Source: a virus
Taxonomy: Duplodnaviria; Heunggongvirae; Uroviricota; Caudoviricetes
Length of the DNA stretch: 34,673 nucleotides
Direction: 5' to 3' (one strand)
IMG/VR virus record: IMGVR_UViG_2917408641_000007
Shown: piece after piece, positions 1 to 34,673 of the stretch
How the letters are laid out: each line of letters opens with the position of its first letter
Position numbering within the stretch: position 1 is the stretch's first letter
Made by a program: the position numbers and the translations under genes
The notes under the pieces: model-generated
What the model was told of the DNA's origin: nothing
Databases searched by the model: none
What the model saw: the letters and a program-made list of their open reading frames with translations, nothing else

Positions 1-201
1 TTACCCATTGGCGCGGCTTAAGAGCTTATTTTTGAATTCACAATGGTCACGATATAACCATCTTGCTCGCCCGTGGATAACTTTGGCTTTTGGCAGGTCG
101 CCGGACTTAATCCGGTCATAGATGAAGGTTTTACCGAAGCCAGTATCGGCCATGATGAATTTCAAATCAACCAGTGAATCAGGTTGTAGTTCGTGTTGCA
201 T
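1..201 (-). CDS. xis: Excisionase-like DNA-binding protein (AlpA/Xis-type HTH)
   Basis: 66 aa ORF MQHELQPDSLVDLKFIMADTGFGKTFIYDRIKSGDLPKAKVIHGRARW matches the AlpA/phage excisionase HTH pattern; last gene of the leftward operon, so int is expected just outside the window. Confidence 0.6.
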   Translation of the reverse strand: MQHELQPDSLVDLKFIMADTGFGKTFIYDRIKSGDLPKAKVIHGRARWLYRDHCEFKNKLLSRANG

Positions 202-243
202 GAGTGCTATCTCCGAATAGGGAATCGAACTTGCAAATCAGGC

Positions 244-268
244 AATAAAAAACCGCCATCAGGCGGCT
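244..268 (-). terminator. Rho-independent terminator (minus strand) upstream of xis
   Basis: Minus-strand reading gives stem CCGCC/GGCGG with loop TGAT followed by TTTTTTATT; the stop codon of the 55-aa ORF lies in the stem. Confidence 0.45.
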
Positions 269-426
269 TGGTGTTCTTTCAGTTCTTCAATTCGAATATT
301 GGTTACGTCTGCATGTGCTATCTGCGCCCACAGCATCCAGTGGTCATAGCAGTCGTTGATGTTCTCTGCTTCGATAACTCTGTTGAATGGCTCTCCATTC
401 CATTCACCTGTGACTCGGAAGTGCAT
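259..426 (-). CDS. Hypothetical small protein (55 aa)
   Basis: ATG preceded by GGAGA at 6 nt spacing, in the leftward operon, ending inside the terminator hairpin; product MHFRVTGEWNGEPFNRVIEAENINDCYDHWMLWAQIAHADVTNIRIEELKEHQAA. Below the 60-aa cutoff of the ORF track. Confidence 0.35.
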   Translation of the reverse strand: MHFRVTGEWNGEPFNRVIEAENINDCYDHWMLWAQIAHADVTNIRIEELKEHQAA

Positions 427-498
427 TTATCATCTCCATAAAACAAAACTCGCCGTAGCGAGTTCAGATAAAAGAAATCCCCGCGAGTGCGAGGATTG

Positions 499-738
499 TT
501 ATTCATTTCCGATATTTACCTTTATCGCGAACACCTTTACCGGCTTATCGCCGAAGTGCGGATGTGTGATTGTTTTCACTTCATATCCGTTATACGGGAC
601 GTCTATTCTGCGACTGGAATCGTCGCGCTTCGGATATCCCTTTGTGATAATCAGACGGTCATACACCCGGAACATAATTCGCTTATTCCAGTAGTCATTA
701 CACAGGCGATACTCTTCCGTTTTCTCCCCGCGAATCAT
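499..738 (-). CDS. Hypothetical protein (79 aa)
   Basis: ORF-track ORF on the minus strand, co-oriented with the early-left operon; family not recognised. Confidence 0.45.
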   Translation of the reverse strand: MIRGEKTEEYRLCNDYWNKRIMFRVYDRLIITKGYPKRDDSSRRIDVPYNGYEVKTITHPHFGDKPVKVFAIKVNIGNE

Positions 739-774
739 GGCATCGAAGTATTCACCTTTGACGCAAGTTGCAGG

Positions 775-1494
775 TTAGCCACGGTTAACCTCCTGCGGCG
801 GTTTTGCTGCAAAATGCGCAATACCTTTATCCCAGATGGATTTTATGGTCGTCCACGTGACTGGTACTTTAATTTCAATTCGTCCGCTCCCGTCACAGGT
901 ATCGCAATCATCATCGCCAAAGCATTCCGGGCAGCTTATAAACGTAGTTTCTGAAAATTCACCGGATAGCACACCCTTAGCGCCGTTCTCAGCGGTTAGT
1001 TTCTTCGGCACTATAACCCAACCATCCGGAGTTACCGGAGAGTTGCCACCGGGAATATTTTCCGGAATATTTTGTTGTGCGTTTTGTGGTTGTTCGGATT
1101 TACCATGAAGCATGGCGGCGCGGCAGGCGTTCCAGCCAGCTGTTCGCCCAAGCGCGTAAACTTCAGATGGCTCAAGATAATCAATGTCATGCCCGTCCTC
1201 ATCGTCGTTCTCAGGTAATGCAGCAGGTACTACCGGTACTGGCGGAGCGGCGTAGACTTCAATAATCCCATTATCAATAGGCCATTCTCCATCCTTGAGA
1301 TAGTCACTTGTGCCGTCAACTTGCTGTTCAGCAATGTGGAATGCACCAACTGGCTCTGCCTCAAGCGAGGCCAGTGCAATTCGTGCCAGTTCCCTAAGAT
1401 TTTCGCTATATGGTGAAGTATTATCACGATTGATTATGTGATTAGCTGTATCTATGAGAACTTGCTTTTGTTTTTCTCTGTTCATAGTGGTCAT
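775..1494 (-). CDS. Hypothetical protein with C-terminal CxxC-x-CxxC zinc-ribbon-like motif (239 aa)
   Basis: ORF 775..1536; internal ATG (MTTMNREK) has AGGAGA RBS and overlaps the upstream stop as TGAgATG; C-terminus CPECFGDDDCDTCDGSG. Confidence 0.5.
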   Translation of the reverse strand: MTTMNREKQKQVLIDTANHIINRDNTSPYSENLRELARIALASLEAEPVGAFHIAEQQVDGTSDYLKDGEWPIDNGIIEVYAAPPVPVVPAALPENDDEDGHDIDYLEPSEVYALGRTAGWNACRAAMLHGKSEQPQNAQQNIPENIPGGNSPVTPDGWVIVPKKLTAENGAKGVLSGEFSETTFISCPECFGDDDCDTCDGSGRIEIKVPVTWTTIKSIWDKGIAHFAAKPPQEVNRG

Positions 1495-1495
1495 C

Positions 1496-2047
1496 TCACT
1501 CTCCTTTGATGCGAATGCCAGCGGCGCGGGAATCATTCCATCGCTTTACTTCTTCACGAATTACGTCAATGCATTCTTTCGAATCCATTAGGTAATCTTC
1601 ATCAAAAAGACGTTCCTGTTCGTTTTCTATCGCAACAATGATTGCTTCAACTAACTTTTGTGCCTGAGAACCACTTTCTAACTCTGCTATGCGCTTACTT
1701 CCATCCGCGATTACTCCCTCGTAATACTCACGCTGCTCGTTGAGTTTTGATTTTGTCTCCTCAAGCTCAACACGCAGCTTCCCAACCGTAAGAGCAATAT
1801 CCTCGTTCTCCTGATCGCGGCTTTTGATGTATTGCAGGTTTCTTTCCCGCTCATCCAGCAGTGCCAGCACGGTTTCTGGTCCGGTCAGAAATTTGAAGGC
1901 GTTGAGCGCATCAATATCCACACCGTAATCTTTAAGTTCCTGTTCACTTAACAAATCATCATCAACTGGCAACATTAACAGGTGTTCCATTGCTGAAGTT
2001 GCACGTTCTGTCGCCTCACGCAGTGCCTGGTAATTAATTTCGCTCAC
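1496..2047 (-). CDS. Ead/Ea22-like coiled-coil protein (183 aa)
   Basis: Begins [12 protein letters not shown], acidic and coiled-coil rich, resembling lambdoid Ead/Ea22-family early-left proteins; start overlaps the upstream stop (ATGA). Confidence 0.45.
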   Translation of the reverse strand: MSEINYQALREATERATSAMEHLLMLPVDDDLLSEQELKDYGVDIDALNAFKFLTGPETVLALLDERERNLQYIKSRDQENEDIALTVGKLRVELEETKSKLNEQREYYEGVIADGSKRIAELESGSQAQKLVEAIIVAIENEQERLFDEDYLMDSKECIDVIREEVKRWNDSRAAGIRIKGE

Positions 2048-2475
2048 TGGTTGCCTCCTTTGCGAAGCTCAGCGGCGAAGGCTACTGCGTGATCATGATG
2101 TTCAAGTGTGTATGCACACTCAGCAAACATCTCCACACCCTGCGCCCGCACATCCGCCAGGAAAGCGTCGGTGGCTGGGATTTCAGTAACATCATCTTCC
2201 CATTCGCTAAACTCCTCACGACAAAAGTCATTAAATTCCTTCTCAGATTGCTTAAGCGAGGCATTTTCAGCAGCCATCTTCGCGCATTTAGCCTCAAGGT
2301 TATCAATCGTGATTCCAGCAGAACGACACTCCCGCAACGCCGTTTCCAGTTTTGATTCAAGTTCACCGAACTTACGGACAAGATATTCAGCGTTTGTTTC
2401 GTTAACCTTTAAATCTCGTGGGATGCATTTACCTTTCAGAAAACCATCCATCTCAATTAGTGACACTTGTTTCAT
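2044..2475 (-). CDS. Hypothetical protein (143 aa from ATG)
   Basis: ORF 2044..2493 (track start is GTG); ATG at 2475 ([12 protein letters not shown]) overlaps the stop of the upstream small ORF as ATGA. Confidence 0.45.
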
Positions 2476-2636
2476 TTCTTCCCACTCCGCCACATCGCAT
2501 TCAGATATTTGTTTTGATTCACTGATGGAAACGAGTTTCGCTTAAGTAATTCCTCTCTCGATGGCATTGGCTTTACGCGTTGGCGAATAATCATTTCTGC
2601 CGGAAGAATGCCGGGATTGTATGCAAGCCCTCTCAT
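2472..2636 (-). CDS. Hypothetical small protein (54 aa)
   Basis: ATG with AGAGGA RBS at 7 nt; stop overlaps the next start (ATGA); product [54 protein letters not shown]. Confidence 0.3.
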
Positions 2637-2652
2637 GGTAAATTCCTCTTTG

Positions 2653-2967
2653 TTAATTTATTTGTATGCCTGTTCTCTCTTCATCGAGTTTTTTTAGCTT
2701 GTATCGCATAGCTCTCACTGAATAAATTGAGCGGCAGGTTGCAATTGCTATTTCTTCTGCGGAGAACTTACCGAAAAGTGATACTTCGGCTCTTGTCCAT
2801 CGTCTTCCACGAAGTCGGCTAACAATGTCAGCGCCAATCCTTGTTGCTTTCGCCATTACTGCTTTTTCAGTCCTTTCCAGTTTTTCAGCGATAACTTCAA
2901 CTGGCATTGTCGCCGCTACCTCGCGCAAGAAATCGACTTCCCATTTCTCCCATGGAGTCTTTTTCAT
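2653..2967 (-). CDS. Hypothetical protein (104 aa)
   Basis: ORF-track ORF in the leftward operon immediately downstream of the Gp157-like gene; family not recognised. Confidence 0.45.
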
Positions 2968-2978
2968 AGTCGATACCG

Positions 2979-3467
2979 TTATTTGATAAGAAGTGAAGGT
3001 TTCCCAACTTTGAGTTGAGCGCCGGGGATATTTATTCCTGCTTTTAGTTGGTGTTTGATTGCCAGTTTGTCGGCTTTAATTGTCGTTTCAAACTCAACGT
3101 ATTCAGGAGGAAGGGCGCTTGAGTCGATGATTTCTACAGTTTCTGACGGTTTGCGGATTGTTACCTGGTGAATACCTGCTCGAATCTTTTTCTTGCCAAC
3201 CATTTCAAGCGATGACGCTATATACGCCATAATGCTATCAATCTTATTTTGAATTACTGCTGCTCGTTCATTCAGTGACTTTGCCTCTTCCTTGAGGCGT
3301 TCAGCATAACCAGACTCATTTTTAATAATGGCAAGAAGTTGCTCTATTTTATCGGTAAATTCTCCTTCCATGCCTTCTATTGTGTCAGCAATCATCTCTG
3401 GTTCTAAATCTGAATCCATCAATTTTGCGTATTCATTGGCAATTTCATACAGTTTGCTCACTGGCAA
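2979..3467 (-). CDS. Gp157-like phage protein (recombination-module accessory; assignment tentative)
   Basis: 162 aa, N-terminus MPVSKLYEIANEYAKLMD, coiled-coil rich; sits directly downstream of recT and overlaps it, as Sipho_Gp157-family genes often do. Confidence 0.4.
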   Translation of the reverse strand: MPVSKLYEIANEYAKLMDSDLEPEMIADTIEGMEGEFTDKIEQLLAIIKNESGYAERLKEEAKSLNERAAVIQNKIDSIMAYIASSLEMVGKKKIRAGIHQVTIRKPSETVEIIDSSALPPEYVEFETTIKADKLAIKHQLKAGINIPGAQLKVGKPSLLIK

Positions 3468-4347
3468 CCTCCAGTTTCGCTTTGCATTCTATGTAAATGG
3501 CTTGTACGTTCTGCTGCAATTTCATTCCAGATGTCAGGCGATATGCTTCTGCAAAATATCGCTTCAAATCATCCATGTTTTCTGCCTGAGCCATTTCATC
3601 ACAAAGAAGTTGTGCTTTATCCGTTATTTCCTGCTGGCGTATCCGTTCATCTTCGCGGATATCTTCCTCTGATTTGTGCGGCATAACTGGTTCCTGATGC
3701 ATACCTTCATCTTCGTTAAGTAGGTGAATGGCATTATCCAGTCGCTGGGCTTTAGGCCAGTATTTGCTGGCGCGTTTAACTATTGTTTTACGCGCCATCT
3801 CTTCCCAGAATGTCTTCCACGGTCCATTCTTTGCCTTGCTCGTTGCTTCCACAGCTTTAATTTCTGCCAGACTCATTTCTTCAGTGAGGTAGTCACCATC
3901 TGCTGTTTTAACCGTACAATAACCACCAACAATAGAGCCTCGCTCACCAAATGCGTTGTATTTGTGGGTTGGTGCTGAATCAAGGCCGTTTGATTCATAG
4001 GTGTCGTTTGAGTACACCAGTTTGCATTGCCCCCACTTAATTGATCCTGTCGACTGTGCAAGGTGAAGTAATCCCATATAGCTGATATCAAGGCAAACCA
4101 TGCCGTCGCGCGGAACCAGATAAGCCAGTTTGCTGGCCGGGTTTAAGGTGATGCCGATCGCCGCAACATTGATGATGGCGTTCTGTGCGCTGGTTGGATT
4201 TGCCAGTGCTGTTTTAGCCAGGTAATCATTTTTCTGGAAATACTGAATTGCAAACTGGCTTTCCTTAGCCCATGTCACCGTCTGTTCAGTCAATGCTCCG
4301 CAGAATAACTGCTCTTGCTGTTTAACGAATTCAACGATATTGCTCAT
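3445..4347 (-). CDS. recT: RecT-family single-strand annealing recombinase
   Basis: 300 aa; central region ...NAIINVAAIGITLNPASKLAYLVPRDG... matches the RecT-family core; position equivalent to lambda bet. Confidence 0.8.
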   Translation of the reverse strand: MSNIVEFVKQQEQLFCGALTEQTVTWAKESQFAIQYFQKNDYLAKTALANPTSAQNAIINVAAIGITLNPASKLAYLVPRDGMVCLDISYMGLLHLAQSTGSIKWGQCKLVYSNDTYESNGLDSAPTHKYNAFGERGSIVGGYCTVKTADGDYLTEEMSLAEIKAVEATSKAKNGPWKTFWEEMARKTIVKRASKYWPKAQRLDNAIHLLNEDEGMHQEPVMPHKSEEDIREDERIRQQEITDKAQLLCDEMAQAENMDDLKRYFAEAYRLTSGMKLQQNVQAIYIECKAKLEVASEQTV

Positions 4348-4655
4348 GCTGCTTCTCCAAAAATGTGTCTGCGTTTGAATATTGCGAAGGCATATTCAGC
4401 CTTAACTCTTTCGGTTATTGCATCCCAGAACCATTCAGCGGCTTTTTCCTGATAGTTACAGTCATCATCTTCCAGCCAGTCGATAGCGTCCTTAGTGTGT
4501 TCATCTGGTTTATATGAGCGAAGCATTTCGCTTATTGGGTCGCAACGTTTGCAGAGGCGATCAACTTCACTGTTGATTCGTTCGTAATCTTCATCAGTAA
4601 AACTTGCGATTATTTGCGATATTTCACGCTTATCATTCAGAGTCAGAATCATCAT
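4344..4655 (-). CDS. Hypothetical protein (103 aa)
   Basis: ORF-track ORF, stop overlaps the recT start (ATGA), acidic; family not recognised. Confidence 0.45.
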   Translation of the reverse strand: MMILTLNDKREISQIIASFTDEDYERINSEVDRLCKRCDPISEMLRSYKPDEHTKDAIDWLEDDDCNYQEKAAEWFWDAITERVKAEYAFAIFKRRHIFGEAA

Positions 4656-4736
4656 CTTTCTCCTGTTCTTTGTGCTGATTGAGCATTTTGTTCATCTGAC
4701 GAATGAATTCTTCGTCTGACCAGTTATCTGTAAAAC

Positions 4737-4907
4737 TCATGGACGGCCTTGTTGTTTCAAAATATCCCAAAGCTTTTCGAGCAAGCTTTTCATTCTTGGT
4801 TGTTTAAAGTCTGCTCCGGTTAAAATGTTTTTTCGTGAATGCTGTACCGATAAAATCGGGTTGAAAGGGCGAACCGATGCCGCCCCTGCAATAGCGAACT
4901 GTTGCAT
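4737..4907 (-). CDS. CIII-like small protein (56 aa), candidate FtsH inhibitor
   Basis: ATG with AAGGAG RBS; product MQQFAIAGAASVRPF...MKSLLEKLWDILKQQGRP resembles lambda CIII (MQYAIAGW...SLLERI...LIDILNQPG); stop overlaps an ATG of a following 35-aa ORF. Confidence 0.4.
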   Translation of the reverse strand: MQQFAIAGAASVRPFNPILSVQHSRKNILTGADFKQPRMKSLLEKLWDILKQQGRP

Positions 4908-4982
4908 AGGATGCTCCTTCTGTTTGATTGCATAACGAAAACGCCTCGAGTGAAGCGTTATTGGTATGCGGTAAAGCCGCGC

Positions 4983-5294
4983 TTAGGCGGCTGATGTTTC
5001 TTCTTTCAGGCTTTCGAGATATTTACGTGGGTCGTCGTAACATTGGCATTCGCTGTACCAATCCACCCAGCGATCAGTAAGCCCCATTTCTGATAAATCT
5101 TCATCGGTAAGGCTCTCATCCCACATCTCAAGGCCGTTAGCATTGCAGTAGTCAGGCTTGATGTTGTTGTCATACTGAAAGGCGTCATAATCAGCCAGTG
5201 CATCCATCAGGCGAACACCCTCTTCAACACTTGCCACTTCTACAATGAACGGCTTCATAGGTACTTGCGGGATATGCCAGACACGTAATTTCAT
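4983..5294 (-). CDS. Hypothetical protein (103 aa)
   Basis: ORF-track ORF with GGAGGAAAT upstream of the ATG; Cys/Trp-rich acidic protein; family not recognised. Confidence 0.5.
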   Translation of the reverse strand: MKLRVWHIPQVPMKPFIVEVASVEEGVRLMDALADYDAFQYDNNIKPDYCNANGLEMWDESLTDEDLSEMGLTDRWVDWYSECQCYDDPRKYLESLKEETSAA

Positions 5295-5306
5295 ATTTCC
5301 TCCGTC

Positions 5307-5334
5307 AAAAAAATTGCCCTCAATCTGAGGGCAA
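5307..5334 (-). terminator. Rho-independent terminator (minus strand)
   Basis: Perfect 9-bp inverted repeat TTGCCCTCA/TGAGGGCAA with 3-nt loop, followed on the minus strand by a 7-T run. Confidence 0.5.
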
Positions 5335-5450
5335 AGAAGATTTCCAATAATCAGAACAAGTCGGCTCCTGTTTAGTTACGAGCGACATTGCTCCGTGTAT
5401 TCACTCGTTGGAATGAATACACAGTGCAGTGTTTATTCTGTTGTTTATGC

Positions 5451-5477
5451 CAAAAATAAAGGCCGACTATGCGGCCT
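5451..5477 (-). terminator. Rho-independent terminator (minus strand) after the membrane-protein gene
   Basis: Stem AGGCCG/CGGCCT with 6-nt loop, followed on the minus strand by TTATTTTTGG; lies just 3' of the 5482..5847 ORF. Confidence 0.45.
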
Positions 5478-5481
5478 AAAA

Positions 5482-5847
5482 TTACTTAACCAATGATGCT
5501 GCATATTCGATAAGGTAAAGCTTTGGAGCTAGCCAAATTTTCAACCAGTCGAAATAATTGAAGAAAACAACAATAGAAGTAATCGCTATTCCTGATGTGA
5601 CAAGTAGCGATAAAATAACGACATCCGCATCATCTCCTTTATTCCATGCAAAAATCATCAGATAAACACATGCTATAATCACCAATACACAGAGAGCCTG
5701 AATCCCAGCTGATGATACGGCGTGCCACATCAAAAGCTGATGTATGACATCAGGAATCTGTACTTGGCTAAATGAAACAGCCGCATCTATTCCATTGCTG
5801 GCTTTTTGCAGTAGTTCTACGAGAATCTTGTTTGCTTGTTCTTCCAT
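5482..5847 (-). CDS. Small inner-membrane protein (121 aa, two predicted TM helices)
   Basis: Hydrophobic stretches AGIQALCVLVIIACVYLMIFAW and VVILSLLVTSGIAITSIVVFFNYF; start is 8 nt after the N stop with GAGGTGA RBS. Confidence 0.55.
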   Translation of the reverse strand: MEEQANKILVELLQKASNGIDAAVSFSQVQIPDVIHQLLMWHAVSSAGIQALCVLVIIACVYLMIFAWNKGDDADVVILSLLVTSGIAITSIVVFFNYFDWLKIWLAPKLYLIEYAASLVK

Positions 5848-5855
5848 ATCTCACC

Positions 5856-6188
5856 TCAATCGTAATAAGCTGGAATTGATTTTCCGCGTTGCTTCTGGCG
5901 GCCTGAGCAAGTCACACCCATTTCACTGCGTGGCTTGCTGTACCATGTGCGCTGATTCTTGCGCTCAATACGTTGCAGGTTGCTTTCAATCTGTTCGTGG
6001 TATTCAGCCAGCACTGTAAGGTCTATCGGATTCAGTGCGCTTTCTACTCGTGATTTCGGTTTGCGATTCAGCGAGAGAATAGGGCGGTTAACTGGTTTTG
6101 CGCTTACCCCAACCAACAGGGGATTTGCTGCTTTCCATTGAGCCTGTTTCTCTGCGCGACGTTCGCGGCGGCGTGTTTGTGCATCCAT
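5856..6188 (-). CDS. N: Antitermination protein N (lambda-type)
   Basis: From the internal Met of ORF 5856..6320: MDAQTRRRERRAEKQAQWKAANPLLVGVSAKPVNRPILSLNRKPKSRVESALNPIDLTVLAEYH... matches lambda N including the N-terminal arginine-rich motif. Confidence 0.85.
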   Translation of the reverse strand: MDAQTRRRERRAEKQAQWKAANPLLVGVSAKPVNRPILSLNRKPKSRVESALNPIDLTVLAEYHEQIESNLQRIERKNQRTWYSKPRSEMGVTCSGRQKQRGKSIPAYYD

Positions 6189-6347
6189 CTGGATTCTCCT
6201 GTCAGTTAGCTTTGGTTGTGTGTGGGAGTCGTAGTCCTGAACGAAAACACCCCGCAATGGCACATTGGCAGCTAATCCGGATTCGCACTTCCGGCCAATG
6301 CTTCGTTTCGTATCACACACACACCAAAGCCTTCTGCTTTGAATGCT

Positions 6348-6378
6348 GCCCTTCTTCAGGGCTTAATTTTTAAGAGCA
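6348..6378 (-). promoter_or_regulatory. nutL (boxA + boxB) for N-dependent antitermination
   Basis: Minus strand reads GCTCTTAAAAATT (boxA-like) then GCCCTGAAGAAGGGC (boxB hairpin), just upstream of N. Confidence 0.65.
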
Positions 6379-6422
6379 TCACCTTCATGGTGGTTAGTGC
6401 GTCCTGCTGATGGCTTAAAATT

Positions 6423-6490
6423 ACAAGAAAGATTGTATATTGTAAACAAGAAATATTGTAAAAATGGGCGTGAAAAACAAACTCCATTGT
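6423..6490 (-). promoter_or_regulatory. OL operator cluster (three 434-type 14-bp sites) with pL
   Basis: ACAAGAAAGATTGT, ACAAGAAATATTGT and ACAAACTCCATTGT fit the 434 operator consensus ACAA-N6-TTGT; located between cI-side genes and nutL/N. Confidence 0.7.
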
Positions 6491-6540
6491 TTTTAAACGG
6501 AAAATAGTTTGTTTTTTGGCTGTCGAAATCGAGGTGAGGA

Positions 6541-7896
<1,356 letters not shown>

Positions 7897-7904
7897 GACA
7901 TTCC

Positions 7905-7936
7905 CGCTCTTACACATCCCAGCCCTGAAAAAGGGC
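7905..7936 (+). promoter_or_regulatory. nutR (boxA CGCTCTTAC + boxB GCCCTGAAAAAGGGC)
   Basis: Canonical lambda-type boxA and boxB hairpin immediately downstream of cro. Confidence 0.75.
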
Positions 7937-8015
7937 ATCAAATTAAACCACACCTATGGTGTATGCATTTATTTGCATACATTCAATTAATTGTTATCTA
8001 AGGAAATACTTACAT

Positions 8016-8309
8016 ATGGTTCGTGCAAACAAACGCAACGAGGCTCTACGAATCGAGAGTGCGTTGCTTAACAAAATCGCAATGCTTGGAACTGAGAAGA
8101 CAGCGGAAGCTGTGGGAGTTGATAAGTCGCAGATCAGCAGGTGGAAGAGGGATTGGATTCCAAAGTTCTCAATGCTGCTTGCTGTTCTTGAATGGGGTGT
8201 CGTCGACGACGACATGGCTCGATTGGCACGACAAGTTGCTTCGATTCTCACCAATAAAAAACGCCCGGCGGCAACCGAGCGTTCTGAACAAATCCAGATG
8301 GAGTTCTGA
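8016..8309 (+). CDS. cII: CII transcriptional activator (lambda type)
   Basis: [97 protein letters not shown]; internal ATG of track ORF 7956..8309. Confidence 0.85.
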
Positions 8310-8341
8310 GGTCATTACTGGATCAATCCACAGGAGTCATT

Positions 8342-8488
8342 ATGACAAAACAACTCAGTCCTTACCAGGACAAAATTCACAAACACATACTACGTGATCG
8401 CTTCCTGTCCAGCTTCAAGCAGCCTGGTCGATTCAGGGCTGAGTTGGAAAAAGTGAAGCTGATGCAGAAGGAGAAAGGTCATGAGTAA
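8342..8488 (+). CDS. Hypothetical small protein (48 aa) between cII and the replication initiator
   Basis: ATG with AGGAG RBS; product [48 protein letters not shown]; overlaps the O-like start. Confidence 0.35.
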
Positions 8489-9314
8489 CATATCTAATCT
8501 AGCCGAAGCCAGAGAGGCCAGAAGGCTCCAACAACCGCATCAAAGCAGCGGTAAGGGGTATGCCTTGCTGCACCGTAAAATTATGGATGTGCCGTTTTAC
8601 AAGGATGCAGAAGCAGCGCATCTGTGGGTTCACTTAATCCTCAAAGCAAAGCATACGCCTGAGTATGTAATGACTGACGCAGGAGAAATTCTGGTAGGAA
8701 GAGGAAAGCTACTTGGCGGTAGAAACTCTCTGGCGTTTGAAACAGGACTCAAACCAGATCGCGTTCAGTACCTGCTTAGAAAGTTCAAAAAACTCGGCAT
8801 GATTGACTGGGTTTCACACGGTAAATTCTCAGTTTTCTCGGTAGAGAAATATGACGATTATCAGTCAAATTTTGTACCAGCAGATTACCAGCAAATTACC
8901 ACAGATAAAGAATATAATAATATTATCTCTAATACTGACGTATTAGAGAGTGCCACAGCAGACAAAAAGTCTGACAAGAAAAAACCTTCCGTTAGCTGTC
9001 AGGATGTTGTCGATGCTTACCACGAAATCCTTCCTGAAGCGCCAAGAATCCGCGCACTGAATGACAAGCGTAAAAACCAGATCCGAACGTTCTGGCGCAA
9101 AGCCGGAGTGATAACCCGCCAGCTTGACGGGCATGGGTTCACGATGCAGGACTGGAGAAATTATTTGAGCTACGTAGGCGAAAATTGCCGATGGATGTTC
9201 GAAGAACGCCCAAACCATCAACGCGGAACCGTCTGGCACAAAAAGGGATTTGATTTCCTGCTTAACGACAATACCTACCTGAAAGTTCGTGAGGGTGAAC
9301 ACGATGACCGATAA
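8481..9314 (+). CDS. Replication initiation protein (O-like, non-lambda specificity)
   Basis: 277 aa directly upstream of and overlapping the DnaB-like helicase gene, in the O position after cII; internal AT-rich region with short direct repeats. Confidence 0.65.
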
Positions 9315-10740
9315 TTTTTATGCGCCGCCCCATAGCATCGAGGCAGAGCAGGCGGTGATTGGTGGATTGCTTCTGGATGATGACAGCAGTGAGCGCGTCC
9401 AGAAAGTTCTGGCGATGCTGAAGCCTGATTCATTTTACAGCCGACCACACAAAATCATTTTCGAAGAAATAACCAGAATGCACCGGGAGCAAAAGCCAGT
9501 AGATGGCCTGACGCTTTTCGATGAACTGGAGCGTAAATCGTTAACGGCGTCTGTTGGCGGTTTTGCTTATATCGCTGAGATCGCAAAGAACACGCCAAGC
9601 GCCGCAAACATCGTTGCCTATGCAATGCAGGTTCGCGAAACCGCAATGGAACGCTACGCCATCAACCGCATGACTGAAGCGACGGAATTGCTCTATTCCC
9701 GCAACGGAATGACTGCGACGCAGAAGTACGAAGCTATTCAGGCGATTTTCACGCAACTGACAGACCATGCAAAAACCGGATCGCGTCGCGGCCTTCGCTC
9801 ATTTGGTGAGGTCATGGAAGACTGGGTTAGCGACCTTGAGAAGCGATTTGACCCGTCAGGCGAACAACGAGGAATGAGCACAGGGATCCCATCGCTGGAC
9901 AGGATGCTGTCACCGAAAGGTCTGGTGAAAGGCTCTCTGTTTGTCATTGGCGCTCGCCCTAAGATGGGGAAAACGACGCTATACAGCCAGATGGCAATCA
10001 ACTGCGCAGTGCATGAGAAAAAGCCCGCTCTGATGTTCAGCCTTGAAATGCCAGGTGACCAGATACTGGAAAAACTGGTAGGACAGAAGTCAGGTGTTAA
10101 CCCGAATATTTTTTACCTTCCGGCGACAAATGACGCTGATGACGGCTATCAGGGTGATTACGATGGTGACTTCAACAGGGCGATCGAAACAGCCAATCGC
10201 TTGAGTGAAATCGACCTGCTTTACATCGACGACACGCCGGGATTATCTCTGGCTCAAATCGTCAGCGAAAGCCGTCGAATCAAGCGAGAAAAAGGATGTG
10301 TTGGCATGATTCTGGTCGATTACCTGACACTAATGACCGCAGAGAAGGCTGATCGCAACGACCTTGCTTACGGCATGATCACCAAAGGACTGAAGAACCT
10401 TGCCAAAGAGCTTGATTGCGTTGTTGTGCTTCTGACACAGCTTAACCGCGCACTGGAAAGCCGAACCAATAAACGCCCATTACCAAGTGACTCACGAGAT
10501 ACAGGGCAGATTGAACAGGATTGCGATTATTGGGTGGGGATCCATCGTGAAGGTGCTTTTGATGACAGTGTTCCACCTGGTGAAACCGAACTAATCCTTC
10601 GTCTCAATCGTCATGGCAATACCGGCACGGTGTATTGCATTCAGGCAAATGGCGCTATTTATGACACAGACCAACAGTCTGCTGAAATGCGCCGCCGTGA
10701 ACGTGAGGAACCGCAGTCCAAGAAGAAAGGAGGATTCTGA
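9304..10740 (+). CDS. Replicative DNA helicase, DnaB family (P22 gp12-like)
   Basis: N-terminal DnaB domain (EAEQAVIGGLLLD...), Walker A GARPKMGKTT, full DnaB-like length; ATG at 9304 with GAGGGTGA RBS (track start 9289 is GTG). Confidence 0.85.
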   Translation: MTDNFYAPPHSIEAEQAVIGGLLLDDDSSERVQKVLAMLKPDSFYSRPHKIIFEEITRMHREQKPVDGLTLFDELERKSLTASVGGFAYIAEIAKNTPSAANIVAYAMQVRETAMERYAINRMTEATELLYSRNGMTATQKYEAIQAIFTQLTDHAKTGSRRGLRSFGEVMEDWVSDLEKRFDPSGEQRGMSTGIPSLDRMLSPKGLVKGSLFVIGARPKMGKTTLYSQMAINCAVHEKKPALMFSLEMPGDQILEKLVGQKSGVNPNIFYLPATNDADDGYQGDYDGDFNRAIETANRLSEIDLLYIDDTPGLSLAQIVSESRRIKREKGCVGMILVDYLTLMTAEKADRNDLAYGMITKGLKNLAKELDCVVVLLTQLNRALESRTNKRPLPSDSRDTGQIEQDCDYWVGIHREGAFDDSVPPGETELILRLNRHGNTGTVYCIQANGAIYDTDQQSAEMRRREREEPQSKKKGGF

Positions 10741-10768
10741 TGACCATCTACATCACTGAGCTAATAAC

Positions 10769-10800
10769 AGGCCTGCTGGTAATCGCAGGCCTTTTTATTT
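10769..10800 (+). terminator. Rho-independent terminator (tR2-like)
   Basis: AGGCCTGC-N8-GCAGGCCT hairpin followed by TTTTTATTT between the helicase gene and ninB. Confidence 0.65.
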
Positions 10801-10816
10801 GGGGGAGAGGGAAGTC

Positions 10817-11257
10817 ATGAAAAAACTAACCTTTGAAATTCGATCTCCTGCACATCAGCAAAACGCTATTCACGCAGTACAGCAAATCCTTCCAGACCCA
10901 ACCAAACCAATCGTAGTAACCATTCAGGAACGCAACCGCAGCTTAGACCAAAACAGGAAGCTATGGGCCTGCTTAGGTGACGTCTCTCGTCAGGTTGAAT
11001 GGCATGGTCGCTGGCTGGATGCAGAAAGCTGGAAGTGTGTGTTTACCGCAGCATTAAAGCAGCAGGATGTTGTTCCTAACCTTGCCGGGAATGGCTTTGT
11101 GGTAATAGGCCAGTCAACCAGCAGGATGCGTGTAGGCGAATTTGCGGAGCTATTAGAGCTTATACAGGCATTCGGTACAGAGCGTGGCGTTAAGTGGTCA
11201 GACGAAGCGAGACTGGCTCTGGAGTGGAAAGCGAGATGGGGAGACAGGGCTGCATGA
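10817..11257 (+). CDS. ninB: NinB (Orf-family recombination mediator)
   Basis: MKKLTFEIRSPAHQQNAIHAVQQILPDPTKPIVVTIQERNRSLDQNRKLWACLGDVSRQVEWHGRW... matches lambda NinB; internal ATG of track ORF 10799..11257. Confidence 0.85.
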   Translation: MKKLTFEIRSPAHQQNAIHAVQQILPDPTKPIVVTIQERNRSLDQNRKLWACLGDVSRQVEWHGRWLDAESWKCVFTAALKQQDVVPNLAGNGFVVIGQSTSRMRVGEFAELLELIQAFGTERGVKWSDEARLALEWKARWGDRAA

Positions 11258-12126
11258 TAAATGTCGTTAGTTTCTCCGGTGGCAGGACGTCAGCATATTT
11301 GCTCTGGCTAATGGAGCAAAAGCGACGGGCAGGTGAAGACGTGCATTACGTTTTCATGGATACAGGTTGTGAACATCCAATGACATATCGGTTTGTCAGG
11401 GAAGTTGTGAAGTTCTGGGATATACCGCTCACCGTATTGCAGGTTGATATCAACCCAGAGCTTGGGCAGCCAAATGGTTATACGGTATGGGAACCAAAGG
11501 ATATTCAGACGCGACTGCCTGTTCTGAAGCCATTTATCGATATGGTAAAGAAATATGGCACTCCATACGTCGGCGGTGCGTTCTGCACTGACAGATTAAA
11601 ACTCGTTCCCTTCACCAAATACTGTGATGACCATTTCGGGCGAGGGAATTACACCACGTGGATTGGCATCAGAGCTGATGAACCGAAGCGGCTAAAGCCA
11701 AAGCCTGGAATCAGATATCTTGCTGAACTGTCAGACTTTGAGAAGGAAGATATCCTCGCATGGTGGAAGCAACAACCATTCGATTTGCAAATACCGGAAC
11801 ATCTCGGTAACTGCATATTCTGCATTAAAAAATCAACGCAAAAAATCGGACTTGCCTGCAAAGATGAGGAGGGATTGCAGCGTGTTTTTAATGAGGTCAT
11901 CACGGGATCGCATGTGCGTGACGGACATCGGGAAACACCAAAGGAGATTATGTACCGAGGAAGAATGTCGCTGGACGGTATCGCGAAAATGTATTCAGAA
12001 AATGATTATCAAGCCCTGTATCAGGACATGGTACGAGCTAAAAGATTCGATACCGGCTCTTGTTCTGAGTCATGCGAAATATTTGGAGGGCAGCTTGATT
12101 TCGACTTCGGGAGGGAGGCTGCATGA
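11254..12126 (+). CDS. ninC: NinC (PAPS-reductase-like family)
   Basis: [25 protein letters not shown]... with SGGxxS P-loop-like motif; 290 aa as lambda NinC; start overlaps the ninB stop. Confidence 0.7.
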
Positions 12127-12296
12127 TGCGATGTTATCGGTGCGGTGAATGCAAAGAAGATAACCGCTTCCGACCAAACCAACCTTACTGGAATCGATGG
12201 TGTCTCCGGTGTGAAAGAACACCAACAGGGGTGTTACCACTACCGCAGGAAAAGGAGGACGTGTGGCGAGACAGCGACGAAGTATCACCGACATAA
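12123..12296 (+). CDS. ninD: NinD-like small Cys-rich protein (57 aa)
   Basis: [57 protein letters not shown]; start overlaps the ninC stop; size and position as lambda ninD. Confidence 0.5.
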
Positions 12297-12439
12297 TCTG
12301 TGAAAACTGCAAATACCTTCCAACGAAACGCTCCAGAAATAAACGCAAGCCAATCCCAAAAGAATCTGACGTAAAAACCTTCAATTACACGGCTCATCTG
12401 TGGGATATCCGGTGGCTAAGACATCGTGCGAGGAAATGA
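12263..12439 (+). CDS. ninE: NinE-like small basic protein (58 aa, GTG start)
   Basis: Open frame ...[56 protein letters not shown] overlapping the ninD 3' end, as in lambda. Confidence 0.45.
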
Positions 12440-12441
12440 CA

Positions 12442-12801
12442 ATGGATTATTCACAGTTAAGTGATTTTGAAATTAACGTGGCGGTATTCGAAGCCATTCA
12501 TAACGGATCACCGGATTACAAAGAAGGTGAGAATGGCGATATGGTGTTTGTCTCATTTGAGGGAGACATTGTAAACGGAGACGCAGTTGAAGTAGAGGTT
12601 GAGCGCGGATCCTTTAACCCATGCGCAAACCCAGCAGACGCATGGCCGATTATTGAAAAATACAGGATTAGCATTATCAATCTCGATGAAGACGAGTGGG
12701 GTGCACGTGGTGTGGCCTACTGTAAATCTAAGCGAGCTATACATGAAAATCCCCTCCGCGCCGCCATGATTGTCTTTCTCATGATGCAGAGAATCCAATA
12801 A
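12442..12801 (+). CDS. Hypothetical acidic protein (about 120 aa) inserted between ninE and ninF
   Basis: Track ORF 12400..12801; ATG (MDYSQLSDFEINVAVFEAIHNGSPDYKEGENGDMVFVSFEGD...) has AGGAAA RBS; no lambda counterpart at this position. Confidence 0.5.
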   Translation: MDYSQLSDFEINVAVFEAIHNGSPDYKEGENGDMVFVSFEGDIVNGDAVEVEVERGSFNPCANPADAWPIIEKYRISIINLDEDEWGARGVAYCKSKRAIHENPLRAAMIVFLMMQRIQ

Positions 12802-12977
12802 TGCTTAGCCCATCCCAATCCCTTCAATACCAGAAAGAAAGCGTCGAGCGAGCTTTAACGTGCGCTAACTGCGGTCAGAAACTGCATGTGCTGGAAGTTC
12901 ACGTGTGCTCCGATTGCTGCGCAGAACTGATGAGCGATCCGAATAGCTCAATGTACGAGGAAGAAGACGATGAGTGA
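12801..12977 (+). CDS. ninF: NinF-like small protein (58 aa)
   Basis: [58 protein letters not shown]; Cys-rich, lambda NinF-like. Confidence 0.5.
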   Translation: MLSPSQSLQYQKESVERALTCANCGQKLHVLEVHVCSDCCAELMSDPNSSMYEEEDDE

Positions 12978-13239
12978 TTTCTCTGAGCTTATTTCCTTCA
13001 AAAAAGACAGAGAAGAAATGCGTACTGAATCTGTCTATTACGTTCAACACCGGAATAAACGCTCGGTGCTTGATCAGGAGCTGGTTATTACCGGAGACCT
13101 TGCATTCAGAACATATAAGGCCAGCATGGAAATGAAGGATTTCCCTAAATGTGGTTCTGAAAGAGAAGCCGCGTTAAAGCTGGCAGAGTGGATGCAGAGA
13201 ATGGCTGCTGCAATTGAGAATTACTGGAGCGAACCATAA
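12970..13239 (+). CDS. Hypothetical protein (89 aa) inserted between ninF and ninG
   Basis: Track ORF; ATG overlaps the ninF stop; no lambda counterpart at this position. Confidence 0.5.
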
Positions 13240-13850
13240 TGGCTAAACCAGCGCGAAGACGATGTAAAAACGAAGAATGTCGGGAATGGTTTCACCCTGC
13301 ATTCGCTAATCAGTGGTGGTGTTCTCCAGAGTGTGGAACAAAGATAGCACTCGAACGACGAAGCAAAGAACGCGAAAAAGCGGAAAAAGCAGCAGAGAAG
13401 AAACGACGACGAGAGGAGCAGAAACAGAAAGATAAACTTAAGATTCGAAAACTCGCCTTAAAGCCCCGCAGTTACTGGATTAAACAAGCCCAACAAGCCG
13501 TAAACGCCTTCATCAGAGAAAGAGACCGCGACTTACCATGTATCTCATGCGGAACGATCACGTCTGCTCAGTGGGATGCCGGACATTACCGGACAACTGC
13601 TGCGGCACCTCAACTCCGATTTGATGAACGCAATATTCACAAGCAATGCGTGGTGTGCAACCAGCACAAAAGCGGAAATCTCGTTCCGTATCGCGTCGAA
13701 CTGATTAGCCGCATCGGGCAGGAAGCAGTAGACGAAATCGAATCAAACCATAACCGCCATCGCTGGACTATCGAAGAGTGCAAGGCGATCAAGGCAGAGT
13801 ACCAACAGAAACTCAAAGACCTGCGAAATAGCAGAAGTGAGGCCGCATGA
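13239..13850 (+). CDS. ninG: NinG / Rap (recombination-associated Holliday-junction endonuclease family)
   Basis: [41 protein letters not shown]... with conserved Cys clusters and HNH-like C-terminal region; about 203 aa as lambda NinG. Confidence 0.8.
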
Positions 13851-14053
13851 CGTTCTCAGTAAAAACCATTCCAGACATGCTCGTTGAAGCATACGGAAAC
13901 CAGACAGAAGTAGCACGCAGACTGAAATGTAGTCGCGGCACGGTCAGAAAATACGTTGATGATAAAGACGGGAAAATGCACGCCATCGTCAACGACGTTC
14001 TTATGGTTCATCGCGGATGGAGTGAAAGAGATGCGCTATTACGAAAGAATTGA
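13847..14053 (+). CDS. ninH: NinH
   Basis: 68 aa [68 protein letters not shown]; HTH-like, lambda NinH size and position. Confidence 0.7.
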
Positions 14054-14696
14054 TGGCAGCAAATACCGAAATATTTGGGTAGTTGGCGATCTGCACGGAT
14101 GCTACACGAACCTGATGAAAAAACTGGAGACGATAGGATTCGACACCAAAAAAGACCTGCTTATCTCGGTTGGCGATTTGGTCGATCGCGGTACAGAGAA
14201 CGTCGAATGTCTGGAATTAATCACATTCCCCTGGTTCCGAGCTGTACGTGGAAACCATGAGCAAATGATGATTGATGGCTTATCAGAGCGTGGAAACGTC
14301 AATCACTGGCTGTTTAATGGCGGTGGCTGGTTCTTTAATCTCGATTACGACAAAGAAATTCTGGCTAAAGCTCTTGCCCATAAAGCAGATGAACTTCCGT
14401 TAATCATTGAACTGGTGAGCAAAGGTAAAAAATATGTCATCTGCCACGCCGATTATCCTTGTGACGAATACGAGTTTGGAAAGCCAGTTGATCATCAGCA
14501 GGTAATCTGGAACCGCGAACGAATCAGCAACTCACAAGACGGGATCGTAAAAGAAATCAAAGGAGCGGACACGTTCATCTTTGGTCATACGCCAGCAGTG
14601 AAACCACTCAAGTTTGCCAACCAGATGTATATAGATACCGGCGCAGTGTTCTGCGGAAACCTCACATTGATTCAGGTACAGGGAGAAGGCGCATGA
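14031..14696 (+). CDS. ninI: NinI serine/threonine protein phosphatase (calcineurin-like metallophosphatase)
   Basis: From the internal ATG of track ORF 13956..14696: [29 protein letters not shown]...GDLVDRG...GNHE metallophosphatase motifs; 221 aa. Confidence 0.8.
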
Positions 14697-15316
14697 GACT
14701 CGAAAGCGTAGCTAAATTTCATTCGCCAAAAAGCCCGATGATGAGCGACTCACCACGGGCTACGGCTTCTGACTCTCTTTCCGGTACTGATGTGATGGCT
14801 GCTATGGGGATGGCGCAATCACAAGCCGGATTCGGAATGGCTGCATTCTGTGGTAAGCACGAACTCAGCCAGAACGACAAACAAAAGGCTATCAACTATC
14901 TGATGCAATTTGCACACAAGGTATCGGGGAAATACCGTGGCGTGGCAAAGCTTGAAGGAAATACTAAGGCAAAGGTACTGCAAGTGCTCGCAACATTCGC
15001 TTATGCGGATTATTGCCGTAGTGCCGCGACGCCGGGAGCAAGGTGCAGAGATTGCCACGGTACAGGCCGTGCGGTTGATATAGCAAAAACAGAGCAGTGG
15101 GGGAGAGTTGTCGAGAAAGAGTGCGGAAGATGCAAAGGCGTCGGCTATTCAAGGATGCCAGCAAGCGCAGCATATCGCGCTGTGACGATGCTAATCCCAA
15201 ACCTTACCCAACCCACCTGGTCACGCACTGTTAAGCCGCTGTATGACGCTCTGGTGGTGCAATGCCACAAGGAAGAGTCAAACGCAGACAACATTTTGAA
15301 TACGGTCACACGTTAG
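14693..15316 (+). CDS. Q: Late-gene antiterminator Q (lambda type)
   Basis: 207 aa [60 protein letters not shown]... with C-terminal Zn-finger CRDCHGTGR...CGRCKG; matches lambda Q. Confidence 0.85.
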
Positions 15317-15358
15317 CAGCATGATTGCCACGGATGGCAACATATTAACGGCATGATA

Positions 15359-15387
15359 TTGACTTTTTGAATAAAGCTGGGTAAATT
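15359..15387 (+). promoter_or_regulatory. pR'-like late promoter (with expected overlapping qut site)
   Basis: TTGACT -35, 17-bp spacer, TAAATT -10, about 45-70 nt downstream of the Q stop, as for lambda pR'. Confidence 0.55.
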
Positions 15388-15422
15388 TGACTCAACGATG
15401 GATAAATGCACTCGTTAAATAA

Positions 15423-15458
15423 AGCCCTGAGTTAATAGCTCGGGGCTTTTTGCGTTTT
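15423..15458 (+). terminator. Promoter-proximal rho-independent terminator (tR'-like candidate)
   Basis: AGCCCTGAG-N7-CTCGGGGCT hairpin (one G-U pair) followed by TTTTTGCGTTTT about 30-60 nt downstream of the predicted pR' start. Confidence 0.45.
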
Positions 15459-15595
15459 AAGCACGACCTTTCTGAAAGCACATCAAACCAAATACCAGAC
15501 AGACAAAAATAATCACCTTATCCGCTGTTGCTACGGTGCGGTGTGCTTTGCATAAAAGAAAACCAGCTCAATGGCTGGCTTCGTGAAAGCGGGTG

Positions 15596-15630
15596 GCATG
15601 AGGTTGTTAGCGCAACCTCATGCCGTTTTG
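15596..15630 (+). terminator. Second hairpin terminator candidate upstream of the lysis genes
   Basis: Perfect 11-bp stem GCATGAGGTTG/CAACCTCATGC with 6-nt loop followed by CGTTTTG; short T tract, so strength is uncertain. Confidence 0.4.
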
Positions 15631-15751
15631 CCCGTGCATATCGGTCACGAACAAATCTGATTACTAAACACAGTAGCCTGGATTTGTTCTATCAGTAATC
15701 GACCTTATTCCTAATTAAATAGAGCAAATCCCCTCAATGAAGGGGTAGAGC

Positions 15752-15955
15752 ATGTACCGTATGGACAAAATCAGAGAATGGTTCAGTTACAGCTTCGGAG
15801 GACTGACTGCGATGGGTGGCATTCTCTCCCTGAATGACTGGGCTGTCATCATTGGTATTCTTTGTACTGTCGGCACATTTGGCATTAACTGGTACTACAA
15901 GCGCAAAGAGCGCGAGGACAGATTGAATGGCAATGTCACCGGCACTACGAAATAG
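15752..15955 (+). CDS. Small two-TMD holin (pinholin-like), dual-start motif M1-Y-R-M4
   Basis: 67 aa [67 protein letters not shown]; two hydrophobic segments, charged C-terminus, first gene after pR', followed by SAR endolysin. Confidence 0.75.
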
Positions 15956-16430
15956 CGTAATAGCGGCGATAAGTGGCGGGGCTATTGCTATAGCATCTGT
16001 GTTAATCACTGGACCGAGTGGTAACGATGGTCTGGAAGGTGTCAGCTACATACCATACAAAGATATTGTTGGTGTATGGACTGTATGCCACGGACACACC
16101 GGAAAAGACATCATGCTCGGTAAAACGTATACCGAAGCAGAATGCAAAGCCCTCCTGAATAAAGACCTTGCCACGGTCTCCAGACAAATTAACCCGTACA
16201 TCAAAGTCGATATACCGGAAACAACGCGCGGCGCTCTTTACTCGTTCGTCTATAACGTGGGCACAGGCAATTTCAGAACATCGACGCTTCTTCGCAAAAT
16301 AAACCAGGGCGATATCAAGGGCGCATGTGATCAGCTACGGCGCTGGACATACGCTGGCGGTAAGCAATGGAAAGGGCTGATGACCCGTCGTGAGATTGAG
16401 CGTGAAGTCTGTTTGTGGGGGCAACAATGA
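15927..16430 (+). CDS. SAR endolysin (T4-lysozyme-like muramidase with N-terminal signal-anchor-release domain), phage 21 R-like
   Basis: N-terminal SAR segment [17 protein letters not shown] followed by [18 protein letters not shown] (E-D-T catalytic triad pattern); overlaps the holin 3' end. Confidence 0.85.
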
Positions 16431-16522
16431 GCATGATTTGCTTTTTCATGGCAGCGTTGCTCGCATTGAATGGCAACGATGCGTGGCCGTGGTTTCTGGC
16501 CGTTGGGGTGTTGATGTCATGA
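16427..16522 (+). CDS. Possible small hydrophobic peptide (31 aa) between endolysin and Rz
   Basis: ATG overlaps the endolysin stop (ATGA) and its stop overlaps the Rz start (ATGA); product [31 protein letters not shown]. Speculative. Confidence 0.2.
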
Positions 16523-16956
16523 GTCGGTTAACCGCGATTATCTCCGCTCTGGTTATCTGCATCATCGTCTGCCTGTTATGGGCTGTTAATCATTACCGTG
16601 CTAACGCCATGACCTACAAAGAGCAGCGTGATAAAGCCACGTACATCATCGCTGACATGCAGAAGCGTCAACGTGATGTAGCAGAACTCGACGCCAGATA
16701 CACAAAGGAGCTTGCTGATGCTAACGCGACTATCGAAAGTCTCCGTGCTGATGTTTCTGCTGGGCGTAAGCGCCTGCAAGTCGCCGCCACCTGTGCAAAG
16801 TCAACGACCGGAGCCAGCAGCATGGGCGATGGAGAAATCCCAAGACTTACAGCAGATGCTGAACTCAATTATTACCGTCTCCGAAGTGGAATCGACAAGA
16901 TAACCGCGCAGGTTAACTACCTGCAGGAGTACATCAGGACTCAGTGCTTAAAATAA
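16519..16956 (+). CDS. Rz: Rz i-spanin
   Basis: From internal ATG of track ORF 16390..16956: [27 protein letters not shown] (N-terminal TM) followed by coiled-coil periplasmic domain; contains embedded Rz1. Confidence 0.8.
16718..16903 (+). CDS. Rz1: Rz1 o-spanin (outer-membrane lipoprotein), embedded in Rz in the +1 frame
   Basis: [20 protein letters not shown] lipoprotein signal with lipobox then proline-rich [16 protein letters not shown]; AAGGAG RBS 8 nt upstream of ATG (track start 16712 is TTG). Confidence 0.75.
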
Positions 16957-16999
16957 TTTTAACTTCACTGAAATTTAACAAGTGACTTTCAGGAAAATG

Positions 17000-17022
17000 C
17001 CTCGCAGAAGCGGGGATTTTTT
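17000..17022 (+). terminator. Rho-independent terminator after Rz/Rz1
   Basis: CCTCGC-AGAA-GCGGGG hairpin (one G-U pair) followed by ATTTTTT. Confidence 0.5.
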
Positions 17023-17169
17023 ATGTCCTCAGTAAATGCGCTTCACACGCGCGACTTATGAACACAGAGCCTTTCAGGATGACCCTTGAGGATGCCGGTT
17101 TGGTTATCGGTGCCTTTCTGTGGGCCGGAATCCTGTGTGACAAGGTTCATCACTAAAAGGTAATTACCG

Positions 17170-17712
17170 ATGAATTATCCAACTATCGTTGACGGCATTG
17201 ATTTCAAAGAACTGGTTTTTATTACCAACAATGACCCTGTCACCGATTCATTTATGGTGGCGAAAGTATTTCGTAAGCGACATGACAACGTTGTGCGTGA
17301 TGTAGAAAGAACTATCGCTGCTTGTCCTGAAGAGTTTGATACAAAACTCAATTTTGAGGTTTGCTATAAAAACAATGAGTTACAGAATGGTAAGCCACAA
17401 AAATTCTATCGGCTACGTAAGGATGGGTTGATGCTTTTGGTTATGTCCTACACCAAAAAAGAAGCAATGCGTATCAAAATTGCTTACATCAACGCATTCA
17501 ACTGGATGTACGCCATGCTTCAGGTTGGTCATCGTCAATTTGAAGAAGAGAGAAATGCCGTAATGCTGGAGTACATGAAAGAGAAGGATGTTGCCAGCAT
17601 GTCAGGTCGCCTGCTCAATCGCTGGGGAAAAATTAAGAAGCCTCAGCTACTGGCGAGAATTGAACGCCTTGAACAGCACGGGCAAACCGTAATCCCCGGA
17701 CTCACTAATTAA
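17170..17712 (+). CDS. rha: Rha-family phage regulatory protein
   Basis: N-terminus ...LVFITNNDPVTDSFMVAKVFRKRHDNVVRDVE matches the Phage_pRha family signature; 180 aa. Confidence 0.6.
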   Translation: MNYPTIVDGIDFKELVFITNNDPVTDSFMVAKVFRKRHDNVVRDVERTIAACPEEFDTKLNFEVCYKNNELQNGKPQKFYRLRKDGLMLLVMSYTKKEAMRIKIAYINAFNWMYAMLQVGHRQFEEERNAVMLEYMKEKDVASMSGRLLNRWGKIKKPQLLARIERLEQHGQTVIPGLTN

Positions 17713-17870
17713 CAGCAGTACCACGAAGCAACCCAAGCCAGTAAGTGGGGAAATAACACTGGCAGCCACTGAAAGATGAACCTCCTGCCTTATGGCAAAA
17801 AAGATTCTTTGTGGTGGCGGACTGATGGAAAGACATCCTAATCAAGCAACCACTCCACAGGGTCATAATT

Positions 17871-18251
17871 ATGAACGACCAGCAAATCGAAAAAGAAATC
17901 GTTGAGAAAGGCAAAACGGCACCGCGAATCACCCCGCAGCACATCGAAGACGTGATTAAAAGCGAGCATTACTTTACTGCTTATGATGGACGAAATGGTG
18001 CCATTTCCAGCAACGAATATTGTGGCAGGGAAAAACCAGAAGAAGGCGATCGTGATTTATCACCATTGAAGTTGCTCACTTTCTGCGTACTGGTGCTGAA
18101 GAATGGCTTCACCGTCACCGGAGAGAGTGCCTGTGCAAGCCCGGAAAACTTTGATGCAGAAATTGGTCGGAAGATTGCCCGGCAAAATGCTGTAAACAAA
18201 ATCTGGATGCTCGAAGGTTACTTGCTGAAGCAGAAGCTAAGCGAACAGTAG
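17871..18251 (+). CDS. Conserved phage protein of unknown function (126 aa)
   Basis: Track ORF between rha and the terminase genes; motif ...NGFTVTGESACASPENFDAEIGRKIARQNA... recalled from many phage proteins but family name not verifiable here. Confidence 0.45.
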   Translation: MNDQQIEKEIVEKGKTAPRITPQHIEDVIKSEHYFTAYDGRNGAISSNEYCGREKPEEGDRDLSPLKLLTFCVLVLKNGFTVTGESACASPENFDAEIGRKIARQNAVNKIWMLEGYLLKQKLSEQ

Positions 18252-18354
18252 TTATTACAAAAGCCATTCCCTACAGAGTGGCTTTGATAATGGCTTATAC
18301 CCTACACGGGATAACTTAACTGATATCCCTTTTAACGGATAAACGGAGCCAACA

Positions 18355-18597
18355 ATGGCAGAGATTATTCCCATGACTGAAGAACAGAAATTCCAGCTAG
18401 AGATTTACAAACTGGTCATGAACCAGAACGCAGCCGCAGAGGAAGCATTTCAGTTCATTGGCACTGACGAGCTGAAGCTTGAGCTATTCAAAATTCACTT
18501 CCAGTCAGGCGGTGCAAATCCAGACTTCACATCTCGCACTATCGAAGCGGTGCGTAAATCGAAGGAAGCGTTAGACCTGTTCACCACCGGAGCATGA
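18355..18597 (+). CDS. Hypothetical protein (80 aa)
   Basis: Track ORF with GGAG upstream of the ATG; co-oriented with the late operon. Confidence 0.45.
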   Translation: MAEIIPMTEEQKFQLEIYKLVMNQNAAAEEAFQFIGTDELKLELFKIHFQSGGANPDFTSRTIEAVRKSKEALDLFTTGA

Positions 18598-18598
18598 T

Positions 18599-18778
18599 GT
18601 GAGCCGAGTAATCAATTTGGGTAAGGAGAAGAAATTCCCAATTACTCAAGAGCTATACGAGCGGCTGGAAAGCGTCATCCATGATTACGATGGTGAAATC
18701 AGTTTATGCGAGGCGATTGGCACACTTGAATTGCTGAAGCAGTCATTGATTGAAGGCGCAAAAGAGTCCTCAGCCTGA
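18599..18778 (+). CDS. Hypothetical small protein (59 aa, GTG start)
   Basis: Open frame MSRVINLGKEKKFPITQELYERLESVIHDYDGEISLCEAIGTLELLKQSLIEGAKESSA with GGAG 6 nt upstream of GTG; no in-frame ATG. Confidence 0.3.
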   Translation: MSRVINLGKEKKFPITQELYERLESVIHDYDGEISLCEAIGTLELLKQSLIEGAKESSA

Positions 18779-18801
18779 AATAACAACTAAGTGAGATGAA
18801 T

Positions 18802-19224
18802 ATGGCGACTGAACCAAAAGCTGGTCGCCCCTCTGATTATATGCCGGAGGTGGCTGACGATATCTGCTCGTTGCTTTCTTCTGGCGAAAGTTTGCTGAAA
18901 GTATGTAAGCGTCCTGGTATGCCGGATAAGTCCACTGTTTTCCGCTGGTTGGCAAAGCATGAGGATTTTCGCGACAAGTACGCGAAGGCAACTGAGGCAC
19001 GAGCTGATTCTATTTTCGAAGAGATATTCGAAATTGCTGACAATGCGATTCCAGATGCTGCTGAAGTGGCAAAGGCAAGACTTCGCGTTGATACCCGCAA
19101 ATGGGCGCTGGCCCGAATGAATCCCCGTAAGTATGGCGACAAGGTAACTAACGAGCTTGTCGGTAAGGACGGCGGCGCAATCCAGATTGAAACATCACCG
19201 ATGAGCTCTCTATTCGGAAAATGA
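18802..19224 (+). CDS. Terminase small subunit (Sf6/P22-like)
   Basis: 140 aa MATEPKAGRPSDYMPEVADDICSLLSSGESLLKVCKRPGMPDKSTVFRWLAKHEDFRDKY... with HTH-like N-terminal domain; immediately upstream of and overlapping the large terminase gene. Confidence 0.75.
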   Translation: MATEPKAGRPSDYMPEVADDICSLLSSGESLLKVCKRPGMPDKSTVFRWLAKHEDFRDKYAKATEARADSIFEEIFEIADNAIPDAAEVAKARLRVDTRKWALARMNPRKYGDKVTNELVGKDGGAIQIETSPMSSLFGK

Positions 19225-20636
19225 CCTCGATTAATCCTATCTTTGAACCGTTCATTGAGGCGCATCGCTACAAAGTCGCCAAAGGCGGTCGAGGTAGCGG
19301 TAAATCATGGGCAATTGCGAGGCTGCTTGTTGAGGCGGCGCGTCGGCAGCCTGTGCGTATTCTCTGCGCTCGTGAACTGCAAAACAGTATCAGCGATTCG
19401 GTAATCCGGTTGCTTGAAGACACCATAGAGCGGGAAGGATATTCGGCTGAGTTTGAAATTCAGCGTTCAATGATTCGTCATCTCGGAACGAATGCTGAAT
19501 TCATGTTCTACGGCATCAAAAACAACCCGACGAAGATTAAATCGCTCGAAGGCATTGATATCTGCTGGGTGGAAGAAGCGGAAGCGGTAACGAAGGAATC
19601 ATGGGATATCCTGATACCAACCATCCGCAAGCCGTTTTCCGAAATATGGGTGAGCTTTAACCCGAAGAACATACTCGACGATACCTATCAGCGATTCGTC
19701 GTAAATCCTCCCGATGATATTTGTCTGCTGACGGTGAACTACACCGACAACCCGCATTTTCCTGAAGTTCTCCGTCTGGAGATGGAAGAGTGTAAACGCA
19801 GAAACCCGACACTGTATCGTCACATCTGGCTTGGTGAGCCAGTAAGCGCAAGTGATATGGCAATCATCAAACGTGAATGGCTTGAAGCCGCAACCGATGC
19901 GCACAAGAAACTCGGATGGAAAGCGAAGGGCGCGGTTGTTTCTGCGCATGACCCATCAGATACAGGGCCAGATGCTAAAGGTTATGCATCGCGTCACGGT
20001 TCGGTAGTTAAGCGCATTGCCGAAGGTCTGCTGATGGACATCAACGAGGGTGCTGACTGGGCTACTTCGCTGGCGATTGAAGACGGCGCTGACCACTACC
20101 TGTGGGATGGTGATGGTGTTGGTGCCGGGCTACGCAGACAGACAACGGAAGCGTTCTCCGGCAAGAAAATCACCGCCACGATGTTCAAGGGCAGCGAATC
20201 GCCATTCGATGAAGATGCTCCGTATCAGGCCGGAGCATGGGCTGATGAAGTCGTACATGGCGACAACGTTCGCACTATTGGCGATGTATTCCGCAATAAG
20301 CGAGCGCAATTCTATTATGCGCTGGCTGACAGGCTGTATCTGACATATCGGGCGGTTGTCCACGGTGAGTATGCAGACCCCGACGACATGCTGAGCTTCG
20401 ACAAAGAAGCGATAGGCGAGAAGATGCTGGAGAAGCTGTTTGCAGAAATGACGCAGATTCAGCGCAAATTCAATAATAATGGGAAGCTGGAGCTTATGAC
20501 TAAGGTCGAAATGAAGCAGAAGCTCGGTATTCCATCTCCTAACCTGGCTGATGCGCTGATGATGTGTATGCATTGCCCGGAGTCGGCTGCGCAACCCGAC
20601 TATTCCAGTTACTCAATTCCTTGTGGTGTAGGTTGA
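19221..20636 (+). CDS. Terminase large subunit (ATPase + nuclease)
   Basis: 471 aa with N-terminal Walker A KVAKGGRGSGKS, Walker B-like ICWVEEAE, C-terminal nuclease-length domain. Confidence 0.9.
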   Translation: MTSINPIFEPFIEAHRYKVAKGGRGSGKSWAIARLLVEAARRQPVRILCARELQNSISDSVIRLLEDTIEREGYSAEFEIQRSMIRHLGTNAEFMFYGIKNNPTKIKSLEGIDICWVEEAEAVTKESWDILIPTIRKPFSEIWVSFNPKNILDDTYQRFVVNPPDDICLLTVNYTDNPHFPEVLRLEMEECKRRNPTLYRHIWLGEPVSASDMAIIKREWLEAATDAHKKLGWKAKGAVVSAHDPSDTGPDAKGYASRHGSVVKRIAEGLLMDINEGADWATSLAIEDGADHYLWDGDGVGAGLRRQTTEAFSGKKITATMFKGSESPFDEDAPYQAGAWADEVVHGDNVRTIGDVFRNKRAQFYYALADRLYLTYRAVVHGEYADPDDMLSFDKEAIGEKMLEKLFAEMTQIQRKFNNNGKLELMTKVEMKQKLGIPSPNLADALMMCMHCPESAAQPDYSSYSIPCGVG

Positions 20637-20637
20637 T

Positions 20638-22836
20638 ATGGCAGAAAAAAAGATGACTGACTGGCATCGCAAGGTGCTGTGCAACTTTGATAATGCCTGG
20701 TCAGCAACGCAGGATATGCGTGAGCAGGTTATTGAGGCTCAACGTTTCGTCCGGGTGTCCGGCGCACAGTGGGAAGGCAGCACAAACGCTGGTTACTCAT
20801 TTGATGAAGGCAGGTTTGAGCATTACCCGCGCTTTGAACTGAATAAGATTGCCCGTGAATGTGATCGCATCATTGGCGAGTATCGACAGAATCGCATCAG
20901 CGTTAAATTCAGGCCGAAGGACGATAAGGCATCGGAAGCGTTAGCCGAAAAGATGAATGGTAAATTCCGCGCTGACTATCAGGAAACATCCGGTGGTGAA
21001 GCGTGTGATAACGCATTTGATGATGCTGTAACGGGCGGATTCGGTTGTTTCCGCATGTGTGCCGATTACGAAGATGAAATGGATCCGAGTAACGAGCAGC
21101 GACGCATCAGCCTTCTTCCTGTTTACGACCCAGCGACATGCGTCTTCTTCGATCAGGACAGCAAGCAATATGACCGCTCTGATGCTATGTGGGCTATGGA
21201 AATGTTCTCCATGACGCCCAAAGCGTTCGAGGCTGAATACCCTGATTCCATCGCAGCAAGCCTTTCTCGTGATGACACTGGTACTCAGTATGACTGGTCA
21301 ACGCCCGATGCCATCTATGTTGGACGCTACTACGAAGTTCGCATAGAGAAGGTGAAGCTCACGGCGTGGCGTAACCCTGTCAGCGGAGAAACGGCAATCT
21401 ATGATGAAGAGCAAATCAAAGATATTGTCGACGAGCTGACCGATGGTGCATTCGAACTGATTGGCGAGCGAACGGTGAAGAAACGCCGAGTTTATTGCGG
21501 TCTTCTGTCTGGCGCTGAATGGCTGGAAGAACCGAAGCGTATTCCGGGTGAACATATTCCTCTCATCCCGGTATATGGGCGTCGCTCATTTGTTGATAAT
21601 CAGGAGCGAATCGAAGGCCACGCAGCAAAAGCGATGGATGCACAGCGTCTTGAGAACCTGATGGTTTCCATGATTGCAGATAACGCTACTCAGGCTGGCG
21701 GAGATGGCATTCCTATCGTGGATGTTGATTTTATCCCCGGTCCATTAATGAATCACTGGGCGGAGAGGAATAAGAAAAGACCAGCCGTTCTTCCTATGAC
21801 CAGCAAGAAGGACAAAAACGGAACAGTCATTTCAGAAGCTCAGGTTGCTGGCTGGACACCTCCGACACAAATGCCTCCAGCTCTTGCCGGGCTATTGCAG
21901 TACACCGGAACGGCTATTCAGCAAATTACAGGTGCGTCGCAGATTGAGAACATGCCGAGCAACGTCGCTACCGATACCGTTGATAGTATCTTTAACCGGA
22001 TGGATACGCAGTCCTATATCTACATGGACAACATGGCTAAATCCATGCGTCGCGCTGGCGTTGTGTGGCTTTCTATGGCGCGTGAGGTCTATGGCAGTGA
22101 TACGCCGATGCGTATCGTTAATGAGGACGGCAGCGATGACGTGGCGCTGATGACAGGTGAAGTGGTTGACCGTCAGACAGGGCAGGTTATCGCGCTTAAC
22201 GACCTTTCGCAGGGTAACTATGAAGTGACTGTCGATGTCGGTCAGTCGTTCGCTACTCGCCGTGACGCAACGGTCAAGTCGTTACTTTCCATGCTGGCAC
22301 TTATCCCACCAGGAACGCCGAAGCACGACCTTGTATCGTCGATGATTCTCGACAATATGGACGGCGAAGGGATGGACGACCTTAAAGAATACAACCGCAA
22401 TCAGTTGCTTCTGTCTGGCGTTATCAAGCCGAGAACGCCTGAAGAACAGCAGATGGTTGAACAGGCGAAACAACAACAGGCCAGTCAGCCAGATCCGGCT
22501 ATGGTTGCAGCGCAAGGTCAGCTTCTTGCTGGTCAGGCTGAATTGCAGAAAGCGCAGAACGAACAGGCAGCCATTCAGGTTAAAGCATTCCAGGCACAGA
22601 CGGATGCTCAGGTTGCTGCGGCAAATGTTGTGAAAATCCTCGCATCTGCCGATAGCCAGCAAAAATCTGATATCCGTGAGGCGCTGAAACTGCTCGGACA
22701 GTTCCAGCAACAGCAAGGAGACAATGCCCGTGCTGATGCAGAGCTTGTCCTGAAAAGTCAGGCACAGGGCCATGCACAACGAATGGACATCAGCAGCATC
22801 CTGCAAAAATCAACCCAGCAACAACCACAGCAGTAA
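20638..22836 (+). CDS. Portal protein (P22 gp1-like)
   Basis: 732 aa; position after the large terminase; Gln-rich C-terminal barrel-like segment ...QAELQKAQNEQAAIQVKAFQAQTDAQV... typical of P22-like portals. Confidence 0.85.
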   Translation: MAEKKMTDWHRKVLCNFDNAWSATQDMREQVIEAQRFVRVSGAQWEGSTNAGYSFDEGRFEHYPRFELNKIARECDRIIGEYRQNRISVKFRPKDDKASEALAEKMNGKFRADYQETSGGEACDNAFDDAVTGGFGCFRMCADYEDEMDPSNEQRRISLLPVYDPATCVFFDQDSKQYDRSDAMWAMEMFSMTPKAFEAEYPDSIAASLSRDDTGTQYDWSTPDAIYVGRYYEVRIEKVKLTAWRNPVSGETAIYDEEQIKDIVDELTDGAFELIGERTVKKRRVYCGLLSGAEWLEEPKRIPGEHIPLIPVYGRRSFVDNQERIEGHAAKAMDAQRLENLMVSMIADNATQAGGDGIPIVDVDFIPGPLMNHWAERNKKRPAVLPMTSKKDKNGTVISEAQVAGWTPPTQMPPALAGLLQYTGTAIQQITGASQIENMPSNVATDTVDSIFNRMDTQSYIYMDNMAKSMRRAGVVWLSMAREVYGSDTPMRIVNEDGSDDVALMTGEVVDRQTGQVIALNDLSQGNYEVTVDVGQSFATRRDATVKSLLSMLALIPPGTPKHDLVSSMILDNMDGEGMDDLKEYNRNQLLLSGVIKPRTPEEQQMVEQAKQQQASQPDPAMVAAQGQLLAGQAELQKAQNEQAAIQVKAFQAQTDAQVAAANVVKILASADSQQKSDIREALKLLGQFQQQQGDNARADAELVLKSQAQGHAQRMDISSILQKSTQQQPQQ

Positions 22837-22926
22837 TTAACCCATAACGTGCAATGGCTGTCTTTATGAGGCCTTGCACCCTATTGCCTTCCGATGGGCT
22901 GAACATCGAGTAAACAGGGGTAACAA

Positions 22927-23820
22927 ATGAACCAGATGGCAGAAAACACACCAGAAGTTGAAATCGAAACCGACCCGTCAGAGCAGATTCCTGATGATGT
23001 CGAACTGGCTGAAGAAGTCGAAACAGAAGATGGCAGTGAGTCCTCCGGCAATGATGCAGAGGAAGCTACTGAAACTGATGACGACGAATCAGAACAGGAA
23101 TTCTACTTTGGTGACGAAAAGCTGGATTCGCCAACCAGCGAAGATGGCGCTGAGCATGGACTGGTAAAACATCTGCGCAAGACGATTAAAGAGAAAGACC
23201 GCGAGCTGAAAGAGCTGATGCGTCAGTCTCAGAAACCCGTCGAGCAGCAGCCGGTAATCACTCAACCACCGCGAATGCCAAAACTGGATGATGAGGACAT
23301 CGGTTTCGATGAAGAAATCTACCAGCAACGCATGGCTAAGTGGGCAGAGGATAACGGCAAGTACCAGCAACAGGAGATGGCTCGCAAGCAGAAGGAGCAG
23401 GAGCTTCAGGCTGCCTATCAAGAGCGATTATCCAAATATCAGCAACGTGTTAAGGCTCTCAAAGTTCCTAGCTATCAGGAAGCTGAGCAGGCCGTACTCG
23501 AGGAAATCCCCATCGAGACACAAAACGCGATCCTGTTTGAGTCAGAGAAGCCGGAAATCGTTGTTCTGGCACTCGGTCGCAACGCTGAACTGCGCAAGCA
23601 ACTGGCAGAAGCTACCAACCCCGTAGCAATTGGTCGTCTGCTGGAACGTATCGAATCGAAGGCCAGAATCATGCCAAAAGCAAAAACCACGGCAGCCACA
23701 ACCCCGACAGTTAAGGGGAGCAACGGCGCAGTAATCAATAACCTCGACAAACTGAAAGCCAAGGTGCTGGAAACTGGTGACTGGACGCCGTATTTCGCCG
23801 CTAAAAAGGCAAAAAAATAA
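22927..23820 (+). CDS. Scaffolding protein
   Basis: 297 aa, highly acidic N-terminus, long coiled-coil, basic C-terminal tail; located between portal and coat as in P22-like phages. Confidence 0.65.
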   Translation: MNQMAENTPEVEIETDPSEQIPDDVELAEEVETEDGSESSGNDAEEATETDDDESEQEFYFGDEKLDSPTSEDGAEHGLVKHLRKTIKEKDRELKELMRQSQKPVEQQPVITQPPRMPKLDDEDIGFDEEIYQQRMAKWAEDNGKYQQQEMARKQKEQELQAAYQERLSKYQQRVKALKVPSYQEAEQAVLEEIPIETQNAILFESEKPEIVVLALGRNAELRKQLAEATNPVAIGRLLERIESKARIMPKAKTTAATTPTVKGSNGAVINNLDKLKAKVLETGDWTPYFAAKKAKK

Positions 23821-23838
23821 CCTATCGGAGCATTAAGC

Positions 23839-25092
23839 ATGGCTAACCAATTAGCAAAAGACCTTGAAATCATGTTCGAAAACTACGTTGAAGGCTTTGA
23901 GGCCGCCTGCGTAGTTTCCCGTAACGCAAAAAAATTCCGTCCCGGTGATACAGCAATGCAGCGAGCAGGTGATGTTCTGTATCGTCCGCAGCATTACCAC
24001 ATGAACATTGAGGAAGGCCTCGACCTCAGCAGCAAAACGCCAACAGCACTGGTTCAGCGCCTTGTTCCTTCTGTGTTCAAGGAGCCGAAAAACATTCTGT
24101 ACACTCTGGATGCGCGTGAAATGCGTGACCCGGAACATAAAACTGAAGCTGGTCGCGCCGCAGGTATGCGCCTTGCTGCGCAGATTGACTCGGACCTGAT
24201 TTCCATGGTCACGCAGCGTGCTACTAACGTGATCACAATGGCTGACTCAACCACTGGTTCACAGGGCCGTGATTTGTGGAACTGTGCGGCAGGCATTGAT
24301 GCCACCATGACGGCGATTGGTGTACCACAGGGTATCAACCGCCGCTCTTTCTGGAACCCCTTCAACTACAAAGACCTTGCTGGCGAGCTTGGTCACCGTG
24401 CCTATGCTCAGGGCGCAACCCTGACAGCATACGAAAAAGCGCAGATCCCTCCGGTTGCGTCCTTCGATAGCTACAAGACCGATATTTCTGGTCGTGTTCC
24501 GAAGGGTACAGCAACTTCCCTGACGCTGGCGGCTGAACCTGCGCACAAGGTTGAAGCGAAAGATGCCAACGATATGCCAGTGGATAACCGACAGGGGACT
24601 ATTACGGTATCTGCATCTGGGTTGCAGGTTGGCGATGCGTTCACCATTGCTGGCGTGAATTCTGTACACCAGATCACCAAAGACACCACCGGGCAGCCGC
24701 AGGTATTCCGCGTTCTGGCAGTAAGCGGAACGACAGTAACTATCTCCCCGAAAATTCTGCCGCCTGACAACGCAGATGTCGCCAGCCGTCCATATGCAAA
24801 CGTTGATGCTAACGCGGCAAATGGTGCAGCAATTACCATTCTCAACAAGAATGCCGCACCGGCTAACCTGTTCTGGGCTGATGGTTCTGTTGAGCTGATG
24901 TACGGCAAACTGGCGTTCCCGACTGGTCAGGGTCCACAGGTAATGACAGCAACCACCGAGCAGGGCGCTACGCTGATCATGTCTTACGCCTTCGACCACA
25001 TCAAAGGCGTAACCACTGCGCGTTTCACCACCCTGTACGGTTGCTCTGTACTTGTTCCTGAATATACGGGCATCGTTATTGCCGGGCAGTAA
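23839..25092 (+). CDS. Major capsid (coat) protein, P22 gp5-like
   Basis: 417 aa, strong RBS, positioned after scaffold and followed by a terminator; motif pattern recalled from P22 coat (AKKF.P...MQR, FWAD, NILN). Confidence 0.75.
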   Translation: MANQLAKDLEIMFENYVEGFEAACVVSRNAKKFRPGDTAMQRAGDVLYRPQHYHMNIEEGLDLSSKTPTALVQRLVPSVFKEPKNILYTLDAREMRDPEHKTEAGRAAGMRLAAQIDSDLISMVTQRATNVITMADSTTGSQGRDLWNCAAGIDATMTAIGVPQGINRRSFWNPFNYKDLAGELGHRAYAQGATLTAYEKAQIPPVASFDSYKTDISGRVPKGTATSLTLAAEPAHKVEAKDANDMPVDNRQGTITVSASGLQVGDAFTIAGVNSVHQITKDTTGQPQVFRVLAVSGTTVTISPKILPPDNADVASRPYANVDANAANGAAITILNKNAAPANLFWADGSVELMYGKLAFPTGQGPQVMTATTEQGATLIMSYAFDHIKGVTTARFTTLYGCSVLVPEYTGIVIAGQ

Positions 25093-25099
25093 TTTTGGT

Positions 25100-25120
25100 G
25101 GGGCTTCGGCCCCATTTTTA
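25100..25120 (+). terminator. Rho-independent terminator after coat gene
   Basis: GGGGC-TTCG-GCCCC hairpin with tetraloop followed by ATTTTTATT. Confidence 0.6.
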
Positions 25121-25133
25121 TTGGGAGAAGACA

Positions 25134-25322
25134 ATGGCACGAACAATGCTCTATAAGCCTGGCAACATGATCACCTGTGGTCAGTTTGCTGTCGATTACA
25201 TCATTGTTGATGACGAAGAAGTTAAATCTCACCTGAAAAAAGGCTGGGTAAAAACTCCTGAAGAAACCGCAACGAAGCATAAAGTGGCTAAGGCGGAAGA
25301 AGATGGCGAAAACGAAGGGTGA
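25134..25322 (+). CDS. Hypothetical small protein (62 aa)
   Basis: Internal ATG of track ORF 25095..25322 (track start is TTG) with GGGAGA RBS; MARTMLYKPGNMITCGQFAVDYIIVDDEEVKSHLKKGW... Confidence 0.4.
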   Translation: MARTMLYKPGNMITCGQFAVDYIIVDDEEVKSHLKKGWVKTPEETATKHKVAKAEEDGENEG

Positions 25323-25764
25323 TCTCGTTCTTAAGGCTTTACGAAAAGCCGGGCTGTATTCCAATGCCACGTTGACAGATGCTGACCCTCAGGCAATTGA
25401 AGATGCCATTAATGACCTCGAAGACATGATGGCAGCATGGCAGGCTAAAGGTATCGAGCTTGGATATCAGTTTGCTGATACAGAAAACGGCATCATGCCG
25501 TTACCTGACGATGATTCAGGTATCCCTGCATGGGCAAATGATGGCGTCGCTTTGAAACTCGCTGTGCAAGTGTGCATGGATAACGTCATTCAGCCGTCAG
25601 ACGCTCTCCTTACCGCTGCTGACAGTGCATATCAGACAATCTGCATCGCTTTAACCAAAATACCACCACTTGAGCGGCGAAATGACATGCCTCGCGGTAG
25701 TGGTAACAAAAGCGCGTTTACGTGGAATCGGTTTTACATCGAGAAAGATGATCCGAGTACGTGA
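25303..25764 (+). CDS. Head completion / tail adaptor protein (P22 gp4-like)
   Basis: 153 aa; N-terminus MAKTKGDLVLKALRKAGLYSNATLTDADPQAIEDAINDLEDMMAAW resembles P22 gp4; position after coat. Confidence 0.65.
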   Translation: MAKTKGDLVLKALRKAGLYSNATLTDADPQAIEDAINDLEDMMAAWQAKGIELGYQFADTENGIMPLPDDDSGIPAWANDGVALKLAVQVCMDNVIQPSDALLTAADSAYQTICIALTKIPPLERRNDMPRGSGNKSAFTWNRFYIEKDDPST

Positions 25765-25773
25765 GGTGAATAA

Positions 25774-27192
25774 ATGCCGATTCAGCAACTTCCGCTCATG
25801 AAAGGTGTCGGCAAAGACTTCCGAAATGCCGACTATATCGACTATCTGCCAGTGAATATGCTGGCTACACCCAAAGAAATCCTGAACAGCAGCGGATATC
25901 TTCGCTCATTCCCGGGCATTGCCAAACGTTCTGATGTGAACGGCGTATCGCGCGGCGTCGAGTACAACATGGCGCAGAGTGCTGTTTATCGCGTGTGTGG
26001 TGGCAAGTTGTATAAGGGCGAAAGCGAAGTCGGTGACGTCGCCGGAAGTGGTCGCGTATCAATGGCGCATGGTCGAACATCTCAGGCTGTAGGCGTTAAC
26101 GGGCAACTGGTCGAGTATCGCTATGATGGCACGGTTAAAACCGTCTCAAACTGGCCTACAGACAGCGGATTCACGCAGTATGAGTTAGGTTCTGTTCGTG
26201 ACATTACTCGTTTACGTGGGCGTTATGCGTGGTCAAAAGACGGTACTGATTCATGGTTTATCACTGACCTTGAAGACGAATCGCACCCTGACCGCTACAG
26301 CGCACAATATCGCGCAGAATCGCAGCCTGACGGCATCATCGGTATCGGCACATGGCGAGACTTCATCGTCTGTTTTGGTTCAGCGACGATTGAATATTTC
26401 TCCCTGACTGGTGCAACCACCATTGGTGCCGCTTTGTATGTCGCACAGCCATCGCTGATGGTGCAGAAAGGCATTGCCGGGACTTACTGCAAAACGCCAT
26501 TCGCTGATTCTTATGCGTTCATCAGCAATCCGGCAACAGGTGCGCCGTCTGTGTATATCATCGGCTCCGGTCAGGTATCACCAATCGCCAGCGCGAGCAT
26601 TGAGAAAATCCTCCGCTCCTACACTGATGATGAACTGGCTGATGGCGTGATGGAGTCTCTGAGATTTGATGCTCATGAGTTGCTGATTATCCACCTTCCA
26701 CGCCATGTTCTCGTGTACGACGCATCTTCAAGCGCCAATGGTCCGCAATGGTGTGTGTTGAAAACTGGCTTGTATGACGATGTGTACCGCGCTATCGACT
26801 TCATTTACGAAGGCAATCAGATAACGTGCGGCGATAAGCTGGAGTCCGTGACCGGGAAATTGCAGTTCGATATCAGCAGCCAGTACGACAAGCAACAGGA
26901 ACACCTGCTGTTTACTCCGTTGTTCAAAGCAGATAACGCCAGAGTTTTCGACCTTGAAGTTGAATCTTCAACTGGCGTTGCGCAGTACGCTGACCGCCTG
27001 TTCCTATCGGCAACCACTGACGGCATCAATTACGGACGTGAGCAGATGATTGAGCAGAATGAACCGTTCGTTTACGACAAACGCGTTTTGTGGAAGCGGG
27101 TCGGACGCATCAGGAAAAATGTCGGCTTCAAATTGCGCGTTATCACGAAGTCACCTGTCACTCTGTCAGGCTGCCAGATAAGGATTGAGTAA
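25774..27192 (+). CDS. Tail accessory protein (P22 gp10-like)
   Basis: 472 aa, same size and position as P22 gp10, between the gp4-like and needle genes. Confidence 0.75.
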
Positions 27193-28040
27193 TGGCTGAT
27201 TCGAATCTCAATGAGCCGGTAATCATCCAGGCTACGCGGCTCGACACATCAGTTCTTCCACGCAATATCTTCTCGCAGTCGTATCTGCTGTACGTTATCG
27301 CGCAAGGTACAGATGTTGGTAACGTGGCGAACAAGGCCAATGAAGCGGGGCAGGGCGCTTATGACGCACAAGTCAGGAACGATGAGCAGGATGTGATTCT
27401 TGTCGATCACGAAATTCGACTGGCATCAGCTGAAGCTAAGATTCAGGACCACGAAACAAGGATCACTAACGCAGAAGCGGCGATAGTCGGCCTTGATTCA
27501 CGATTAACGACAGCAGAAAACGATATTGATTATCTGACGGATGAAGTTGTCGCCATTCAAAACACGCTTTCAGACCATGAAACGCGCATTGATGCTCTGG
27601 AGTATGCAACCACGCGTAAGAAGTCAGAGGTTGTTTACTCTGGCGTATCTGTAACCATCCCGACAGCGCCGACCAACCTTGTTAGCCTGCTGAAAACGCT
27701 CACGCCGTCATCCGGCTCGTTGGCACCATTCTTCGACACCGTTAACAACAAGATGGTTGTGTTCAACGAGAACAAAACCTTGTTCTTCAAGCTGTCGATC
27801 GTCGGGACGTGGCCCAGTGGAACCGCAAACAGGTCAATGCAGCTAACCTTTTCCGGCTCTGTTCCTGACACGTTGGTCAGCAGTCGTAATGCGGCGACAA
27901 CAACCGACAACATCCTGTTAGCTACGTTCTTCAGCGTGGATAAAGACGGCTTTCTTGCCACAAATGGAAGCACGTTAACCATTCAGTCAAATGGTGCGGC
28001 GTTTACTGCCACAACCATCAAAATCATTGCGGAGCAGTGA
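27192..28040 (+). CDS. Tail needle (P22 gp26-like N-terminus) with extended C-terminal domain
   Basis: N-terminus [43 protein letters not shown]... like gp26; heptad-rich middle; 282 aa, longer than P22 gp26, consistent with a knob-bearing needle. Confidence 0.75.
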
Positions 28041-28519
28041 TGGAAATAAAGCTCATCGATAATCCGGTGAAGCTTGCAGAATTCCTCAACAACCCGGCAA
28101 ACACGGGAAATATCGTAGACAGTGGAGATAAATACTACATCAAGCCTGATGCGGTATATCTCGGCATCTACGAAGGATTAGTGTTGGCTGGCGTTCATGA
28201 AGTGCGCAACTTCTGGCATAGCGTTGTTGAATGCCATGCGGTGTACGACCCCGGATTCCGTGGCGAATATGCACTGCAAGGGCATCGATTATTCTGCAAA
28301 TGGCTTCTCGAAAACTCACCATTCCTTAACAGCATCACTATGGTTCCTGACACCACGAAATACGGACGGGCAATTATCCGTTTGCTTGGCGCTACCCGTG
28401 TTGGTCACCTTGATGATGCTTATACCAGCAATGGAAAGCCTGTAGGAATCACGATTTATCAGTTACCGCGCTCAAAATACGAGGAGCTAACGAATGTTAA
28501 TTTTCCAGATTGCCAATAA
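28037..28519 (+). CDS. P22 gp14-like head/ejection-associated protein
   Basis: 160 aa in the gp14 position (after needle, before gp7/gp20/gp16 homologs). Confidence 0.6.
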
Positions 28520-29147
28520 GCACCTCAGCAAAGCTGTGTACTGCAAAGGTGGCAGTGATAGCGGAGCAAAAGAGCAGGCCCGCGCAACTGAAAAAGGTAT
28601 CGATTTACAGCGTGAAATGTGGCAGACGAACATGCAAAACCTTGCACCGTTCACGCCACTTGCTCAACAGTACGTATCACAGTTGCAGAATCTTTCCTCT
28701 CTTCAGGGGCAGGGTCAGGCGCTTAACCAGTATTACAACTCCCAGCAGTACAAAGACCTTGCAGGGCAGGCGCGTTACCAGAGTCTGGCAGCAGCAGAGG
28801 CAACAGGTGGATTAGGCTCTACAGCAACAGGAAACCAGTTAGCAGCAATCGCACCTACGCTCGGTCAAAACTGGCTGTCAGGTCAGATGAACAACTACAA
28901 CAATCTGGCAAATATCGGCCTTGGTGCTCTTACAGGTCAGGCAAACGCCGGACAGAACTACGCTAACAATGTCAGCCAATTGTATCAACAGCAGGCGGCA
29001 GCATCTGCGGCTAATGCGAATAAACCATCAGGATTTCAGAGTGCCTTGGGTGGAGCGGCGGCAGGTGCAGCTGCAGGTACTGCAATCATGCCTGGTTGGG
29101 GGACAGCAATTGGTGCTGGCGTCGGTCTTCTTGGTTCACTTTTTTAA
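28494..29147 (+). CDS. Ejection protein, P22 gp7-like
   Basis: 217 aa, Gln/Ala/Gly-rich with C-terminal hydrophobic Gly-rich segment; GAGGAG RBS. Confidence 0.65.
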   Translation: MLIFQIANKHLSKAVYCKGGSDSGAKEQARATEKGIDLQREMWQTNMQNLAPFTPLAQQYVSQLQNLSSLQGQGQALNQYYNSQQYKDLAGQARYQSLAAAEATGGLGSTATGNQLAAIAPTLGQNWLSGQMNNYNNLANIGLGALTGQANAGQNYANNVSQLYQQQAAASAANANKPSGFQSALGGAAAGAAAGTAIMPGWGTAIGAGVGLLGSLF

Positions 29148-29159
29148 TGGAGGTGTCTC

Positions 29160-30572
29160 TTGGCTACATGGCAACAGGCTGGTAATTCAGGCGCGCTTCT
29201 TGCCGGGTTAGGCGGCATGAACTCCAACGCTCCAAGAGCAAGTGATGCAGACGCCACGCTTGCATACATTCGACAGAATAATGAGATGGAGCGTTCAGGA
29301 CGTAATAACGTTGGCTTGCAGGCTTTGCAGGGCATTTCATCTGTCATGGATATGTATAAGCAGATGGATCAGCAGAAGCGGCAGCAAGAGTTTCAGCAGG
29401 CTTATGCTGATGCATATACATCTGGTGACCGCGATGCCATGCGAAAACTGGCATCACAGTATCCTGAGCAGTTTGACGCTGTAAGAAACGGCATGAAATT
29501 TGTCGATGAAGACCAGCGTTCCACTGTCGGCACACTGGCAGCAAGTGCCAGACTCGCAGCTTCATCTCCAGAAGCCATGATGTCATGGTTGCAGAACAAC
29601 TCATCTGAGCTTACTCGTGCCGGAGTAGACCCTCTGGATGTGGCTAAAATGTATCAGCAAAATCCACAAGGTTTCACAGAGTTTGTTGATCACCTTGGAA
29701 TGGCTGCACTTGGTCCAGAACAATATTTTCAGGCACAAGACAGAATCGTTGGTCGTGAGATTGACCGCGGAAAACTTGCAGAGACAATCCGCAGCAATCA
29801 GGCTGGCGAGACACTTCAGGAGAGAGGGCAAAACCTTTCCTATCAGTCAGCAATGACTGGGCACAATATCGCAGCACAACGCTTGGCTCTGGATCAGCAA
29901 GAGTTCGGGTTTAAGATGCAGCAAGCGCAGGAAAAGGCTCAGCAGTTGATTAGCGAAGCACCTAAGCTGTCAGTAAACATGGAAAAAGGCATCGAGACGG
30001 CTGTAAACAATGCCACAGCATCATCAAACTCAGCCAATTCTATGAGTGCGCTTGCTCAACAGTTCAGAGCAGAAAAACCAACGACAGGTTTGTTCGGTAA
30101 CGCACAGAACATGTTCGCAAAACTTACCGGAAGCGATACGACATTGCGTGATTTGCGCATCCGCCAAAATGCCCTTGTTAACAGTCAGGTTCTTAAATTC
30201 CTACCCCCCGGCCCCGCAACGGATAAAGACGTTGAGATCGTTCGGCAGGGTGCGCCAACTGACATGGATAACCCTGAGACGGTCGCAAGATGGCTTGATG
30301 CAATGGCAAACCTTGAGCGACGAAACGCGCAGTTTAATGAGTTTAAAGCCGAGTGGATGAGCGCGAATGGCAACCCTGGACAATCGCGTAATGGCGGTCA
30401 GATATTGGGGTTGGATGTTAAAAAAGGTGAATCATTGGGGAGTGCCGTTAAGCGGTATATGTCAATGAATACTGACGCAGCGCCAGCACAAGATTCGACA
30501 CCTTCAGGAGGACCACGGAATCAGGTTGGATCATATACCTCAAAATCAGGCATTCTGATCCTACCCACGTAA
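29160..30572 (+). CDS. Ejection protein, P22 gp20-like, with C-terminus altered by the IS insertion
   Basis: 470 aa; apparent TTG start with GGAGG RBS; last 5 codons (LILPT-stop) are encoded by the IS end; native frame would continue QFTVE-stop across the insertion site. Confidence 0.7.
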   Translation: MATWQQAGNSGALLAGLGGMNSNAPRASDADATLAYIRQNNEMERSGRNNVGLQALQGISSVMDMYKQMDQQKRQQEFQQAYADAYTSGDRDAMRKLASQYPEQFDAVRNGMKFVDEDQRSTVGTLAASARLAASSPEAMMSWLQNNSSELTRAGVDPLDVAKMYQQNPQGFTEFVDHLGMAALGPEQYFQAQDRIVGREIDRGKLAETIRSNQAGETLQERGQNLSYQSAMTGHNIAAQRLALDQQEFGFKMQQAQEKAQQLISEAPKLSVNMEKGIETAVNNATASSNSANSMSALAQQFRAEKPTTGLFGNAQNMFAKLTGSDTTLRDLRIRQNALVNSQVLKFLPPGPATDKDVEIVRQGAPTDMDNPETVARWLDAMANLERRNAQFNEFKAEWMSANGNPGQSRNGGQILGLDVKKGESLGSAVKRYMSMNTDAAPAQDSTPSGGPRNQVGSYTSKSGILILPT

Positions 30573-30585
30573 TGTGGACACGGCC

Positions 30586-31440
30586 CTAAGCGAGATTATG
30601 GTTTTCAAATTGTTCCGGGCTGAGACCGCCACAGGCACTGTGACGACGCCAGCGATTGTAATCACACTCGATATAATTAAACACCGTTGCCCGCATTATT
30701 TCCCGGCTGCTAAAGCGTTCCCCGTGGATACATTCCACCTTCAGCGAATGAAAGAAGCTTTCCACACAGGCATTGTCATAACAGTTGCCTTTCGCACTCA
30801 TACTGCCACGCAGGTTGTGTCGCTTCAGCAGCGCCTGATAATCCCCTGAACAGTATTGACCACCACGGTCCGTATGAACAATGACGCTTTCCGGGCGTCT
30901 TCTCCGCCACAACGCCATTTGCAGTGCATCACAGGCCAGTTGTGCTGTCATTCGCGGTGACATCGACCAGCCAATAACGGCGCGTGACCACAGGTCGATG
31001 ACTACTGCGAGATACAACCAGCCCTCATCGGTACGCAAGTACGTGATGTCACCCGCCCACTTCTGGTTCGGGCCGCTGGCGCTGAAGTCCTGCTCCAGCA
31101 GATTCTCCAATACGGGCAGGCCATGTGCACGGTAGCTGACCGGGCTGAACTTCCGGCCGGCTTTCGCCCGCAGCCCCTGACGACGCAGGCTGGCGGCAAT
31201 GGTTTTAATATTGAACTCCGGCAGTTCGTCAGCAAGGCGGGGAGCACCGTATCGCTGCTTTGCCTCAAAGAATGCCTTATGAACAGCGGTATCGCAGGTG
31301 AGCCGAAACTGTTGGCGCAGGCTCATCTGGTGACGACGCCTGAGCCAGACATACCAGCCGCTGCGGGCAACCCGAAGTACACGACACATCGCTTTGATGC
31401 TGAACTCTGCCCGATGATTTTCGATGAAGACATACTTCAT
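30586..31440 (-). CDS. IS3-family transposase OrfB (DDE catalytic domain)
   Basis: 284 aa ...[39 protein letters not shown]...[10 protein letters not shown]...[10 protein letters not shown]... DDE motif; start overlaps the orfA stop (ATGA), shifted frame. Confidence 0.85.
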
Positions 31441-31736
31441 TTCAGGCGCTTCGCGAAGTATGTCGCGGCCTTTTGGAGGATGGCCAGTTCCTCAGCCTGC
31501 TCCGCCAGTTGTCGTTTAAGGCGGACATTTTCAGCGGCCAGTTCGCTTTCGCGCTCTGACGAACTCATTTGTTGCTGCTGTTTACTGCGCCAGGCATAAA
31601 GCTGAGATTCATACAGGCTGAGTTCACGGGCTGCGGCGGCCACACCGATGCGTTCAGCGAGTTTCAGGGCTTCGTTACGAAATTCAGGCGTATGTTGTTT
31701 ACGGGGCTTCTTGCTGATTGATACTGGTTTTGTCAT
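31437..31736 (-). CDS. IS3-family transposase OrfA (HTH)
   Basis: 99 aa [54 protein letters not shown]... typical IS3 OrfA; AAAAG slippery motif near the 3' end. Confidence 0.85.
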
Positions 31737-31815
31737 GAGTCACCTCTGGTTGAGAGTTTACTCACTTAGTCCTGTGTCCACTATTGGTGGGTAAGATCAT
31801 TCAATTTACGGTGGA

Positions 31816-33657
31816 ATGATGAAAGTAACTGCAAACGGTAAGACATTTACCTTTCCTGATGGTACGAGCACCGAAGATATTGGCACCGCCATTGATGAGT
31901 ATTTTGCTGGTCAGGCTGTTCAGCAACAAACAGTTAATCAGGCCAATAATGTACCAACACGGAAAGAACCATCATTGATGCAACAAGCTGGCGATTGGCT
32001 CACTGGTGGTCAAAGTGCAGGGCAAATTGCAGAACAGGCTGGTCGTGGTCTGGTAAACATACCATTTGACGTATTGCAGGGTGGCGCAAGTCTGATTAAT
32101 GCAATCAGTCAGGGGCTTGGTGGGCCAAAAGTATTGGATGATGTCTATCGTCCAGTCGATCGACCGACAGACCCTTATGCGCAAGCTGGAGAAACAATTG
32201 GCGGGTATTTAGTTCCAGGAGTTGGAACGGCAGGAAGCATGGCTATTGGATCACTGGCAGAGGCCGCAAATCAGAAAGGCGATTTCGCACAAAATGCAGC
32301 CAAAAATGCCGGAGTTAACCTTGCCGCTCAGGGGGTTCTTTCCGCAGCAGCAAAGGGAATAGGGCGTGGAATAACGGCTATAAAAGGTGATATTTCGCCA
32401 GAAGTGGCGAAGAAAATTGCCACATCAGAATCGATGGGCGTGACACCAATGACATCTGATGTTATCCCGCCGAAAAATGCTTTCACTCGCGGCCTTACTC
32501 AGGATGCCGAGGGGGCTTTGCTCGGGACAGGCTCAAAGCGAGCGGAGCAATATGCAACGCGTAGTAAGCTGGTAAGTAATTATTTTGACCGTTTTGGTGA
32601 GTACAACCCTGATGATGTGGTGAAATCTCTGACCACCACGTTAAGGGGGCGGAAGGATGCCGCTGGCGCTGTTATCAATGACGTCACCAATAAAATGGGT
32701 AATGCCGCAGTTGATACCACAAACACTATGAATGCTCTGAATACAGCGATCGCAAGACAGGAACGGCTTGGGACGTCTGCCAATCAAAGCCTGCTTACAT
32801 CCTTGCGTAACCTACGTGAAGAATTAGCAAACCCTGCAACTGATTTGGATGTTACGTTTGATCTCCTGCGTCAGCACAGAACAGCATTTAGATCTAATGT
32901 TCAGGGAGATGCTATGGTCTTCCCCAACCAGGCAAAAGCAGCTACCAATATGGTAGAGAATGCAATGTCAAAAGACCTTCGTAACGCAGTTGCAAAAAAC
33001 CTCGGTGCATCAGACGCAGCAAAATACCTTAAAGCAAATTCTGATTATGCAAACGTTTATAATAAGGTGCTTAATAAAAACATTGCTAACAAACTCAACA
33101 AGGCAAGCAGTGAAGCCAGCCCTGAACTTATAAATACCGTTGTATTAAGCAGAAAACCATCTGACGTGAAACGAATATGGAGCGCACTGGATGATAAAGG
33201 GAAAGATGCTATGCGTGCAGCTTACGTCAGCAAAATAGCGGAAAAGGCCGGTGACTCTCCAGCCAAGTTCATCACTGAAGTTAATAAGCTGAAATCTCAG
33301 TCAGGCGGTGAAATTTACAACACTATTTTTTCTGGAAAGCACATGAAAGAGCTTGATGCTCTTCATGAAGTTCTACAGCAAACAGCAAGGTCAGACACCG
33401 CAAATGTAGTAACTCAGACGGGGCAATCACAAGCCAACAGGATAAGGACGATTGGCGCAACTGCGACTCTTGGTGTATCAATGGGGCTTGAGGCTGGCTT
33501 TGGTGCAATGATGCGTTTGTATGAGTCCAAAGCAGCAAGGAATGCTCTCTTACGTCTGGCAAACACTAAAGCTGGAACGCCAGCCTATGAAAGAGCGTTG
33601 AATACCGCTGCAAATGCCATCAGGCCGCTGCTTGCTACTGAGGCAACACAGCAGTAA
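31816..33657 (+). CDS. Ejection protein, P22 gp16-like
   Basis: 613 aa immediately downstream of the IS; start ATGATG with GGTGGA RBS retained; size and position match P22 gp16. Confidence 0.75.
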
Positions 33658-33681
33658 CGTATGGGGAATTGGATTCAATCG

Positions 33682-34071
33682 TTAACATTTTCTTTTTACT
33701 TTTCCAACAAAGGCTTTGGTTGAATCCATATTCCCATAACCAGAAATGGTTTTCGACATTAAAACTGTTCCATTAGGATGTATTACCCATGAGTCGATAA
33801 CTCGTTGAGTTTCGCCATTCGCGCCGATTCCGATGATGGAGTTTTTAGACAATGCTTTGTAAGCCATGCCGCCCGCATCCGTCCCAGAATATGTGATACT
33901 GGCATCTTCACCGTTTGTCTTAATGATGAATGTTCCACTAAAACCATCTTCTTCCGGTTGAAAATTATTTCGTTCTGAATAGCTTATTCCGTGCATATCT
34001 CCAACGACCCAGCACTCTGCTGAGACAGAAAACGAGAAGACAAAGAAAGCCATTGCTATAATCAATTTCAT
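33682..34071 (-). CDS. Secreted protein of unknown family (129 aa), paralog of ORF 6541..6945
   Basis: Signal peptide MKLIIAMAFFVFSFSVSA|ECW...; shares ECWxV..HG, SxxY.G, LSxN..G, W.I, SK, STK.FVG.V...C pattern with the cI-coupled ORF; last gene of the mnt operon. Confidence 0.6.
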   Translation of the reverse strand: MKLIIAMAFFVFSFSVSAECWVVGDMHGISYSERNNFQPEEDGFSGTFIIKTNGEDASITYSGTDAGGMAYKALSKNSIIGIGANGETQRVIDSWVIHPNGTVLMSKTISGYGNMDSTKAFVGKVKRKC

Positions 34072-34086
34072 TTTAAGCCCTTATTG

Positions 34087-34422
34087 TTATTGATTCTTTT
34101 TGCACGGAAATGTTTTTCCTACTGCTAGGGCGGTTAGTATAACTGCATTCTCATTTCTTGATTCTGGGTTTTTGTTTAGATATTTCTCAACGATATCGGT
34201 GTATTGATACATGTCAACGCCATCAGGAGGACATAGAGAACCAATTAGTATCAATGAGTCAGTTACTCCGCGCAAATATCCAGTAATGTAAAGCGATGAA
34301 AAATCATCACCATTTTTACCTTGTTGAATGTTGTAAAGAAGGTCATTACCCGTTTGAAGCTCGCGCAGCTCAGCACTGGAAGAAGAGACAACTGCTAACA
34401 GGAACAGTGATAGAAATCTCAT
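34087..34422 (-). CDS. Secreted small protein of unknown function (111 aa)
   Basis: Signal peptide MRFLSLFLLAVVSSSSA, two Cys in the mature part; start overlaps the mnt stop (ATGA). Confidence 0.55.
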   Translation of the reverse strand: MRFLSLFLLAVVSSSSAELRELQTGNDLLYNIQQGKNGDDFSSLYITGYLRGVTDSLILIGSLCPPDGVDMYQYTDIVEKYLNKNPESRNENAVILTALAVGKTFPCKKNQ

Positions 34423-34673
34423 TTCAAATCCTTTTCATAAATCTTTTTAAGTGTCTCAAACACTATAGCCTTGAACTGCTCGGCCTGCTGATCAGCCAAG
34501 CGTTCAGCTTCGTCGCGATATCCTGTAATCGGTGATGGTTTTGATAGTGCATCCTGAACGATTTGTAATAACTCAGAGTTCATTGACCTTCCGTTAGCCT
34601 CGGCTCTTAATTTCAATTTTTCTCTTACTTCCAAAGGCATACGGAAGTTAAAGTGCGGATCATCTCTAGCCAT
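34419..34673 (-). CDS. mnt: Mnt repressor (ribbon-helix-helix, P22 immI type)
   Basis: 84 aa MARDDPHFNFRMPLEVREKLKLRAEANGRSMNSELLQIVQDALSKPSPITGYRDEAERLADQQ... matches P22 Mnt; start codon is at the last three bases of the window. Confidence 0.85.
   Translation of the reverse strand: MARDDPHFNFRMPLEVREKLKLRAEANGRSMNSELLQIVQDALSKPSPITGYRDEAERLADQQAEQFKAIVFETLKKIYEKDLK

Follow-up and report, generated by a model that had tools for sequence, protein, structure and literature searches.

The gene and its transcription unit

The window analysed in this study, a 34,673-nt stretch of viral DNA, represents a P22-like phage of the Sf6/CUS-3 type with 434 immunity. On its minus strand, an open reading frame with an ATG start codon encodes a protein of 121 aa, which lies immediately behind the gene for antiterminator N and ahead of two terminator-like hairpins. 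The following features were located in this region:

5482..5847, minus strand: coding sequence of the 121-aa two-TM (transmembrane) membrane protein, PHROG 3054 (Sf6 gene 34 family); from the ORF list, profile match, hydropathy and AlphaFold
5856..6188, minus strand: N, lambda-type antiterminator, the upstream gene on the same pL transcript; Pfam N36
5848..5861, minus strand: N-to-gene junction, with the N stop codon TGA overlapping the Shine-Dalgarno sequence and 8 nt from stop to ATG
5450..5477, minus strand: first intrinsic-terminator-like hairpin with T-run, 4 nt past the stop codon; hairpin scan
5305..5334, minus strand: second terminator hairpin (5334-5314) with T7, -14 kcal/mol
6348..6362, minus strand: nutL boxB hairpin GCCCTGAAGAAGGGC; hairpin detected in the sequence
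6423..6490, no strand assigned: three 434-type operators (ACAA-N6-TTGT), oL over pL; motif scan and 434 annotation

The N protein (MDAQTRRRERR...) matched the Pfam N36 family with an E value of 1.6e-26. Exactly 8 nt (ggtgagat) separate the N stop codon from the ATG of the 121-aa gene, and the Shine-Dalgarno sequence of the latter, GAGGTGA, overlaps that stop codon. A previous sequence-only reading of this DNA had placed the gene first after N with this spacing, a strong ribosome-binding site and a terminator behind it, and these points were confirmed. The same reading had called the gene coupled to N, which is correct with respect to close spacing, but the arrangement is not an overlapping translational coupling.

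The first hairpin consists of AGGCCG-CATAGT-CGGCCT plus TTATTTTT (-12.9 kcal/mol, z -2.8). Its 26-mer was found as an identical copy behind homologues with differing central regions among 32 fetched loci. For the second hairpin, a homologous terminator is annotated ahead of ea10 in phages 21 and 434 and goes by the name tL2A in Sf6. Upstream of N, the hairpin GCCCTGAAGAAGGGC at 6348..6362 has the lambda nutL boxB sequence, and a scan for ACAA-N6-TTGT returned 5 matches, where 0.79 were expected by chance. A consensus scan of the minus strand detected no sigma-70-like promoter within N, and an Rfam scan of the whole window gave no match.

This anatomy suggests that the gene is transcribed from pL along with N. 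Since the first terminator hairpin comes only after the 121-aa gene, antitermination would be preceded by two immediate-early products, N and the 121-aa protein. Moreover, three 434-type operators lie over pL, and the gene should therefore be repressed by cI in a lysogen. No hairpin terminator was visible between the stop codon of hex and oL, so that read-through from pRM into N and the 121-aa gene is possible in the lysogenic state.

Membership of the PHROG 3054 family

The 121-aa protein has homologues in 544 clusters at 90% identity, by which a chance open reading frame was rejected. Its residues 1-121 matched profile positions 1-137 of 137 of PHROG 3054 (E value 1.1e-45, 156.6 bits), and the same profile was matched by 67 of 67 diverse relatives. 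The architecture of the family is present in full: an N-terminal ..QIPDVI.QLL.W motif, two TM helices and a C-terminal WLKIW.APK.YLIEYAA motif. The sequence-only reading had left the protein without a family; on the present evidence both the reality of the gene and its assignment to PHROG 3054 are close to certain. An exhaustive profile search collected 4,760 representatives of 50%-identity clusters at E<=1e-3, with 1,974 of them at E<=1e-10. The named homologues include the Sf6 gene 34 protein (AAQ12224), the proteins of CUS-3, HK633, N7 and SPN9CC, HF4s_0037 (a 'TM helix-containing protein') and gp220 of phi92. HK633, N7, SPN9CC and their relatives share 96-97% identity with the 121-aa protein, whereas the alleles of Sf6 and CUS-3 share about 54-60%. 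In addition, some allele of the family occurs in about 4% of complete E. coli genomes.

Membership of PHROG 3054 gives a family and not a mechanism. No function is assigned to it in PHROG, in the annotations or in the experiments found, and the names given by the sources across the family are 'hypothetical protein', 'TMhelix containing protein' or 'gene 34 protein'; those in ten large clusters and among the neighbours of the phi92 homologue were all 'hypothetical'. The family was not characterised in the full-text literature covered, which included work on epsilon34, Sf6 evolution, phage L and an accessory-gene screen; the Sf6 genome paper (J Mol Biol 2004) fell outside that scope. A Pfam scan of the 121-aa protein returned no family, and the 67 diverse relatives gave just scattered sub-threshold hits to TM composition. 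NCBIfam gave nothing significant for the protein (best E value 0.93). PADLOC-DB v2 likewise gave no significant match, with two generic '2TM effector' models at E values of 0.053 and 0.094 that are compatible with hydrophobic composition alone. A Foldseek search of BFVD and the PDB with the AlphaFold model, and a search of PDB sequences with the family profile, had as their sole hit a protein of Pseudomonas phage Bjorn, itself a member of the family; a bare helical hairpin is too simple for a fold search to discriminate.

Direct comparison with individual candidate proteins was also negative. BLASTP found no alignment with SieB at E<=100, and hhalign gave probabilities of 0.2% against both P22 and lambda SieB, 0.09% against P22 SieA, 0.22% against lambda RexB, 0.14% against T4 Imm and 0.08% against the 47-aa lambda Kil peptide. 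With every hhalign probability below 1%, SieB, SieA, RexB, T4 Imm and Kil were rejected as relatives of the 121-aa protein.

Conserved termini around a hypervariable membrane hairpin

The Kyte-Doolittle profile in a 19-residue window exceeded 1.6 over residues about 38-72 (peak 2.75) and 74-99 (peak 2.53). The AlphaFold model showed a confident helical hairpin (pLDDT 81-90 at residues 41-100) with helices at residues 3-70, 74-97 and 100-120, and the two TM helices are linked by the loop WNKGDDAD. The two hydrophobic helices seen in the sequence-only reading are thus borne out by both methods. The protein was divided into the following segments, in which top-residue frequencies are means across 147 cluster representatives:

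5710..5847, minus strand: codons 1-46, nearly invariant N-terminal helical segment; alignments, top-residue frequency 0.60
5644..5709, minus strand: codons 47-68, TM helix 1; hydropathy and AlphaFold, top-residue frequency 0.28
5626..5643, minus strand: codons 69-74, short connecting loop (NKGDDA); alignments, top-residue frequency 0.19
5557..5625, minus strand: codons 75-97, TM helix 2, sequence hypervariable; hydropathy and AlphaFold, top-residue frequency 0.20
5485..5556, minus strand: codons 98-121, nearly invariant C-terminal segment; alignments, top-residue frequency 0.75

The N-terminal segment is acidic and poor in K/R, with the consensus MNEQANKIL..LLQKA..GIDAAVSFSQAQIPDVIHQLL.W, and the C-terminal 24 residues (consensus N.DWLKIWLAPKLYLIEYAASLVK) are both hydrophobic and conserved, with a mean Eisenberg hydrophobicity of 0.36-0.41. 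Residues F26, P32, A107, P108 and K109 are invariant, the last three as scored in 67 diverse members. The membrane hairpin and loop, by contrast, vary widely across the family in sequence and length. TM helix 1 keeps its hydrophobicity while its sequence is hypervariable, and the loop of relatives ranges from 8 to 67 residues, with recurrent inserted modules and an average of about 27; the 121-aa allele, with 8 residues, has the shortest loop type.

Compared with homologues from Pectobacterium and Serratia, 20 of 22 C-terminal codons specify the same amino acid, and 11-12 carry synonymous changes. Judged by these sequence comparisons, the termini (residues 1-46 and 98-121) are under purifying selection. 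Since many synonymous changes are present but the amino acids stay the same, the notion that the conserved gene ends are mere recombination boundaries at the DNA level was rejected.

The distribution of charged residues was used to predict the orientation of the hairpin in the membrane. The mean K/R count was 0.36 in the 15 residues ahead of TM1 and 3.05 in the 15 residues behind it; TM1 was richer in K/R on the loop side in 237 of 249 proteins, and a loop-in arrangement was predicted overall for 205 of the 249. In the short-loop class that includes the 121-aa allele, however, 14 of 23 proteins favoured the opposite orientation, and the topology of this class is ambiguous. In Bjorn gp18 the conserved N domain is preceded by an extension that resembles a signal peptide and that lies behind an AAGGA ribosome-binding site. 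Among 380 family members no further signal-like N-terminal extension was found, and the other extensions look like mis-called starts. From their conservation, both termini must share one face of the membrane. This face is probably periplasmic for the family and uncertain for the short-loop allele studied here, and we lean slightly towards an N-out/C-out topology. Topology prediction, as proposed in the sequence-only reading, gave a clear two-TM hairpin together with an ambiguous K/R orientation for the short-loop class.

Genomic contexts and mobility

The 8-nt junction behind N is shared with other phages, in which it leads to different genes. The next gene encodes a protein with the Nun C-terminal peptide in 434, gene 36 in Sf6 and HK633_045 in HK633, while in HF4s the same junction is followed by a homologue of the 121-aa gene. 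In Sf6 itself, gene 34 follows ral. The neighbours and alternatives in this slot are exclusion or counter-exclusion genes, namely the Nun-like protein of 434, ral, P22 gene 17 and, on the opposite strand, sieB.

Across 117 dereplicated loci, the upstream neighbour on the same strand was N-type in 19, ral in 12, HK633_045-like in 6, Rz in 5 and Sf6 gene 36-like in 2; it was something else in 66, and nothing lay within 400 nt in 7. All five Rz-adjacent homologues (loci L136, L138, L162, L168 and L174) follow holin gene(s), endolysin and Rz, with an ATGA overlap between the stop codon of Rz and the start codon of the family gene. In Enterobacter prophages the gene stands alone and in reverse orientation between terminase and portal, with hairpins on both sides, and a Serratia prophage has it flanked by the terminase on one side and by the lysis cassette plus a KilA-N gene on the other. 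Lytic phages carry the family as well: phi92 (gp220), the N4-like FSL SP-058 (after the RNAP2 subunit genes), the Vibrio Nahant phages, Pseudomonas phage Bjorn and Rheinheimera phage Barba. The jumbo phage RsoM2USA has three tandem paralogues. Among lytic phages, the gene lies in early regions of the N4-like, phi92-like, Vibrio and jumbo types and is conserved within whole lytic genera; many close relatives of the window, P22, lambda, 21 and 434 among them, do not have it. When the neighbours at 60 diverse loci were clustered, no conserved partner gene emerged, and the Rz/endolysin pair, at 5 loci, was the only recurrent functional neighbour beyond pL-operon genes.

These many unrelated positions, together with the lytic carriers, argue for a mobile accessory cassette and neither for a partner specific to N nor for a prophage gene of the sieB type. 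It is very probable that the 121-aa gene is such a self-contained, horizontally mobile cassette. In the window, the cassette occupies a mosaic slot right after N, through a junction at which different cassettes are found in other phages. The proposal that this is an accessory or defence-related gene therefore stands for its accessory part, given the variable N-proximal slot and the many other positions, and not for defence.

Possible functions of the 121-aa protein

As a tentative best guess, which we rate as possible and still on the unlikely side, the 121-aa protein may have an envelope-acting, exclusion-type function resembling that of T4 Imm and not the abortive infection of SieB. Under this proposal the conserved termini would be the working parts, and the TM hairpin with its loop would be an anchor that drifts freely and is swapped as a cassette. 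The termini would engage a conserved envelope component of proteobacterial hosts, and the altered envelope of the infected or lysogenised cell might then be shielded from secondary infection or envelope-directed attack. The exclusion and counter-exclusion genes that adjoin this slot or occupy it elsewhere (434 Nun-like, ral, P22 gene 17 and sieB) are in favour of this function. However, the termini are strongly conserved in phages as far apart as those of Vibrio and Ralstonia, and the conserved host target to which this points could equally mean host takeover or counter-defence. In BLASTP, hhalign and Foldseek no known exclusion protein showed similarity in sequence or fold. With a cytoplasmic loop, moreover, the variable part faces away from incoming phages, which weakens a model of specificity by the loop, and the ATGA coupling to Rz in five loci fits a lysis-related role at least as well. 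A wider form of the proposal, which we consider rather improbable, is a pan-phage 'envelope guard' with its terminal helices on the periplasmic face, a swappable TM hairpin and one conserved proteobacterial envelope target. Temperate as well as lytic phages would use it, with early, late or prophage expression, and it would either close the infected cell to further entry of DNA or stop a premature death triggered at the membrane.

The same invariance of the termini across distant hosts, with the conserved host target that it suggests, can be read as counter-defence or host takeover, in which the anchored termini would neutralise a conserved host membrane component for the phage's own lytic development. 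Candidate targets are membrane-acting effectors of abortive infection, proteases such as FtsH/HflKC, and components of the translocon or of the envelope-stress response. The early position of the gene, beside N in the window and likewise early in lytic phages of the N4-like, phi92-like and Vibrio groups, speaks for this explanation, as do its conservation within whole lytic genera, the company of anti-restriction and anti-RecBCD genes (ral, abc2 and gene 17) in pL operons, and the macro-domain, PRPP synthetase and NAPRT genes that adjoin the homologue in Rheinheimera phage Barba. On the other hand, the reverse-oriented, terminator-flanked moron in Enterobacter prophages resembles a gene expressed for the lysogen, late expression coupled to Rz would be atypical, and neither homology to known anti-defence proteins nor anything in the accessory-gene screen paper was found; we regard this explanation as an unlikely one. 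Another candidate role is that of an accessory in lysis timing, that is, a membrane modulator of holin or spanin (antiholin-like, a stabiliser or a guard against premature lysis) and not the holin itself. The ATGA-overlapping position behind holin(s), endolysin and Rz, the Serratia prophage homologue just behind the lysis cassette and the small two-TM hairpin, as in class II holins, would all fit such a role. Yet Rz is the neighbour in only 5 of 117 contexts, and morons such as lambda bor are known to occupy the region past Rz. Both in the window and in other pL operons and lytic phages, the gene has an early position at a distance from the lysis genes. In addition, the window has a complete lysis cassette of its own at 15752-16956, and the C terminus is hydrophobic and conserved, unlike a charged holin-type tail. 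A part in lysis timing is accordingly judged distinctly unlikely.

A prophage-expressed abortive-infection or exclusion gene that would protect the lysogen, along the lines of the sieB type named in the sequence-only reading, is highly doubtful. The analogy of position with the N-proximal region of lambda and P22 is real, the moron-like setting in Enterobacter speaks for expression from the prophage in that case, and the read-through from pRM considered above could supply some expression in a lysogen. Nevertheless, no homology to SieB was detected with BLASTP or hhalign, the only hits in PADLOC were the non-significant 2TM-effector models (E values 0.05-0.09), pL lies under three 434 operators, and conservation of the family extends to obligately lytic phages. 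In addition, the gene has a sense orientation 8 nt behind N, where no promoter-like site was found, whereas sieB is antisense with a promoter of its own. With hhalign equally negative for Kil, the earlier suggestion of a gene of the sieB, kil or defence type has no support; the precedent of the N-proximal slot is a positional one. Finally, an anchor for replication, recombination or assembly at the membrane, conceptually like p1 and p16.7 of phi29, could be considered, because in several phages the neighbours belong to replication and recombination, namely genes resembling DUF2800 nucleases (Vibrio phages), the AAA ATPase gene of phi92 and the Erf/SSB operons of lambdoid phages. The highly variable position without a conserved partner gene, the normal replication of P22, lambda, 21 and 434, which do not have the gene, and its occurrence as a moron in late operons fit this poorly, and such an anchor is very improbable indeed.

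The interest of the present findings lies with the family and not with this gene, which is no novelty: near-identical proteins (96-100% identity) already appear in public databases as 'hypothetical protein'. The family comprises at least 4,760 clusters at 50% identity, has no Pfam model and keeps invariant termini around a hypervariable hairpin. Its model-phage carriers are Sf6, CUS-3, HK633, phi92 and N4-like phages, and these tractable phages of E. coli, Shigella and Salmonella would make it easily tested. The 121-aa protein would be one of only two proteins that precede N antitermination, and would thus belong to the very first events of infection. A function, once found, would annotate thousands of phage genes and might expose a common envelope step used by unrelated phages. 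If the pan-phage form of the exclusion proposal were true, the family would be a new and very widespread class of superinfection exclusion or membrane protection, unrelated to Imm, Sp, SieA, SieB and Rex.

Comparison with known phage membrane proteins

SieB of lambda and P22 and the 121-aa protein are both membrane-associated and encoded in the N-proximal region. However, sieB runs antisense to N and pL and has a promoter of its own (annotated in P22), while the 121-aa gene is on the sense strand behind N. Moreover, SieB has 184-192 aa and an internal Esc start, and the family of the 121-aa protein also occurs in lytic phages. T4 Imm, like the 121-aa protein, is a small early inner-membrane phage protein with two hydrophobic segments, and it is carried for the benefit of the infected cell, which is the functional analogy behind our best guess; with 83 aa, it lacks the conserved terminal domains of the 121-aa protein.

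The class II holins and pinholins share the plan of a small two-TM hairpin, and some homologues of the 121-aa gene stand at the end of lysis cassettes, a setting that also suits these holins. In the window, the gene has no endolysin neighbour and belongs to the early pL operon, unlike class II holins, which belong to late lysis cassettes; the lysis genes of the window itself comprise a holin at 15752-15955 and, over 15752-16956, this holin, a SAR-type endolysin and Rz/Rz1. The 121-aa protein further differs in its conserved N-terminal domain of 46 residues and its hydrophobic, conserved C terminus, where class II holins have a short charged tail.

The morons lambda bor, HK97 gp15 and P22 sieA resemble the family gene in being independent mobile genes for an envelope protein between conserved modules, and the family gene is sometimes reverse-oriented and terminator-flanked in the manner of a moron. 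The family is unrelated in sequence to these three (SieA was tested directly), and in the window the gene rides on pL with no promoter of its own seen, unlike autonomous morons. The closest comparison is with the Sf6 gene 34 relatives, with which the 121-aa protein has in common the N- and C-terminal motifs, the two-TM plan and the pL-operon neighbourhood.

The N-proximal gene and its surroundings

The window is that of a P22-like (Lederbergvirus-type) phage or prophage, whose nearest relatives are the Escherichia phages Huey, phiv205-1, Kapi1 and CUS-3 and the Shigella phage Sf6. Its immunity region is that of phage 434: the proteins encoded by its cI and cro genes are the 434 repressor and Cro, and it contains 5 matches to the ACAA-N6-TTGT operator versus 0.79 expected by chance. 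The features are as follows.

7680-7896 (approximate), +, cro
7632-7667, oR, ACAA-N6-TTGT operators
6942-7574, -, cI
6541-7017, -, hex-like gene between cI and oL, downstream of cI; 99% identity (132/134 residues) to phage 434 Hex
6423-6490, oL, ACAA-N6-TTGT operators
6362-6348, -, nutL boxB (lambda) hairpin GCCCTGAAGAAGGGC, downstream of pL/oL
6188-5856, -, lambda-type N gene (Pfam N36, E 1.6e-26)
5847-5482, -, gene of the 121-aa protein with two transmembrane segments (2-TM gene), 8 nt after N
5477-5450, -, first hairpin, GC-rich with a T-run, 4 nt past the 2-TM stop codon (-12.9 kcal/mol, z = -2.8)
5334-5305, -, second hairpin, just ahead of the gene 17 homologue (-14 kcal/mol)
4983-5294, -, P22 gene 17 homologue, next gene after both terminators (Pfam GP17, E 7e-56)
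15752-16956, +, complete lysis cassette (holin, endolysin, Rz, Rz1)
16712-16903, +, embedded Rz1 lipoprotein ORF
17170-17712, Rha/antirepressor-like ORF after the lysis cassette

Every element described in the sequence-only reading was found in place, namely N, the 8-nt gap, the ribosome-binding site, the two hydrophobic segments and the terminator. The GAGGTGA Shine-Dalgarno sequence of the 2-TM gene contains the N stop codon. The first hairpin recurred as an exact 26-nt sequence in 32 fetched loci, 3' of homologues that differ in their central regions. The region that follows the 2-TM gene is shared, along with the second terminator, by lambda, 21, 434 and many Stx phages, where it lies between ral or a Nun-like gene and ea10; in Sf6 the second terminator region is annotated as tL2A. 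A weak sigma-70-like site (5530-5558, +; TAGCCA-17-AATAAT, 9/12 matches) also lies antisense within the 3' portion of this gene, but it is not better than the chance matches expected in the scan.

The hex-like gene probably starts at an internal Met at 6945. Hex is annotated in the 434 record as protecting the repressor against RecA-dependent proteolysis; the window homologue, which is also Sf6 gene 38/PHROG 2651 (function unknown), has a signal-peptide-like N-terminus, an odd feature in a protein meant to protect the repressor in the cytoplasm. P22 gene 17 is a counter-exclusion gene, because the P22 record annotates it as permitting growth on Fels-2 lysogens. The lysis proteins comprise a holin of 67 aa, an endolysin of 167 aa that has a hydrophobic (SAR-like) segment at its N-terminus, and an Rz ending in YIRTQCLK.

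A large protein family with conserved ends

The sequence-only reading could assign no family to the 121-aa protein. In this study, it matched PHROG 3054, the Sf6 gene 34 family, over its full length (E 1.1e-45), which supplies a family, albeit a catalogued one without a function. The sequence was already present in databases, as a 100% identical protein in IMG/VR and as proteins 96-97% identical in HK633, N7 and SPN9CC-like phages. Homologues formed 544 90%-identity clusters in a collection of 5.8 billion proteins, and a profile built from 58 members retrieved 4,760 50%-identity cluster representatives at E<=1e-3 and 1,974 at E<=1e-10. The family has no Pfam model, and the literature searched yielded no paper that characterises it. 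Among 5,426 complete E. coli genomes, this allele was present over >=80% of its length in 43 and at least the conserved ends of the gene in 220, all copies being annotated as hypothetical protein. In phage HK633 (JQ086377), an intact homologue of 121 aa, 96.7% identical, lies at 3036-3401. The GenBank record, likely in error, annotates only the last 59 codons of it (HK633_044) and an ORF that overlaps it in a different frame (HK633_045, 2726-3115).

On the Kyte-Doolittle scale the protein has two strongly hydrophobic segments (about 47-68 and 75-97), with WNKGDDAD as the linker between them. AlphaFold, run with the family alignment, placed helices at 3-70, 74-97 and 100-120, with confident pLDDT in the hairpin (81-90) and values of 46-65, which are not confident, in the termini.

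Conservation along the protein (mean frequency of the commonest residue in 147 representatives of 50%-identity clusters)
N-terminal segment, residues 1-46: 0.60
TM1, residues 47-68: 0.28
Loop, residues 69-75: 0.19
TM2, residues 76-97: 0.20
C-terminal segment, residues 98-121: 0.75

F26, P32, A107, P108 and K109 were invariant across 67 aligned members that share only 31-55% overall identity. The loop ranged from 8 to 67 residues, with recurrent inserts among 375 sequences (...GE.WTRY...TS..YD... in 24 and ...PT(L/M)..D..GD... in 10). The family plan is thus two constrained terminal segments held by a freely diverging, cassette-swapped hairpin. Against Pectobacterium/Serratia homologues, the last 22 codons encoded the same amino acid at 20/22 positions with 11-12 synonymous differences, and 33-34 of the first 44 codons were conserved with 20-21 synonymous changes; therefore conservation acts at the protein level, and the notion that the gene ends are a mere DNA boundary sequence was ruled out. 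These data show that the 2-TM gene is real and under selection, and that its product is a membrane-hairpin protein belonging to a huge phage family.

Membrane topology

The two terminal segments necessarily lie on the same side of the membrane. By positive-inside counts over 249 members, the 15 residues before TM1 held 0.36 K/R versus 3.05 for the 15 after it; the loop side was richer in K/R at TM1 in 237 proteins, and a loop-in (N-out/C-out) arrangement was predicted overall in 205. The N-terminal segment is acidic and poor in K/R (density 0.052 versus 0.154 in the loop). A periplasmic N domain fits gp18 of Pseudomonas phage Bjorn, in which a signal-peptide-like segment, MFDLWLKGAVRWLAVAGLCLFIFCLYSALNDASA followed by AD, precedes the conserved N domain behind a good AAGGA ribosome-binding site; no other family member had such an extension. 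The short-loop class, including this allele, was ambiguous, with 14/23 favouring the opposite orientation. We lean slightly towards N-out/C-out for the 2-TM protein.

Genomic contexts

The post-N slot is a mosaic, in which one and the same 8-nt junction leads to different genes: in 434 (OL657226, 1603-2472) to a 290-aa "Nun C-terminal peptide-containing protein", in Sf6 to gene 36, with the homologue (gene 34) coming after ral, in HK633 to HK633_045 and in HF4s to a 149-aa homologue of the 2-TM gene. Since the 290-aa Nun-like gene of 434 sits at this same junction, the slot swaps whole cassettes at a fixed point.

Upstream same-strand neighbours of the homologue in 117 dereplicated IMG/VR loci
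N-type antiterminator: 19 (8-nt gap in 9)
ral: 12 (gap 58-59 nt)
HK633_045-like: 6
Rz i-spanin: 5 (ATGA stop/start overlap in all; after holin and endolysin)
Sf6 gene 36-like: 2
Other gene: 66
No neighbour within 400 nt: 7

In Enterobacter prophages, the homologue stands alone, reverse-oriented, between terminase and portal with hairpins on either side, which is a textbook moron. Two of these prophages have about 700-750 nt without a convincing ORF upstream of the homologue, between portal and terminase (L100, 3244-4000; L101, 3296-4000), which may contain a regulatory RNA or the remains of a gene; 20 nt short of the start codon, the stretch ends with a strong hairpin terminator (3964-3980 in L100). 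In a Serratia prophage the homologue lies between the lysis cassette with a KilA-N gene and terminase, and of the genes that follow N it is the second to fourth in Pectobacterium and other prophages. Conservation of the family extends to obligately lytic phages, among them Bjorn, Rheinheimera phage Barba and the Ralstonia jumbo phage RsoM2USA: the whole phi92-like group has it (gp220, adjoining an AAA ATPase gene), the homologue follows just after the RNAP2 subunit genes in the N4-like Ithacavirus and relatives, and it lies beside DUF2800 genes in dozens of Vibrio phages. RsoM2USA carries three tandem paralogues of 159, 154 and 176 aa (2169-2648, 2896-3360 and 3373-3903) with differing hairpins and loops and longer N-terminal extensions. 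In Barba31A (2444-5348), the homologue is two genes upstream of macro-domain, ribose-phosphate pyrophosphokinase and nicotinate phosphoribosyltransferase genes, a cluster that looks like one for NAD salvage or counter-defence. These contexts show that the 2-TM gene is a mobile cassette not tied to N.

Possible role and comparison with known exclusion proteins

Judging from its anatomy, the 2-TM gene would be co-transcribed with N from the cI-repressed pL. The first terminator-like hairpin comes after the 2-TM gene; therefore N and the 2-TM protein would be the two products made before antitermination, from a transcript of about 1 kb, for which lambda 12S RNA is the comparison. The conservation pattern suggests that the pair of invariant termini may be the effector and the hairpin its anchor, and conservation that reaches from Vibrio phages to those of Ralstonia speaks for a conserved target in the host envelope or for self-assembly. 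Our tentative guess, which covers all the contexts best, is that the protein may act at the envelope to protect a cell that is infected or lysogenised, by Imm-like superinfection exclusion or as a guard against membrane-triggered death. This guess draws on the use of the gene in prophage morons, immediate-early operons and lytic phages, and on neighbours and slot-mates with a part in exclusion or counter-exclusion (ral, gene 17, the Nun-like protein, sieB). That it is instead a counter-defence or host-takeover factor seems unlikely. The five Rz-coupled loci would suit an accessory of lysis timing, but expression is early elsewhere and the window already has a complete lysis cassette, so we regard this role as distinctly doubtful. 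A SieB-like prophage defence gene is also improbable; in its favour, the stretch from the hex stop codon to oL3 (6491-6540, -) shows no hairpin terminator, so that in a lysogen pRM (cI-hex) transcripts might extend into the pL region and across N and the 2-TM gene. The most remote of the roles considered is that of a membrane anchor in replication or assembly. The PHROG 3054 family is a worthwhile and tractable target, given its size, its lack of a Pfam model, its unusual conservation pattern, its lytic and temperate carriers and its immediate-early position here.

The accessory part of the earlier proposal of an accessory or defence gene agrees with the varied contexts and the mosaic slot, whereas its sieB-type or kil-type precedent fails. 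The comparison with these families was run by BLASTP, which found no match to lambda SieB, and by hhalign, which gave probabilities of 0.2% for lambda SieB, 0.2% for P22 SieB, 0.09% for P22 SieA, 0.22% for lambda RexB, 0.14% for T4 Imm and 0.08% for lambda Kil, on which last value a kil-type identity was rejected. PADLOC returned only generic "2TM effector" matches (E 0.05-0.09), and nothing informative came from Foldseek searches of viral and PDB structures or from searching PDB sequences with a profile. The 2-TM protein is shown to have no relation to the known proteins of exclusion, abortive infection and killing with which it was compared. A sieB-type identity was rejected on gene arrangement as well as on similarity: sieB of lambda and P22 lies on the strand opposite N with its own promoter, whereas the 2-TM gene, with no sigma-70-like site upstream of it within N, follows N by 8 nt on the sense strand.

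Follow-up and report, generated by a model that had tools for sequence, protein, structure and literature searches.

A class II phage holin gene with two in-frame starts and a hairpin homologous in position to lambda sdi

RESULTS

The viral record analyzed here (IMG/VR IMGVR_UViG_2917408641_000007; "the window" is the whole stretch of DNA, 34,673 nucleotides) contains a holin gene with two in-frame start codons, directly preceded by a hairpin that takes in its Shine-Dalgarno (SD) sequence. By analogy with phages lambda and 21, this is probably a dual-start holin/antiholin gene in which the hairpin sequesters the SD, sets the dose and the antiholin-to-holin ratio, and in this way sets lysis timing. 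The feature is real, and its interpretation is right as far as sequence analysis goes.

The late operon and lysis cassette

The start of a lambdoid late-gene region and its lysis cassette occupy 14693-16956 on the + strand, the strand of all the features described in this section. The antiterminator gene Q (14693-15316; Pfam Antiterm, E=2.5e-57) is followed by a late promoter resembling pR' (TTGACT-17-TAAATT, 15359-15387; promoter scan). Directly past the promoter is an intrinsic terminator, the target of Q antitermination (15421-15449; a 13-bp stem and a T run in the terminator scan). The record of phage Emek annotates a qut site at the promoter region and a terminator at the equivalent of 15421-15449; the annotated qut site is 1 bp off that of P22. 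The holin leader is about 300 nucleotides (nt) long. From 15359 to 15629 this late leader is a mosaic, in which the pR'/qut and terminator region gives way to a lambda-identical segment; in the latter is another GC-rich hairpin that resembles a terminator and has GTTTT as its tail (15595-15629).

The holin gene has 67 codons (15752-15955) and was assigned to class II and the HP1 family, with remote homology to S21, from Pfam (PF16080, E=4.4e-21), PHROG (PHROG 20, "holin"), hydropathy, and hhalign against S21. Its 3' end is overlapped by a gene for a SAR endolysin of the R21/RrrD type (15927-16430; Pfam Phage_lysozyme, E=1e-45). The genes for the Rz i-spanin (16519-16956; Pfam Phage_lysis, E=8.6e-36) and the Rz1 o-spanin, an open reading frame (ORF) embedded in Rz (16712-16903; Pfam Rz1, E=1.1e-19), complete the lysis cassette; PHROG 13 and PHROG 3198 were matched for Rz/Rz1.

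Between the endolysin gene and Rz is an ORF of 31 codons (16427-16522) that ATGA overlaps couple to both neighbors. It starts M-S-M and has two short hydrophobic stretches. Of 74 related cassettes, 25 have it, and their copies differ by a few changes that alter the protein and by one synonymous change. Phage Emek lists it as a hypothetical protein (orf30 in a note), and most records leave it without annotation. It may encode an extra membrane peptide of the lysis cassette. Directly past Rz/Rz1 is a terminator-like hairpin, CCTCGCAGAAGCGGGG and then ATTTTTT (17000-17015), and phage Emek has an annotated rho-independent terminator at the corresponding position.

The hairpin and the two starts

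An earlier, sequence-only reading of this DNA had proposed that CCCCT-CAATGA-AGGGG, upstream of the holin, forms a stem-loop, and the hairpin was confirmed at exactly the coordinates given, 15730-15745 (+). The 5' arm, CCCCU (15730-15734), is shared base for base with the lambda sdi stem. Identity with lambda ends in the loop, CAAUGA (15735-15740), which is hypervariable among relatives. The 3' arm, AGGGG (15741-15745), together with A15740 forms the SD, AAGGGG (15740-15745). This is the best match to the anti-SD sequence. The stem includes the SD of the first ATG, as had been claimed.

The SD is separated by the spacer TAGAGC (15746-15751, +; read from the sequence) from the first start codon (15752-15754, +), which encodes Met1, is conserved in relatives, and is the predicted start of a 67-amino-acid (aa) form. 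The second start codon (15761-15763, +) encodes Met4, the predicted start of a 64-aa form, and belongs to an M-(x)-R/K-M motif present in nearly all of the 267 relatives described below. The SD precedes AUG1 by 6 nt and AUG2 by 15 nt, the latter a poor spacing. From the first start the codons are ATG TAC CGT ATG GAC AAA (M-Y-R-M-D-K), with both ATGs in frame. The two in-frame Mets of the earlier reading are therefore present, but the single basic residue that it placed between them is not what the gene has; Met1 and Met4 are separated by two residues, Tyr-Arg, of which one is basic.

The 5-bp stem CCCCU/AGGGG is both the minimum free energy and the centroid structure (-7.5 kcal/mol; ViennaRNA) and is the weakest among the lambda-type variants. 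A search of the whole window against Rfam matched no family.

The leader is that of lambda S

The 155 nt from 15580 to 15734 (+), ending with the 5' arm of the hairpin, are 100% identical to the leader of the phage lambda S gene through the 5' arm of sdi (four-way alignment with lambda, NC_001416). The identity runs through AAATCCCCT and stops inside the hairpin loop; past the point of divergence lambda has TATTGGGGGTAAGACATGAAGATG and the sequence here has CAATGAAGGGGTAGAGCATGTACCGTATG. At the same place lambda has the stem AUCCCC/GGGGGU (-9.7 kcal/mol). This stem is sdi, an element defined by genetics that divides translation starts between Met1 and Met3. Control of the Met1:Met3 ratio by sdi was reportedly established by Blasi et al. 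in 1989 and Chang et al. in 1995. Because leader, 5' arm, and place are shared with the lambda stem, the hairpin here is a positional homologue of lambda sdi, which is more than the "sdi-like" element of the earlier reading. That reading missed that the leader is lambda's own, and also that well-known phages already carry the gene.

The likeness to the lambda S start extends to the 3' arm, which is a G-run SD in both, to an AUG1 6 nt past the SD, and to a second in-frame AUG after a basic residue; both genes are also the first of a Q-dependent late operon. The stem here is shorter and weaker than that of lambda (5 versus 6 bp, -7.5 versus -9.7 kcal/mol), its loop is longer (6 versus 5 nt), and the two starts are 3 codons apart (M-Y-R-M) versus 2 (M-K-M). 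The coding sequences are unrelated: from the hairpin loop on, lambda no longer aligns, leaving the leader as the only shared part. Lambda S is a class I protein of 107 aa with three transmembrane domains (TMDs), and it makes large holes for a cytoplasmic endolysin.

A query of leader plus holin matched 1,110 of 5,426 complete E. coli genomes. Most of these matches covered the leader part only, at 94 to 96%, and lay upstream of genes annotated "phage holin, lambda family." Matches to at least 80% of the query, that is, genomes carrying this holin, numbered 82.

The holin and its endolysin partner

The small holin with two TMDs that the earlier reading had foreseen is borne out by hydropathy, which predicts two hydrophobic segments, one weak (residues ~11-27) and one clear (residues 30-47), with only N-D between them. 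Since a 67-aa protein with these two segments has no room for a third TMD, the three-TMD class I topology, which that reading had named as an outcome that would refute it, was not found. Among residues 11 to 27, 9 of 17 are Gly, Ser, Thr, or Ala, and the summed apparent free energy of TMD1 is +3.8 kcal/mol versus +6.2 kcal/mol for TMD1 of S21. Residues 50 to 67 are highly charged and form a basic C-terminal tail, and there is a net positive charge at both termini. We predict two transmembrane segments with both the N and the C terminus inside.

Pfam placed residues 5 to 53 in PF16080 (Phage_holin_2_3, the HP1 family) with 75.1 bits against a cutoff of 28.8 bits. With its length, its two hydrophobic segments, and no Pfam match to a lambda-type holin, the protein falls outside the lambda S family (class I). 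In a profile-profile alignment with S21-type holins, hhalign gave a probability of 95.4% (E=1.7e-8) over the full length, with M..MDK aligned. The BLASTP match to S21 was nonsignificant (E=0.27, ~30% identity), and the Pfam P21 holin S family (PF04971) scored 19.5 bits, below its threshold of 26. By these sequence comparisons we class the holin as a remote relative of S21 that lies outside the P21 holin S family.

The SAR endolysin partner that had been proposed also held up. The product of the next gene is ~95% identical to R21 (PDB entries 3HDE/3HDF) and RrrD (4ZPU), with E=2e-106 for 4ZPU and E=2e-105 for 3HDE; its N terminus is hydrophobic and Gly/Ala-rich by hydropathy, and its E37, D46, and T52 align with what is presumably the catalytic triad of R21. 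From genomic context, an adjacent and overlapping gene, the holin is predicted to work with this endolysin.

The start of the endolysin gene is itself ambiguous. The ORF begins M-A-M (15927-15935, +), with ATGs at 15927 and 15933; the second Met is where the alignment with the crystallized R21 and RrrD begins, and the annotated gene is 504 nt in Emek and 498 nt in an E. coli RefSeq record. M-A-M could be a second two-start arrangement.

Folding statistics and the cost of opening the SD

By its own folding statistics the hairpin is unexceptional, and 5-bp GC stems are common. Its z-scores against dinucleotide shuffles were +0.25 (101 nt), -0.10 (42 nt), and -1.33 (29 nt), and 21 of 200 dinucleotide shuffles were as stable as the 29-nt fold. 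We also compared the SD-pairing probability of each leader with that of mononucleotide shuffles, and the free energy of opening the SD with that of shuffles. For the leader here, only ~4% of composition-preserving shuffles reached the observed SD-opening cost. For many of the relatives' leaders 20 to 90% of the shuffles matched, and most leaders were nonsignificant, since a G-rich SD finds partners in a pyrimidine-rich leader however the bases are ordered, or nearly so. As these single-sequence and shuffle statistics are uninformative on their own, the case for the hairpin rests on comparison.

In place of shuffles we used 67 annotated lambda genes as the control for the SD-opening cost. The median cost was 2.64 kcal/mol for the lambda genes and 7.05 kcal/mol for 59 unique holin leaders, 83% of which were above the 90th percentile of the controls; with one representative for each of 17 hairpin types, the median was 7.98 kcal/mol. 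The P values for this difference (Mann-Whitney, 2.9e-7 against lambda genes and 6.9e-6 against strong-SD controls) are only indicative because the hairpin types are not fully independent phylogenetically. Judged by this comparison of sequences across relatives, the hairpin exceeds chance.

Conservation among relatives

The 267 loci that we compared came from genomes, viral contigs, and metagenomes, and their sources were Enterobacteriaceae, Yersinia, Serratia, Morganellaceae, Arsenophonus, and Vibrio. Nearly all of these loci have the dual start: 111 have MYRMDK, ~125 have MRM[S/H/P/T/N/Q/F][D/E]K, and the remaining dual-start forms are MQRM, MIRM, MKRM, and MKM. The residue between the Mets is invariantly basic, with an Arg codon that varies (CGT, CGC, CGA, AGA), and both AUGs and the intervening basic residue are kept down to ~40% protein identity.

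There are a few exceptions. In two metagenome contigs (L136 and L137, at ~566-620) the N terminus is MYRINK, so that the second Met, and with it the dual start, is lost at 93% protein identity. Their ribosome-binding site (RBS) is remodeled to ATCCTCTCAATGAGGGGGGGG(G)T-ATG, with the hairpin kept and the spacer cut to 1 nt. Start 1 is changed from ATG to GTG in a single locus (L202), a Morganella-type metagenome contig (at ~601) with V-R-M-S-D-K, and initiation there should be lower. A Pasteurellaceae member (L036) has a single start, like HP1, and a Hahella member is also an exception. The last exception is a Serratia/Brenneria form (L028 to L031) with a long N-terminal extension. In these loci a much longer N-terminal region, rich in Gly, Thr, and Ala and lacking an M-R-M start, precedes the conserved TMD2 and NWYYKRKE tail; the architecture is different, and the topology class may be as well.

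Nearly all of the 59 unique 34-nt leaders fold into a hairpin with the SD as its 3' arm, in ~16 arm combinations. Besides CCCCU/AGGGG and AUCCCCA/UGGGGGU, the pairs (5'/3') include CACC-CGC/GCG-a-GGUG, CACC-CCGA/UCGG-a-GGUG, ACCU-GCU/AGC-g-AGGU, CAC-ag-CCAACG/CGUUGG-ag-GUG, CACUCC/GGGGUG, CACUCU/GGAGUG, CCUCC/GGGGG, and others. The leaders from Citrobacter, Raoultella, and metagenomes keep the outer CACC/GGUG, with an inner helix of CGC/GCG, CCGA/UCGG, or UGCU/AGC-A; in Serratia-like leaders the inner helix is CCC/GGG, CCCC/GGGG, or CCAACG/CGUUGG.

ATCCCC is present in 115 of the 117 lambda-type leaders. The other two have ATCCTC, a C-to-U change that keeps a G.U pair, and the G run is constant. 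In this set the conservation of ATCCCC exceeds that of its 5' flank and, by a wide margin, that of the loop. The segment between the arms has 12 versions of 7 to 13 nt, and its first and last bases covary: they are T...A in 3 versions, A...T in 6, and unpaired in 2, which amounts to a switch of the closing pair between U-A and A-U. RNAalifold on MAFFT alignments of subgroups found the stem. In one subgroup 1 of 7 pairs was compensatory; in the lambda-type leaders, none of the 4 invariant core C-G pairs was. Formal covariation is weak because the arms cannot be aligned between subgroups and are invariant within them, and the 3' arm, being the SD, is conserved anyway.

DISCUSSION

The dual-start interpretation of the sequence-only reading is supported by analogy and by conservation. 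The late transcript from pR', made under Q antitermination, carries the lambda-identical leader, the last bases of which (CCCCU) pair with the gene's own SD (AGGGG) to form the hairpin, with in-frame AUGs 6 and 15 nt past the SD. By analogy with S107/S105 of lambda and S21-71/S21-68 of phage 21, ribosomes would start at both AUGs. The 67-aa form would be the antiholin: M-Y-R adds one positive charge, which would slow the exit of TMD1 from the membrane, so that the long form would stay longer in the inactive two-TMD topology. Such a retardation of TMD1 exit by N-terminal positive charge was reportedly described by Park et al. in 2006. The 64-aa form would be the active pinholin, the weakly hydrophobic TMD1 of which would leave the membrane, and TMD1 exit would lead to depolarization and release of the SAR endolysin. 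The hairpin would mask an SD that is ideally spaced for AUG1 and would thus limit initiation, above all at AUG1; limited initiation would set the total holin dose and the antiholin:holin ratio, and would thereby determine when lysis occurs.

The main rival to start choice holds that the stem does no more than limit how much holin is made. The hairpin would then be a general attenuator that masks the SD and lowers or delays a lethal membrane protein; one AUG would be productive, and the second Met would be merely a conserved residue. Because L136 and L137 keep the hairpin, with a remodeled RBS, after the loss of Met2, the stem may chiefly throttle total holin translation, and since the HP1 holin, of the same Pfam family, also functions without a dual start (PMC7312051), the stem could act independently of start choice. 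The attenuator would also fit the 15 nt between the SD and AUG2, and the high SD sequestration in all leaders, whether the starts are spaced M-x-M or M-x-x-M. Against it stands the retention of both AUGs and the basic residue to ~40% protein identity while the Arg codon changes synonymously. S21, moreover, has the same motif and geometry, the homology between the two holins covers the N terminus, and both starts are reportedly used in S21 (Barenboim et al. in 1999). Attenuation and start choice are not mutually exclusive, and we consider attenuation in place of start choice to be unlikely.

That the pairing is coincidental, with CCCC kept as part of a shared lambda-type leader, GGGG kept as an RBS, and no selected function of the stem, seems to us improbable. 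The z-scores near zero, the frequency with which shuffled leaders sequester the SD equally well, and the invariance of the four core C-G pairs, which hence carry no information, are what a coincidence would give. However, unrelated leaders (from Citrobacter, Raoultella, Serratia, Yersinia, Morganellaceae, Vibrio, and metagenomes) always pair the SD, and do so with different arms; their inner helices are wholly different and yet complementary, and the closing pair switches between U-A and A-U. Nor does coincidence predict that ATCCCC should be better conserved than its flank and the loop, or that opening the SD should cost far more than in ordinary lambda genes, and the homologous lambda stem is genetically proven. 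Hardly credible is a fourth reading, in which the inverted repeat has no part in holin translation and is an intrinsic terminator of the minus strand or another kind of site that acts at the DNA level. A consensus scan did list CCCCTTCATTGAGGGG and then ATTTGCTCTA, on the minus strand, as terminator-like, but it gave 9 such sites in 1.85 kb. The T tract is poor, the only minus-strand ORF in the region is antisense to the holin and is not a credible converging gene, and relatives keep the hairpin but do not conserve the sequence of the would-be T tail. We rejected the terminator for want of a T tract and of a converging gene.

The preferred reading, a dual start with a stem over the SD, has its closest parallel in phage 21. 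The gene for S21 also has an N terminus of the form M-x-x-M-D-K-I, with AUG1 and AUG4 7 and 16 nt past GGAGG (6 and 15 nt past the SD here), and a stem that overlaps the SD (-11.9 kcal/mol). Both proteins have two TMDs, the first rich in Gly, Ser, Thr, and Ala, and the endolysin of the window is close to R21. The two differ in the sequence of leader and stem, in the basic residue (Arg3 here, Lys2 in S21), and in the periplasmic loop, which has 2 residues here versus ~7 in S21. The dual start and the SD stem-loop of S21 were reportedly described by Bonovich and Young in 1991 and Barenboim et al. in 1999.

The Haemophilus phage HP1 holin, the namesake of PF16080, has been found experimentally to be a pinholin that works with a SAR endolysin, and the HP1 hol gene has no dual start and no known antiholin (PMC7312051). 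It shares its Pfam family with the holin here (75 bits) and differs in length (78 aa) and in its single start. Much closer are the gp13 proteins of the Salmonella phages PS119, ST104, SE1, SPN9CC, and BTP1, all 100% identical to the holin here, and that of PS34 (98.5%); the holins of the APSE phages ("phage 21-like group II holin") are relatives at ~40 to 47% identity. Database records call gp13 a holin, a class II holin, or a hypothetical protein, with the two starts and the stem left unannotated, and no paper on the start region of gp13-type holins was found in the library searched.

The regulatory design is textbook, known from lambda and 21, and the gene is an ordinary member of its kind. 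Only three points are mildly new: the 5' arm of the stem is lambda's own, the identity breaks in a hypervariable loop, and the dual start spans a family whose kinship with S21 is remote. Both the dual start and the SD stem may be ancestral to the whole S21/HP1 pinholin superfamily and may have been lost later in HP1-like members. We also suggest, tentatively and as something rather less than an even bet, that the sdi hairpin is a portable regulatory joint, to which the late leader contributes the 5' arm AUCCCC and the incoming holin cassette contributes the G-run SD. Because any incoming cassette would bring such an SD, the stem would re-form after recombination. The hypervariable loop may then be a preferred crossover point for swapping unrelated holins (class I in lambda S, class II here), and holins may be swapped behind one leader without loss of start-site control.

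The current understanding of lysis control is unchanged by these results. If both starts are used, the gp13-type gene would join lambda S and S21 as the third worked example of a dual-start holin/antiholin clock. The gene is widespread: E. coli and Klebsiella prophages carry it, as do P22-like Salmonella phages, among them BTP1 of epidemic ST313. Natural variation in stem length (5, 6, or 7 bp), the GTG at start 1, and the loss of Met2 could serve in the study of how lysis timing is tuned. The joining of lambda's own sdi arm to an unrelated holin bears on how mosaic phages exchange lysis cassettes without breaking their regulation.

Follow-up and report, generated by a model that had tools for sequence, protein, structure and literature searches.

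The window, by which we mean the whole stretch of 34,673 nucleotides analyzed here (IMG/VR record IMGVR_UViG_2917408641_000007; Caudoviricetes), is identical to the sequence of the Escherichia marmotae HT073016 chromosome (CP025979.1), stopping 49 bp before the end of that record. It is a P22-like prophage, and apart from the insertion that is the subject of this analysis its late region is complete, with late genes equal in length to those of relatives. These comprise lysozyme, Rz, an Sf6-type small terminase, the large terminase, portal, scaffold, coat, gp4, gp10, a needle with an Sf6-type knob, gp14, gp7, gp20, and gp16; a Q-like late antiterminator is also encoded (Table 1). The ejection module is of the P22 (Lederbergvirus) type: genes 7, 20, and 16 lie in that order (gp7, PF25688; gp20, PF16928; gp16, PF26808 and PHROG 770), downstream from genes 10, 26, and 14 (families upstream: PF11134, PF16532, and PF11039), and in order, sizes, and families the module matches the 7-20-16 cluster of P22 itself. 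An exact look-up of a 253-aa ORF at 775-1536, made for the left prophage end, returned no match, and neither of the two small genes downstream from gene 16 has a match in PADLOC. IS insertions in P22-like prophages are seen elsewhere (ISEc12, in related prophages).

Table 1. Coordinates of the late antiterminator, the insertion, and the genes that flank it, numbered from the first letter of the window
Feature	Position	Strand	Detail and basis
Q-like late antiterminator (gene 23 homolog)	14693..15316	+	Pfam PF03589 Antiterm, E=2.5e-57
Gene 20 homolog, ejection protein	29160..30572	+	470 aa, last 5 residues (LILPT) IS-encoded; Pfam Inj_translocase, E=3e-71; PHROG 917
Target-site duplication, left TTC	30553..30555		Read directly; relatives have a single TTC here
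Complete ISEc16 (IS3 family), 1244 bp	30556..31799	-	Transposase antisense to phage late operon; nucleotide identity to named copies
IS inverted repeat arms	30556-30594 + 31761-31799		39 nt, imperfect, 30/39 complementary (77%), TG...CA ends; repeat search
IRR, transposase-downstream end, adjoins gene 20	30556..30594		Provides LILPT, the present end of gp20, and its TAA stop (30570-30572); repeat search, translation
orfB, DDE catalytic domain	30586..31440	-	284 aa from its ATG; Pfam rve (E=1.8e-29), rve_2, rve_3; NF033516
orfA, helix-turn-helix	31437..31736	-	99 aa, L-rich heptad-like C-terminus; Pfam HTH_Tnp_1, E=7.9e-10
AAAAG slippery site, putative -1 frameshift for OrfAB	31470..31474 (IS position 326)	-	Single AAAAG in orfA; the slip itself is inferred
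IRL, orfA-upstream end, adjoins gene 16	31761..31799		Repeat search, alignment of both ends
Target-site duplication, right TTC	31800..31802		Read directly
GGTGG, putative Shine-Dalgarno of gene 16, retained 3' of the IS	31810..31814	+	Read directly; the same in every empty-site relative
Gene 16 homolog, ejection protein, intact	31816..33657	+	PHROG 770 "DNA transfer protein," E=1.8e-279; PF26808 Phage_P22_gp16

Between the bulk of gene 20 and gene 16 lies a full-length IS3-family insertion sequence of 1244 bp, read directly from the sequence. Its first letters are TGATCC and its last AGATCA; at greater length, it opens with TGATCCTACCCACG and closes with a CGTGGGTAAGATCA-like sequence (TGGTGGGTAAGATCA). 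The boundaries of the element (30556-31799), its two terminal inverted repeats, and the 3-bp TTC duplication had all been proposed in an initial annotation, and each was recovered independently from the letters, the repeats as an imperfect 39-nt pair. In these respects the element is typical of the IS3 family, in which length falls at ~1.2-1.55 kb, the inverted repeats are imperfect with TG...CA ends (here TGATC...GATCA), and the direct duplication of the target is short, at 3-4 bp (here TTC on both sides). The classification as a complete IS3-family element with both orfA and orfB was likewise borne out, by the inverted repeats, by Pfam, and by NCBIfam NF033516 ("IS3 family transposase"), against which orfB scores 325 bits (cutoff 160). 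Other family characters are the pairing of a helix-turn-helix OrfA with a DDE OrfB of the RNase H fold and the overlap (ATGA) of the two reading frames, which are in phases 0 and -1. On conceptual translation, a -1 shift after the AAG codon would give a 383-aa OrfAB fusion with catalytic residues D230, D290, and E326, and with 35 residues between the second D and the E, i.e., DD(35)E. This copy is already annotated in CP025979.1 as a transposase gene of 383 residues, the same length as the -1 fusion, and the ISEc16 copy in E. coli 536 carries the annotation "programmed frameshift."

By nucleotide identity, the element is ISEc16. The name rests on 99.6-100% identity over positions 1-1244 to copies named by PGAP (threshold at least ~95%), together with the length of 1244 bp. 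When the element was compared with 5,426 complete E. coli genomes, full-length matches were found at up to 99.6% identity, and these carry the PGAP label "IS3-like element ISEc16 family transposase." Copies at 99.6% identity to the prophage IS occur widely in E. coli; ISEc16 copies that match the 1244 bp at 95-100% identity, over the full length and with the same ends, number more than 1000. The best two plasmid matches, on pEM148 and pEM76 of E. marmotae HT073016, are 100% identical. Three further copies that we inspected have the same ends as the prophage copy; a check on whether the termini might not be those of an IS3-family element thus found the ends of catalogued ISEc16 copies. In the genome paper for HT073016, ISEc16 is listed in Table 2 as an IS3-family element of 1244 bp, with 14 chromosomal and 3+2 plasmid copies, for a total of 19 (PMC6650469). 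Elsewhere in E. coli and E. marmotae, ISEc16 has the same 1244 bp, the same termini, the same 383-aa frameshifted transposase, and 99.6-100% nucleotide identity, so that the insertion site alone distinguishes the prophage copy from those catalogued. Several other ISEc16 copies that were examined lack matching flanking triplets, whereas the prophage copy has a perfect TTC duplication. With a junction-spanning query, matches in E. coli run 9-14 bp past the IS end, which could have meant that the element is longer or the target a common one; this was ruled out, as the three copies inspected have unrelated flanks and the extension is thus due to chance.

It should be noted that ISEc16 resembles, but is not, the prototype of the family. 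IS3 of E. coli K-12 has ORFs in phases 0 and -1, an AAAAG motif, TG...CA ends, a 3-bp target duplication, and a DDE transposase, and the two elements are alike in the two-ORF layout and in each of these other characters. IS3 is 1258 bp in length (vs. 1244 bp for ISEc16). In 4287 E. coli records the best match to the 1244 bp is at 80-90% identity, and one of the matches listed is annotated as "IS3-like element IS3 family transposase." Because identity at this level is only ~80-90%, ISEc16 is an element distinct from IS3.

The insertion point can be defined to the base. As the initial annotation had reconstructed, deletion of the IS and one TTC restores a gp20 that ends in SGIQFTVE, with its TGA stop (31817-31819) inside the ATGATG at 31816-31821. 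That annotation also called for comparison with uninterrupted relatives, for which a single query was built from the 600 bp on either side of the IS, minus one TTC. This empty-site query is matched as one unbroken piece in 242 E. coli genomes, at up to 98.9% identity, and it matches phage N7 (Lederbergvirus) across the junction. Both N7 and a prophage of E. coli O111:H2 read ...AAATCAGGCATTCAATTTACGGTGGAATGATGAAA, with one TTC and a gp20 that ends in SGIQFTVE followed by the stop. A contig from Logan (SRR6001585; L006) encodes an identical gene 16 product without the IS, and its flanks are 99.85% identical to the window over 5987 bp upstream and 100% identical over 2876 bp downstream. The same empty site occurs in six further loci, which were reached via an identical Mnt protein. 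Altogether, an empty site with a single TTC was found in ten related loci, which vary in their flanks, gp20 alleles, and hosts and include a free phage. Given these ten independent relatives and the more than 1000 full-length copies of ISEc16, a chance match of the IS is not an issue. As for the occupied site, a junction-spanning query is covered by none of the 5426 complete E. coli genomes, and the left junction, between the IS and gene 20, was not found in an exact scan of species-representative genomes. The chimeric gp20 that ends in LILPT is on record on four contigs, for which one place is shown, present in two samples. On this comparison the insertion is derived and specific to the HT073016 lineage, and it is probably recent, because the IS is identical to sister copies in the strain.

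The element lies 14 bp before the native stop codon of gene 20. The replacement of QFTVE by LILPT, described in the initial annotation, was confirmed by translation: the protein now ends in ...SGILILPT, with its stop codon inside the end of the IS, and its length is unchanged. In its C-terminal half, gp20 here is a mosaic allele unlike that of HK620; among the phages compared, this half matches those of N7, HZ41, Emek, ST-35, and an Aeromonas phage. Past the conserved GESLGSAVKRY region, gp20 tails vary in both length and sequence (e.g., in Emek, the Aeromonas phage, and HK620), which argues for tolerance of a change of five residues. The last 14 native residues, GSYTSKSGIQFTVE, accompany the gene 16 allele that begins MKVTANGK, even where the gp20 C-domain is a different one (L016), and Emek and a second locus (L014) have the C-domain type of the window but differ from it in both the tail and the start of gene 16. 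Against the PDB, the gp20 sequence gave no match. For P22, residues 436-471 of gp20 are unresolved, and in predictions that include the N-terminal region of gp16 they wrap the plinth beside the cytoplasmic membrane (preprint, bioRxiv 10.64898/2026.09.03.749273). On these models, contact between the gp20 tail and gp16 is possible. Because the extreme C-terminus of P22 gp20 is predicted to lie near the gp16 N-terminal region, the five-residue change may not be neutral, and the step from QFTVE to LILPT may carry a cost.

The separation of gene 20 from gene 16 by 1.24 kb of antisense IS, also pointed out in the initial annotation, can be read from the sequence, and the insertion has enlarged the phage genome by 1247 bp. 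In 13 of 13 relatives examined, genes 20 and 16 overlap, stop codon to start codon (as ATGA/TGATG or TAATG); here, this overlap is lost. What is kept is the native 16-19 nt before the gene 16 start, GGTGG included, plus the full ORF. Annotation places the start at the second ATG (31819), for a protein of 612 aa that is identical to that of the IS-free contig L006. Read on the + strand, the IS showed no terminator-like site, nor was there an outward promoter toward gene 16 near IRL; its single promoter-like site in this direction (30575-30602) is at chance level. With no promoter in the IS facing it, gene 16 would therefore depend on transcription through the IS from the late promoter. It is well known that in lambdoid phages the Q-modified polymerase ignores terminators. 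From the genes present, Q-antiterminated read-through of the IS is plausible, with a possible effect on the stoichiometry of the ejection proteins. Were antitermination only partial, Rho-dependent polarity could arise over the 1.2 kb of RNA that is not translated.

A similar arrangement is found in Shigella phage Sf6, which is viable with an IS3-family element, IS911, lying antisense within an antiterminated operon (PMC5630979). Both IS911 in Sf6 and ISEc16 here are intact IS3-family elements of ~1.25 kb in a P22-like genome, antisense and inside an antiterminated operon. The difference is in what was hit: IS911 disrupts a non-essential nin gene of the early-right operon (PMC5630979), whereas ISEc16 clips an essential virion gene and parts two essential late genes that overlap translationally. 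Passage of Sf6 selected for loss of IS911 (PMC5630979), and by analogy a cost of the insertion here is plausible.

We consider it highly probable, taking the reading as a whole, that this is a recent ISEc16 insertion, that gene 16 is still transcribed by read-through, and that any defect is at most one of DNA delivery. In outline, a full-length copy of ISEc16 transposed into the P22-like prophage of E. marmotae HT073016, presumably by the copy-out/paste-in route of the IS3 family, via a circular intermediate with a junction promoter, and a staggered cut of 3 bp in the target gave the TTC duplication. Gene 16, with its own putative Shine-Dalgarno sequence and start codon, is now preceded by ~1.24 kb of antisense IS RNA that is not translated. 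The Q-like antiterminator would allow polymerase to read through the IS and transcribe gene 16, although the yield of gp16 relative to gp20 may fall. In P22, the virion contains ~12 copies of gp7, ~12 of gp16, and ~30 of gp20, and all three are needed for DNA delivery (PMC8402733). Procapsid incorporation of gp20 is mediated by its N-terminal part, not by the C-terminus (PMC8402733), and for this reason assembly is expected to be unaffected, with any defect falling in genome delivery.

A more severe outcome is possible, if doubtful, namely that the insertion killed the infectious phage. Through polarity on gene 16, the altered C-terminus of gp20, or both, particles would fail to deliver DNA, and what remains would be a grounded prophage, retained for the genes that it expresses in the lysogen. 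The requirement for gp7, gp16, and gp20 together (PMC8402733) and the loss of a stop/start overlap present in every relative examined point in this direction; however, the putative Shine-Dalgarno sequence, start codon, and ORF of gene 16 are intact, with the ORF matching an IS-free relative exactly, the prophage encodes a Q-like antiterminator, and nothing resembling a terminator was found along the + strand of the IS. The co-segregation of the gp20 tail with the gene 16 allele also favors this reading, but beyond the closest alleles this tail varies in length and sequence, and it is the N-terminal part of the protein rather than the C-terminus that mediates procapsid incorporation (PMC8402733). 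IS-disrupted P22-like prophages do occur elsewhere (e.g., ISEc12 in E. coli Ecol_545 and C1), and against this stands Sf6, viable with an antisense IS3-family element (PMC5630979).

An intermediate state seems to us unlikely, in which a partial polar block lowers gp16 relative to gp20 and LILPT also weakens the contact between the two proteins, the result being particles that are filled with DNA and poorly infectious. Classical P22 16- particles are of just this kind: full, DNA-filled, and poorly infectious. Were this so, a co-infecting phage could rescue the particles outside the cytoplasm, and the prophage would present a natural, IS-made conditional defect in genome delivery.

Other alternatives to a recent insertion of a working element concern the IS itself and fare worse. 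From its sequence, the ISEc16 copy in the prophage is apparently functional. That it is instead an inactive relic, with transposition lost, is very improbable: no damage is seen in either inverted repeat, in either ORF, or in the frameshift site and DDE triad, and the copy is identical to its sisters in a genome where the element has reached 19 copies. IS3-family elements excise as circles, and it could be imagined that the IS-bearing arrangement is ancestral and that the empty relatives are products of precise excision; we give this practically no credence. The site is empty in ten loci that differ in flanks, gp20 allele, and host (one being a free phage) and is seen occupied only in the HT073016 lineage; the IS matches other copies in the strain at 100% identity, indicating a recent event; and copy-out transposition, as in the IS3 family, would not regenerate an empty donor site. 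Scarcely any weight attaches either to an assembly artefact, in which a repeat-induced misjoin put an IS copy into the prophage, for although 19 IS copies in one strain are a classic cause of misassembly, the IS ends are exact, the phage flanks rejoin seamlessly, the 3-bp duplication is perfect (and would not be created by a misjoin), and the junction is not a one-off assembly error because the chimeric gp20 is on four contigs, its place shown in two samples.

There is nothing new in the element, the mechanism, or the context, and the copy is already annotated in a published genome; the insertion of ISEc16 into this prophage is a well-defined but ordinary event. The matter is mostly one of annotation, with little reach beyond: gene 20 in this prophage should be flagged as altered at its C-terminus by ISEc16, rather than taken for a normal allele. 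What it does offer is a clean case, with base-level resolution, in which an IS that is multiplying in the strain (19 copies) has struck the late operon of a prophage, and near-isogenic empty sites exist for comparison. It could be used as a natural test of whether late transcription under antitermination is tolerant of a 1.2-kb antisense IS, and of whether the gp20-gp16 channel is affected by the extreme C-terminus of gp20.

A mosaic boundary lies within gene 20, about 40 nt upstream of its end, as seen when window positions 30520-30555 plus 31803-31819 are compared with three related prophage loci (L016, L014, and L007). In these comparisons, the last 14 residues of gp20 track the gene 16 allele and not the allele of the gp20 C-terminal domain. 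Linkage to the translation start of gene 16, or a contact between gp20 and gp16, could be the cause of this association. The C-terminal half of the window's gp20 is matched in the phage collection only by N7, HZ41, Emek, ST-35, and an Aeromonas phage, and distantly by Ralstonia phages. HK620 gp20 has a different allele in this half.

The window also differs slightly from L006, the near-isogenic IS-free prophage contig. Gene 7 has a 6-bp deletion at 29065, in the part encoding the Gly/Ala-rich C-terminal portion of the protein (217 aa vs. 219 aa in L006), and there are three substitutions (25294, 27347, and 29811).

The circular record CP025979.1 continues for 49 bp beyond the last position of the window, 34673 (these 49 bp are L010 15515-15563), and thus the prophage spans the record origin. 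The arc, ant, tailspike, and integrase end of the prophage is outside the window. In five related prophages (L006 [13819-13842], L012, L014, L015, and L017), the integrase gene is at the tailspike/conversion-gene end, adjoining host yfdC-like and mlaA-like genes, and not at the early-left end.

Next to gene 16 are two small genes (see table), in the position occupied by sieA in P22. The 111-aa product matches the Pfam family Rap1a (PF18602, E=1.2e-14), and the 129-aa product, a protein of unknown function, belongs to PHROG 2651. Rap1a is a type VI secretion immunity protein. A PADLOC search with the two genes returned no match. The trio of mnt, the Rap1a-like gene, and the 129-aa gene adjoins gene 16 in all of the other prophages examined (8/8), and in the collection, 4357 blocks list a Mnt protein identical to that of the window.

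Features located in the window
Feature	Position	Strand	Location
Two small genes with signal-peptide-like N-termini	33682-34422	-	Between gene 16 and mnt
Promoter-like site, TGGACA-16-TATGGT	30575-30602	+	Inside the right end of the IS, directed inward and antisense to orfB

The promoter-like site is probably a chance occurrence, because shuffled sequences yield as many sites of this kind as the region contains.

ISEc16 is not the only IS in prophages of this kind. An IS21-family element, ISEc12, is found inside the region homologous to window positions 1-25000 in the related P22-like prophages of E. coli Ecol_545 and C1 (H98 and H99), indicating that IS insertions recur in this P22-like prophage type.

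Follow-up and report, generated by a model that had tools for sequence, protein, structure and literature searches.

A 34,673-nucleotide stretch of DNA from a Caudoviricetes virus (IMG/VR record IMGVR_UViG_2917408641_000007; herein the window), a P22-like Escherichia coli prophage, carries two genes between gene 16 and mnt. Our reading, to which we give a probability of roughly 0.6, is that this slot holds two independent proteins made and exported by the lysogen: ORF111, which would act against T6SS amidases, and ORF129, which would act against phages. In P22 the same position is taken by sieA, as the first-pass annotation of the window had correctly noted. The features concerned are the following:

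34673 to 34419, minus strand: mnt, 84 aa, first gene of the putative operon, encoding the immI maintenance repressor
34422 to 34087, minus strand: ORF111, Rap1a/Tai4-family predicted periplasmic immunity protein, an orphan
34372 to 34422, minus strand: predicted Sec signal peptide of ORF111, MRFLSLFLLAVVSSSSA followed by ELREL...
34190 to 34217, minus strand: sigma-70-like site within ORF111, TTGACA-16-TATCGT
34072 to 34086, minus strand: 15-nt spacer between ORF111 and ORF129, with the ORF129 Shine-Dalgarno sequence
34071 to 33682, minus strand: ORF129, Hex family (PHROG 2651), predicted exported small β-barrel, at the sieA position of P22
34018 to 34071, minus strand: predicted Sec signal peptide of ORF129, MKLIIAMAFFVFSFSVSA followed by ECWVV...
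31816 to 33657, plus strand: gene 16, ejection protein of 613 aa, the convergent neighbor that marks the sieA slot
6541 to 6945, minus strand: hex, the c2-coupled paralog of ORF129, 134 aa counted from M25 of a 158-aa ORF
6942 to 7574, minus strand: c2/cI repressor, 210 aa, imm434 type, the upstream partner of hex

The first gene is a clear mnt: its product matches Pfam Arc (3.7e-28) and Repressor_Mnt (1.3e-11), and the gene is 82% identical to P22 mnt at the nucleotide level. ORF111 follows on the same strand, its start overlapping the mnt stop as ATGA (plus strand 34419 through 34422, tcat), with an AAGGA Shine-Dalgarno sequence 6 nt 5′ of the start. The ORF111 stop and the start of ORF129 are 15 nt apart; AAGGG precedes the ORF129 ATG by 6 nt, and the ORF129 stop lies 24 nt from that of gene 16. 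Only ORF111 separates mnt from ORF129, and a scan of the minus strand from mnt to the end of ORF129 found no terminator-like hairpin; an intrinsic terminator uncoupling the two ORFs from mnt was one of the observations that the first-pass annotation had named as counting against its interpretation. The ATGA overlap, the short spacer and the lack of a terminator all fit co-transcription with mnt, which we infer for both ORFs. Translated from such a Pmnt transcript, they would therefore be made in the lysogen. As the mnt start codon is the last triplet of the window, Pmnt itself lies outside it; both the palindromic Mnt operator and P22-type Pant hexamers are intact in an E. coli prophage of 99.3% identity, whose gene 16 copy is named “P22-gp16 family phage DNA ejection protein” by PGAP.

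Promoter-like and terminator-like sites in the region are no commoner than in shuffled sequence (promoter-like sites, 2 against 2.8 ± 2.0 expected). The sigma-70-like site within ORF111 could in principle allow transcription of ORF129 independently of mnt, without statistical support. RNA folding 3′ of ORF129 is unremarkable (z = −1.29), and an Rfam scan of the region gave no match. Both ORFs are real genes, since they match PHROG families (ORF111, PHROG 3870, 1.8e-43; ORF129, PHROG 2651, 2.3e-60) and since comparison of their diverged copies gives pN (0.14 to 0.35) below pS (0.66 to 0.87, saturated).

The profile match and the predicted fold place ORF111 in the Rap1a/Tai4 family of T6SS amidase-immunity proteins (PF18602). 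The Pfam match has an E value of 1.2e-14 and 55.0 bits (gathering threshold, 27.7) and spans profile positions 1 through 90 of 90; the precomputed domain is present in all six of the homologs found, and 99% identical copies bear the PGAP name “Rap1a/Tai family immunity protein”. An AF2 model of moderate confidence (pLDDT 73.6) has four helices, and when it was compared with the PDB using Foldseek the best 5 of 62 matches were all Tai4 or Rap1a (6ije, 3zfi, two chains of 6ijf, and 4bi8; two of them in effector complexes), with probabilities of 0.85 to 0.99 and TM scores of 0.46 to 0.59 at weak E values (0.18 to 0.6). Residues C64 and C107 are invariant among seven homologs and align with both cysteines of Agrobacterium tumefaciens Tai4. 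The predicted signal peptide has K/R in the n-region, a hydrophobic core scoring 2.95 and SSA at positions −3 to −1, and is preserved in 7/7 homologs despite varying sequence; the h-region score is the Kyte-Doolittle mean over 8 aa and is ∼3.0 for both ORFs. ORF111 thus resembles Rap1a of Serratia marcescens and Tai4 of Salmonella, Enterobacter and Agrobacterium in its full-length match to the family model, signal peptide, helical fold and conserved cysteine pair, and differs from them in having no adjoining Tae4/Ssp effector gene, in lying on a temperate phage and in being wired to mnt.

Homologs of ORF111 (62 to 98% identity) come from P22-like prophages, those of E. coli and of two species of Serratia, and in each the gene lies directly 3′ of mnt. 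The neighbors of the Rap1a gene in the contexts examined are mnt, a Hex-like gene and gene 16, and no amidase, Tae4 or Ssp effector gene lies beside ORF111 or its homologs in any of these contexts. Because no effector gene adjoins it, ORF111 is best described as an orphan immunity gene; its family membership is unaffected. Orphan immunity genes elsewhere, including those of AID clusters, are effector-less and mobile and protect against the T6SS toxins of others (bioRxiv 10.1101/471110; PMC7400221). AID clusters, however, form arrays carried by integrative or conjugative elements or by chromosomal islets, whereas here a single gene sits in a P22-like regulatory operon.

We propose that ORF111, once exported, would be periplasmic, as a dimer in keeping with its family, and would bind to, and so inhibit, peptidoglycan DL-endopeptidases of the Tae4/Ssp type injected through the T6SS of rival Enterobacteria, so that the lysogen would resist T6SS attack. 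The Tae4/Ssp-type target is itself an inference. Immunity within the Rap1a/Tai4 family is specific; ORF111 is only ∼25% identical to any member with a known effector and, compared directly by sequence, matches solved Tai4 only weakly (E ∼0.1), which precludes naming its target. If ORF111 acts as its family suggests, lysogenization by a temperate phage would confer resistance to a rival's T6SS, and a T6SS-resistance gene would be coupled to the lysogeny-maintaining switch. The spread of such interbacterial defense has been documented on conjugative elements and on chromosomal islets; for P22-like phages we found no description. Our literature search likewise returned no account of a phage-borne Rap1a/Tai4 gene, nor in particular of one within a P22-like immI operon, and to that extent the arrangement is undescribed, as had been suggested, although both families are known.

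ORF111 might instead serve against phages, as ORF129 would, by inhibiting the virion-borne peptidoglycan hydrolase of a superinfecting phage. T4 Spackle (gp61.3), a small helical periplasmic inhibitor of the gp5 lysozyme, acts in superinfection exclusion and guards the infected cell against an incoming peptidoglycan hydrolase in this way (PMC7677548). The position of ORF111 in an exclusion slot, beside a Hex homolog, would suit such a role, as would the occurrence of Rap1a-like genes in lytic-looking phages, one of them a Bacillus phage with a host that lacks a T6SS. The likeness to Spackle is one of mechanism only, as Spackle is made early by a lytic phage and its target is a phage lysozyme. 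Moreover, the characterized members of PF18602 all neutralize Tae4/Ssp-type NlpC/P60 endopeptidases (family knowledge; PMC7400221), and the wall-degrading domains seen in ejection proteins of this group of phages differ in enzyme class (an SLT lytic transglycosylase in a Serratia prophage, L012). We regard this alternative as quite improbable and retain the T6SS reading of ORF111.

ORF129 is, by sequence, a member of the phage 434 Hex/Sf6 gp38 family. It is paralogous to the cI-coupled ORF of the window, as the first-pass annotation had recognized (29% identity, BLASTP E = 5e-14), and tblastn finds matches in phages 434, Sf6, HK633 and HK446. Neither protein, then, belongs to an “unknown family”, as both had been described. 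A word-indexed protein search recovered few relatives of ORF129, and an exhaustive profile search was needed to define a family of 173 clusters at 50% identity; broad alignments of the family were too diverse for pattern scans. The AF2 model (pLDDT 85.8) is a small all-β barrel of nine strands. A cysteine pair, one N-terminal and one C-terminal, is invariant in the ORF129/Hex family, lies on the first and last strands and probably forms a disulfide. ORF129 has no match in Pfam, NCBIfam or PADLOC; its sequence and profile searches of the PDB gave chance-level matches only, and the BFVD viral structures gave nothing below E = 0.005.

Both proteins were said to be secreted, and the predicted Sec-type signal peptides, whose features are kept across homologs, support this. 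That of ORF129 has K/R in the n-region, an h-region score of 3.04 and VSA at −3 to −1, leaving a predicted mature form of ∼111 aa, a soluble β-barrel. Among 128 representatives of the Hex family, 96% have the hydrophobic core and 112 have A, S, G or T at −1; the conserved Cys has a median position of 21. We considered whether ORF129 is a lipoprotein and rejected this: the Cys stands at +2 of the predicted cleavage site and most members have E, N, Q or D just before it, which leaves no lipobox. An outer-membrane eight-stranded β-barrel of the OmpX/Lom/PagP type was also rejected, as the membrane-spanning strands and C-terminal aromatic β-signal of such proteins are not found.

The c2-coupled Hex of the window is identical to the phage 434 “repressor protection protein” (Hex) at 132 of 134 positions, and its start overlaps the c2 stop as ATGA, an arrangement shared with 434 and with Sf6 gp38. 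In 434, hex is transcribed together with cI from PRM, and without it Salmonella lysogens of lambda-imm434 no longer exclude P22 (PMC3564112). The only biochemical study of Hex proposed in 2013 that it acts in the cytoplasm by blocking RecA-stimulated repressor cleavage (PMC3564112). On that model ORF129 would likewise be cytoplasmic and would stabilize lysogeny by protecting the c2 repressor. Its basis is that hex- lysogens show more frequent, recA-dependent spontaneous induction and that a 61-residue fragment, sHex, acts in vitro as an inhibitor of 434 and P22 repressor cleavage (PMC3564112). Export was not considered in that paper, which contains no mention of signal, periplasm or membrane. 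The first residue of sHex, E43, falls exactly where signal peptidase is predicted to cut (ANS|ECW), and over-expression of full-length Hex stopped growth (PMC3564112); these points and the family-wide signal peptide argue against a cytoplasmic ORF129. A second copy behind mnt would also make little sense, as Mnt is not cleaved through RecA. We consider a cytoplasmic, repressor-protecting ORF129 extremely improbable; the family looks periplasmic from its sequences.

A further alternative is that Hex proteins are an unrecognized immunity family directed against interbacterial toxins that act in the periplasm, in which case the cassette would be a two-gene orphan immunity array. Other Hex-family members lie directly behind a prophage gene divergent from a cro/YdaS-like gene (L010) or in islands with defense-type genes (L007 and L117), settings that we count toward an antiphage role. 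In the ∼8 non-P22 contexts examined, no family member adjoins a toxin or T6SS gene, and a scan of genome contigs gave only five loci, none with toxin or T6SS neighbors. As the sole genetic phenotype of the family is phage exclusion, we judge an immunity role for ORF129 unlikely and keep to an antiphage one.

The first-pass annotation had envisaged ORF111 and ORF129 as an undescribed two-component periplasmic module for exclusion or conversion. In its full form this would be an obligate, interacting pair of a new kind, serving exclusion or surface conversion. A Hex-like gene does lie after the Rap1a gene in 16/16 Rap1a-bearing IMG/VR loci, which include two diverged pairs (Rap1a 74%, Hex-like 49% and gp16 29% identity) as well as L014 and L015. 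The association runs one way only. Of 80 related viral contigs from IMG/VR, 77 have the Hex-like gene beside gene 16 and convergent with it, and Rap1a is present as well in only 14 of those; 66 of the 80 loci have a Hex-like gene without Rap1a, either alone, with a lipoprotein gene or with an opposite-strand gene. Conversely, Rap1a occurs without a Hex-like gene in a Serratia prophage (L012), and in Serratia fonticola (L013) tandem Rap1a paralogs follow mnt, the second replacing the Hex-like gene. Elsewhere each family works without the other, Tai4 alongside its effector and Hex downstream of cI. Rap1a and Hex-like genes are therefore not an obligate pair, and we consider the module very unlikely. 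The predicted export, the sieA position and the operon-like arrangement of the earlier interpretation stand; the unknown family, the two-component module and, in part, the novelty do not. As both families are known, the mnt-Rap1a-Hex cassette is more simply a tidy case of lysogenic conversion than a new kind of system, and an exclusion or conversion role is plausible. In ∼21 of the 80 loci an opposite-strand gene lies between the Hex-like gene and mnt, and there the Hex-like gene must have its own promoter; the dependence of ORF129 on Pmnt is for this reason unproven.

Within the reading of two independent exported proteins, the gene 16-mnt interval would be a lysogenic-conversion (“moron”) slot of P22-like phages, and ORF129 would be a second, diverged copy of 434 hex that has become the near-constant occupant of the place of sieA. 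It shares with 434 Hex and Sf6 gp38 its length, signal peptide and cysteine pair (29 to 35% identity) and, like 434 Hex, lies 3′ of a lysogeny repressor gene; unlike it, ORF129 lies in immI, behind mnt and Rap1a and beside gene 16, not behind cI. Given how strongly it has diverged, it may have a different target. P22 SieA occupies the same place, on the mnt strand, and is expressed from the prophage; it blocks the gp16/gp20 DNA-delivery conduit, and it is carried by only 22 of 66 P22-like phages and absent from 44 (PMC10461980). SieA is a three-transmembrane inner-membrane protein, whereas ORF111 and ORF129, whose only hydrophobic segments are the signal peptides, are predicted to be soluble and exported. 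BLASTP against P22 SieA gave E values of 3.1 (ORF129) and 3.6 (ORF111), and neither was accepted as a diverged SieA.

ORF129 would act in the periplasm against heterologous phages, for instance through disruption of the gp7/gp20/gp16 conduit for DNA delivery; this mechanism is conjectural throughout. As a Hex paralog, ORF129 is a candidate exclusion gene for P22-like phages that have no sieA. Extended to the whole family, the proposal would be that Hex proteins are an unrecognized periplasmic exclusion class that blocks the ejection-protein conduit in place of SieA, that the RecA model is wrong, and that ORF129 and the Tai4-type protein together make up a “periplasm-shielding” Pmnt operon. We put this forward tentatively and think it rather doubtful. 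If it were true, such a class would be widespread, would target P22-like and perhaps other phages and would functionally stand in for SieA in E. coli-type P22-like phages, and the operon would guard the lysogen on two fronts, against the DNA of incoming phages and against cell-wall toxins of the T6SS.

For 434 Hex itself, the signal peptides found across the family are at odds with the published cytoplasmic RecA model and bear on whether the protein is periplasmic or shares the cytoplasm with RecA and the repressor.

The window is a P22-like prophage. Prophages in some two dozen complete Escherichia coli chromosomes match its last 1.07 kb at 99.0 to 99.3% identity, and in strain USMARC-50748 the matching prophage adjoins intS and a tRNA-Arg gene. 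Three minus-strand genes close the window, and the last of them converges with the gene for an ejection protein:

34673..34419, minus strand: mnt, 84 aa, Pfam Arc and Repressor_Mnt
34422..34087, minus strand: ORF111, 111 aa, ATG overlapping the mnt stop as ATGA
34071..33682, minus strand: ORF129, 129 aa, starting 15 nt beyond ORF111
31816..33657: gene 16 (ejection protein), convergent with ORF129
34217..34190: sigma-70-like site inside ORF111, which might give ORF129 its own promoter

Signals for translational coupling are present, and a Shine-Dalgarno sequence lies 6 nt ahead of the start codon in both ORF111 and ORF129; 24 nt separate the end of ORF129 from the gene 16 stop. Starting from gene 16, the corresponding P22 interval contains sieA, which has a separate promoter, followed by a terminator, orf59a, and mnt; these share the mnt strand. 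The two ORFs indeed occupy the sieA position, as the first-pass annotation had proposed. An intrinsic terminator uncoupling them from mnt was looked for, and no terminator-like hairpin was found on the minus strand from mnt through the end of ORF129. Sigma-70-like sites are no more frequent in the region than in shuffled sequence. Pmnt lies just beyond the window end; in a 99.3% identical E. coli prophage locus (L002), the stretch between mnt and arc has Pant hexamers of the P22 type (TTGACA/TATATT) as well as the palindromic Mnt operator AGGTCCACGGTGGACC. Transcription from Pmnt would be expected to read through both ORFs in a lysogen.

ORF111 and ORF129 match phage families of unknown function (PHROG 3870 at 1.8e-43 and PHROG 2651 at 2.3e-60, respectively). 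When diverged copies are compared, synonymous change has reached saturation (pS 0.66 to 0.87) while non-synonymous differences stay low (0.14 to 0.35), which indicates purifying selection on both; they are real genes for predicted exported proteins. Each has a Sec-type N terminus in which K/R precedes a hydrophobic core (8-residue Kyte-Doolittle mean ∼3.0), with small residues at −3 and −1 of the predicted cleavage site (SSA↓E in ORF111; VSA↓E in ORF129), consistent with the signal peptides ascribed to them earlier. RefSeq/PGAP uses internal methionines as starts for ORF129 homologs, giving 104- or 122-aa products whose signal peptide is missing or truncated, in these counterparts of window 33682-34071:

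L002 6083-6397
L016 1582-1950
L017 3577-3945

The 129-aa form is favored by the Shine-Dalgarno sequence ahead of its start codon and by a signal that is conserved throughout the family; the internal-start annotation conceals predicted export.

Neither protein is of unknown family, as had been supposed. ORF111 aligns with Pfam PF18602 over the whole profile (55 bits, cut-off 27.7; E 1.2e-14), and PGAP already labels near-identical copies "Rap1a/Tai family immunity protein". C64 and C107 are invariant and align with the cysteines of Agrobacterium Tai4. The AlphaFold model has four helices (pLDDT 73.6), and its five best PDB matches are all Tai4/Rap1a chains, free or effector-bound (prob 0.85 to 0.99, TM 0.46 to 0.59, ∼25% identity). 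We assign ORF111 to the Rap1a/Tai family with a probability of roughly 0.9. The Foldseek E-values are weak (0.18 to 0.6) and direct sequence matches to solved Tai4/Rap1a members marginal (E ∼0.1), so it forms a separate subfamily whose effector is not readable from similarity. [quoted passage not shown] No amidase gene was found near ORF111 or its located relatives, so ORF111 is an orphan immunity gene. Once exported, it would block incoming Tae4/Ssp-type endopeptidases, and orphan immunity would shield the lysogen when other Enterobacteria attack it through their T6SS; action against T6SS amidases is, on balance, the reading we lean toward. By analogy, ORF111 could possibly act as Spackle does and inhibit a wall hydrolase of phage origin (PMC7677548), but the known targets of the family are T6SS NlpC/P60 amidases.

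All located ORF111 relatives (62 to 98% identity) directly follow mnt in P22-like prophages. Serratia sp. JSRIV002 has the order mnt, Rap1a, convergent gene 16 homolog; a different E. coli prophage has mnt, Rap1a (65%), Hex-like gene (50%), gene 16, where the Hex-like gene is the ORF129 counterpart. All 16 IMG/VR contigs carrying Rap1a share one arrangement (arc, divergent mnt, Rap1a, Hex-like gene, convergent gene 16), including two strongly diverged ones (mnt 34% or gene 16 29% identity). More distant Rap1a/Tai-like genes occur on 46-kb conjugative plasmids of Pseudomonas syringae, in an environmental phage, and in Bacillus phage Dartukuta. The gene in environmental phage DSL-LC04 (L121 2432-2758) is labeled "type VI amidase", though its match is to the immunity protein.

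ORF129 is a paralog of the ORF coupled to the repressor gene c2, as the first-pass annotation had it (29% identity, E 5e-14). That ORF (6945..6541, minus strand), whose start overlaps the c2 stop as ATGA, is identical at 132 of 134 positions to a phage 434 gene carrying the annotation "repressor protection protein", known in Sf6 as gene 38; it is Hex, for heterologous exclusion. Its true start is likely M25, in the ATGA overlap. In phage 434, hex is co-transcribed with cI from PRM, and lambda-imm434 lysogens of Salmonella that have lost hex no longer exclude P22; loss of the gene also raises recA-dependent spontaneous induction (PMC3564112). That ORF129 is an exported member of the Hex family is close to certain.

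The published view casts Hex as a cytoplasmic repressor-protection protein; a 61-residue fragment inhibits RecA-stimulated cleavage of 434 and P22 repressors in vitro (PMC3564112). This view is hard to reconcile with a signal peptide found family-wide. The active fragment (sHex) begins at E43 of the 158-aa ORF (window 6541-7017), exactly at the predicted signal-peptidase site (TSANS↓ECW), and over-expression of full-length Hex stopped growth (PMC3564112). Since the 2013 paper never mentions export, the cytoplasmic RecA-interference model needs re-examination. An exported ORF129 would fold into a disulfide-closed barrel and might interfere with infection by heterologous phages; the obvious periplasmic target would be the gp7/gp20/gp16 conduit, which inner-membrane SieA, unrelated to ORF129, is thought to block (PMC10461980). 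We put phage exclusion forward tentatively as the role of ORF129.

In Escherichia phage Huey (H70, PQ850609.1 25928-26323), "PagP" and "transcriptional repressor" are among the feature names under the Hex-homolog match. PagP is a lipid A acylation protein; the label, if it sits on the Huey hex gene, is probably a mis-annotation prompted by a small β-barrel.

The two genes are distributed independently, which contradicts an obligate two-component module. In 77 of the 80 top-ranking IMG/VR loci that carry an ORF129-like gene, this gene is convergent with gene 16, so in this phage group it almost always fills the sieA slot; three loci are of the c2-coupled 434 type. Between mnt and the ORF129-like gene, 14 of the 80 carry Rap1a and ∼21 an opposite-strand transthyretin/PEGA-like gene, the rest having other or no sequence. 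Two such inserts gave no family match above threshold:

L016 2089-2508, opposite strand: 139-aa transthyretin/PEGA-like gene in the mnt/Hex-like gap
L005 2002-2454: 150-aa lipoprotein (lipobox LSGC) of another P22-like phage, overlapping the mnt stop and followed by the Hex-like gene

In loci with an intervening opposite-strand gene, transcription of the Hex-like gene must start from a promoter of its own. In Salmonella phage Emek the Hex-like gene stands by itself beside gene 16, distant from mnt, and Serratia has Rap1a without it; as each gene occurs without the other, Rap1a is an optional insert into an mnt/Hex-like frame. Complete E. coli genomes carry the whole cassette in 24 of 5426 cases and part of it in 294. 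In L027 (IMGVR_UViG_2778261249_000012, 2750-5568) the mnt-Rap1a-Hex-like cassette is 98 to 100% identical to the window beside a gene 16 of only 59% identity, so recombination has moved it between different virion modules; in other prophages homology breaks off within the part of ORF129 that encodes its signal peptide (window ∼34022).

Serratia fonticola (L013 7001-7715) has the order mnt, Rap1a, second Rap1a paralog, gene 16; the tandem proteins (112 and 119 aa, 30% identical) are reminiscent of Serratia marcescens, which has several Rap proteins. The second stands where E. coli prophages have the Hex-like gene, a hint that Hex-like proteins are a new toxin-immunity family. Against this, none of ∼8 contexts of distant Hex-family genes has a T6SS or toxin gene directly beside it, which weakly favors a stand-alone anti-phage role. 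In one prophage (L010) the gene overlaps the end of a 121-aa ORF oriented divergently from a cro/YdaS-like gene, again a repressor-operon position; members in variable islands adjoin a RES-domain gene and an OLD-like ATPase (Cupriavidus H16) or an SF1 helicase (Comamonas). Further members in such islands lie near genes that are toxin-antitoxin-like as judged from reading ORFs rather than by family search. Two chromosomal islands unrelated to each other have RNase_T-type exonuclease genes close to the Hex-family gene, which may be coincidence:

L007 7830-8492: Cupriavidus necator H16
L119 2186-4462: Arsukibacterium indicum

Because ORF111 and ORF129 fall into families already known, the cassette does not amount to a new type of system; the earlier term "undescribed" holds only insofar as our literature search found no immunity gene of the T6SS type placed in the immI operon of E. 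coli or Serratia P22-like phages. Nor did it find the usual sieA-slot occupant recognized as a hex paralog, or a periplasmic Hex family predicted.

An IS3-family element of 1,244 bp lies 20 nt before the junction of the gene 20 stop and gene 16 start, with terminal inverted repeats TGATCCTACCCAC... / ...GTGGGTAAGATCA:

30556-31799: IS3-family element, TTC 3-bp target duplication (flanks 30553-30555 and 31800-31802)
31736..31437, minus strand: orfA
31440..30586, minus strand: orfB

It replaces the last gp20 codons and cuts gene 16 off from the late operon; L002 is uninterrupted at the insertion point. The window prophage is probably defective in DNA injection.
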